DNA of 8,126 bases. It comes from a virus. Its lineage: Duplodnaviria > Heunggongvirae > Uroviricota > Caudoviricetes. Positions 1 to 8,126 of the stretch are shown here, one piece after another. The stretch is taken from IMG/VR virus record IMGVR_UViG_2609460125_000011; one strand, 5' to 3'. The notes under the pieces were generated by a model that did no database searches, was not told the DNA's origin, and worked only from the letters and a program-made list of their open reading frames with translations. Positions within the stretch are counted from its first letter, which is position 1, and each line of letters starts with the position of its first letter. The position numbers were made by a program, and so were the translations under genes.

Positions 1-234
1 GGTGGAAAGCTTCTGGGGAACGCTGAAAAATGAGAGCCTGAGCCACTATCGTTTTAATAACCGGGATGTAAGCCATCTCAGTAATACGGGAATACATTGA
101 GATTTTCTACAATCGTCAGCGTTGTCACTCTCGTCTGGGGAATATCTCCCCGGCAGCCTTCAGGGAAAAATATCATCAGATGGCTGCTTAAAAAAAGAAC
201 AAATGGTAGTGTCCGCTATTGCCAGTACACCTCA
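1..234 (+). mobile_element. 3' end of an IS3-family (IS600-like) insertion sequence, partial; continues left of the window and ends with terminal ...CACCTCA at 234
   Basis: Bases 1-234 are about 98% identical to the reverse complement of 6903-7136. They encode the conserved IS3-family OrfB C-terminus (ESFWGTLKNESLSHYRFNNRD...RRHSRLGNISPAAFREKYHQMAA) followed by a terminal inverted repeat ending in CA. Confidence 0.8.
2..190 (+). pseudogene. IS3-family transposase OrfB C-terminal fragment, frameshifted
   Basis: Translation gives VESFWGTLKNESLSHYRFNNRD, then loses frame at an extra T near position 69 (gatgTaagcc versus gatgaagcc in the other copy). The frame is regained only conceptually, ending ...FREKYHQMAA with stop at 188-190. 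Confidence 0.7.
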
Positions 235-395
235 TTCAGATATGTCAGCAGCCCAAACAGCAGACTCCCCAGCACGCCTATTGCCGCCCACTGAGACGGG
301 GAAACCCTGTCCAGCAACTGCAGGAACCAGTAGCCCGTTCCCACCGCTGACGTGGTGTATGACACACCTGTTGTGATTTTTTCCATCTGGTCCAT
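216..395 (-). pseudogene. S21-type (class II, pinholin-like) holin, 3'-truncated by IS insertion
   Basis: Translation from ATG at 395 is [54 protein letters not shown], with the dual-start Met1/Met4 motif and two hydrophobic segments typical of S21 holins. A GGAG Shine-Dalgarno sits 7 nt upstream. The frame enters the IS terminal repeat at 234/235 and stops at 216 after IS-derived codons (EVYWQ); the charged C-terminal tail is missing. Confidence 0.75.
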
Positions 396-425
396 ACCCC
401 GTCTCCCGTTATCCGGAAGCTGACA

Positions 426-460
426 ACAATAAAAAAGCCACCAGTTAACTACTGATGGCT
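426..460 (-). terminator. Rho-independent terminator immediately upstream of the holin
   Basis: Minus strand reads AGCCAUCAG-uaguuaa-CUGGUGGCU (9-bp stem, one G-U pair) followed by UUUUUUAUUG. Confidence 0.5.
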
Positions 461-702
461 CTGATAACTCATGCAAGCGTCTCAGACGACCCACTGACAC
501 TACCGGTGAGTTTAACGATACCTTCCATTTGACTGGCTCACTTTTTATGATGATGCCGGTGCATTTATCTCCAGCACCAGACTTTCTATCTCAACGCCAT
601 ACGTTGCATTTTTGGTAATATCCGTCAGCGTCAGTGCATTTAGTCCCACTGCCAGACTGTCTTTTATGGCCTGGAATGCCGGGCCAGTACGATGACGTAG
701 TA

Positions 703-906
703 TCACTCCGGCTCAGTTGCACCACTGACCACCACATCACCTTCTGCTGCAATCGCCTGCATCAGGGTATAAGGGGTTATGGCCACCGGACTACCAAACG
801 GCTGCCAGCCCTCTTTCAGTTTATGTGTCAGCTTTTCCGCAAGATCTGACGGCGGCGCCGCCCTGACAACATCATAGTGTTTAAATGCCATGGTTCTTTC
901 CAACAT
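703..906 (-). CDS. Small conserved prophage protein of unknown function (possibly DUF1737-like)
   Basis: 67-codon ORF (MLERTMAFKHYDVVRAAPPSDLAEKLTHKLKEGWQPFGSPVAITPYTLMQAIAAEGDVVVSGATEPE) with normal GC and an SD-like GGAAAG before the internal Met at 891, which may be the true start. Family assignment is from memory only. Confidence 0.5.
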   Translation of the reverse strand: MLERTMAFKHYDVVRAAPPSDLAEKLTHKLKEGWQPFGSPVAITPYTLMQAIAAEGDVVVSGATEPE

Positions 907-1150
907 CTGAAAAATAATTCTTTAAAATACCTGACATGTAATACAGAAAAAACACAAAACCATACCTTAAATAAAAACCTGATTATCAAGCAGATATGCA
1001 TGGATAAACTACAAGACGAGATATAAACCACCCTGCATTTAAATAAACAATAAACAACATCAGAAAAATAATTCTGCTCTATGGTTTAATTCAAAAATAT
1101 CATTTATACTTTTCAGAACATCACCAGCAAGGCATAAACAAGGAAACTAA

Positions 1151-1486
1151 ATGAAGTGGATTGTGATTGATACAGTTATCCAGCCATCATGCGGAATATC
1201 TTTTTCAGTCATATGGAGTAAAATAAAATTAATAATCTGGTATCAATCGGATGCTTTCTTACCTCCTGAAAGTATATTTACACTGACTCACACAGGCATC
1301 ATGCTCAATAACAAAGTGCTACCTGTAACCATTTACAACGTAGTACCATTCAATAAAACATTCTGGAATTTAATCAAAAACAGCCAGGAATGCCCTACAA
1401 ATACAGATAACGTATTGAATGAATGCTTTAATAACCGTTGCACTCTGCAAATATGTCCTTATGGACTAAAACAACAAAGTCCATAA
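1151..1486 (+). CDS. Hypothetical AT-rich cargo protein with a C-terminal four-cysteine cluster
   Basis: 111-codon ORF with AGGAA Shine-Dalgarno 6 nt before ATG, AT-rich upstream region with a TATACT -10-like hexamer, and low GC relative to neighbours. Six of 13 Ile codons are AUA. C-terminus reads [27 protein letters not shown]. No homolog recognised. Confidence 0.5.
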
Positions 1487-1489
1487 GGA
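1456..1489 (+). other. Perfect 12-bp inverted repeat spanning the stop codon of the 1151-1486 ORF; possible terminator or RNA stability element
   Basis: TCCTTATGGACT (1456-1467), 10-nt loop, AGTCCATAAGGA (1478-1489), followed by GTTTACTC. Confidence 0.4.
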
Positions 1490-1521
1490 GTTTACTCACA
1501 TCTGACAAAATCAATATAAAC

Positions 1522-1541
1522 AGCCCCTCCGGAGAGGGGCT
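1522..1541 (-). terminator. Rho-independent terminator for minus-strand transcripts leaving the cargo region
   Basis: AGCCCCTC-tccg-GAGGGGCT hairpin (8-bp GC-rich stem) followed on the minus strand by GUUUAUAUUGAUUUUG. The plus-strand side lacks a U-tract. Confidence 0.5.
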
Positions 1542-1933
1542 GGAGAGTGGCGCTATGTGCCATTCCATGGTGCCGGGTGCCTCCCGGTGAATTCAGTACC
1601 AGCACCTGAATCCGCGATTATCCCATATACCTACTCGCTGATTGCCCCTCCGCACAGGGGGATTCACCATGCCAGTTTCTTTTAACAAACTCCCCGCAAA
1701 CCAGACAACAGTCAACCGCCTGAATTGTGAAGTATTTAAAAATTTCTCCCGCTAACTGATACCCGGCTAACAGTCTGGCGTTTTCTTTTTCAGCAACGGG
1801 AAAGCAACAACCACCACACCCGCCACCAGCACACCGTCAGCCGGCACTGACATTATCCGGCTGCTGCAATGCCATTAACAAAAACAGTAAGCAATCACTT
1901 TTTACCGTAACAGGTGATAATCCAGATATGTAT

Positions 1934-2287
1934 CTACCCCAGATGAGTAATCCGAAGTTCATCCATACCACAGGTCCTGGCTATTCTGTTGTACTCCTGA
2001 ACAAGAGCAAATAATTCTGAATTAGCAACCATGAACTCATCGCAAACCCTCTGTATAGCATCACTATTCAGAATAATAACGTCTCTTCCCGAAAGACGAT
2101 CAGGAGTACAGAACAAAACTGTCAAACGGCTGAAGGCCTTTGCTCGTGCTGCATTGACTATATCAATACGCTGCCTAAGGATGAAACACCCCGACGCCTC
2201 ATCAATATTCACTCTACCCACACCATATGAATGATAAATACTTAATGCTGAAAAAACCATTAGACCGTATAACAAATACTCAATCAA
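1934..2287 (-). CDS. Hypothetical cargo protein directly downstream of the phage tRNA genes
   Basis: 117-codon ORF with hydrophobic N-terminus (MIEYLLYGLMVFSALSIY...). Six of 11 Arg codons are AGA/AGG and 3 of 11 Ile codons are AUA, matching the adjacent tRNAs. Start is TTG, or ATG at codon 10, with no convincing Shine-Dalgarno, so expression is uncertain. Confidence 0.35.
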   Translation of the reverse strand: MIEYLLYGLMVFSALSIYHSYGVGRVNIDEASGCFILRQRIDIVNAARAKAFSRLTVLFCTPDRLSGRDVIILNSDAIQRVCDEFMVANSELFALVQEYNRIARTCGMDELRITHLG

Positions 2288-2397
2288 TACTTAACAGAAC
2301 TTTTATTTTTGACAAATATATAATATTTTCAACAATATCCTGAGCCAGGTATATTTCAGTATAAGGCTCTGCCGGAAGGAATCTGGAAGAATGAATA

Positions 2398-2474
2398 TGG
2401 CGCGCTGTACTGGATTCGAACCAGTGACCGATTGCTTAGAAGGCAATTGCTCTGTCCGGCTGAGCTAACAACGC
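2398..2474 (-). tRNA. tRNA-Arg (anticodon UCU), phage-type
   Basis: 77-nt cloverleaf on the minus strand: acceptor GCGUUGU/ACAGCGC, D-stem GCUC/GAGC, anticodon stem AUUGC/GCAAU with loop CUUCUAA, T-arm ACUGG-UUCGAAU-CCAGU, discriminator G, encoded CCA. Differs from chromosomal argU. Confidence 0.85.
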
Positions 2475-2575
2475 TGAATACCGATAATGGACCGCCATCG
2501 GGGACCCGCCCCCCGCACCAACAACCCTGTTATCGTGTCGTCTGCTCTTCCTGATAAGCTAATGGCGGTTTGTGA

Positions 2576-2651
2576 TGGTGGCCCTTGCTGGATTTGAACC
2601 AGCGACCTGGCGATTATGAGTCGCTCGCTCTCACCACTGAGCTAAAGGGCC
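2576..2651 (-). tRNA. tRNA-Ile2 (anticodon CAU, lysidine type; ileX/ileZ-like)
   Basis: 76-nt cloverleaf: GGCCCUUUAGCUCAGUGGUGAGAGCGAGCGACUCAUAAUCGCCAGGUCGCUGGUUCAAAUCCAGCAAGGGCCACCA. Close to E. coli ileX in arms and anticodon stem-loop, and not like tRNA-Met. Confidence 0.8.
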
Positions 2652-2690
2652 GGGAGCAGAATAATAACGGTCCGTAATTAATTTCGCAAT

Positions 2691-2715
2691 AAAAAAACCC
2701 GCTCAGCGGCGGGTT
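2691..2715 (-). terminator. tR'-like intrinsic terminator of the short late leader RNA
   Basis: Minus strand reads CCCGCCGCUGAGCGGG followed by a 7-U tract, about 50 nt downstream of the late promoter. Confidence 0.65.
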
Positions 2716-2762
2716 GTAGAAACTCTTCTAACGCCAGGCATAAAACGCCCATCATTATGACG

Positions 2763-2790
2763 AATTTACCACAGATTCCGGAAAAATCAA
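2763..2790 (-). promoter_or_regulatory. Putative late promoter (pR'-like) downstream of Q
   Basis: Minus strand TTGATT (-35), 16-nt spacer, TAAATT (-10), immediately after the Q stop codon and upstream of the tR'-like terminator. Confidence 0.5.
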
Positions 2791-2795
2791 CCTTG

Positions 2796-3617
2796 TTACC
2801 TAGTTACCTTTTTTAACTGCCGCTCAGCCCATGCTTCTTCAATATCAAACCGGGTCACCAGCGCATCATAAAATTTCTTAACTGTTTTTTCCCATGACGC
2901 GCGTGTTATCTGGTTTGTCACCTCGCATATAGCATTAAATGCCTCCGTTGATGGTAGTCTTTCATAGCCACGACCACCACAACGCTGGCAGTCTCTGATA
3001 ACAGGCATACCACGTTTTACCGACTCTTCACGATGAATGGCGACACCACGCCCACGGCAATCCTTACAGGCGGTGGAAACCTCACCCTTTCCGCCACACT
3101 CCGGACAGGCAACTTTTACCACCTCCCTGACTTTTTTCCATTCTTCCCAGTAAGACGGATACACACCTTTCGTACACTTTGCCCATACCGGCGGCTTACC
3201 ATCCGGATACTGGATCTTGTTTGTAAAAACTATGCTTTCAATAAATTTTTCCCCATAGCAACAAGGGCACTGCTTTTTACTCGCTGCGCTGCGGGCATAA
3301 TCCTCAAAAGCGTACGAAGCCATAATGCGCATCACTACCGGTTTTATTTCTGCCGGAAGTTTTCTCAACGCCGCCACACGATCGCACCGACTGAGTGCAT
3401 AATCTGCCAGTAATTCTGTTGCCCGCGCCCTGTCATTCATACTGATGCCCATTTTCCCCAGGAACGCAGAAAAACCCATCTCAGCCCGATTCTGTGTCAT
3501 GCCCTGCGCGGCCATCACATCAGTGATACTCAGCGCATCTTTTGACGTTGAGGCCGATGCATCGGTCAGGCCAGGGGATTTTGGGGAGTAGTATTTCGGT
3601 AAATCTTCCAGTTTCAT
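2796..3617 (-). CDS. Late-gene antiterminator Q-like protein with a DnaJ-like cysteine-rich repeat region
   Basis: 273-codon ORF placed where Q sits in lambdoid phages (after the nin/rusA region, before the late promoter, tR', tRNAs and holin). Contains CPCCYGEK, CPECGGKG, CKDCRGRG and CQRCGGRG motifs. Resembles the QuuQ/YdfT family from memory. Confidence 0.7.
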   Translation of the reverse strand: MKLEDLPKYYSPKSPGLTDASASTSKDALSITDVMAAQGMTQNRAEMGFSAFLGKMGISMNDRARATELLADYALSRCDRVAALRKLPAEIKPVVMRIMASYAFEDYARSAASKKQCPCCYGEKFIESIVFTNKIQYPDGKPPVWAKCTKGVYPSYWEEWKKVREVVKVACPECGGKGEVSTACKDCRGRGVAIHREESVKRGMPVIRDCQRCGGRGYERLPSTEAFNAICEVTNQITRASWEKTVKKFYDALVTRFDIEEAWAERQLKKVTR

Positions 3618-3631
3618 TTTTTGACCTGCTC

Positions 3632-3988
3632 TTAATGCATTATGGGGTAAATCTTCACCCCCAGACGTCCACCAGATACTGGCTGACCACGAACGATATT
3701 GATTTCATCAAACTGCTCATCGTCCATTAACACTCCCGCATGCGTCAGCGCATCCAGCGGTGCTTTCAGGATATTGTCCAGGTCGCGACGACGCTTATCC
3801 GGTGGCTCTGCAATCACCTTTATCGCCAGCCTTCCGGACAGGCTTAATTTCAGCCGCTGCTGGCGAACAATAAGCGCCACAGCCCGGCGATAACGCTTTC
3901 CCTCCTCCGAGATAAAATATGTGCTGCCACGGCGTCGCCAGTAAGTGTTCACCGTCGGCGGGTAAGGTAAAACCAAATCTATGAGCAT
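3632..3988 (-). CDS. rusA: RusA-family Holliday junction resolvase
   Basis: 118-codon ORF with GAGGTGA Shine-Dalgarno. Contains the conserved RusA core PDKRRRDLDNILKAPLDALTHAGVLMDDEQ (compare E. coli RusA [30 protein letters not shown]). Confidence 0.85.
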   Translation of the reverse strand: MLIDLVLPYPPTVNTYWRRRGSTYFISEEGKRYRRAVALIVRQQRLKLSLSGRLAIKVIAEPPDKRRRDLDNILKAPLDALTHAGVLMDDEQFDEINIVRGQPVSGGRLGVKIYPIMH

Positions 3989-4000
3989 CAGTCACCTCTT

Positions 4001-5050
4001 TTACCCAAGCACGCCAGTTGCAAAGGCGTGATCAAGAAAACGAAAAATTAAATCAACCTGAGAACCATGCTTTTCTTCGAACGCCAGAGGATCCGCATGA
4101 AGCTCGTTGTGATGCTCCCGACACAGCGGTAGCGTGAAAATATCGTGAGATTTGGTCCCCATTCCGCCCTGACCATGACCAATCAGGTGATGGGGATCGT
4201 CGGCTGGCTTACCACAACACGCACACGGCTGTGTCTTCACCCAGCGTTTGTATTTCTCGTTAACCCAGCGGCGACGTTTAGGTCGTTTCATGAAAGATTC
4301 CGGAGACTCAGGATCAACGGCAATGCTGACCACCGTCTTTTCCTGTTGTGGGTTCTGTTGCTGGTGGGCGTGAGGCAGCGGCGCAAGATTTTTTGTGCGC
4401 TGTTTCAGTATGCTGGTGGCGGTCTGCTCTCCCGGTACGATGTCGCTTTCACGGTACATTGAGCGGATTTTTTCCGCACGCAACCCCAGCGAACGACGTA
4501 ATACCGCTTCCGGTAGCGCGTCCGCCACCTGATTGCGGACCGCCCACCAGGATAATTCAGCTAGAGATAATTCACGCTCCTGCGTACCGCTTATTGCGTG
4601 ACCGATGACGTCAATCATCCATGCTGACAGGTTTTGATGAGCAAGTTGCTCGAGTGATTCGGATGTCTGGTCACGCAGCTGGTTGTCGCAGTGCCAGCAC
4701 AATACCATTGCGCCGGTACCATAACGGTGAATGACGGTTTCGCTGTGATGATAATCGCCGTGTGGCCACTGGCAGGATTTAATATGGCGCAACAGCCAGT
4801 CAGACAATGCGCCAGCACCACCAGCAGCACGAATCACCCGTGCGTTACTGAAAAACGGCAGCAATGTTTTGTCTTCCACTAGCGGCTGGCGAACGGCAGG
4901 AACGACCCCGGACGGCAGATTACGCATGCTTTTCGGTTCCGGCTCCACCAGTACCCGGGTATTGTGGAATACCGGCATGGATTCACGACCGGGCTTAAGG
5001 ACCACCAGCCCGAGTTCCGGAACCAGAACAGGTCGAAGTAATACCCGCAC
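4001..5050 (-). CDS. ydfU: YdfU-like prophage protein (DUF968-type) with a C-terminal HNH-like Cys/His motif
   Basis: 349-codon ORF with GTG start preceded by GGAGG. Its stop lies in the Shine-Dalgarno region of rusA, suggesting coupling. C-terminal CACCGKPADDPHHLIGHG...CREHHNELH. Same length and position as ydfU in the K-12 Qin prophage as I recall it. Confidence 0.7.
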   Translation of the reverse strand: MRVLLRPVLVPELGLVVLKPGRESMPVFHNTRVLVEPEPKSMRNLPSGVVPAVRQPLVEDKTLLPFFSNARVIRAAGGAGALSDWLLRHIKSCQWPHGDYHHSETVIHRYGTGAMVLCWHCDNQLRDQTSESLEQLAHQNLSAWMIDVIGHAISGTQERELSLAELSWWAVRNQVADALPEAVLRRSLGLRAEKIRSMYRESDIVPGEQTATSILKQRTKNLAPLPHAHQQQNPQQEKTVVSIAVDPESPESFMKRPKRRRWVNEKYKRWVKTQPCACCGKPADDPHHLIGHGQGGMGTKSHDIFTLPLCREHHNELHADPLAFEEKHGSQVDLIFRFLDHAFATGVLG

Positions 5051-5129
5051 GTTACCTCCAGATCCGTTGCTGGAATGTGCGGGACGGACGCGGTGGCTGT
5101 TCGGAGTAAGGGAGCCTGACGGAGATTAT

Positions 5130-5330
5130 CTAGTGACGGTAGTCGAGGCTAAGGGCTTTTTTAACCTCGCATCCGCGCCTGCGGTAACACTGAATAAGCC
5201 ATTCGGCCTGTTCTTCAGTGCATGAGGGATGCTGGTACCAGTCTGACTTAAATGCGTGAGAATACCGCTCGTGCGTGTGGGCAAGAACGGTCGAATTATC
5301 ATGATTGTAATATTTTGCGTTGCGTGCCAT
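5130..5330 (-). CDS. Hypothetical small protein
   Basis: 66-codon ORF (MARNAKYYNHDNSTVLAHTHERYSHAFKSDWYQHPSCTEEQAEWLIQCYRRRGCEVKKALSLDYRH) with GGAG Shine-Dalgarno 7 nt upstream of ATG. Confidence 0.5.
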   Translation of the reverse strand: MARNAKYYNHDNSTVLAHTHERYSHAFKSDWYQHPSCTEEQAEWLIQCYRRRGCEVKKALSLDYRH

Positions 5331-5396
5331 CGGTTTTCTCCGGTGGCACGGTGTTACTCAGCGGGAGTTCAGCCCCGCGCAAGATTGTAGATGAGT

Positions 5397-5648
5397 TTAT
5401 TCTTCTGAAAAAGCAGAAAAGCCAGCTTTTATTCCGATCTCTTTCAATGCCTGTAATGAAGTGACAAACTCACCGTCGCGCAAGATAAATCCGTCCGTCA
5501 CTCGGGCATCCACAAAATTAATTAACGCAGCCCCATTTTTTTGCAAACACACAATGCGGTAATGACTAACAATATTTCCATTTTCAACGCACACAGCATA
5601 GAGGCCATCTTCACAAAAAATTTTACGCAGTTCTTCGATGTTCATCAT
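5397..5648 (-). CDS. rem: Rem-like small prophage protein
   Basis: 83-codon ORF with GGAAGGA Shine-Dalgarno, a promoter-like TTGAAG-18-TAGAAT upstream, and a position between ydfU and hokD as in Qin. Assigned by length and synteny, not sequence. Confidence 0.55.
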   Translation of the reverse strand: MMNIEELRKIFCEDGLYAVCVENGNIVSHYRIVCLQKNGAALINFVDARVTDGFILRDGEFVTSLQALKEIGIKAGFSAFSEE

Positions 5649-5765
5649 CAGAATCCTTCCAGATAAGTAGCACTCCCCTGTTCGGGGTCCATCCCTTTTA
5701 TCCCTGCGCGCTACTTAAGTATTTTTGATTCTATTCCGGCACCATCCAGAACTTCAAATGCGTTG

Positions 5766-5798
5766 AAAATAAAAACAAAAACCCGCCGAAGCGGGTTT
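5766..5798 (-). terminator. Rho-independent terminator of the relB-relE-hokD operon
   Basis: Minus strand ACCCGC-uucg-GCGGGU hairpin followed by UUUUGUUUUUAUUUU. Confidence 0.6.
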
Positions 5799-5865
5799 AG
5801 TGCGGGTGCGTTGAGGATGCCTGCCACATCAGAGGTGGCGAGGGATTTCTCACTCGCCGGGTCTC

Positions 5866-6021
5866 TTACTCCTCAGGTTCGTAAGCTGTGAAGACAGCGA
5901 CCTCCGTCTGGCCGGTTCGGATTCGTACCTCGCAGAGGTCTTTCCTCGTTACCAGTGCCGTCACTATGACGGTTAAACAGATGACGATCAGGGCGATTAA
6001 CATCGCCTTTTGCTGCTTCAT
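5866..6021 (-). CDS. hokD: Hok-family type I toxin (HokD/RelF)
   Basis: 51-codon ORF below the ORF-track length cutoff: MKQQKAMLIALIVICLTVIVTALVTRKDLCEVRIRTGQTEVAVFTAYEPEE. Matches E. coli HokD as I recall it and has the Hok-family single transmembrane helix. Confidence 0.85.
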   Translation of the reverse strand: MKQQKAMLIALIVICLTVIVTALVTRKDLCEVRIRTGQTEVAVFTAYEPEE

Positions 6022-6092
6022 AGCCTGCTTCTCCTGTCAACGCAAAGCAGAAGTGTCACCTTCGGTGCGAAACAGAGATGTCATGCTTTGGT

Positions 6093-6380
6093 TCAGAGAA
6101 TGCGTTTGACCGCCTCGCTATATACTTCCGAGCGTTCTCTTTTCCCAACAGAAATCACGAAAACGACAACTTTCTCGTCTATAACCTGGTATACAAGGCG
6201 ATAGCCTGAAGACCGGAGCTTAATCTTGTAACAATCAGGCATACCACGGAGCTTGTTTGCTTCAATCCGGGGTGACTCAAGTACTTCAACCAGCTTCTTT
6301 TTCAACTGTTCACGTACCGTCGAGCCCAGCTTTCGCCATTCCTTTAGTGCCCGCTCGTCAAAATCCAGAAAATACGCCAT
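6093..6380 (-). CDS. relE: RelE mRNA interferase toxin (type II)
   Basis: 95-aa product MAYFLDFDERALKEWRKLGSTV...VISVGKRERSEVYSEAVKRIL is essentially E. coli RelE. Its ATG overlaps the relB stop (ATGA). Confidence 0.95.
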   Translation of the reverse strand: MAYFLDFDERALKEWRKLGSTVREQLKKKLVEVLESPRIEANKLRGMPDCYKIKLRSSGYRLVYQVIDEKVVVFVISVGKRERSEVYSEAVKRIL

Positions 6381-6619
6381 CAGAGTTCATCCAGCGTCAC
6401 ACGTACTGGCTTAGGATTACGAAGCCGTTCTTTCACTATCTCCACAAGTTCAGCATCTTCATCACTCAGGAGTGTCTGTTTGAACGGCAAGCGTTCATTG
6501 TCAGCGATATACTCGAGCATGAGACGAAGCGCTTCAGAAGGAGTTACACCCATTTTTTCAAGCGCGGCGTAAGAACGCGCTTTAAGTTCATCGTCAATAC
6601 GCAGGTTAATGCTACCCAT
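6380..6619 (-). CDS. relB: RelB antitoxin (type II)
   Basis: 79-aa product MGSINLRIDDELKARSYAALEKMGVTPSEALRLMLEYIADNERLPFKQTLLSDEDAELVEIVKERLRNPKPVRVTLDEL is essentially E. coli RelB. Confidence 0.95.
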   Translation of the reverse strand: MGSINLRIDDELKARSYAALEKMGVTPSEALRLMLEYIADNERLPFKQTLLSDEDAELVEIVKERLRNPKPVRVTLDEL

Positions 6620-6700
6620 GTCTTACACCTCTTGTAATTACAAATGTCATTACAAGTATCGCACTACAACATGCTTAGGGCAAGTCACGAAGGAAGTCAG
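6620..6700 (-). promoter_or_regulatory. relBE promoter/operator region
   Basis: Immediately upstream of relB: perfect palindrome TTGTAATTACAA at 6632-6643 and a second TGTCATTACAAG repeat (the hexad repeats bound by RelB/RelE), an AGAGGTG Shine-Dalgarno, and candidate TTGCCC-17-GATACT promoter hexamers. Confidence 0.55.
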
Positions 6701-6946
6701 AAAGTAGTCGTAAGAACGGTGATCACTGTCCGCTTTGTGCCAGGAGCAGCCATTGCTAAGTCCATCCTGTATTGTGCAGGTCAGCTCTTTTTTAAAGAGT
6801 CCGGCCATCATCTTACTGGTACAGACACCATATACTTTGTGACGGTCAGGCTACATATGCACAACTCAACTTATTCATCTATTTTTTGCTTTAGCATGTC
6901 AGTGAGGTGTACTGGCAATAGCGGACACTACCATTTGTTCTTTTTT

Positions 6947-7734
6947 TAAGCAGCCATCTGATGATATTTTTCCCTGAAGGCTGCCGGGGAGATATTCCCC
7001 AGACGAGAGTGACGACGCTGACGATTGTAGAAAATCTCAATGTATTCCCGTATTACTGAGATGGCTTCATCCCGGTTATTAAACGATAGTGGCTCGGGCT
7101 CTCATTTTCAGCGTTCCCCAGAAGCTTTCCATCGGAGCGTTGTCGTAACAGTTACCTTTACGCGACATTGATGTTTCAGACCAGACTGCTCCTGTATGAC
7201 CCGGTAATCGTATGCGCAGTACTGTGAACCTCGATCAGAGTGGTGGATTAGCCCGGCAGGTGGGCGCTGGCTCCTGAGCGCCATAAACAGGGCTTTACCT
7301 GTCAGCTCTTTTGTCATGCGCTCTCCCATGGCGTAGCCGACAATTTCGCACGTATAAACATCTTTGATGCCAGCAACATACGTCAGGTCCGCCACCCAGA
7401 CCTGATTTGGTGCTGTAGGAGCGAACGTCTGGTTCAGCAGATTTGGCGCAACTGGCAGATTGTGGTTCGGGTTCGTAGTCGCTCTGAACTTGCGTTTCTG
7501 CTTACAGCGTAGCCTCAGCTCCTTACGAAGACGTGCCAGTCGGTCACGACCAACGATGATGCCATTCTCTGCCAGCTCCGTCTGGAGCCGCCGGGTTCCA
7601 TATGTTTCGCGAGTGCGGATATGTGCCACCTTAATCTCCGGTTTTAGCCGCTCATCACTTTGTTTTCTGTCTGAGGGTTCATGCTGTACCCAGTTGTAAT
7701 AACCGCTCCTGGATACACCAAATACCTGACACAT
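6947..7734 (-). pseudogene. IS3-family transposase OrfB (DDE catalytic domain), frameshifted and internally deleted
   Basis: MCQVFGVSRSGYYNWV...NQVWVADLTYV-AGIKDVYTCEIVGYAMGERMT...LIHHSDRGSQYCAYDY, then loses frame. The conserved C-terminus MSRKGNCYDNAPMESFWGTLK...FREKYHQMAA is present out of frame with single-base losses in A and T runs. The segment after DLTYV that normally carries the conserved GWLYL motif is absent. Confidence 0.75.
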
Positions 7735-7813
7735 CGCTTCAATGGGAAATTGTTGTCGCCATTGTTCGATTAACGCGTATTTTTCAGCGACTCCTGTGCA
7801 AAATACGCTGTTG

Positions 7814-7820
7814 CTTTTTT
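7814..7820 (-). other. A6G slippery heptamer (programmed -1 frameshift site) of the IS3-family transposase
   Basis: Minus strand AAAAAAG inside ...GATATATTAAAAAAGCAA..., at the orfA/orfB overlap as in IS3-family elements. Confidence 0.5.
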
Positions 7821-7848
7821 AATATATCTCGCTCAAGGCGAGCTTCAT

Positions 7849-8037
7849 TTAACGCCTTACGCAGTTGCAGAATTTCAGATTCCAGTTCAGCCACCGTGCG
7901 GTAACCAGGAGTCCTGAGCTCCCTTCAGGCGGCGGTAACCCATAAGCGCCTTCACTGATCGAAAGTTGATTTTCAAGAACCGTTCTGACAGCTTCGGCTT
8001 TGAACTCTTTAGAGTAACGTTGGGTTTTTCTGCTCAT
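7849..8037 (-). pseudogene. IS3-family transposase OrfA (helix-turn-helix N-terminus), disrupted
   Basis: MSRKTQRYSKEFKAEAVRTVLENQLSISEGA... starts at 8037 with a Shine-Dalgarno upstream. The frame is lost before the conserved TVAELESEILQLRKALNEARLERDILKK segment, which is present only in another frame, implying an internal indel. Confidence 0.75.
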
Positions 8038-8126
8038 TATTAGCTCCTTCTGATGCCATTCTATTTCAGGAAGGAGTGTCCGTTAAACTCAGGCTACCTC
8101 ATTTCCTTCGTTTATTTGCATGAATA

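Follow-up and report, generated by a model that had tools for sequence, protein, structure and literature searches.

In Escherichia coli K-12, the cryptic prophage Qin is linked to ydfJ and has the gene order essQ ... ydfT(Q)-ydfU-rem-hokD-relE-relB-ydfV. For the IS600-associated stx region of Shigella dysenteriae type 1, mobilisation or amplification has been reported. A defective Stx prophage associated with IS600 was described for S. dysenteriae type 1 by McDonough and Butterton (1999), as cited in PMC7819885. Inversions by recombination between inverted IS copies, some of them parallel, are well documented in Shigella (PMC8072062; PMC1550401): they separate S. flexneri 5b 8401 from 2a 301 (PMC1550401), and IS-mediated inversions have been catalogued over 414 E. 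coli and Shigella genomes (PMC8072062). An "inversion probably mediated by IS600" that is mentioned in PMC1550401 may correspond to the flip described below.

The window, i.e., the whole stretch of 8,126 nucleotides that was analysed, holds a phage-derived segment between two IS600 copies. With good confidence it is regarded as a Qin-type prophage remnant in situ, bracketed by IS600, whose 6.7-kb interior has been flipped by recombination between the inverted copies. The locus shares with the described Shigella inversions the same IS in inverted position at both bounds, two orientations among strains, recurrence and a lack of target-site duplications. In contrast to these, it is small, with an interior of 6.7 kb wholly within a prophage remnant, and one of its arms is a 924-bp copy truncated by IS1. 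A DNA segment in two orientations is also known from the Hin, Gin, Cin and Pin switches, e.g., pinQ of Qin, but neither an invertase gene nor short crossover sites were found here, and the deletions have removed the pinQ region. None of the segment genes had a recombinase family among its precomputed Pfam hits. IS600 is the sole long inverted repeat of the segment, a configuration different from a Hin/Pin-type switch; since the arms are IS copies of 0.9-1.26 kb, the flipping would be generic homologous recombination.

IS600 copies and interior genes of the window

The window is identical (100 %) to one whole contig of the draft scaffold KN150715.1 (GCA_000754175.1, Shigella flexneri-type), in which gaps of 100 N, unsized, flank it on either side. 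Its features are listed in Table 1. The right ends of both IS600 copies point inward at 234 and 6903, as had been described before: the IRR of the left copy, ...GTACACCTCA, terminates at 234, and the right copy begins at 6903 with the reverse complement of the IRR, TGAGGTGTAC..., and terminates at 8101 with the reverse complement of the IRL (...GGCTACCTCA). The terminal inverted repeats of IS600, TGAGGTAGCC... (IRL) and TGAGGTGTAC... (IRR), were thus located at three of the ends; the left copy runs out at the contig end, beyond which the scaffold gap follows. Window positions 1-241 pair with 6896-7131 far above chance, the longest arm having 172 nt with 98 % complementarity and three more arms being separated merely by 1-nt indels. 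A canonical 1264-bp copy at the equivalent site of S. flexneri 2003036 has 99.8-99.9 % identity to IS600 of the Shigella pINV plasmids pWR100 and pCP301; for the copies of the window, identity to IS600 is 97-100 % in aligned blocks. Terminal repeats and near-identity both assign the copies to IS600 (IS3 family).

Table 1 Features of the 8,126-nt window
Feature	Position	Strand	Remark
Left IS600 copy, 3' end (C-terminal part of orfB and IRR)	1-234	+	...CACCTCA at 234; 98-99 % vs full IS600 of relatives
Truncated class II holin gene, essQ-like	216-395	-	Pfam Phage_holin_2_1
Hypothetical ORF, 53 aa, late region	545-706	-	
DUF1737 protein ORF, late region	703-906	-	
iraM-like anti-adapter gene (cargo), 111 aa	1151-1486	+	PmrD-family Pfam hit
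STnc100 sRNA match	1512-1701	-	124 bits; gathering score 47
tRNA-Arg(UCU), phage	2398-2474	-	
tRNA with CAU anticodon, phage	2576-2651	-	annotated tRNA-Ile in RefSeq relatives
Late antiterminator gene Q, 273 aa, intact	2796-3617	-	PF03589 Antiterm
rusA	3632-3988	-	
ydfU (DUF968)	4001-5050	-	
rem	5397-5648	-	
hokD	5866-6021	-	
relE	6093-6380	-	
relB	6380-6619	-	
ydfV cut by IS600	6644-6949	+	codons 1-87 from ydfV (6644-6904), final 14 codons from the IS
Right IS600 copy, IRR to IRL	6903-8101	-	1199 bp (canonical 1264)
Tail, 25 bp	8102-8126	.	identical to E. coli nanQ(yhcH)-yhcG intergenic region

The previously described contents of the segment (relB, relE, hokD, rem, ydfU, rusA, Q, two tRNAs and the iraM-like cargo) were confirmed, as was the interruption of the holin gene by the left copy. 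Of the 71 codons of the intact E. coli holin gene, the first 53 are retained (237-395), followed by six IS600 codons and a stop. Likewise, ydfV is interrupted by the right copy, with 87 of 101 aa left, which is absent from the preliminary description.

Position beside ydfJ-ydfI and the order ydfU-rem-hokD-relE-relB-ydfV, with 93 % nucleotide identity over 2.9 kb, are shared with K-12 Qin and assign the remnant to the Qin type. The part from Q to the holin gene, with rusA, the 273-aa Q, both tRNAs and the iraM-like cargo, differs from K-12 Qin and represents a different lambdoid type; it has 98 % identity to prophages in other E. coli. Unlike in Qin, all DNA outside holin'...ydfV' is deleted in the Shigella segment. 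In a search of complete E. coli genomes and phages with the whole window, the bracketed arrangement was absent from all records and the interior alone matched. Matches of 236-6035 to E. coli (98 %, complete-genome search) and of 4001-6904 to phage PhiR42_1 (93 %, phage search) served as intact references only.

The interval from the Q/tRNA region to the holin gene contains a 117-aa ORF, DUF3927, STnc100, the iraM-like gene and DUF1737; stxAB was not present in it. Comparison with Stx phages placed the iraM-like cargo in the slot where these phages have stx, and they match the window in the flanking backbone only. The proposed resemblance to the defective prophage of S. dysenteriae type 1 is generic only: in both cases IS600 has eroded, and is associated with, the late region of a defective lambdoid prophage in a Shigella chromosome, and the cargo slot has the Q/tRNA region on one side and the lysis genes on the other. 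It does not extend to stx, which the S. flexneri segment lacks, nor to the arrangement of the copies, which are inverted here, so that inversion is expected and not amplification or deletion.

Flanks and orientations in Shigella flexneri

The bracketed segment recurs across many S. flexneri assemblies. The ydfV-IS600 chimeric protein was indexed in 573 blocks of the assembly collection, and all long contexts read of it presented one and the same locus. According to published papers, CP004056 (strain 2003036, here L016), CP026792 (61-4982, here L012), CP058589 (M2901) and CP024981 (str. 201) are S. flexneri. The outer flanks in the finished genomes are not prophage, but ydfJ and IS1-ydeQ. The ydfJ junction lies 257 bp inside ydfJ, past the end of K-12 Qin, which points to a deletion into the host gene. 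In these genomes, IS1 has shortened one IS600 copy to 924 bp, without the IRL and orfA. In the assembly L009, both copies are full length and the right one is joined to ydeS; we count this join as support for an older inversion.

None of the copies has a target-site duplication, as had been noted before: the flanks are GGG/CTG or GGG/GTC in the finished genomes and AAA/CTG in the window. Simple IS600 insertions in E. coli, taken as control, had 1264 bp and exact 3-bp duplications in two of three cases (GGC/GGC, GTG/GTG, AAT/TAT); the 3-bp figure rests on these insertions, as it is not stated in PMC9397093. The missing duplication is expected of recombinant copies, and it is no argument against their identity as IS600.

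The inversion was seen directly between the finished genomes of 2003036 and 61-4982. The interior (2668-11183) aligned forward at 99.86 % and both flanks in reverse, with the breakpoints inside IS600; two interior orientations against conserved flanks, with breakpoints in the repeats, characterise inversion by inverted-repeat recombination. Strain 61-4982 is collinear with K-12 at ydfI-ydfJ and ydfU-ydfV, whereas 2003036 is inverted and not collinear. Judged from this synteny, the K-12-collinear arrangement is probably the ancestral one. The K-12-collinear flank has 98.4 % identity in genomes of the Y orientation. Depending on the orientation, the IS1-truncated copy borders either the holin gene or ydfV; truncated and full IS halves are thus exchanged, as expected of a crossover within the IS.

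Flanks, missing duplications and the visible inversion together uphold the preliminary description, which had attributed the junctions to IS-mediated deletion, inversion or recombination. Beyond the copies, ydfJ and IS1-ydeQ were found, but neither the 3' half of the holin gene with the endolysin gene nor any duplications. Two independent simple insertions, one in the holin gene and one in ydfV, without further rearrangement and with the absent duplications due to sequence errors, have next to no probability: the inner junctions are clean IS ends within recognisable genes, as such insertions would leave them, but the outer flanks are ydfJ and IS1-ydeQ (or ydeS) instead of the remaining holin and ydfV halves, and the interior exists in both orientations.

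Five derived sites (window 903, 2691, 5131 and 5196; flank column 764) join clusters of the Y orientation and the X orientation, and the same five leave out L013, a genome of the X orientation. At least two flips therefore occurred on the local SNP tree, which comprises few SNPs from about 11 kb and could be misled by gene conversion or recombination. For the window, with both ends of its contig inside IS600 and unsized gaps around it, the orientation is tentative: the scaffold sets it in X, yet its closest relative L003, with an identical interior, is Y.

The preliminary description had also considered a composite-transposon-like or amplifiable segment, i.e., an IS600 pair that mobilises or amplifies the relBE-hokD-Q-tRNA-cargo unit like stx of S. 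dysenteriae type 1. Cargo genes between two copies of one IS, both full length in L009, agree with such a module, but in the finished S. flexneri genomes the copy cut by IS1 at 924 bp has no IRL and no orfA, and the unit therefore has a single outer end (the left copy of the window, cut by the contig end, is uninformative in this respect). No target duplication surrounds the unit, the outer flanks ydfJ and IS1-ydeQ are unrelated, and the long contexts read showed a single locus and no copies elsewhere. The interior is collinear with Qin at the K-12 site beside ydfJ, thus the unit never moved. Inverted copies give inversion and not tandem amplification or deletion (principle: PMC8072062). With one copy lacking its outer end, the ancestral Qin position and inverted repeats, mobilisation as a composite transposon or amplification as a module is very improbable.

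The right IS600 copy and the contig end

The right copy, formerly described as complete, does run from end to end, but with 1199 instead of 1264 bp and with private deletions and homopolymer indels. Compared to canonical IS600, 34 bp of orfA are missing at 7943/7944 and 27 bp of orfB at about 7374, in addition to a substitution cluster and several 1-nt homopolymer deletions. In canonical IS600, orfA and orfB are joined via a programmed frameshift at an A-run; the right copy has A6 instead of A7 at this site, and its ORFs are fragmented (62 and 208 aa). The relatives have intact IS600 genes of 100 and 272 aa at this site, hence the deviating length and ORFs are a probable sequence artefact. The broken transposase products of 208 and 62 aa occurred in the source assembly and in no other assembly of the collection.

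In 725 E. coli genomes the 25-bp tail occurs as a single-copy sequence, intergenic within the nanQ-yhcG-gltD locus, and in none of these 725 did IS600 adjoin the 25-mer. An exact search of species-representative genomes and JGI metagenome contigs gave no match to the junction of the IRL with the tail. In finished genomes, the neighbours are ydfJ or IS1 and not the tail. The flanks AAA and CTG of the right copy (element orientation) are present in the sequence as had been reported, but the tail belongs to the distant nanQ-yhcG locus, and AAA is therefore probably not the true neighbour. Most likely, the outer end of the contig at the right copy is a repeat-assembly chimera, in which a repeat consensus would have been extended, over the outer ~300 bp of the copy and the tail, into the flank that belongs to a different IS600 copy. 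The earlier argument from AAA versus CTG on a complete copy depends on this contig end, which is most likely unlike the real genome, and is not supported.

A real junction, in which a recombinant IS600 joins ydfV to nanQ-yhcG in this strain and both deletions are genuine, would require one more large inversion or translocation, between IS600 copies at a distance of about 1.7 Mb. Megabase-scale IS-mediated rearrangements are frequent in Shigella, and ydfV, the IS and 25 bp with an exact match to nanQ-yhcG intergenic DNA follow one another without a break in the contig. However, the contig stops just these 25 bp past the repeat, and the neighbour given to this end by the scaffold is a ydfJ contig that breaks off 611 bp into IS600. 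Only the repeat has deletions and homopolymer indels; the unique interior does not differ from that of L003. Together with the variant transposase products found in no other assembly and the absence of the junction from the genome and metagenome collections searched, this makes a genuine junction unlikely.

Proposed history and consequences

A lambdoid Qin-type prophage of S. flexneri would first have resided in ydfJ, like Qin in E. coli K-12, and would have received IS600 in the holin gene and in ydfV, inverted and with the right ends inward. IS-mediated deletions and an older large inversion may then have removed all DNA outside the two copies: at one end, 257 bp of ydfJ would have been lost together with the genes for lysis, tail and packaging; at the other end a ydfV-IS600-ydeS junction would have formed, subsequently shortened by IS1 to IS600'(924 bp)-IS1-ydeQ. 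This order of ancestral insertion, deletion and inversion is a reconstruction. Each bordering IS600 would be recombinant, hence the lack of a 3-bp target duplication at any of them. The two copies share 924 bp of inverted sequence with more than 99.5 % identity, across which host homologous recombination could flip the 6.7-kb interior while the outer IS parts remain with the chromosome. This shared identity and the lack of an invertase gene suggest recombination of the RecA type rather than transposase activity. We infer that the flip is selectively neutral, and see in the locus an ordinary instance of the known IS-driven rearrangement in Shigella, with no new mechanism.

Both chromosomal flanks (ydfJ-ydfI; ydeQ-ydeP-safA-ydeO) are oriented away from the segment, and the segment has outward-pointing genes at its own two ends (holin end, late operon; opposite end, ydfV). 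There is a slight chance that the flip acts as a crude switch of flank transcription and is selected rather than neutral. An inversion would then swap the flank that lies downstream of terminator-resistant, Q-antiterminated late transcription, e.g., the acid-resistance genes ydeP/ydeO versus ydfJ/ydfI, and recurrent flipping among lineages would reflect selection instead of neutral recombination; the functional steps are speculation throughout.

The practical consequences lie in genome comparison. A small, recurrently flipped segment in a prophage remnant of a major pathogen can mislead reference-guided scaffolding, synteny analysis and structural-variant calling, and where a draft contig passes through an IS, a false neighbour and a falsely 'defective' IS copy can result. 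The locus is also an example of how IS600 and IS1 eroded a Qin-type prophage step by step but spared relBE and hokD (toxin-antitoxin modules) as well as Q, the tRNAs and the iraM-like gene.

IS600 junctions and gene content of the segment

Positions 1-241 of the window were the reverse complement of 6896-7131, with a longest arm of 172 nt (98 %) from which the other arms were separated only by single-base indels. The right end of IS600 (...GTACACCTCA) ended at 234 and its reverse complement began at 6903, while the left end of the element was located at 8101. The pairing of the repeats and the IS ends confirmed the inward-facing right ends of the preliminary description. The left copy cut the holin gene, as had been proposed, after residue 53 of 71. 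An interruption of ydfV by the right copy after residue 87 of 101 had been missed. In relatives, the element at the right-copy position had a size of 1264 bp and an identity of 99.8-99.9 % to copies annotated as IS600 on Shigella virulence plasmids. The first base beyond the left IS600 end, position 235, was a T in the window and in assembly GCA_900457225.1 (L003), whereas every other S. flexneri locus, like the intact E. coli holin, had a G; the T alters the chimeric holin tail to N in place of T and marks the window's assembly and L003 as sisters.

The minus-strand genes represented the late-regulatory part of a lambdoid prophage. In the cargo region, the strong STnc100 match was flanked by the iraM-like gene and the DUF3927 ORF. 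The gene stx was absent from the window, and Stx phages matched it only in the backbone; the suggested resemblance to the IS600-associated stx segment of S. dysenteriae 1 was only generic. The tRNA with CAU anticodon was called Met by ARAGORN, but its E. coli prophage orthologue is listed as tRNA-Ile in RefSeq. It probably belongs to the lysidine-modified Ile2 type of phage tRNAs and forms a pair with tRNA-Arg(UCU), an arrangement also found in the late regions of Stx phages. The DUF1737 gene was intact (calls of 62-67 aa); in an otherwise 98 % identical E. coli prophage (L001) it was annotated as a truncated pseudogene (4471-4656). S. flexneri str. 201 (L014, CP024981) had an extra IS1-associated disruption within the segment; 149 aa of ydfU remained, and the part near the holin was replaced or rearranged.

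Features of the window between and at the IS600 copies
Feature	Position	Strand	Remark
relB	6380-6619	-
relE	6093-6380	-
hokD	5866-6021	-
rem	5397-5648	-
ydfU	4001-5050	-	DUF968 gene
rusA	3632-3988	-
Antiterminator Q	2796-3617	-	273 aa
tRNA, CAU anticodon	2576-2651	-	ARAGORN call: Met
tRNA-Arg UCU	2398-2474	-
Cargo region			small: 117-aa ORF, DUF3927, STnc100 match, iraM-like gene, DUF1737
STnc100 sRNA family match	1512-1701	-	Rfam, 124 bits vs gathering score 47
iraM-like gene	1151-1486	+
DUF1737 gene	703-906	-
Class II holin gene	start at 395	-

Two orientations of the segment in Shigella flexneri

Each junction was probed with its own chimeric protein, holin-IS600 or ydfV-IS600. In the assembly collection, 573 blocks had an index entry for the ydfV junction protein; four of the chromosomes with this protein are S. 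flexneri according to the respective papers (2003036, 61-4982, M2901 and str. 201). Between 2003036 (L016, CP004056) and 61-4982 (L012, CP026792), the interior and the shared IS parts aligned forward with 99.86 % identity and both flanks were reversed. Orientation Y, with the holin adjoining ydfJ, was present in L003, L010, L011 and L012, and orientation X in L008, L013, L014, L015, L016 and the window's source scaffold. Orientation Y is collinear with the Qin prophage of E. coli K-12 and thus ancestral. In both orientations the truncated IS half remained with ydeQ and the full half with ydfJ, as predicted for a crossover inside the IS. The earlier suggestion of an IS-mediated deletion, inversion or recombination was right, and the inversion became directly visible between finished genomes.

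The inverted arms had 924 bp in common with an identity above 99.5 %. An invertase gene was not present within the segment; the pinQ region had been lost with the deleted DNA. Classically, an inversion arises by recombination between repeats in inverted orientation. In Shigella such inversions, including parallel events, have been documented many times (PMC8072062), and an inversion that distinguishes strain 8401 from strain 301 was described as 'probably mediated by IS600' (PMC1550401). Long, nearly identical arms, the missing invertase gene and this precedent suggest that the interior was flipped by RecA-type homologous recombination between the IS600 arms. The window is one more case of the well-known genome plasticity of Shigella. 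It is very improbable that Q-dependent read-through reaches different flanking operons as a result of the flip.

Single nucleotide polymorphisms were polarised by E. coli outgroups. Five derived sites (window 903, 2691, 5131 and 5196 as well as flank column 764) grouped the Y cluster and L008/L015/L016, an X cluster, to the exclusion of the X genome L013; L009 (GCA_903995685.1) was even more basal. On this tree, at least two flips have to be assumed. The closest relative of the window was L003, with an identical interior and both the T at 235 and one flank polymorphism in common. L003 had orientation Y and the window's scaffold orientation X, however the placement of the latter lacks sequence support because both contig ends lie in IS600. 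This difference was left out of the flip count, thus a third flip was not assumed.

Outer flanks and older rearrangements

The missing halves of the holin gene and of ydfV did not form the outer flanks in any finished genome. One flank was ydfJ-ydfI, with the junction 257 bp inside ydfJ and past the end of K-12 Qin, the other was IS1 followed by ydeQ-ydeP. In L009 (11524-12258), a member of a different lineage, the ydfV-side IS600 was still full length and joined to ydeS-ydeR. In K-12, ~57 kb separate ydeS from ydfV and their relative orientation is the opposite one, so this junction is an endpoint of an older large inversion. It presents evidence for a ydeS-ydfV inversion of ~57 kb before the IS1 trimming in the main S. 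flexneri group. There, the left end of the ydfV-side copy was later lost to IS1, together with ydeS, ydeR and a portion of ydeQ; the IS600 remaining after trimming has 924 bp.

No bordering copy in the finished genomes had a 3-bp target duplication: the flanks were GGG at the left terminal inverted repeat and GTC (holin) or CTG (ydfV) at the right ones. As control, three simple E. coli IS600 insertions, each of 1264 bp, had an exact 3-bp duplication in two cases (GGC, GTG) and an imperfect one in the third. A composite transposition, as the preliminary description had considered, is not supported, in view of the lost outer end in the finished genomes, the absence of a duplication around the unit and its position at the ancestral prophage site. 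Amplification of the segment is not supported either, since copies in inverted orientation offer no basis for unequal crossing-over. A further IS600 was located just past ydeI (BOF family), at 19176 in L003 and at about 19274 in L008 and L013-L016, ~7.7 kb further out than the ydfJ-side copy and in inverted orientation to it. Several potential partners for recombination are thus clustered in the region.

The right copy and its outer flank

The right copy, taken as complete in the preliminary description, had 1199 bp instead of the canonical 1264 bp. Alignment with canonical copies revealed deletions in orfA (34 bp) and orfB (27 bp), a substitution cluster, a frameshift-site run shortened from A7 to A6, and several single-nucleotide losses in homopolymers. 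The unique interior, unlike this copy, was identical to L003. The broken products of 208 and 62 aa were found in no other assembly of the collection. The 25-bp tail past the IS (8102-8126) differed from the neighbour in finished genomes. It was single-copy nanQ-yhcG intergenic DNA, adjoining gltD, in 725 E. coli genomes, ~1.7 Mb away from the window's locus on the K-12 map. A real right-hand junction, hence a further rearrangement, is unlikely: the junction of IS600 with this tail was found nowhere else among E. coli genomes, species-representative genomes and JGI metagenome contigs. The window was exactly one contig, which matched a section of scaffold KN150715.1 (GCA_000754175.1) with 100 % identity, and was flanked directly by 100-N gaps on both sides (L004, the source scaffold, 2170-2269 and 10396-10495). 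The ydfJ-bearing neighbour contig stopped 611 bp inside IS600, the ydeQ-side one 95 bp inside IS1. In the simplest reading, a poor consensus carried the assembler across the repeat and out into sequence flanking a different copy of IS600. The unequal flanks AAA and CTG, key evidence of the preliminary description, were correctly read from the window, but are probably an artefact of such an assembly. In one match to the tail (L019, 3001-3025), it immediately preceded a gene of 101 aa with the annotation 'transposase', which is not IS600.

Follow-up and report, generated by a model that had tools for sequence, protein, structure and literature searches.

The holin gene at the left end of the analyzed window (the whole stretch of DNA, 8,126 nucleotides) is very probably a dead 5' stump from a Qin-type lambdoid prophage of Shigella flexneri, joined by IS600 to ydfJ with deletion of the late region. 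This reading draws on the anatomy of the sequence, the family membership of the gene product, the conservation of the terminator upstream, and a deletion in a nearly identical genome, all of which were observed directly. In the intact state, a gene for a 71-aa holin would head a cassette of holin, ydfR, SAR-like lysozyme, and Rz genes, transcribed only by Q-modified RNA polymerase passing through several intrinsic terminators. IS600 would then have joined holin codon 53 to the chromosomal ydfJ, and the DNA lost between these two points would comprise the holin 3' end, ydfR, the endolysin and Rz genes, the virion and tail-fibre genes, and the end of the prophage. As a result, the remaining reading frame would run into the terminal repeat of the IS and yield a 59-aa fusion without a basic membrane anchor or a cytoplasmic tail.

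Anatomy and family of the holin gene

A preliminary description of the window had reported a holin gene with a dual start, a terminator upstream of it, and truncation by an IS. All of these elements were found within positions 216-460 on the minus strand, with a PF04971 match for the gene product and a hairpin that folds better than 200 shuffled sequences. The features of the gene and of the IS600 copies are as follows.

216-395, minus strand: holin-IS600 fusion ORF of 59 aa; native codons 1-53 at 395-237, plus base 236; base 235 and the IS600 inverted repeat supply codons 54-59 and the stop
384-395, minus strand: two in-frame ATG codons, Met1 (395-393) and Met4 (386-384), with Asp-Gln between them
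407-403, minus strand: Shine-Dalgarno sequence GGGAG, just 5' of Met1
218-216, minus strand: stop codon TAG of the fusion ORF, inside IS600
235, minus strand: extra A between the native holin and the IS600 terminus, absent at the other IS600 junctions compared
1-234, plus strand: right end of IS600, comprising the orfB 3' end and the terminal inverted repeat ...CCAGTACACCTCA, cut by the contig end at base 1
6896-8101, minus strand: second IS600, inverted relative to the first, with both ends present and internally degenerate, bounding the remnant on the ydfV/relB side

The fusion protein matched the Pfam family PF04971 ('Bacteriophage P21 holin S') with an E-value of 5e-23 and 81.2 bits (cut-off 26), residues 5-58 being aligned with profile positions 1-54 of 64, and it also matched PHROG holin families. 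The layout of transmembrane domains (TMDs) is that of the S21 family, namely a TMD1 of weak hydrophobicity, joined by a short loop to a strongly hydrophobic TMD2. Judged by its sequence, the gene is a member of the S21-family (PF04971) class II holins, of the pinholin type. The exact 59-aa protein is recorded on seven contigs and has an NCBI entry, WP_047577182.1, as 'class II holin family protein [Shigella flexneri]'. A GTG at 500, given as the ORF start in a mechanical list of ORFs, was rejected because it lies 5' of the terminator and annotated homologues start at ATG.

The Met1/Met4 dual-start motif pointed out in the preliminary description is correct as a description of the sequence, and Met1 is conserved in E. 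coli 042, 933W, and Stx2-86 and absent in H-19B. The antiholin character of S21-71 has been attributed to an additional N-terminal positive charge (PMC9636201), whereas the Met1-Met4 extension found here is Met-Asp-Gln, with no basic residue; antiholin function is therefore not to be assumed. In 933W, Tyr-Gln stands between the two Met residues.

Junction between the holin gene and IS600

The window is 100% identical to positions 2270-10395 of L004, a locus on scaffold KN150715.1 in the S. flexneri draft assembly GCA_000754175.1. This segment is a whole contig between two 100-N gaps (L004 positions 2170-2269 and 10396-10495). Over 7.4 kb, the window shares 99.92% identity with a sister genome (L003, on a contig of 1.77 Mb in GCA_900457225.1).

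Alignment with intact 71-aa homologues showed that the native holin is 100% identical to them up to base 236 (...ACATATCTGA) and divergent thereafter, where the intact alleles continue as CTAACCTGTATTTCAAAATC.... Native coding ends after Leu53 of 71, and codons 54-59 (NEVYWQ) come from IS600, the frame reading 18 nt into the IS before the stop at 216. With the truncation, TMD2 loses its five C-terminal residues (TNLYF), and the protein loses the adjoining Lys and its entire basic tail. In exchange for the 18 native residues lost, with six basic and three acidic ones among them, the fusion has NEVYWQ, with no basic and one acidic residue, and the gene does not encode the full length of about 68-71 aa, in which TMD2 is complete and a basic cytoplasmic tail follows it.

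The IS600 terminus was fixed at 234 by comparing the window's left end with the second, inverted copy and with three more ends in L003 and L004. At these five junctions, the terminal inverted repeats have a TG start and a CA end, reading TGAGGTGTACTGGC... at one end of the element and TGAGGTAGCCTGAG... at the other. The boundary at 215/216 that the preliminary description implied was rejected, since the comparison of IS600 copies places it at 234/235, so that NEVYWQ and its stop are IS600 sequence. Because the boundary had been set about 20 nt too far to the left, the charged tail had seemed to be the only part missing and both hydrophobic segments had seemed to be kept. The loss of the tail stands, but TMD2 is incomplete, with TNLYF and the Lys gone as well.

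The IS600 copy adjoining the holin in L003 is 1264 bp long and contains orfA (HTH_Tnp_1) and orfB (rve). It is 99.8% identical to the annotated IS600 of S. flexneri pWR100, and this near-identity places it in IS600 (IS3 family); the copies on Shigella virulence plasmids matched at 99.8% are annotated as 'IS3-like element IS600 family transposase'. Only the last 234 bp of the holin-adjoining IS600 lie in the window. Compared with the intact L003 copy, this left end has C replaced by T at 123 and one additional T at 69, the latter shifting the frame of the final ~40 codons of orfB. The copy may be genuinely defective, or the differences may come from misassembly close to the end of the contig. 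The second IS600 has two internal deletions (~25 and 34 bp) and frameshifts in both orfA and orfB, its middle part being ~98% identical to other copies, and a flank of 25 bp (8102-8126) lies between it and the contig end. The extra A at 235 may have arisen by a point change from the native C, or the rearrangement may have left it behind; as an extra base that fits no simple model, it weighs against the dead-stump reading.

Functional potential of the truncated holin

In a truncation study of S21(68), the C-terminus was dispensable for pore formation only down to Lys56, which anchors the helix at the cytoplasmic face; among substitutions of K56, only Arg could take its place, with reduced function for His and Glu and very little function for hydrophobic residues (bioRxiv 10.1101/2021.04.20.440580). 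The fusion protein resembles the engineered truncation S21-56 in that it also has 56 residues when counted from Met4 and thus shares the same end point. It differs in residues 51-56, which are NEVYWQ instead of TNLYFK, with Gln at position 56 and Glu at position 52, and no basic residue follows TMD2. The IS-coded V-Y-W stands by chance where the native protein has L-Y-F. These comparisons suggest that the fusion protein is severely impaired or inactive.

It is very unlikely that the fusion is instead an active membrane-depolarising toxin, fired by read-through under a resident or superinfecting Q in a manner resembling abortive infection. Such a role would agree with an open ORF in which both starts and the Shine-Dalgarno sequence are unchanged, with an end point that corresponds to residue 56 of S21(68), where the shortest variant with reported pore formation also ends, with the resemblance of V-Y-W to L-Y-F, and with the retention of the Q gene and a candidate pR'. 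However, the Lys56 anchor is now Gln, an acidic residue has been brought in at position 52, and substitutions of K56 other than Arg are reported to reduce or nearly abolish function. In addition, the stump is 100% identical to intact alleles, so that nothing indicates selection on it, and IS-driven gene loss is pervasive in these genomes, with IS600 and IS1 copies flanking the remnant. We therefore keep to a dead stump as the preferred reading, against which it must be counted that the fusion ORF has acquired no further mutations while keeping both starts and the ribosome-binding site, and that the IS-encoded tail gives it the exact length of a functional engineered truncation, with residual pore-forming activity a possibility.

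Deletion between the holin gene and ydfJ

In L003, the order of genes is ydeP, a fimbrial gene, IS1, a partial IS600, ydfV, relB, relE, hokD, rem, a DUF968 gene, rusA, Q, and further genes up to the truncated holin. Past the holin, the order is a full IS600, a truncated ydfJ ('ydfJ), ydfI, ydfZ, rspR, ydfG, and dcp. The preliminary description had advised looking to the left of the IS for the holin 3' end and an endolysin gene. In L003, this place is taken by the full IS600 and then directly by the chromosomal ydfJ, and the holin 3' end, ydfR, lysozyme, and Rz are absent beyond the IS. Linkage of the holin to SAR endolysin and spanin genes was found neither in the window nor in L003. In the genome of E. 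coli WAT, a ydfJ remnant is preceded by ynfT-ydfK-pinQ-tfaQ and a tail fibre gene, which form the distal end of a Qin-type prophage, and the match of L003 to this genome starts 267 bp inside the ydfJ remnant.

Simple insertion of IS600 produces a 3-bp target-site duplication. The flanks of the element in L003 are ...CTGAA (GAA) on one side and CCCATC... (CCC) on the other and carry no such duplication; in E. coli, they derive from loci many kb apart. Because the target duplication is missing and the flanks come from distant loci, simple insertion explains these data less well than an adjacent deletion mediated by IS600 or a recombination event involving two IS600 copies.

A simple insertion, in which the rest of the holin gene and the endolysin and spanin genes would lie intact past the IS and outside the window, is very unlikely. 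Since the window breaks off at a scaffold gap after 234 nt of the IS, it is silent on the far side, and it is this silence that speaks for such an insertion. Nevertheless, the far IS600 end abuts ydfJ in the contiguous L003 without the 3-bp duplication, and the same IRL-ydfJ junction is present on a neighbouring contig of the window's own scaffold. The earlier observation that no endolysin or Rz gene follows the holin in the window is accurate, but it carries no weight as evidence of loss, for the same reason of where the window stops. More generally, windows ending inside an IS at a draft-contig boundary cannot show that downstream genes are missing, and a contiguous relative is needed.

The deletion is thus demonstrated in the sister genome, and for the source strain we only infer it, because the window's own assembly has a scaffold gap where the DNA past the IS would be. 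This gap, together with an orientation of the contig opposite to that in L003, counts against the dead-stump reading. Measured against the flanking ydfJ and ydeP, the contig may be reversed either through a scaffolding artefact or through an actual inversion between the oppositely oriented IS600 elements. The holin/IS600 junction had no exact match in a collection of species-representative genomes, as expected if an E. coli genome represents Shigella there, and none of the complete E. coli genomes in RefSeq carries it; for window positions 1-1500, the best matches there stop at base 236.

Even an active stump could not lyse the cell, because the endolysin and spanin genes have been lost. The proposal in the preliminary description that the lysis cassette is dead while cargo and toxin-antitoxin genes are kept is therefore supported, and it is strengthened by the succession of IS600 and ydfJ in L003.

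Late operon and the terminator upstream of the holin

Three features of the late operon of the remnant bear on the expression of the holin gene.

2796-3617, minus strand: intact antiterminator Q gene, 273 aa (PF03589, E = 6e-55)
2696-2790, minus strand: candidate late promoter (TTGATT at 2790-2785, TAAATT at 2768-2763) and tR'-like terminator (hairpin 2715-2696 followed by T7), directly downstream of Q
424-462, minus strand: intrinsic terminator found by scan and folding, with a hairpin at 462-434 (9-bp G+C core extended by A-U pairs), T6 at 436-431, and then ATTGTTG

The hexamers of the late promoter were read by eye and are below the scan threshold; the tR'-like terminator was obtained from the scan and lies 80 nt downstream of the Q gene. 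At least three minus-strand terminators (2715-2696, 1542-1521, and 462-434) are located between Q and the holin gene. The Q product would be needed to read through those upstream of the holin, and the holin gene would probably be transcriptionally silent without Q. The earlier proposal that holin expression needs Q-mediated read-through is thus reasonable, given an intact Q gene and these terminators upstream.

An extension of this dependence on Q would have the fusion keep enough pinhole activity to serve as a Q-triggered suicide gene, whose premature expression depolarises the cell and aborts a superinfecting lambdoid phage, so that the stump would be an exapted defence and not debris. We regard this as highly unlikely.

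The terminator reads, in 5'-3' direction, AGAGCCATCAGT-AGTTA-ACTGGTGGCT followed by TTTTTTATTG (462-424). It was detected as a 12-pair hairpin with a T run and is the second-best terminator-like site in the window. The folding energy of the hairpin is -18.6 kcal/mol, compared with -9.4 +/- 2.3 for shuffled sequences (z = -3.9), and none of the 200 shuffles folds as well. Its T6 run ends at 431, 35 nt before Met1, in agreement with the preliminary description, which had placed an intrinsic terminator about 30 bp upstream of the holin.

The G+C-rich hairpin and U-tract are identical, base for base, in the intact prophage of E. coli 042 and in phage vB_EcoS-640R1, both of which keep the holin-ydfR-lysozyme-Rz series, and the hairpin is conserved in the Stx phages 933W, Stx2-86 (Stx2 phage 86), and H-19B. 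The nine core pairs are retained across these five phage and prophage sequences, which form a small sample, with one compensatory change from A-T to G-C in H-19B; the hairpin of 933W has one mismatch and one G-T pair. Because inducible Stx phages that are competent for lysis have the terminator in the same place, between S and the nanS-p-type gene, its sequence conservation identifies it as standard late-operon architecture, a normal part of the Q-dependent operon and no mark of inactivation. The hairpin likely keeps transcripts of the upstream accessory genes from extending into the lethal lysis genes, and polymerase modified by Q would pass it. A literature search turned up papers on the Q-S region, none of them on this hairpin between nanS-p and S.

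The preliminary description had taken the terminator as a sign of inactivation, and this part of it does not hold. A lineage-specific silencing feature that helps to inactivate the cassette is extremely improbable, for although a strong hairpin and U-tract stand just 35 nt from the start codon, the idea is refuted by their identity in E. coli 042 and vB_EcoS-640R1, both with full lysis cassettes, and by the structure kept in 933W, Stx2 phage 86, and H-19B. A terminator before a lambdoid holin gene is normal late-operon design and is not to be taken as evidence of decay.

Other contents of the prophage remnant

The remnant is a fragment of ~6.7 kb, from ydfV to the truncated holin, between two inverted IS600 copies. 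In addition to the genes described above, it contains the following features.

545-906, minus strand: nanS-p-type gene remnant directly upstream of the terminator, with a DUF1737 ORF at 703-906 and a 53-aa ORF at 545-706
1151-1486, plus strand: IraM-like gene, 111 aa, on the strand opposite to the late operon, with a PmrD-family Pfam hit; the E. coli homologue is named 'anti-adapter protein IraM' in RefSeq
1512-1701, minus strand: full-length match to the sRNA STnc100 (Rfam RF02076, 124 bits against a gathering score of 47)
2576-2651 and 2398-2474, minus strand: tRNA with a CAT anticodon and tRNA-Arg (TCT), downstream of Q, with a spacer of ~100 nt
5866-6619, minus strand: intact-looking genes for a hokD-type Hok toxin (51 aa), RelE (95 aa), and RelB (79 aa)

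No integrase, repressor/immunity, replication, or virion genes were found in the remnant. It is not an inducible prophage, and because these genes are absent, the test by mitomycin C suggested earlier is moot for this element.

The DUF1737 ORF corresponds to the N-terminal 58 residues and the 53-aa ORF to the C-terminal 50 residues of a 634-aa PHROG family (nanS-p / YjhS-type esterase). The esterase gene is thus internally deleted. As E. coli 042 and phage 640R1 have this deletion too, it is older than the IS event. The IraM-like gene is moron-type cargo retained in the remnant. STnc100 sits between the tRNA genes and the IraM-like gene and has its own strong terminator at 1542-1521. The tRNA with the CAT anticodon was called as Met by ARAGORN; its counterpart in E. 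coli 042 is annotated as tRNA-Ile in RefSeq. Homologues of rem and ydfV are also kept, and the series is the same as in the Qin prophage of K-12.

Taken together, one IS600 removes the whole late region of a Qin-type prophage, and relBE, hokD, Q, the tRNA genes, the sRNA, and the IraM-like gene stay. This is ordinary IS-driven prophage decay without a new mechanism, in which the protein product had already been catalogued as WP_047577182.1. Its significance beyond annotation is little, although it offers a clean and traceable case of IS600 eroding lambdoid prophages in Shigella flexneri. A literature search combining IS600, prophage, holin, and Shigella found no paper, and full-text searches for the two assembly/contig accessions likewise found none.

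Comparison with intact relatives and known systems

More than 700 complete E. coli genomes contain prophages that match positions 236-1500 of the window at 99.5-99.7% identity. The 71-aa holin gene of E. coli 042 and of phage vB_EcoS-640R1 is followed by a YdfR-family gene, lysozyme, Rz, and terminase genes. The lysozyme of the intact relatives has a Gly/Ala-rich hydrophobic N-terminus, which would fit a SAR endolysin acting as partner of a pinholin.

A 53-aa partial form of the holin, cut at contig ends, is indexed in 1372 blocks of the protein collection, and the seven contigs displayed come from seven different draft assemblies. The contigs examined (L012-L021) are ~10.4 kb long and end 0-2 nt from base 236 (equivalent to window positions 236-238). 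Their prophage is 1.2% divergent from the window, with mtfA-integrase on the far side. For the repeat that ends more than 1000 draft contigs at this holin position, no complete E. coli genome with the arrangement was found; the holin region of FDAARGOS_944, the best partial match, is intact and differs from this one.

A close known counterpart is the pinholin S21 of phage 21, with its S21-68 holin and S21-71 antiholin. The gene described here shares with it the PF04971 family, two in-frame starts three codons apart, and the TMD1/loop/TMD2 layout, and the intact relatives likewise pair the holin with a SAR-like lysozyme and Rz. In contrast, only 53 of 71 native residues remain here, without the Lys anchor, the basic tail, or the last part of TMD2, and Asp-Gln stands between the two Met residues where S21-71 has its extra positive charge.

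The Stx phages 933W, Stx2-86, and H-19B and the prophage of E. coli 042 contain the same module of nanS-p-type gene, terminator hairpin, and holin. The holins of Stx phages have been assigned to the class of P21 S family pinholins in a published survey (PMC10462455). The native part of the stump is 100% identical to the 042 prophage and to phage 640R1, and a wider query was ~97% identical to Stx2-86 and ~94% to 933W. Unlike the remnant, the Stx phages and 042 keep the full 71-aa (or 68-aa) gene and the lysis genes downstream.

The cryptic Qin prophage of E. coli K-12 has the gene order ydfV-relBE-hokD-rem-ydfU-quuQ ... essQ-ydfR-rrrQ-rzpQ ... ydfK-ydfJ. The remnant differs from Qin in being cut on both sides by IS600, in carrying RusA, and in having tRNA genes, STnc100, and the IraM-like gene between Q and the holin, and it is without everything from holin codon 54 to inside ydfJ. 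Nevertheless, it shares with Qin both the chromosomal neighbourhood ydfJ-ydfI-ydfZ-rspR-ydfG and the series ydfV, RelB, RelE, HokD, Rem, DUF968, and Q.

Follow-up and report, generated by a model that had tools for sequence, protein, structure and literature searches.

Introduction

[quoted passage not shown] IraL is a paralogue of IraM encoded on the potB island, and its gene was formerly called ycgW (Hryckowian et al., 2014); a later paper gives the locus as c1429. [quoted passage not shown] The same study reported 58.9% identity between IraL and IraM and described RssC as an IraL/IraM-like protein. Later work found IraL raised in a CFT073 fur mutant and iraL (c1429) mRNA increased by 1.6 log2 upon a shift to 37 °C.

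The K-12 paralogue, IraM (b1160), has 107 residues and is encoded next to e14. Unlike IraL, it is induced via PhoPQ when cells are starved of Mg2+ and makes contact with both domains of RssB. A 2023 JBC paper (PMC10844676) lists the residues of IraM that form this interface. The crystallized IraM lacked residues 79–107, a tail that the authors described as proteolytically unstable, less conserved, and predicted to be flexible. RssC of Salmonella and the IraM-like proteins of Citrobacter, Klebsiella, Enterobacter, and Pantoea belong to the same family and have a CX10CX5CX4C-type tail, but they are only 20–50% identical to IraL. The sole other solved fold of the IraM kind is that of PmrD (PDB 4hn7, 2jso, and 2rqx), another small connector protein that targets a response regulator, in its case PmrA rather than RssB.

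The DNA analyzed here (the window) is an 8,126-nucleotide stretch of the Caudoviricetes record IMGVR_UViG_2609460125_000011. Its open reading frame (ORF) at 1151–1486 is almost certainly iraL, carried as a horizontally acquired cargo gene by a lambdoid prophage of the Qin/potB type. The gene is already known; its product, partner, and transcription start were published with it in 2014. The following sections describe how the window copy compares with CFT073 iraL and K-12 iraM, and what can be said of its promoter, 3′ hairpin, and cysteine-rich tail.

Identity of the gene

The coding sequence and its ribosome-binding site lie on the plus strand.

1140–1144, plus strand: Shine-Dalgarno sequence AAGGA, 6 nt upstream of the ATG, read from the sequence
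1151–1486, plus strand: iraL coding sequence, ATG start, 111 residues plus stop; RssB anti-adaptor of the IraM/IraL/RssC family

The encoded protein is identical at 111 of 111 residues to CFT073 WP_000871291.1, a potB prophage protein that RefSeq labels IraM. It scores 162 bits against the NCBIfam IraM model NF007393 (cutoff, 121), with residues 1–110 aligned to model positions 1–113 of 114; it thus exceeds the curated cutoff over its full length and falls within the IraM/IraL/RssC family. At the DNA level, Hryckowian et al. (2014; PMC4045071) assigned iraL alleles by at least 95% nucleotide identity over the whole coding region, and the window coding sequence is identical to CFT073 iraL in alignment, versus only ~70% nucleotide identity to K-12 iraM. 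Against K-12 IraM, the protein is identical at 66 of 107 positions (62%) without gaps, which is consistent with the published value for IraL and IraM. A Pfam scan of the ORF returned no family at E ≤ 0.1; PF11183 is precomputed for its relatives, and the identification rests on NCBIfam, RefSeq annotation, and the literature.

The gene is also widespread. Over 801 nt, the region is ~99.5% identical to DNA of E. coli 042, JJ1886, and many other genomes, and RefSeq places the label “anti-adapter protein IraM” on it in approximately 1,400 of 5,426 complete E. coli genomes. The whole region is present in four records of the phage collection. Given the identity to the CFT073 protein, the match to the published 5′ end, and the shared gene order (both described below), the ORF is therefore iraL. 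Nothing contradicts this identification, and the caveats concern the function of the window copy. The earlier note, made from the sequence alone, had not recognized the protein and had named a clear match to a known family as the outcome that would count against it; the identity to characterized IraL and the NF007393 score provide that match.

In composition, the earlier description was accurate. The gene is AT-rich, with a GC content of 34.5% versus 0.478 for the whole window and 0.49–0.54 for Q, rusA, DUF968, and DUF1737, and 6 of its 13 Ile codons are AUA. It has its own Shine-Dalgarno sequence and is the sole plus-strand gene between Q and the holin gene, opposing the late operon. The cysteine spacing, given earlier as CX12CX4CX5C, needs correction: the four C-terminal cysteines are arranged as C81-X10-C92-X4-C97-X4-C102 (CX10CX4CX4C), and a fifth cysteine is C14.

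The database names raise the question of whether the ORF is a functional orthologue of K-12 iraM, namely an anti-adaptor controlled by PhoP/PhoQ and induced by magnesium starvation. RefSeq and NCBIfam both use the name IraM, the fold is common to both proteins, and the two are 62% identical. Yet DNA similarity to the K-12 locus is limited to the coding region (window 1149–1470), so the promoter and regulatory DNA are unrelated, and the genomic context also differs. Moreover, the identical CFT073 protein works in unstressed logarithmic phase and binds RssB in a manner unlike IraM. A PhoP-regulated orthologue is thus very unlikely, and this reading was rejected on the grounds of promoter DNA, context, and the behavior of CFT073 IraL. 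K-12 IraM is better viewed as a relative that shares the NF007393 family, the β-barrel plus helix fold, and the four tail cysteines, but lacks the C-terminal QQSP extension and the 12-bp hairpin found in iraL.

Prophage setting

The window covers the late-regulatory region of a lambdoid prophage (Qin/potB type), reading on the minus strand. It carries relB/relE-type and hokD toxin-antitoxin genes, DUF968, rusA, and the Q antiterminator gene (PF03589), followed beyond Q by a promoter/terminator module, tRNA-Met/Ile(CAU), tRNA-Arg(UCU), small ORFs, a DUF1737 remnant, and a P21-type holin gene. Over positions 236–5347, the window is collinear with, and ~98% identical to, the prophages found in E. 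coli 042, CFT073, and JJ1886. A survey for the same ORF at the Q-to-holin junction, which had been proposed as a check, found one gene order in the window, the CFT073 potB prophage, and 042: hokD, DUF968, rusA, Q, tRNAs, DUF3927, iraL (reverse), DUF1737, and holin.

The prophage is degraded. Unlike its CFT073 counterpart, it is cut by IS600, which interrupts the P21-type holin gene at 235/236. The resulting IS600-holin junction is absent from all 5,426 complete E. coli genomes searched, and an exact search of species-representative genomes also found none; the prophage may therefore come from a Shigella-like host. Two inverted IS600 copies (1–235 and ~6903–8100) bracket 236–6902; the one on the right is marked by small internal deletions, and its transposase frames are broken. 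The small DUF3927 ORF of 042 and CFT073 (window 1768–1899, minus strand) has a stop at codon 8, where CEW has become C-stop-W.

Several other minus-strand features accompany these genes. Just downstream of Q, 2696–2790 contains a promoter-like TTGATT-N16-TAAATT, approximately 40 nt, and a strong terminator-like site at 2715–2696 (AACCCGCCGCTGAGCGGGTT plus a T-run). This module looks like a pR′-tR′ that Q would override, and a second promoter-like site lies between it and the tRNA genes. A 117-residue ORF at 1934–2287 (41% GC) matches phrog_2873 at 2e-69 and has no annotated coding sequence in 042 or CFT073 RefSeq entries. The 67-residue DUF1737 ORF at 703–906 is the N-terminal remnant of a large DUF1737-SASA-DUF6645 gene for a NanS-p-like esterase; the full gene occupies the equivalent position in Stx and related phages (loci L004, L005, L006, and L009). 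At 5866–6619, hokD (Hok/Gef family) adjoins a pair of the RelB/RelE type (ParE_toxin), an arrangement also seen in the Qin prophage of K-12. An 83-residue ORF lies within 5348–5776, a segment not shared with the 042, CFT073, and JJ1886 prophages.

The prophage genes for tRNA-Arg(UCU) and a CAU-anticodon tRNA lie at 2398–2474 and 2576–2651 (minus strand), 0.9–1.1 kb from iraL. RefSeq labels the latter tRNA-Ile, a reader of AUA. There are no AGA or AGG codons in iraL. It is possible that the prophage tRNAs supply a rare-codon decoder for AT-rich cargo such as iraL.

The iraL cassette and its STnc100 neighbor

The gene lies in a discrete block that meets a small RNA gene at its right edge.

893–1521 (approximate), plus strand: iraL cassette (moron), AT-rich, with promoter, gene, and 3′ hairpin; absent from the related phage PhiR5_1
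1512–1701, minus strand: STnc100-family small RNA gene (Rfam RF02076; 124.2 bits versus a gathering threshold of 47; model positions 1–206 of 206)
1521–1542, minus strand: intrinsic terminator of STnc100, at the right edge of the iraL cassette; a G+C-rich 9-bp hairpin followed by a T-run

Phage PhiR5_1 is homologous to the window at 734–892 and 1522–1833 but not between these segments, which places the cassette at ~893–1521. The block has a GC content of 0.28–0.35 versus ~0.5 in its flanks and sits between the Q/tRNA region and the lysis genes. With its own promoter, ORF, and 3′ stem-loop, its distinct composition, and its presence or absence between phages, it has the properties of a prophage moron, and the earlier description of self-contained cargo opposing the late operon is supported. 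Other lambdoid Q-to-lysis morons, such as stx, are likewise independently transcribed, compositionally distinct, and present or absent at the same site. However, stx is co-oriented with the late operon, whereas iraL opposes it.

The convergent neighbor scores above the Rfam gathering threshold over the full STnc100 model. Its terminator hairpin was found by the terminator scan, coincides with the 3′ end of the Rfam structure, has a predicted energy of -19.3 kcal/mol, and is identical in all four iraL-like contexts compared. The two genes are arranged tail-to-tail, with 22 nt from the end of the 12-bp stem (1489) to the 3′ end of the small RNA (1512); CFT073 iraL has both the 3′ hairpin and the adjoining STnc100 gene in common with the window copy. 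The location of STnc100 downstream of the stx2 operon and its relation to PasD small RNAs have been described previously. As a weaker companion idea, the fixed pairing of iraL-like genes with STnc100, including beside stx2, may constitute a regulatory unit. RefSeq also lists a partial “hypothetical protein” (plus strand, ~1557–1682) that overlaps the STnc100 gene and is probably spurious.

IraL/IraM-like paralogues also occur directly 3′ of the Shiga toxin 2 B-subunit gene, in convergent orientation, at L004:4001–4324 (an O157:H7 Stx2c prophage) and L006–L008:3001–3336. These genes (encoding, for example, WP_001303568.1 of O157:H7 strain 7.1_Anguil, and the P0005 type) resemble iraL in position and orientation: they have the Q/tRNA/cargo region on one side and the genes for lysis and a nanS-p-like esterase on the other, and the STnc100 terminator hairpin is common to both. 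They differ in sequence, with 75–76% protein identity to IraL and ~78% nucleotide identity for the O157 type, and the 12-bp hairpin is absent or eroded. No discussion of the linkage between stx2 and IraL-like genes was found in the retrieved literature.

The iraL promoter

1082–1118, plus strand: σ70 promoter region and transcription start of iraL (start at 1118; probable −10 element TATACT at 1105–1110)

The earlier note had described a promoter-like upstream region, which can now be anchored to a mapped transcript. The published 5′-RACE sequence of CFT073 iraL (ACATCACCAGCAAGGCATAAACAAGGAAACCA) corresponds to window 1118–1149 with 1 mismatch in 32 nt. The upstream DNA is at least 96% identical to that of CFT073, with the mapped start, and is near-identical except for a 1-bp deletion. 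The −10 and −35 hexamers are putative assignments read from the sequence. In the probable −35 element (1086–1091), CFT073 has TTTACA whereas the window has TTTA-A, having lost the C of GGTTTACATTC relative to both CFT073 and 042. Two further differences from CFT073 are a G-to-A change one base upstream of the start site and a C-to-T change in the leader. A consensus promoter scan of the window did not pick up the mapped iraL promoter.

The deletion is found elsewhere. One JJ1886 copy has exactly the same −35 deletion, and the 70-nt promoter of the window is matched exactly in 163 of 1,438 iraL-bearing E. coli records; the variant therefore persists. Hryckowian et al. (2014; PMC4045071) reported a mutation in the predicted −35 element of JJ1886 iraL2 and stated that they did not know whether that copy is expressed. 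Judging from the one JJ1886 copy, the window variant is probably their iraL2 variant. Other iraL alleles carry C-to-T or T-to-A changes there, which makes the site polymorphic.

These findings bear on the possibility that the window copy is a mere passenger, silent or in decay: its frame would be intact but its promoter damaged, the prophage around it crippled, and RpoS currently unaffected by it. The deletion in the probable −35 element, the uncertain expression of JJ1886 iraL2, the IS600-truncated holin gene between degenerate inverted IS600 copies, and the nonsense codon in the neighboring DUF3927 gene are all in keeping with decay. Against this, the coding sequence is fully intact and identical to the active allele, the exact promoter variant recurs in other iraL-bearing records, and the −10 element, the start site, and the Shine-Dalgarno sequence are all intact. 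A silent passenger is thus the less favored reading, but one that deserves to be taken seriously. That the window copy of iraL is expressed can only be presumed, given the 1-bp deletion.

The hairpin over the stop codon

1456–1489: allele-specific inverted repeat spanning the final codons and stop of iraL; 12 bp, perfect, 10-nt loop

The perfect inverted repeat reported in the earlier note is present and far from a chance event. Its arms, TCCTTATGGACT (1456–1467) and AGTCCATAAGGA (1478–1489), enclose the TAA stop (1484–1486) in the right arm. The window holds no second repeat of this type, and 200 mononucleotide shuffles gave a mean of 0.015 per window. The stem is predicted to fold at -16.7 kcal/mol on the plus strand and -17.1 kcal/mol on the minus strand. 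Five of the 12 pairs are G-C, and the 3′ tail is GUUUACUC on the plus strand and CAUAUUUG on the minus strand. With its 10-nt loop and no U-tract, the hairpin does not have the form of a canonical intrinsic terminator and was not called by the terminator scan, which found no canonical U-tract terminator after iraL on the plus strand. By eye, the alignment suggests that K-12 iraM has a terminator-like hairpin of its own ~60 nt beyond its stop.

The earlier note had proposed that the repeat could be a protein-binding or RNA-processing site. As a selected element, it could also be an antisense-blocking site. A role of this kind is suggested by its perfection and unusual length, well beyond chance, by its ability to fold on either strand, and by its identity in 785 E. 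coli records. Comparison with relatives argues the other way. The hairpin is absent from K-12 iraM, where the stop lies four codons earlier, and from the stx2c-linked type. In two related 111-residue lineages, only stem remnants of -7.0 and -4.8 kcal/mol are left, in which the mismatches stand uncompensated. For iraL alleles, 785 records share one sequence across 1441–1512 and 590 differ at one to three positions; the sampled variants are a synonymous A-to-G change that gives a G·U pair and a pair-breaking G-to-A change (S110N). That 785 records agree follows from the at least 95% identity of the whole allele, and the invariant CPYG codons constrain the sequence of the left arm. With loss or erosion in relatives and no double compensatory change, the hairpin does not behave as a selected structured RNA.

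Since the hairpin is not conserved outside the iraL allele, a special function is unsupported. The protein-binding or RNA-processing proposal is not upheld, a selected element is improbable, and a conserved structured element was rejected for the same loss, erosion, and lack of covariation. We read the hairpin instead as an mRNA 3′-end stem of recent origin, tied to the four-codon QQSP extension, and it presumably acts only as such a 3′-end or terminator-like stem.

Fold and RssB-binding surface

Structure prediction followed by a structural search, the check suggested earlier, places IraL with IraM. The IraL sequence matches PDB 8twd (IraM residues 1–78 with RssB) at E=9e-32. An AF2 model built from an alignment of 45 representatives, collected by an exhaustive profile HMM search, has a pLDDT of 88.1 and a pTM of 0.77; an alignment of 13 close homologues alone gave a pLDDT of 47.8. 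The best PDB match of the model is IraM (8twd_A; TM 0.90, rmsd 1.3 Å), followed by three PmrD structures, as expected for the fold of the IraM/IraL/RssC family. PmrD aligns at TM 0.70–0.74 (target-normalized) but with only 14–21% identity, and nothing in it corresponds to the four-cysteine tail, with the alignment ending by approximately residue 81.

The interface residues of IraM are unevenly kept. All five residues of cluster I, which contacts the RssB N-terminal domain (IraM I4, I6, W22, K26, and I42), are identical in IraL, whereas T13S, L75I, H63N, and I64V set IraL apart in clusters II and III, the contacts for the C-terminal domain and the linker. Judged by these substitutions, a retained cluster I with altered clusters II and III would fit the N-terminal-domain-only binding of RssB by IraL.

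A secreted or periplasmic, disulfide-bonded small protein was also considered, five cysteines and a small size being compatible with it. The earlier note had proposed a check for a signal peptide. Residues 2–33 form β-strands of the barrel core, the N-terminus being the first strand of the IraM barrel and not a likely signal peptide, and the demonstrated partner, RssB, is cytoplasmic. The secreted reading was rejected on these points and retains a negligible probability.

For the identical CFT073 protein, published experiments have established its activity, its binding to RssB, and where transcription of its gene starts. IraL is thus a small cytoplasmic protein with the PmrD-like β-barrel fold of IraM that binds the response-regulator-type adaptor RssB. 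Bound RssB cannot pass RpoS (σS) to the ClpXP protease, and RpoS escapes degradation and is stabilized, in CFT073 already during exponential growth. In the window, the gene would be transcribed from its own σ70 promoter, with the start at 1118, opposite to the Q-dependent late operon. It ends in the 12-bp stem-loop, and 22 nt separate this from the 3′ end of the convergent STnc100 gene.

The cysteine tail

1391–1471, plus strand: part of the coding sequence of the C-terminal tail, with C81, C92, C97, C102, and the ICPYG motif

The four tail cysteines and the ICPYG motif are invariant among 14 close relatives. Across 45 family representatives, down to ~20% identity, only W72, C81, and C97 are invariant, and C92, C102, and P103 are conserved at 98%; those identified by name are from Citrobacter, Salmonella, Enterobacter, Klebsiella, and Pantoea. 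All four cysteines are in register in 43 of the 45, and a 44th has its second Cys shifted by two residues. The family consensus of the tail is C-P-x9-C-x5-C-x4-C-P-Y-G, with CX10CX5CX4C as the commonest spacing. Elsewhere, conservation of the tail is poor (mean top-residue frequency of 0.31 versus 0.45 in the core), its pLDDT is 69–78 in the AF2 model, and there is no solved counterpart among the PDB matches.

The earlier note had suggested that these cysteines bind metal or form disulfides. The idea deserves attention because the tail cysteines are among the most conserved positions of the family. The arrangement lacks the CXXC knuckles of common zinc ribbons. The IraM/RssB literature examined does not discuss the tail cysteines, and a search combining IraM or RssC with cysteine or zinc found nothing relevant. 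A metal or redox role is a plausible hypothesis. More specifically, and tentatively, the tail (79–107) may be a conserved Cys4 metal-binding or redox-sensing module that controls the stability or activity of IraL/IraM-type anti-adaptors.

Implications

For annotation, the RefSeq name IraM hides a differently regulated paralogue, IraL. The window copy also carries a −35 variant whose expression the original authors left undecided. The uncharacterized IraL-like paralogues that directly adjoin stx2 are a modest, testable side observation. No positions of the family are better conserved than the four tail cysteines, yet they are missing from its only crystal structure; if the Cys4 proposal is true, the tail would couple RpoS stabilization to metal or redox status. 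A strain with iraL may hold more RpoS during growth, with effects on stress resistance and virulence.

Follow-up and report, generated by a model that had tools for sequence, protein, structure and literature searches.

A lambdoid prophage stretch with no long reading frame contains an STnc100-family small RNA gene and the probable remnant of a DUF3927 gene

The locus considered here raises the question of what is encoded by about 390 bp of phage DNA (positions 1547-1933) in which no long open reading frame (ORF) is found, small proteins and a non-coding RNA being the two options put forward in an earlier note on this DNA. The stretch lies in IMG/VR virus record IMGVR_UViG_2609460125_000011, and the whole 8,126 nucleotides analysed are referred to below as the window. 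As an account of the letters the earlier note held up: no ORF of 60 aa or more occurs across 1547-1933, the longest that overlap it being 44, 42 and 40 aa, and the GC content (0.48-0.535 over 1501-1900) exceeds that of the flanks (0.34-0.35 over 1201-1500 and 0.31-0.44 over 1901-2400). The two 28-codon ORFs it listed, one on each strand, were both found again, and the inverted repeat it had noticed around 1600-1612 is real, as it corresponds to an RNA hairpin (hairpin B in Table 1) in which 1606-1613 pairs with 1589-1596.

The window covers the late-regulatory part of a lambdoid prophage, which reads along the minus strand, and the stretch itself consists of two adjoining minus-strand features of the 'moron' region, between the Q antiterminator and tRNA genes on one side and the lysis genes on the other (Table 1). 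The arrangement recurs at 99.4% identity in E. coli 042, where the annotation lists Q, RusA, tRNAs, IraM, DUF1737, holin and lysozyme. More than 2,000 complete E. coli genomes contain the same 504 bp with at least 95% identity, and in hundreds of E. coli genomes the copy differs by only three substitutions. The 117-aa ORF upstream of the stretch matched phrog_2873 (E 2.2e-69), its residues 10-117 spanning the complete 108-position profile, and its true start is probably the ATG at 2260; the resulting protein is without PGAP annotation in E. coli 042. An insertion-sequence end at 6903-7131 recurs in inverted orientation at positions 3-234 of the window.

Table 1. Positions of the features in and around the stretch, in window coordinates.
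Feature	Position	Strand	Remarks
relB/relE, hok-like gene, rem, DUF968 protein (349 aa), RusA, Q antiterminator	Q, 2796-3617	minus	upstream part, in this order
tRNA-Met/Ile(CAT)	2576-2651		after Q
tRNA-Arg(TCT)	2398-2474		after tRNA-Met/Ile(CAT)
108-aa phage protein, unknown function	1934-2260	minus	upstream neighbour; 117-aa ORF of the earlier note
Decayed DUF3927/TciB-like small membrane-protein gene	1767-1911	minus	former start 1911-1909 (GTG, now GTT); C-terminal frame 1898-1767
TAA inside the C-terminal frame	1877-1875	minus	GAA in relatives outside the window lineage
28-codon ORF of the earlier note	1853-1767	minus	MSVPADGVLVAGVVVVAFPLLKKKTPDC
28-codon ORF	1669-1755	plus	antisense of sRNA 5' end and promoter; not a gene
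Putative sigma-70 promoter	1680-1708	minus	-35 TTGTCT (1708-1703), 17-nt spacer, -10 TTAAAA (1685-1680)
STnc100-family sRNA gene	1512-1701	minus	RF02076 model boundaries
Probable transcript	1506-1672	minus	5' G of GCAUGGUG (1672), structured core, 22-nt tail, terminator, U-tract
P1, 5' strand (GCAUGGUG)	1665-1672	minus	pairs with 1565-1572; seven modelled pairs
P2 hairpin, CCCC(C)-UGUGCGGA-GGGG	1645-1661	minus	nearly invariant
Pseudoknot strand A (AUCAGCG)	1636-1642	minus	pairs with 1598-1604, hairpin B loop
Hairpin B (GGAUUCAG / CUGAAUUC)	1589-1613	minus	loop holds strand A' (UGCUGGU, 1604-1598)
P5 hairpin, CCGGG-AGGCA-CCCGG	1573-1587	minus	abuts P1 3' strand, zero spacer
Tail between core and terminator (AAUGGCACAUAGCGCCACUCUC)	1543-1564	minus	candidate target-pairing region
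Intrinsic terminator	1506-1542	minus	stem-loop 1542-1521 and U-rich tract 1520-1506
iraM-like gene	1151-1486	plus	convergent neighbour of the sRNA
DUF1737 gene, then S21-type holin	beyond the iraM-like gene		holin interrupted by an insertion sequence

When the entire window was searched against Rfam with cmscan, one match stood out besides the tRNAs, to STnc100 (RF02076) on the minus strand; it extends over the full model (1-206) and scores 124.2 bits, the gathering score being 47 (E 1.1e-27). A covariance model built in this work found the same core at 1560-1677 (104.5 bits). With this E-value and the presence of the 504 bp in more than 2,000 E. coli genomes, the region is far from a chance resemblance. 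The helices conserved in the family and an intrinsic terminator at the 3' end are both present, and the window RNA is a member of the STnc100 family, and a routine one. Folding of its sequence alone (MFE -67.2 kcal/mol, z -2.0) gives P1, P2, B, P5 and the terminator, and a window-specific C-to-G change at 1565 costs only the outermost, unmodelled P1 pair. The hairpin reported by the terminator scan at 1521-1542 has 9 pairs, 7 of them G-C, followed by TTTATATTGA, and the Rfam model alignment ends with it; the U-tract beyond it has an interruption (UUUAUAUUG) and so suits Hfq binding less well. The 'terminator at 1522-1541' of the earlier note is therefore the 3' end of the STnc100 RNA itself. 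Its suggestion of a non-coding RNA was correct to the extent that a curated sRNA family is present, but the RNA had not been placed and its own terminator had been taken for an outside boundary.

The family literature describes STnc100 as prophage-borne and multi-copy. In EHEC EDL933 eleven copies are transcribed, one of them confirmed by Northern blotting (PMC5331693), and EcOnc27/sRNA103, which overlaps an STnc100 copy downstream of stx2B, was found to be Hfq-bound by Hfq-CRAC and was seen on Northern blots (PMC12711010, PMC7873438, PMC4104026); the effects reported for sRNA103 come only from overexpression. Tree et al. placed such sRNAs at the 'moron' site, from PR' to the lysis genes, in eight Sakai prophages (PMC4104026). 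The window RNA resembles STnc100/EcOnc27 in its full-length model match, in its helices and terminal stem-loop, and in its lambdoid prophage slot between Q with the morons and the DUF1737/holin genes. The immediate neighbours differ, as the EcOnc27 copy has stx2 upstream and AsxR convergent, whereas in the window a DUF3927 relic and the phrog_2873 gene lie upstream and the iraM-like gene is convergent. IpeX of DLP12, which has a similar prophage position, was considered as a possible identity and rejected, the K-12 DLP12 region being without a copy of the core motifs.

A common ancestor with STnc100 has been proposed in a 2026 preprint (10.64898/2026.05.13.724894) for PasD1 and PasD2 of EPEC E2348/69 (Pearl Mizrahi et al. 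2021; Zhu, Shabalina and Storz 2026 preprint), sRNAs with Hfq-dependent stability, Northern detection and RIL-seq targets (PMC8550237). There, as in the window module, a DUF3927 gene is followed after 37-98 nt by an sRNA that opens with GCAUGGUGAAUCC; at the PasD1 locus (L245) the gene occupies 161-319 and the sRNA 360-532, and locus L246 is arranged likewise. PasD has P1, P2, hairpin B, the pseudoknot, the single-stranded tail and the terminator in common with the window RNA, and its pseudoknot is a perfect helix of 7 bp (AAUGAUC/GAUCAUU). It lacks the P5 hairpin that the window RNA has, and it matches the model built around the window type weakly, at 31 bits. The published PasD1 seed, UGUGAG, lies in the single-stranded tail (L245 496-501). 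This motif is absent from the window RNA, including its tail at 1564-1543, so any seed or targets of the latter would differ from those of PasD; the equivalent position of the PasD1 seed nevertheless makes this tail a candidate target-pairing region. The window RNA shares with the PasD subfamily the position downstream of DUF3927 in a lambdoid prophage, but not close sequence similarity or the seed.

The RNA-seq-estimated start of PasD1 (NC_011601.1 position 1060260, equal to L245 position 360) is the G of GCAUGGUG. As the homologous G of the window RNA is at 1672, its transcript probably starts at about this position and runs to 1506, giving an RNA of about 165 nt whose 5' end falls about 29 nt inside the Rfam model. 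The hexamers TTGTCT and TTAAAA, 17 nt apart, are in a suitable place to be the sRNA's own promoter: their position is kept across the family subtypes, a counterpart (TTGACT-17-TTAAAA) precedes PasD1, and distant members carry TTGACN, a spacer of 16-17 nt and a -10-like hexamer that ends about 9 nt ahead of UGGUG. By consensus the site is weak, and it was not called by a generic consensus promoter scan. RpoD ChIP-exo signal has been reported at Salmonella copies of STnc100 (PMC10794520). A canonical sigma-70 promoter starting from the conserved TTGACT at 1715-1710 was rejected, since 24 nt separate it from the conserved TTAAAA and there is no acceptable -10 at 16-18 nt; it was the homology to PasD1 that led us to prefer TTGTCT-17-TTAAAA. 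Inspection by eye for a sigma-54 promoter gave no match to TGGCAC-N5-TTGC, and this candidate was also dropped.

The earlier note had proposed that RNA structure be checked by covariation across homologous prophages. Two collections of copies were used for this: a viral set of 120 contigs obtained by an exact-pattern scan for the most conserved block, and a genome set of 120 loci from Enterobacteriaceae, Erwiniaceae and Yersiniaceae obtained with a slightly relaxed pattern. An alignment and a covariance model were made from 27 representatives below 88% identity, 130 and 144 matches were realigned to the model, and the helices were assessed in 84 and 140 distinct homologues, respectively. For the nested helices of the viral set 96.7% of the cells were paired, compared with 87.5% in shuffles and 36-49% in controls slid along the alignment, and 13 of the 24 pairs changed on both sides; in the independent genome set the values were 93.7% and 19 of 24. 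None of 500 shuffles attained the observed values, and over both sets the slid controls gave 36-51%. The signal was strongest in hairpin B, all eight pairs of which changed on both sides in both sets, and double changes affected four of the seven P1 pairs in the viral set and all seven in the genome set. P2 was invariant in the 27 representatives (99.4% and 98.2% of cells paired) and P5 nearly so (99.5% and 98.5%), with double changes in three of its five pairs in the genome set. Consequently covariation says little on these two hairpins, and for P2, which hardly varies, it argues neither way. RNAalifold run on the MAFFT alignment recovered P1, P2 and P5 and missed hairpin B, which was recovered after realignment to the covariance model.

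The pseudoknot between strand A and the loop of hairpin B required a different count, because the register of strand A relative to P2 varies by 1-3 nt among subfamilies in the MAFFT and covariance-model alignments, so that column-wise counting fails; alignment-free helix searches with shuffled-loop controls were used instead. In the viral set there were 37 distinct complementary A/A' helix variants, and 39 of 45 distinct combinations had at least six contiguous pairs, compared with 7.8% of shuffled loops. In the genome set, with fixed unfitted windows, the figures were 76% and 25%, with 86 distinct helices. A comparison of self with cross pairing gave a blurred contrast, as many subfamilies have mutually complementary CCAG/CTGG helices. 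Taken over both sets, more than 200 Enterobacterales phage and genome copies, covariation supports the closing helix, the three hairpins and the pseudoknot. The pseudoknot is described nowhere in the STnc100/PasD literature that we searched and is not shown in the consensus line of Rfam RF02076, and the text of the 2026 preprint (10.64898/2026.05.13.724894) contains neither the word 'pseudoknot' nor the word 'promoter'.

The minus-strand ORF, which had been put forward as a small protein, does match a real family. The 28-aa form scored 53.5 bits against PF13064 (DUF3927), with a cut-off of 25 (E 2.4e-14), and the 43-aa form that PGAP annotates in E. coli 042 gave E 1.7e-27. However, the 28-aa match is confined to profile positions 26-53 of 53, and that to phrog_1470 ('TciB-like', intact members about 54 aa) to positions 23-51 of 54; what stands in the window is the tail of a gene that has no start, is frameshifted and has acquired a stop. 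The GTG start, which in intact loci overlaps the stop of the upstream tciA, has become GTT, and a DNA alignment with intact genes revealed a 15-nt deletion and a 5-nt deletion, the latter shifting the frame; the first helix persists only in a different frame, within the 44-aa ORF at 1837-1971. Two further changes belong to the window lineage, GAA to TAA (Table 1) and CTG to CCG (Leu to Pro) at 1843. Among the complete E. coli genomes of RefSeq, 1,184 carry the 61-nt segment, all of them without the TAA allele, which is present in one near-identical genome, CP178302.1; the widespread E. coli 042 type is likewise decayed. Compared with intact members, which have about 50-55 aa, two hydrophobic helices and a start codon, the window copy passes the HMM cut-off, matches the C-terminal helix and basic tail strongly and lies in the same place upstream of the sRNA, but its start codon and first helix are missing, its frame is shifted and a premature TAA is present. 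As judged from these changes, the 28-codon ORF is most likely the surviving C-terminal helix and not a functional product. The functional label 'TciB' is an annotation only, and putative.

The family from which the fragment derives is truly protein-coding. Over 24 core codons of DUF3927, 648 synonymous and 566 non-synonymous changes were counted in frame; the corresponding counts for the other two frames were 96/1114 and 73/1118. In the intact two-helix subtypes the first 12 residues (RIMSVLADGVLV) are nearly invariant, with one Gly variant, alongside many synonymous changes. In the loci searched by tblastn (mostly viral contigs, together with the window, E. coli 042 and two phages) there were 50 DUF3927 hits, every one of which ends 36-118 nt ahead of an sRNA core. 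For PasD1 and for PasD2, a spacer of about 40 nt separates the sRNA from an intact 52-aa DUF3927 gene upstream. Since all of these loci pair the two, DUF3927 and the sRNA form a conserved module.

We consider it likely, then, that the stretch consists of a gene for a trans-acting sRNA of the STnc100/PasD family and a pseudogene remnant of DUF3927, the plus-strand ORF being accidental. From what is known of the relatives, we infer that the window RNA is an Hfq-associated trans-acting sRNA, which would be transcribed in lysogens from its own weak sigma-70 promoter and would bind Hfq through its terminator and U-tail, as do EcOnc27/sRNA103 and PasD1/PasD2. The single-stranded tail between core and terminator would pair with host or prophage mRNAs, and the structured core may serve as a stabilising or protein-binding scaffold. 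The slot directly upstream of the sRNA usually holds a DUF3927/TciB-like two-helix membrane protein, of which a pseudogene remnant is left here.

Could the minus-strand peptide, in its 28-aa or 43-aa form, still be a functional small membrane protein or a type I toxin? In favour of this are a hydrophobic helix with KKK after it, a significant match to PF13064, coding constraint on the family, and the PGAP annotation of the 43-aa form, as a protein in more than 1,000 genomes, which makes translation of a shortened peptide from the ATG at 1853 conceivable. Against this stand the accumulated losses relative to the intact two-helix members, namely the start and first helix, the frameshift, the lineage TAA and the Leu-to-Pro change, and a Shine-Dalgarno sequence that the earlier note itself had called weak. 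As to a toxin, which that note had also suspected, type I loci such as hok/sok (at 5866-6021 in the window) are alike in having a short hydrophobic ORF beside a small RNA, but their antitoxin is antisense, whereas the window RNA is on the same strand as the 28-codon ORF, 65-95 nt downstream, beside a gene fragment. No type I antitoxin RNA family was matched within 1500-1950 in the Rfam scan, and the sRNA and the ORF region are not unusually complementary, as 85 of 300 shuffles reached an equally good duplex energy. With no antisense RNA, no antitoxin family and an ORF that is a gene fragment, a type I toxin-antitoxin identity was discarded, and we regard a functional peptide as very unlikely. 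A product of the plus strand would be either a 28- or 37-codon peptide (the ATG ORF is nested in a TTG ORF at 1642-1755) or an anti-sRNA of the AsxR/AgvB type, convergent with the sRNA. Convergent sRNA pairs have been described at the same prophage position (PMC4104026), phrog_27294 matches the plus ORF, and the PGAP annotation of E. coli 042 includes a pseudo-CDS on this strand. However, the ORF starts at the complement of the CAU of P1 and then runs antisense through the promoter region, and it is open only in near-identical relatives, stopping after 2-21 codons in diverged family members; the frame is thus not conserved, the proposal of a small protein here fails, and the phrog_27294 match and the pseudo-CDS most likely stem from ORF calling in DNA that is conserved because of the sRNA. 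AsxR and AgvB (RF02703, RF02702) had no match anywhere in the window at E values up to 1, for which the convergent anti-sRNA was rejected, and the convergent neighbour in the window is the iraM-like gene. Overall a plus-strand product appears extremely improbable. We give next to no credence to the idea that the conservation reflects a DNA-level element, such as a recombination linker between phage modules: the flanks are mosaic on both sides, with recombination joints beside or inside the element and the DUF3927 gene, but selection for RNA pairing predicts compensatory changes of the kind seen in P1, in the pseudoknot and at each pair of helix B, and relatives have been detected as RNAs.

It is harder to set aside the view that the STnc100 core is a structured module that does not act mainly by base-pairing, and that works by binding or titrating a protein, as a tRNA-like or processing module in polycistronic arrays, or in cis on the late transcript. 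The near-invariant loops and junctions, the pseudoknot and the arrays with spacings of 3-48 nt are atypical of base-pairing sRNAs and suggest an additional or different function, and it is because they fit a simple sRNA poorly that this rival was retained. Two almost invariant blocks are kept across Enterobacteriaceae, Erwiniaceae and Yersiniaceae, with covarying helices between them; covariation also supports the pseudoknot, and P1 (7 bp) abuts P5 (5 bp) without a spacer. Prophages and megaplasmids throughout Enterobacterales carry the core, often just downstream of same-strand tRNA genes and sometimes in head-to-tail arrays of 4-6 copies, the Pantoea sp. App145 plasmid being one example of an array; we found no mention of such arrays in the STnc100/PasD literature searched. 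Copies only 3-48 nt apart cannot each have their own promoter and terminator, and some copies have no terminator nearby. On the other hand, relatives have been recovered as discrete Hfq-bound sRNAs with target chimeras, most copies come with their own promoter-like element and intrinsic terminator, PasD is without P5, and no protein partner of the core is known. ARAGORN found only the two true tRNAs in the window and no tRNA-like gene at the sRNA, and a tRNA-like gene identity was accordingly rejected. On balance this rival seems to us rather unlikely. A combined reading, in which the core is a pseudoknotted four-way-junction module of about 110-140 nt with a conserved non-antisense function (protein binding, or a tRNA-like or processing role), to which the variable tail adds target specificity, is a possibility that we hold only tentatively.

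The region is thus explained by two already known families, and it is of interest as an example of a family, not as a single copy. For annotation the outcome is a clean one: the gap holds a member of an abundant, functionally unexplained enteric prophage sRNA family and a dead copy of its usual protein partner, the 43-aa 'DUF3927 family protein' is a gene fragment and likely an annotation artefact, and ORFs called antisense to the sRNA are likely artefacts as well. Going by the mapped PasD1 start, the RNAs of the family begin at GCAUGGUG, some 30 nt into the Rfam model. For the family, the DUF3927-sRNA pair is a two-gene module common to STnc100-type and PasD-type loci, and the combination of a well-supported pseudoknot with tight tandem arrays is unusual for Hfq sRNAs.

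Most of the window lies between two copies of an IS3-family element end, inverted relative to each other and 97.8% identical (window 3-234 and 6903-7131). The S21-type holin gene (216-500) is cut short by the left copy, and in the right-hand element the transposase frames are interrupted (7108-7734 and 7849-8037). Within this region, the STnc100-family sRNA has on its terminator side a convergent iraM-like gene, whose final codons and stop lie within a perfect 12-bp inverted repeat (1456-1467 / 1478-1489). On its upstream side is the phrog_2873 gene (see table), which is without PGAP annotation in E. coli 042; because the phrog_2873 profile spans residues 10-117, translation probably starts at ATG 2260, giving a protein of 108 aa.

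Further upstream, a weak Trp_leader-like match was found just downstream of Q (2661-2795, minus strand), a segment that also holds a terminator-like hairpin and a promoter-like site. By analogy with lambda 6S RNA or StxS, it may represent a PR'/tR' short transcript. The window also carries a hok-like gene and a relBE pair on the minus strand; no match to the Sok model was reported.

Features of the window and of homologous loci (L-numbers)
Feature	Location	Strand	Remarks
Prophage-borne iraM-like gene	1151-1486	+	NF007393, 162 bits (cut-off 121)
phrog_2873 gene (function unknown)	1934-2287	-	117-aa ORF of the earlier note
Terminator-like hairpin	2715-2696, then TTTTTATT	-	just downstream of Q
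Promoter-like site	2689-2661	-	just downstream of Q
isrK-like RNA match, weak	5776-5857	-	E 0.42, below threshold; just downstream of hok-like gene
hok-like gene, 51 aa	5866-6021	-	
relBE pair	6093-6619	-	further upstream than hok-like gene
Pseudo-CDS in public annotation	L001 4071-4196 (window 1557-1682)	+	antisense to sRNA
DUF3927 gene, then PasD sRNA	L245 161-319 and 360-532		E. coli E2348/69
DUF3927 gene, then PasD sRNA	L246 158-316 and 357-528		E. coli E2348/69
STnc100-family array	L153 945-1993		
STnc100-family array	L143 3111-4490		
STnc100-family array	L042 4375-8520		
STnc100-family array	L008 2321-3355		
STnc100-family array	L217 216-740		
STnc100-family array	L152 6365-7006		

In public annotation, the pseudo-CDS and a PHROG family, phrog_27294, lie antisense to the sRNA. 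The 'DUF3927 family protein' of 43 aa that is annotated in more than 1,000 E. coli genomes represents a gene fragment with a frameshift. All three are likely to be annotation artefacts. The exact 24-nt core motif also occurs on genome contigs labelled as Prolixibacteraceae and a Mucilaginibacter MAG (both very short) and as Vagococcus (133 kb) (L136, L168 and L178), most likely reflecting contamination with enterobacterial DNA.

In the sRNA core (window 1565-1672) and its homologues (alignments A3 and A4), the 7-bp helix P1 directly adjoins the 5-bp P5 with 0 nt between them, P2 consists of a GG-containing 9-nt loop on a 4-bp stem, and a pseudoknot stands in place of the central arm. There is a loose similarity to a tRNA cloverleaf in this arrangement; against it, ARAGORN did not call the core as a tRNA, and P5 is missing from PasD.

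At six loci, STnc100-family units form tandem arrays of 3-6 copies, often with same-strand tRNA genes immediately upstream. On a Pantoea sp. App145 megaplasmid, the spacing between some units is just 3-48 nt, and one array is embedded in about 4 kb with no ORF of at least 90 aa. In the scan of five of these loci (L153, L143, L042, L008 and L217), most units reached the Rfam STnc100 gathering score, and some were seen only by our own covariance model.

In E. coli E2348/69, an intact 52-aa DUF3927 gene lies about 40 nt upstream of each of PasD1 and PasD2, and its stop codon adjoins the -35 element of the sRNA. The DUF3927 gene and the sRNA are therefore a conserved module.

What the first reader, a model, noticed from the sequence alone, without database searches (positions are those of the whole stretch)
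1934..2287. 117-aa ORF next to the phage tRNAs is strongly enriched for the rare codons they decode
Six of its 11 Arg codons are AGA/AGG and 3 of 11 Ile codons are AUA, far above typical E. coli usage. The genes immediately upstream on the same strand are tRNA-Arg(UCU) and tRNA-Ile(CAU), the same tRNA-to-rare-codon pairing described for stx in Stx phages. The ORF has a hydrophobic N-terminus, possibly a signal peptide or membrane anchor, but no clear Shine-Dalgarno and a TTG or internal ATG start, so it could be leaderless, coupled, or a decayed gene.
Basis: seen in the sequence. Interest (0 to 1): 0.7.

Follow-up and report, generated by a model that had tools for sequence, protein, structure and literature searches.

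The report
Unannotated small prophage late-region gene
The flagged ORF is a real small prophage gene of unknown function that standard annotation misses, but its true start lies 25 codons further in, and its rare codons reflect ordinary AT-rich phage composition rather than a special pairing with the neighbouring tRNAs.

Summary
The ORF, codon counts and upstream tRNAs are as described. AGA/AGG is 6 of 11 Arg codons and AUA 3 of 11 Ile codons. tRNA-Ile2(CAU) and tRNA-Arg(UCU) lie upstream on the same strand.

The enrichment holds only against average E. coli usage (P about 2e-5 for AGR). It disappears against the ORF's own base composition (P 0.35 and 0.75) and against dinucleotide shuffles (P 0.26). 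Another frame holds more of these triplets (14 versus 9), and nearby phage genes are similar (P 0.27).

All AGR codons sit at non-conserved positions. The four conserved Arg are CGN.

The 3' 92 codons (GTG 2212 to stop 1934, minus strand) are a genuine gene:
- It matches phrog_2873, function unknown, at E 5.6e-58.
- dN/dS is about 0.26.
- Homologs of 91-110 aa occur in at least seven genera of Enterobacterales.
- In the lambdoid prophages examined (six genera) it lies between antiterminator Q and the lysis genes.

The hydrophobic 25-codon N-terminal extension is not conserved: other lineages carry a stop or a frameshift there.

RefSeq left this type unannotated in all 54 sampled genomes; the region matches in 1315 of 5426 genomes.

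The predicted fold is a soluble two-helix hairpin with no informative match. Function remains unknown. This is ordinary late-region phage cargo of modest interest.

The parts
1934..2212 (-). Conserved coding core: GTG start at 2212, 92 aa, TAG stop at 1934-1936. Member of phrog_2873. Predicted soluble two-helix hairpin, 10.4 kDa, pI 5.7.
   Evidence: phrog_2873 E 5.6e-58. Most distant homologs (91-99 aa) align only to ORF residues 26-117. dN/dS 0.26-0.27 with dS about 1 and an excess of third-position changes. The PGAP ortholog WP_001017777.1 starts at the equivalent GTG. AF2 pLDDT 89.
2213..2287 (-). In-frame upstream extension of 25 codons (TTG 2287, TTG 2275, ATG 2260), the 'hydrophobic N-terminus'. 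Probably untranslated 5' leader.
   Evidence: Stop codon in L005 and a 4-nt frameshift in L004. In the L003/L004 lineage, 92-aa calls (59 members) outnumber extended calls (5 members). Polymorphism is 1 synonymous to 6 non-synonymous. No SD. AF2 pLDDT below 50 for residues 1-11.
2398..2474 (-). tRNA-Arg, anticodon UCU (reads AGA and, by wobble, AGG).
   Evidence: ARAGORN, Rfam tRNA 68 bits, PGAP tRNA-Arg.
2576..2651 (-). tRNA with CAU anticodon, of the tRNA-Ile2 (lysidine) type that reads AUA.
   Evidence: ARAGORN calls it Met(cat). PGAP annotates it tRNA-Ile in MS6198 and JNE131328. Rfam tRNA 72.5 bits.
2696..2715 (-). Intrinsic terminator between Q and the tRNAs, in the position of lambda tR' (the terminator that Q overrides).
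   Evidence: Seven-pair stem plus TTTTTTT. The tR' role is inferred from its position just downstream of Q.
2763..2790 (-). Putative late promoter pR' (TTGATT, 16 nt, TAAATT) just after the Q stop codon.
   Evidence: Read directly from the sequence. It scores 8 of 12 to consensus, below the scan threshold. Inference only.
2796..3617 (-). Antitermination protein Q.
   Evidence: Pfam PF03589 E 6.3e-55; PGAP 'antitermination protein'.
2661..2689 (-). Sigma-70-like promoter (TTGCGA, 17 nt, TATTAT) directly upstream of tRNA-Ile2. If active in lysogens it would also transcribe the ORF.
   Evidence: Consensus scan, 9 of 12. Not evidence of function.
2305..2332 (-). Weak promoter-like site (TTGAAA, 16 nt, AAAAAT) between tRNA-Arg and the ORF.
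   Evidence: Consensus scan, 9 of 12. Not evidence of function.
1767..1898 (-). DUF3927 small gene downstream of the ORF. The 43-aa form carries a premature TAA here. The 28-aa form (1853..1767) remains open.
   Evidence: Alignment with MS6198. Pfam DUF3927 E 2.4e-14 for the short form.
1512..1701 (-). STnc100-family prophage sRNA, ending at a strong terminator (1521-1542) that closes this transcription stretch.
   Evidence: Rfam RF02076, 124 bits, full length. Terminator.

Best explanation
Shown:
- The last 92 codons of the flagged ORF (GTG 2212 to TAG 1934, minus strand) are a genuine gene under purifying selection.
- It belongs to a small family of 91-110 aa proteins of unknown function (phrog_2873) found in Enterobacterales.
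- In the lambdoid prophages examined it occupies a constant slot: downstream of antiterminator Q and any tRNA cargo, and upstream of the holin/lysis cassette.
- The 25 upstream in-frame codons are an accidental open stretch, not part of the family protein.
- The AGA/AGG/AUA content follows from the gene's AT-rich composition. These codons occur only at positions free to swap between Arg, Lys, Ser and Gly.

Inferred:
- The gene is transcribed as early cargo of the Q-dependent late transcript, and possibly also by read-through from a tRNA promoter in lysogens.
- The prophage tRNA-Arg(UCU) and tRNA-Ile2 serve the whole prophage, whose genes use about 19-20% AGR and 19-27% AUA. The ORF benefits like its neighbours rather than being a dedicated partner.
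- The product is a soluble, mildly acidic antiparallel two-helix hairpin.

Guess: it acts by binding another protein late in infection, for example in lysis timing or host takeover.

The confidence given applies to the shown and inferred points. The guessed biochemical role alone would rate about 0.15.
For: Gene reality:
- phrog_2873 at E 5.6e-58, with 9 of 9 family members matching.
- A profile search of 1.84 billion representatives gives 22 hits. Full-length ones of 91-95 aa align to ORF positions 26-117.
- Homologs occur in E. coli, Citrobacter, Salmonella, Morganella, Serratia, Xenorhabdus and Yersinia.
- dN/dS is 0.27, 0.26 and 0.26 among three E. coli lineages with dS of 0.9-1.1. Differences by codon position are 24/23/43 and 19/19/39.
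- Random substitution at that divergence keeps the frame open only 8-11% of the time.
- 120 of 121 close copies are intact.

Start:
- PGAP starts the L005 ortholog at the equivalent GTG, which has an AGGAG 4 nt upstream.
- GTG 2212 has the best anti-SD duplex of the 5' candidates, -4.5 kcal/mol.
- GTG 2212 is present in every close haplotype, and its upstream 12 nt are identical in all but 2 of 122 copies.

Position: Q ... gene ... holin or lysozyme in L004, L005, L007, L009/L010, L015/L016, L017/L018 and L140.

Transcription: a tR'-like terminator lies at 2715-2696, and none lies between the tRNAs and the gene.

Codons:
- Composition, shuffle and six-frame tests.
- Prophage-wide usage.
- The conserved R40, R48, R54 and R64 are all CGN, while the AGR codons align with L, Q, K, N, E, G or S in the other lineages.

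Fold: AF2 pLDDT 89.3, helices 3-34 and 50-81.
Against: - No expression or translation data exist for this copy.
- Its SD-like element (GTGGGT) is weak and the start is GTG.
- In the 54 sampled full-length matches, PGAP annotates no CDS on this sequence type.
- Within-lineage polymorphism in the core (6 synonymous, 10 non-synonymous) shows only mild constraint.
- The set of 121 close copies was selected by peptide match, which biases it towards intact frames.
- AGR use in the core (5 of 10) is nominally higher than in pooled late genes of the same prophage (24 of 128, Fisher P=0.034), so a small extra bias cannot be excluded.
- pR' is assigned by eye, at 8 of 12 to consensus.
- The proposed biochemical role has no direct support.
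Confidence: 0.67

Rival explanations
1. In this sequence type, the most common one in E. coli, the gene is a silent relic. The frame is still open, but the ribosome-binding site has decayed and no protein is made.
For: - Weak SD-like GTGGGT compared with AGGAG in the L005 ortholog.
- GTG start.
- PGAP annotated no CDS in any of the 54 sampled genomes of this type.
- Within-lineage pN/pS is only about 0.5, based on 16 sites.
- At 4% divergence or less, an intact frame is weak evidence of function.
Against: - 120 of 121 copies across 26 haplotypes are intact, and GTG 2212 is present in all of them with a nearly invariant upstream element.
- Third-position changes are still in excess in the core (9 of 16), unlike in the extension.
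- The L003/L004 lineage also lacks a strong SD yet keeps the core under dN/dS of 0.26.
Confidence: 0.17
2. The full 117-aa ORF (or the 108-aa form from ATG 2260) is translated, giving a membrane-anchored or secreted version. Its expression depends on the adjacent tRNAs, in the way proposed for stx.
For: - The extension is open in this lineage and in L003.
- It is moderately hydrophobic, with a Kyte-Doolittle 15-residue maximum of 1.67.
- Gene callers in other collections, 118-aa or 108-aa products.
- The tRNAs match the rare codons.
Against: - No SD at any upstream start.
- The extension is interrupted by a stop in L005 and a frameshift in L004, and most distant homologs lack it (four carry an unrelated extension of about 11 aa).
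- Its polymorphism is 1 synonymous to 6 non-synonymous.
- The 19-residue hydropathy of 1.28 is below the usual transmembrane threshold, and there is an acidic residue at position 3.
- AF2 confidence is below 50 there.
- The codon bias is explained by composition and is not frame-specific.
Confidence: 0.08
3. The family is a small anti-activator that binds AraC-type regulators, working like the ANR proteins (Aar, Rnr, Cnr).
For: - In the L003/L004 lineage the core GTG lies about 94 nt downstream of a YdeO/GadX-like AraC-family gene (the open upstream extension begins only 21 nt after its stop), in the slot that stx occupies in Stx phages.
- L008 has a GerE-type regulator upstream.
- A plasmid subfamily lies next to a PapB-regulated fimbrial operon.
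- ANRs are small, all-helical, oligomeric proteins that accompany AraC regulators (PMC4983702).
Against: - Most contexts, including this window, have no AraC-type neighbour.
- The ANR signature is absent: the window protein has no Trp at all.
- The fold has two long helices in 92 aa, not three helices in under 10 kDa.
Confidence: 0.06
4. The stretch is non-coding, for example a tRNA trailer or sRNA precursor, or the real gene is the opposite-strand ORF (2031-2234, 67 aa).
For: - RefSeq has no CDS here.
- One phage record (mEp460_ev081) annotates a 38-aa ORF on the opposite strand.
- An STnc100 sRNA lies downstream.
Against: - The substitution pattern is codon-periodic in the minus-strand frame.
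- The other five frames hold 4-12 stops.
- Protein-level homologs persist down to about 20% identity.
- No Rfam family matches 1934-2287.
Confidence: 0.02

Closest known systems
phrog_2873 (PHROGs v4, function unknown), with the related phrog_4827
   Same: The core aligns end to end with the profile (positions 17-108 of 108) at E 5.6e-58. All nine family members tested match it.
   Different: Nothing separates it from the family. The family has no assigned function, no Pfam or NCBIfam model and no solved structure.
The tRNA (ileZ, argN, argO) and stx arrangement downstream of Q in Stx phages such as 933W
   Same: The layout is the same: Q, a late promoter and terminator, tRNA-Ile2 and tRNA-Arg, then a cargo gene, then lysis genes. 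In L004 the homolog and an AraC-like gene sit exactly where stx would be, upstream of a nanS-p-type esterase. That these tRNAs read ATA and AGA/AGG, and that these codons are common in Stx-phage genes, is from my own recollection of Plunkett et al. 1999. A library search for the tRNA gene names found nothing.
   Different: The cargo is not a toxin. Its codon bias is no greater than composition predicts. Its relatives occur with other tRNAs or with none.
Lambdoid 'morons': accessory genes inserted in the late region, such as bor/iss, lom and stx
   Same: It is a small AT-rich accessory gene (41-44% GC against 48% for the window). It lies at a known insertion hot spot, is present in some related prophages and absent from others, and moves as a cassette: DNA homology with L005 is limited to the gene itself.
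   Different: Classical morons carry their own promoter and terminator. Here only weak consensus matches were found. The position is unusually constant across genera.
ANR (AraC negative regulator) family: Aar, Rnr, Cnr
   Same: Small all-helical proteins, in some lineages encoded next to an AraC-family regulator.
   Different: The ANR sequence signature and three-helix layout are not met. Most family members have no AraC neighbour.

Membership tests
phrog_2873 | Significant full-length match to the family HMM | tested here: met
   E 5.6e-58, 194.8 bits, protein 1-92 on profile 17-108 of 108.
phrog_2873 | Phage or prophage context | tested here: met
   Lambdoid prophage between Q and holin. 175 relatives were found in IMG/VR viral contigs.
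Protein-coding gene (as opposed to a chance ORF) | Purifying selection and frame conservation across diverged copies | tested here: met
   Met for codons 26-117: dN/dS 0.26-0.27, no indels at 67-72% nucleotide identity, and an excess of third-position changes. Not met for codons 1-25.
Protein-coding gene (as opposed to a chance ORF) | Demonstrated translation | not testable with these tools
   No ribosome profiling or proteomics data were available for a strain carrying this copy.
Dedicated tRNA and rare-codon pairing (the Stx-phage model) | Rare-codon use above what base composition and neighbouring genes give | tested here: not met
   P=0.35 (AGR) and 0.75 (ATA) against composition. P=0.26 against dinucleotide shuffles. 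Another frame has 14 triplets against 9. P=0.27 against the Q-to-ydfR genes.
Dedicated tRNA and rare-codon pairing (the Stx-phage model) | Rare codons and cognate tRNAs co-occur across relatives | tested here: not met
   Neighbouring tRNAs are Thr, Asn, Gly, Met/Ile, Arg(TCG) or none, while AGR use stays at about 30%. AGR codons occur only at non-conserved sites.
Dedicated tRNA and rare-codon pairing (the Stx-phage model) | Cognate tRNA genes upstream in the same transcription unit | tested here: met
   tRNA-Ile2 and tRNA-Arg(UCU) lie on the same strand, with no terminator before the gene.
Secreted or membrane protein (signal peptide or TM anchor) | A conserved hydrophobic N-terminal segment of TM or signal-peptide character | tested here: not met
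   No homolog conserves this extension, and most lack any. Kyte-Doolittle 19-residue maximum is 1.28, with no basic n-region. No dedicated predictor was available.
ANR (AraC negative regulators) | Under 10 kDa, three helices, signature with conserved A10, E14, A22, W26, A29, W43 and R47 (PMC4983702) | tested here: not met
   10.4 kDa, two long helices, no Trp in the window protein. Signature taken.
ANR (AraC negative regulators) | Binds and inhibits an AraC-family partner | not testable with these tools
   Only adjacency to a YdeO-like gene in one lineage.
GapR / UPF0335 (DUF2312) | Significant sequence or fold match | tested here: not met
   Best PDB profile hit E 0.037, over 38 residues of one helix. 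No Pfam DUF2312 hit. Foldseek found nothing below E 0.1.
Moron (autonomous accessory cassette) | Own promoter and terminator flanking the gene | tested here: inconclusive
   Only 9-of-12 consensus promoter matches. The nearest strong terminator lies about 400 nt downstream, after DUF3927 and STnc100.

The most novel reading that the evidence does not exclude
phrog_2873 proteins are a conserved late-operon factor of lambdoid prophages. In prophages of six genera the gene lies between Q and the lysis genes, and it directly precedes the lysis cassette in Morganella, Serratia and Yersinia. The soluble helical hairpin would bind a partner, either the holin or lysis machinery to set lysis timing, or a host or prophage transcription regulator such as the adjacent YdeO-like protein. 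RefSeq left this gene unannotated in all 54 sampled genomes of this type, and the region is matched in roughly a fifth to a quarter of complete E. coli genomes, so it would be a widespread overlooked phage regulator.
Probability: 0.15. Interest if true: 0.5.

Novelty: new member of a known kind. Interest (0 to 1): 0.25.

Why it matters
1. Annotation. A gene under purifying selection lies in a region matched in 1315 of 5426 complete E. coli genomes (1183 at 80% or more of the query). It had no RefSeq CDS in any of the 54 sampled genomes of this type. Other collections annotate it with the wrong start, which adds a spurious hydrophobic N-terminus.

2. Method. High AGA/AGG/AUA counts next to phage tRNAs are expected from AT-rich horizontally acquired DNA. 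They should be tested against composition, other frames and site conservation before being read as co-adaptation.

3. Biology. The family's constant slot at the head of the late operon, shared with stx, makes it a reasonable target for a knock-out or lysis-timing experiment. Nothing yet suggests an unusual mechanism.

Tried and rejected
- Pfam, NCBIfam and PADLOC scans of nine family members gave nothing above threshold. The only Pfam hit on the 117-aa form was RHIM at E 0.092, below the cut-off.
- A PDB profile search gave only weak one-helix hits to GapR/UPF0335 (E 0.037) and Rop. I treat these as coiled-coil noise.
- The afdb50 library was not available.
- A genome-contig scan found only E. 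coli, because the search patterns were narrow.
- A third profile iteration over 5.8 billion proteins found only 'hypothetical protein' names.
- The Xylella hit (E 1.6e-7) lies in a head-tail module, and I set it aside as probably unrelated.
- A literature search for ileZ, argN and argO returned nothing in the held library.
- A functional link between the family and tRNA genes as such: a tRNA lies within 650 nt upstream in six contexts, including a plasmid. I judged this positional, because the Q-to-S region is a tRNA hot spot, the anticodons vary, and three contexts have none.
- The internal terminator-like hairpin at 2098-2080 has 3 GC pairs. I rejected it as a functional terminator because it encodes the most conserved peptide motif (DRLSGRDVIIL).

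Full report
**Setting.** The window is a Qin/mEp460-like lambdoid prophage of E. coli, flanked by IS3-type elements. On the minus strand the order is:
- relB, relE, hokD, rem and a DUF968 protein
- RusA and antiterminator Q (2796-3617; Pfam Antiterm E 6.3e-55)
- a CAT-anticodon tRNA (2576-2651) and tRNA-Arg(TCT) (2398-2474)
- the flagged ORF (1934-2287)
- a DUF3927 mini-gene and an STnc100 sRNA (1512-1701)
- iraM on the opposite strand
- DUF1737 and a class II holin

PGAP annotates the CAT tRNA as tRNA-Ile, that is the lysidine-type Ile2 that reads AUA.

**The observation.** The counts are exact. The frame has 117 sense codons. Arg is AGA 3, AGG 3 and CGN 5. Ile is ATA 3, ATT 7 and ATC 1. GC is 41%, against 48% for the window.

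Against K-12-like usage (my figures: about 6% AGR and 7.5% ATA) the excess is real, at P=1.7e-5 and 0.044. It is not more than composition gives:
- The ORF's base frequencies predict 44% AGR and 32% ATA (P=0.35 and 0.75).
- Two thousand dinucleotide-preserving shuffles give 7.1 +/- 2.2 in-frame AGA+AGG+ATA against 9 observed (P=0.26).
- The six frames of the stretch carry 4, 14, 5, 9, 7 and 4 such triplets.
- In the closely related MS6198 prophage, late genes use 24 of 128 AGR and 20 of 104 ATA. Early genes use 17 of 87 and 15 of 55. The nearby Q-to-ydfR genes use 11 of 37 AGR.
- The ORF core, at 5 of 10 AGR, differs from the nearby set at P=0.27 and from all late genes at a nominal P=0.034.

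So the ORF is at the high end of a generally rare-codon-rich prophage, as expected for its lower GC.

**Where the rare codons sit.** I aligned the window gene with two E. coli lineages at 67-72% nucleotide identity. The four Arg conserved in all three (R40, R48, R54, R64) are all CGT or CGA. The window's AGR codons fall at positions that are L, Q/K, N/K, E or G/S in at least one of the other lineages; only R101 is also Arg (AGA) in L003. These are mostly one-step neighbours such as AAG, AGC and GGN. This is the signature of drift at unconstrained sites in AT-rich DNA, not of selection for tRNA-matched codons.

**Is it a gene?** Yes, but a shorter one.
- Five lines of evidence support the 3' 92 codons as a gene:
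 - They match phrog_2873 (function unknown) at E 5.6e-58.
 - HMMER searches of 1.84 and 5.8 billion proteins find a small family of 91-110 aa. It occurs in E. coli, Citrobacter, Salmonella, Morganella, Serratia, Xenorhabdus and Yersinia. Every member is named 'hypothetical'.
 - The distant members align to ORF residues 26-117 only.
 - Among three E. coli lineages, dN/dS is 0.26-0.27 at dS of about 1, with no indels and twice as many third-position changes.
 - Random substitution would keep the frame open only about 10% of the time.
- The 25-codon extension looks like a chance open stretch:
 - It is preceded by a stop in L005 and broken by a 4-nt slip in L004.
 - In the L003/L004 lineage, 92-aa gene calls (59 cluster members) outnumber extended ones (5 members).
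 - Across 26 close haplotypes it shows 1 synonymous and 6 non-synonymous segregating sites, against 6 and 10 in the core.
- GTG 2212 is the likely start:
 - PGAP starts the L005 ortholog (WP_001017777.1, 92 aa) at the equivalent GTG, behind an AGGAG.
 - In the window, GTG 2212 has the best anti-SD pairing of the 5' candidates (-4.5 kcal/mol, against -0.4 to -2.4 for the TTG and ATG starts). The GTG is present in every close copy, and its upstream element is identical in all but 2 of 122.
- The extension is a poor membrane anchor. Its hydropathy is below the usual transmembrane threshold and it lacks a basic n-region.

**Annotation status.** The region matches in 1315 of 5426 complete E. coli genomes, 1183 of them covering at least 80% of the query. 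None of the 54 full-length matches sampled evenly down the ranking has a CDS annotated there. One phage record annotates a 38-aa ORF on the wrong strand. Other collections, 118-aa or 108-aa products.

**Context and likely expression.** Just after the Q stop there is a lambda-like TTGATT, 16 nt, TAAATT pair. I read this by eye, and it scores 8 of 12 to consensus. About 50 nt further on lies an intrinsic terminator (2715-2696). This is the layout of pR' and tR'.

No terminator separates the tRNAs from the gene. The next strong one (1542-1521) follows STnc100. I therefore infer transcription by Q-modified polymerase as early late-operon cargo. Read-through from a promoter-like site in front of tRNA-Ile2 (2689-2661) is also possible.

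The slot is conserved. The family gene lies between Q and the lysis genes in E. coli (L004, L005, L007), Citrobacter (L009/L010), Morganella (L015/L016), Serratia (L017/L018) and Yersinia (L140). In Morganella, Serratia and Yersinia it directly precedes the lysis cassette. One subfamily sits on Rep3 plasmids beside a fimbrial operon.

The tRNAs near family members vary: Ile2 with Arg(TCT), Ile2 with Arg(TCG), Thr, Asn, Met/?/Gly, or none. AGR use stays near 30% throughout.

**Structure and function.** AlphaFold2 with a 23-sequence alignment gives a confident model (pLDDT 89.3) of an antiparallel two-helix hairpin, with helices 3-34 and 50-81. The most conserved motif (FSRLTVLFCTPDRxSG) runs from the end of helix 1 into the connecting loop.

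The protein is 10.4 kDa with a pI of 5.7. Fold and profile searches give only generic coiled-coil matches. Function is therefore unknown. I commit, with low confidence, to a soluble protein-binding accessory factor made with the late genes.

Two leads remain:
- Its recurrent place directly before the lysis cassette.
- In the L003/L004 lineage, a YdeO/GadX-like AraC regulator upstream; the core GTG lies about 94 nt after its stop, in the stx-equivalent slot. This recalls the ANR anti-activators, but the ANR signature is not met.

**Verdict.** It is partly wrong: there is no specific pairing and no conserved hydrophobic N-terminus, and the start is misplaced. The feature is an ordinary, uncharacterised piece of lambdoid late-region cargo that RefSeq misses.

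Noticed in passing
window 1512-1701 (minus strand): Full-length match to the prophage sRNA family STnc100 (RF02076, 124 bits), ending at a strong terminator (1542-1521). A 2026 preprint relates STnc100 to the PasD sRNAs.
   Followed up: partly
L004 3686-4665 and 6425-6637; L003 1551-1686: In strain JNE131328 there are five STnc100 copies. Four form a head-to-tail array just downstream of the phrog_2873 homolog and upstream of a nanS-p-type esterase. L003 also has one downstream.
   Followed up: no
window 1767-1898 (minus strand): The DUF3927 mini-gene has a premature TAA at codon 8 of the 43-aa form seen in MS6198. A 28-aa form (1853..1767) stays open, still matches Pfam DUF3927 (E 2.4e-14), and is what PGAP annotates in strain 504838. 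A DUF3927 gene also follows the family gene in Citrobacter (L009).
   Followed up: partly
L139 1999-2069 (E. coli 504838): A single 71-nt 'tRNA-Met' next to the ORF replaces the two tRNA genes. This looks like a deletion between the two tRNAs that would leave a hybrid gene.
   Followed up: no
L003 164-889; L004 5323-6048: A YdeO/GadX-like AraC-family regulator (241 aa, WP_000382067.1) lies upstream of the diverged homolog: the homolog's open extension starts 21 nt after its stop and its core GTG about 94 nt after. The pair occupies the slot that stx holds in Stx phages.
   Followed up: partly
L012-L014 5347-5419 and 6001-6276: Rep3 plasmids carry a family member (about 33% identity) with a tRNA-Thr(TGT)-like gene 580 nt upstream, beside a PapB/usher/chaperone fimbrial operon. 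This is possibly a fragment of a phage late region captured by a plasmid.
   Followed up: no
window 1151-1486 (plus strand): iraM, the anti-adaptor for RssB, is carried in the late region on the opposite strand. It is very AT-rich (35% GC), with 6 of 13 Ile codons ATA, which is more AUA-rich than the flagged ORF.
   Followed up: no
window 1-230 and about 6890-8126: IS3-family element sequences lie at both ends in inverted orientation, with nearly identical ORFs at 97-294 (plus) and 6891-7040 (minus). The transposase reading frames look interrupted.
   Followed up: no
window 2689-2790 (minus strand): The putative pR' and the terminator at 2715-2696 would yield a short leader RNA of roughly 60-70 nt. 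This is analogous to lambda 6S RNA and to the StxS sRNA of Stx phages (PMC7547250, title and abstract only).
   Followed up: no

What the first reader, a model, noticed from the sequence alone, without database searches (positions are those of the whole stretch)
2967..3269. Q-like antiterminator carries four DnaJ-like CxxCxGxG zinc-finger repeats
Residues about 117-217 contain CPCCYGEK, CPECGGKG, CKDCRGRG and CQRCGGRG, the repeat pattern of the DnaJ cysteine-rich domain, which binds two zinc ions. Lambda Q has a single zinc-binding motif, so this arrangement implies a different fold or mode of engaging RNA polymerase or the qut DNA. I do not know whether this has been characterised for this Q family.
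Basis: seen in the sequence. Interest (0 to 1): 0.45.

Follow-up and report, generated by a model that had tools for sequence, protein, structure and literature searches.

The report
Lambda-type Q antiterminator with second zinc ribbon
This is an ordinary, very common prophage late-gene antiterminator of the lambda Q family. Its two extra cysteine motifs most likely form a second zinc ribbon inserted next to the one lambda Q already has; most of the family has this feature, but nobody appears to have studied what it does.

Summary
The 273-aa ORF at 2796-3617 (-) carries four CxxCxG motifs at aa 117, 171, 184 and 210, exactly within 2967-3269. None of 200,000 shuffles gave three or more.

The protein belongs to the lambda-Q family (Pfam PF03589, E 6e-55; lambda Q in the PDB, E 3.5e-40). 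It aligns to lambda Q end to end except for a 68-aa insert (aa 114-181) that holds motifs 1 and 2. Motifs 3 and 4 correspond to lambda Q's own zinc ribbon (C118/C121/C144/C147).

An AlphaFold model (pLDDT 91) keeps the lambda Q fold (TM 0.80). The insert forms a long beta-hairpin with motifs 1 and 2 at its base. That implies two zinc ribbons in tandem, not the nested DnaJ arrangement.

The four-motif form is the majority type of the family. It includes phi80 Q and K-12 YdfT/QuuQ. This allele (at least 80% nucleotide identity) occurs in 2,495 of 5,426 complete E. coli genomes.

A lambda-like late promoter, pause element and terminator follow the gene.

A natural pair of Q proteins with and without the insert shares the same Q-binding element, so the insert probably does not read DNA sequence. 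Its role is unknown; I infer a contact with RNA polymerase or a bracing function.

This is a known object with one modest open structural question.

The parts
2796..3617 (-). Q gene: 273-aa late-gene antiterminator of the lambda-Q family (stop codon 2796-2798)
   Evidence: ORF. Pfam PF03589 at E 6.3e-55, matched in two stretches. Lambda Q 7ubm_Q at E 3.5e-40. Foldseek to 7ubn_Q gives E 3e-15 and TM 0.80.
3279..3617 (-). aa 1-113: N-terminal segment plus the first half of the helical body. In lambda Q the N-terminal part refolds into the RNA-exit-channel nozzle.
   Evidence: Aligns without gaps to lambda Q 1-113. Helices at 31-107 in the model, with low pLDDT at aa 10-30. The roles of the lambda Q regions are taken from PMC9388147.
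3075..3278 (-). aa 114-181: 68-aa insert absent from lambda Q, interpreted as a second zinc ribbon
   Evidence: It falls in the gap between lambda Q residues 113 and 116. hhalign of insert against arm gives 94.8% probability and E 5e-8. dN/dS is 0.25 across 66 alleles.
3246..3269 (-). Motif 1, CPCCYGEK (aa 117-124)
   Evidence: C117 and C120 are at least 90% conserved.
3108..3245 (-). aa 125-170: long beta-hairpin (strands 125-136 and 159-170) with an aromatic-rich loop
   Evidence: DSSP on both AlphaFold models. Across relatives the whole insert (aa 114-181) ranges from 28 to 77 aa, and the variation lies in this hairpin segment.
3084..3107 (-). Motif 2, CPECGGKG (aa 171-178)
   Evidence: C171 and C174 are at least 90% conserved.
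2958..3074 (-). aa 182-220: the canonical Q 'arm', a zinc ribbon homologous to lambda Q 116-154. It carries motif 3 CKDCRGRG (3045-3068) and motif 4 CQRCGGRG (2967-2990).
   Evidence: Alignment to lambda Q C118/C121/C144/C147. Superposes on the lambda Q arm at 1.5-1.7 A over 41 residues with 39% identity. The four Cys are invariant.
2799..2957 (-). aa 221-273: C-terminal half of the body, which holds the helix-turn-helix in lambda Q
   Evidence: Aligned to lambda Q 155-207. Helices 223-231 and 239-272.
2763..2790 (-). pR'-like late promoter: -35 TTGATT (2785-2790), 16-nt spacer TTTCCGGAATCTGTGG (the candidate Q-binding element), -10 TAAATT (2763-2768)
   Evidence: Read from the sequence. Same layout as lambda pR' and the annotated phi80 pR'. 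The block is almost invariant in 70 related loci.
2748..2756 (-). Sigma-dependent pause element AATGAT followed by GGG (lambda has AACGATGGG)
2689..2715 (-). Intrinsic terminator (tR'-like): stem 2696-2715 followed by a T run
   Evidence: Terminator scan. Conserved in related loci.
2398..2651 (-). Two tRNA genes directly downstream of the terminator: CAU anticodon (Ile2/Met) at 2576-2651 and Arg-UCU at 2398-2474. They are the first cargo of the Q-dependent transcript.
   Evidence: ARAGORN. RefSeq annotation of a relative lists tRNA-Ile and tRNA-Arg.

Best explanation
The ORF encodes a late-gene antiterminator of the lambda-Q family from a Qin-like lambdoid prophage of E. coli or Shigella.

By homology to lambda Q, the likely mechanism has four steps. 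The helix-turn-helix body and the zinc-ribbon arm bind a Q-binding element between the -35 and -10 of the promoter just downstream. The protein loads onto RNA polymerase paused at the AATGAT sigma-dependent pause element. Its N-terminal segment forms a nozzle on the RNA-exit channel. The polymerase then reads through the terminator at 2689-2715 into the tRNA and lysis genes.

The four CxxCxGxG motifs are most likely two zinc ribbons in tandem. Motifs 3 and 4 form the canonical lambda Q arm. Motifs 1 and 2 sit at the base of a long beta-hairpin within a 68-aa insert at the junction of body and arm. The insert looks like a duplicate of the arm.

What is shown: family membership, the insert boundaries, conservation of the eight Cys, the predicted fold, and the promoter, pause and terminator layout.

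What is inferred: binding of two Zn ions, the 1+2 / 3+4 pairing, and the role of the insert. The insert enters exactly between the lambda Q residues (110-112 and 117) that touch the beta' zinc-binding domain. A natural pair with and without the insert uses the same Q-binding element. I therefore infer that the second ribbon braces the arm or adds a contact to RNA polymerase, rather than reading DNA sequence.
For: Family membership:
- PF03589 at E 6e-55.
- Lambda Q chains in the PDB at E 3.5e-40. The alignment is gap-free for aa 1-113 (lambda Q 1-113) and aa 182-273 (lambda Q 116-207).
- PHROG 127, 'anti-termination protein Q-like'.

Fold:
- AlphaFold model with pLDDT 90.9 and pTM 0.79.
- The best PDB match is lambda Q in the engaged loading complex, TM 0.80.
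- The arm superposes on the lambda Q zinc ribbon at 1.5 A over 41 residues.

Tandem pairing of the motifs:
- Two 12-residue strands (125-136 and 159-170) lie directly between motif 1 and motif 2.
- Lambda Q and other short forms lack motifs 1 and 2 together.
- P0132 and P0163 are closely related outside the indel (57% identity over the whole alignment, in which the 67-residue indel counts as gaps). Their indel runs from the first Cys of motif 1 to the first Cys of motif 3.
- Minimal forms have motifs 1 and 2 only 14 aa apart.
- The insert aligns to the arm by hhalign at 94.8% probability.

The insert is maintained: dN/dS is 0.25.

Context:
- DUF968, RusA, Q, promoter/terminator, tRNAs, holin.
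- The promoter, pause element and terminator resemble lambda and phi80 and are conserved in 70 loci.

The Q-binding element is the same with and without the insert.

Lambda Q contacts are taken from PMC9388147.
Against: - No coordinates were available, so Cys-Cys distances in the model could not be measured. The pairing is inferred from secondary structure, superposition and indel patterns.
- Zinc binding and antitermination activity were not tested.
- The prophage is decayed. IS600 copies flank the region and truncate the holin gene, so this copy may no longer drive lysis.
- Motifs 2 and 3 lie 13 aa apart, a spacing at which anti-TRAP binds one zinc with adjacent motifs. A 2+3 / 1+4 pairing is therefore sterically conceivable.
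- The proposed RNA polymerase contact for the insert rests only on where the insertion point lies.
Confidence: 0.8

Rival explanations
1. The four motifs form a true DnaJ-type cysteine-rich domain with nested zinc centres (motifs 1+4 and 2+3). Such a domain would have been acquired from or shared with DnaJ and would confer a chaperone-like or thiol-active function.
For: - The motif type is the same.
- Pfam DnaJ_CXXCXGXG at E 2e-6.
- TIGR02349 DnaJ at E 1.4e-6.
- The module profile hits the DnaJ cysteine-rich domain 1exk at E 1.6e-5.
- Some database records even name relatives 'chaperone protein DnaJ'.
Against: - The Pfam score of 28.4 is below the curated cut-off of 32.7.
- Motifs 3 and 4 are homologous to the crystallographically defined lambda Q zinc site and superpose on it at 1.5 A.
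- Motifs 1 and 2 are gained or lost together.
- There is no J domain, G/F region or DnaJ C-terminal domain.
Confidence: 0.06
2. The insert is an extra DNA-reading element that extends or changes the Q-binding element, giving long-form Q proteins a different qut specificity.
For: - The lambda Q arm contacts the major groove through residues near the zinc ligands, and the insert sits next to it.
- The window-type spacer (TTTCCGGAATCTGTGG) differs from lambda's.
Against: - P0132 (with insert) and P0163 (without insert) are closely related outside the indel and have the same lambda-like element TGAATAAAA(A/T)TG. Sequence upstream of their -35 is not conserved.
- The hairpin varies greatly in length, with the insert spanning 28-77 aa, and is not markedly basic.
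- Differences in the Q-binding element between Q types can be explained by divergence of the helix-turn-helix and the arm.
Confidence: 0.1
3. In this particular locus the gene is a relic. The prophage is decayed, so the Q protein no longer has a phage function and the motifs are simply inherited.
For: - Two inverted IS600 copies flank the segment and the left one cuts the holin gene.
- No window-length match was found in complete genomes beyond 236-6035.
Against: - The ORF is intact and close to identical to thousands of copies.
- dN/dS is 0.13-0.25 across alleles.
- The promoter, pause element and terminator are intact.
- This rival concerns present use, not what the protein is.
Confidence: 0.3

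Closest known systems
Bacteriophage lambda Q (207 aa; PDB 4MO1, 7UBJ-7UBN)
   Same: - Same Pfam family (PF03589).
- The N-terminal 113 residues and the C-terminal 92 residues align without gaps.
- Same body and zinc-ribbon arm: TM 0.80, with the arm at 1.5 A.
- Same gene position.
- Same promoter, pause element and terminator layout.
   Different: - Lambda Q lacks the 68-aa insert and so has two CxxCxGxG motifs and one zinc.
- The Q-binding element sequence differs.
- tR' lies about 45 nt from the pause element here, much closer than in lambda.
Phage phi80 Q (gp17, 269 aa)
   Same: - Same long architecture, with an insert of the same length (68 aa) and motifs 1 and 2 in the same places.
- The record annotates pR' with a Q-binding site between -35 and -10.
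- From my own knowledge, it was the subject of Guo & Roberts 2004, J Bacteriol 186:3599. That paper is cited in PMC9388147 but is not held in the library.
   Different: - Only 41% identical.
- Motif 3 is C-x-C (CRCHGKG) rather than CxxC.
- The Q-binding element sequence differs (TCGCGGA).
E. coli K-12 Qin prophage YdfT/QuuQ (250 aa)
   Same: Same neighbourhood (relBE, hokD, rem, ydfU/DUF968, Q) and the same four-motif architecture.
   Different: - 44% identical, with a shorter hairpin.
- No rusA gene between ydfU and Q.
- The late region carries cspB/cspF rather than tRNAs and iraM.
DnaJ cysteine-rich domain (PF00684; PDB 1EXK) and relatives (anti-TRAP, BSD2)
   Same: CxxCxGxG zinc knuckles. 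There is weak but specific sequence and fold similarity.
   Different: - The score is below the Pfam cut-off.
- The predicted topology is tandem rather than nested.
- There is a long hairpin between motifs 1 and 2.
- The module is embedded in a DNA-binding antiterminator, not a chaperone.

Membership tests
Lambda-Q family of antiterminators (Pfam PF03589) | Sequence match above the curated family threshold | tested here: met
   183.7 bits against a cut-off of 26.7. E 3.5e-40 to lambda Q chains.
Lambda-Q family of antiterminators (Pfam PF03589) | Helical body with helix-turn-helix plus a Cys4 zinc-ribbon arm | tested here: met
   Model with pLDDT 90.9. TM 0.80 to 7ubn_Q. The arm superposes at 1.5 A over 41 residues. 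The four arm Cys are invariant. This rests on a prediction, not an experiment.
Lambda-Q family of antiterminators (Pfam PF03589) | Gene lies after the nin/rusA region and before the late promoter, terminator and lysis genes | tested here: met
   DUF968, RusA, Q, promoter/terminator, tRNAs, holin.
Lambda-Q family of antiterminators (Pfam PF03589) | Late promoter with a Q-binding element between -35 and -10, and a -10-like sigma-dependent pause element in the initially transcribed region | tested here: met
   TTGATT, 16-nt spacer, TAAATT, 6 nt, then AATGATGGG. This has the same geometry as lambda, and the block is conserved in 70 loci. Binding itself was not tested.
Lambda-Q family of antiterminators (Pfam PF03589) | Antitermination and antipausing activity on RNA polymerase | not testable with these tools
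   Needs a reporter or in-vitro transcription assay.
DnaJ cysteine-rich (CR) domain (Pfam PF00684) | Four CxxCxGxG repeats | tested here: met
   Four repeats are present, and motif 1 ends in K in this allele.
DnaJ cysteine-rich (CR) domain (Pfam PF00684) | Sequence match above the curated family threshold | tested here: not met
   28.4 bits against a cut-off of 32.7. TIGR02349 scores 27.9 against 377.
DnaJ cysteine-rich (CR) domain (Pfam PF00684) | Nested zinc centres (motifs 1+4 and 2+3) in a V-shaped hairpin | tested here: not met
DnaJ cysteine-rich (CR) domain (Pfam PF00684) | Placed between a J domain/G-F region and the DnaJ C-terminal domains | tested here: not met
   No such domains were found by Pfam or NCBIfam.

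The most novel reading that the evidence does not exclude
The second zinc ribbon and its long aromatic-rich hairpin may form a dedicated contact surface for RNA polymerase (the beta' zinc-binding domain or the flap) or for NusA. In that case the majority type of lambda-family Q proteins would load or hold on to the elongation complex differently from lambda Q, which would then be a stripped-down exception.
Probability: 0.3. Interest if true: 0.5.

Novelty: already known. Interest (0 to 1): 0.27.

Why it matters
Everything known structurally about this Q family comes from lambda Q. Lambda Q is the short form, and short forms are a minority: about 35 of about 45 full-length cluster representatives carry the second pair of motifs.

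If the second ribbon touches RNA polymerase, the textbook loading model would need an extra contact for most family members. These include the Q proteins of many E. coli, Salmonella and Klebsiella prophages.

Practically, the result corrects an annotation trap. Some records call these proteins DnaJ. The result also gives clean construct boundaries (aa 114-181) for a deletion test.

Apart from that, the gene is an ordinary, extremely common prophage regulator.

Tried and rejected
- **Literature:** six full-text searches found no paper describing the four-motif architecture or the insert. The nearest was a note that Acinetobacter phage Loki gp45 combines two CxxCxGxG motifs with an HHsearch match to lambda Q. 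Guo & Roberts 2004 (phi80 Q) and Vorobiev 2014 (the lambda Q structure) are not held. I therefore could not check whether they discuss the insert.
- **Fold searches:** the afdb50 library was unavailable.
- **Related loci:** With A1 it returned mostly close alleles.
- **HNH nuclease idea:** a weak PHROG 559 hit (E 0.0014) was rejected. The protein has a single His, and the hit covers only the cysteine knuckles.
- **Other weak NCBIfam hits:** FmdB zinc ribbon, YnfU, ECs_2282 and TIGR02642 are all below their thresholds and reflect CxxC knuckles only.
- **Cys-Cys distances:** these could not be measured because model coordinates are not exposed.

Full report
**1. The observation**

The minus-strand ORF at 2796-3617 encodes 273 aa. 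The four motifs are:
- CPCCYGEK at aa 117-124 (window 3246-3269)
- CPECGGKG at aa 171-178 (3084-3107)
- CKDCRGRG at aa 184-191 (3045-3068)
- CQRCGGRG at aa 210-217 (2967-2990)

In 200,000 shuffles of the protein no sequence had three or more C..C.G matches, against four observed.

In an alignment of 46 relatives, some only 25% identical, C184, C187, C210 and C213 are invariant. C117, C120, C171 and C174 are at least 90% conserved. The feature is real and selected.

**2. What the protein is**

Pfam gives PF03589 (antitermination protein Q) at E 6e-55, matched in two separate stretches. DnaJ_CXXCXGXG scores 28.4 bits, below its curated cut-off of 32.7.

Against PDB sequences the best matches are lambda Q chains (7ubm_Q, E 3.5e-40). 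Residues 1-113 align without gaps to lambda Q 1-113. Residues 182-273 align to lambda Q 116-207. The protein is therefore lambda Q plus a 68-aa insert (aa 114-181).

Motifs 3 and 4 align to lambda Q's CRDCHGTG and CGRCKGVG. These are the four cysteines of lambda Q's zinc ribbon, the 'arm' (residues 114-152; PMC9388147). Motifs 1 and 2 lie in the insert. Lambda Q itself therefore already has two CxxCxGxG motifs making one zinc site, and this protein has twice that.

**3. Structure prediction**

With a 46-sequence alignment, AlphaFold2 gave pLDDT 90.9 and pTM 0.79. The best PDB match is lambda Q in the NusA-containing engaged loading complex (7ubn_Q, E 3e-15, TM 0.80 on the target). The first DnaJ-type chain appears only at E 0.28.

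The insert forms strand 125-136, a loop with two short helices, and strand 159-170. This is a 12+12-residue hairpin that starts right after motif 1 and ends right before motif 2, which places those two knuckles together at its base.

A separate model of aa 108-224 (pLDDT 89.9) superposes on the lambda Q arm at 1.5-1.7 A over 41 residues with 39% identity. The motif 3+4 site is thus retained as in the crystal structures.

The resemblance to DnaJ is therefore genuine at the level of the zinc knuckle. It is weak, and the predicted topology is tandem (1+2, 3+4) rather than DnaJ's nested 1+4 / 2+3. I could not read coordinates, so the pairing is inferred and not measured.

**4. Independent support for a self-contained tandem module**

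- hhalign aligns the insert (motif 1 to motif 2) to the arm (motif 3 to motif 4) at 94.8% probability and E 5e-8. This is consistent with duplication of the ribbon.
- Across cluster representatives the insert varies from 28 to 77 aa. Minimal forms (P0127, P0137, P0156) have motifs 1 and 2 only 14 aa apart, so the zinc site is the conserved core and the hairpin is a variable decoration.
- Short forms lack motifs 1 and 2 together. They are scattered in a rough neighbour-joining tree built from body columns only.
- P0132 (269 aa) and P0163 (200 aa) are closely related outside the indel (57% identity over the full alignment, with the 67-residue indel counted as gaps). Their indel runs from the first Cys of motif 1 to the first Cys of motif 3. 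This is what unequal recombination between the repeats would produce.
- Across 66 distinct alleles the insert has dN/dS of 0.25, against 0.13-0.20 for the other parts. It is maintained but somewhat less constrained.

**5. How common and how well known it is**

In a scan of 1.84 billion representative proteins the family has only 235 clusters at 50% identity. Of about 45 full-length representatives, about 35 carry the insert. The four-motif form is therefore the majority type and lambda Q is the exception.

Phages with long forms include phi80, ES18, mEp237, mEp460 and Stx2c phages. Phi80 Q (269 aa) has the same insert. Its record annotates pR' with a Q site. K-12 Qin YdfT/QuuQ (250 aa) also has four motifs.

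This allele, at 80% nucleotide identity or more, occurs in 2,495 of 5,426 complete E. coli genomes, where it is annotated 'antitermination protein'. Precomputed Pfam annotation of relatives already lists PF00684 beside PF03589. One record is even named 'chaperone protein DnaJ'.

Six full-text searches found no paper discussing the insert. The phi80 Q paper (Guo & Roberts 2004) and the first lambda Q structure paper are not held. No long-form Q structure is in the PDB copy.

**6. Context and mechanism**

The window is a Qin-like lambdoid prophage segment. The gene order is relB-relE, hokD, rem, DUF968, RusA, Q, two tRNAs, iraM, holin.

Immediately after the Q stop codon, on the minus strand, lie:
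- TTGATT (2785-2790)
- a 16-nt spacer, TTTCCGGAATCTGTGG
- TAAATT (2763-2768)
- six bases, then AATGATGGG (2748-2756)
- an intrinsic terminator (2689-2715)

Lambda has TTGACT, a 17-nt spacer, TAAATT, six bases and AACGATGGG. Phi80 has the same plan. In 70 related loci the -35/spacer/-10 block is almost invariant. It stays recognisable where Q is only 60% identical.

By homology to lambda Q (PMC9388147), the body and arm bind the spacer element. Q loads on the sigma-paused polymerase. The zinc ribbon contacts the beta' zinc-binding domain through lambda Q residues 110-112, 117 and 122-126. The N-terminus forms the exit-channel nozzle.

The insert enters between lambda Q residues 113 and 116, inside that beta' contact patch. 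The flanking RSAA(S/T) sequence is conserved.

**7. What the insert does**

This step is inferred. The P0132/P0163 pair gives a natural test. Both sit in intact nin-Q-lysis contexts. Both have the same lambda-like element TGAATAAAA(A/T)TG between -35 and -10. Sequence upstream of the -35 is not conserved between them. The insert is therefore unlikely to set DNA sequence specificity.

Given its position and its aromatic-rich loop, I consider a brace for the arm or an added contact to RNA polymerase the most likely role. I cannot distinguish these two possibilities.

**8. Caveat for this locus**

A 172-nt inverted repeat (70-241 and 6896-7067, 98% complementary) marks two inverted IS600 copies. 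Homology to intact prophages begins at 236, inside the holin gene. This copy sits in a decayed prophage and may no longer drive lysis, although the ORF and its promoter are intact.

**9. Verdict**

The object is a known and very common type of lambda-family Q antiterminator.

The DnaJ likeness is at the motif level only. The fold is lambda Q plus a second, tandem zinc ribbon. The one open point is the function of that ribbon. It is a reasonable but incremental structural question.

Noticed in passing
window 70-241 and 6896-7067; transposase ORFs at 7108-7734 and 7849-8037: A 172-nt inverted repeat (98% complementary) marks the ends of two inverted IS600 (IS3-family) copies that bracket the whole holin-to-relB segment. 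The left copy cuts the class II holin gene at about 236-241, so the prophage is a remnant.
   Followed up: partly
window 2576-2651 and 2398-2474 (- strand): Two tRNA genes lie directly after the late terminator. ARAGORN calls the first Met (CAT), but RefSeq relatives annotate it as tRNA-Ile (presumably a lysidine-modified Ile2). The second is Arg (TCT). From my own knowledge, this placement resembles the tRNA genes of Stx phages.
   Followed up: partly
L002 (phi80 Q) and many representatives, e.g. P0123, P0128, P0140; aligned to window aa 184-187: In phi80 Q and most of one large clade the third motif is C-x-C (CRCxGxG) rather than CxxC. This is an unusual spacing for a zinc knuckle in an otherwise invariant site.
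   Followed up: partly
window 2751-2756 and the matching site in L005-L075: Across 70 nearly identical late promoters the -35/spacer/-10 block is almost invariant. Positions 3-4 of the pause element AAnnAT vary widely (CG, TG, TA, CT, CA, AG, TT). The window itself has the minority form AATGAT.
   Followed up: partly
L085 1501-2103 (P0163) and L086 1462-2271 (P0132): A natural pair of Q proteins with and without the insert. They are closely related outside the indel, which runs from the first Cys of motif 1 to the first Cys of motif 3, and both share a lambda-like Q-binding element. They would be useful material for an experiment.
   Followed up: yes
window 1151-1486 (+): An ORF in the late region matches what RefSeq annotates in relatives as the anti-adapter protein IraM. 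It lies on the strand opposite to the late transcript.
   Followed up: no
window 6093-6619 (-) and 5866-6021 (-): A relB-relE toxin-antitoxin pair and a hokD-like toxin ORF lie upstream of the DUF968-RusA-Q block, in the same order as in K-12 Qin.
   Followed up: partly
window 1934-2287 (-): A 117-aa ORF between the tRNAs and the iraM-like gene has no Pfam match.
   Followed up: no
P0033 and other database relatives: At least one close relative (58% identical, 258 aa) is named 'chaperone protein DnaJ' in a public record. This is an annotation error caused by the CxxCxGxG motifs.
   Followed up: no
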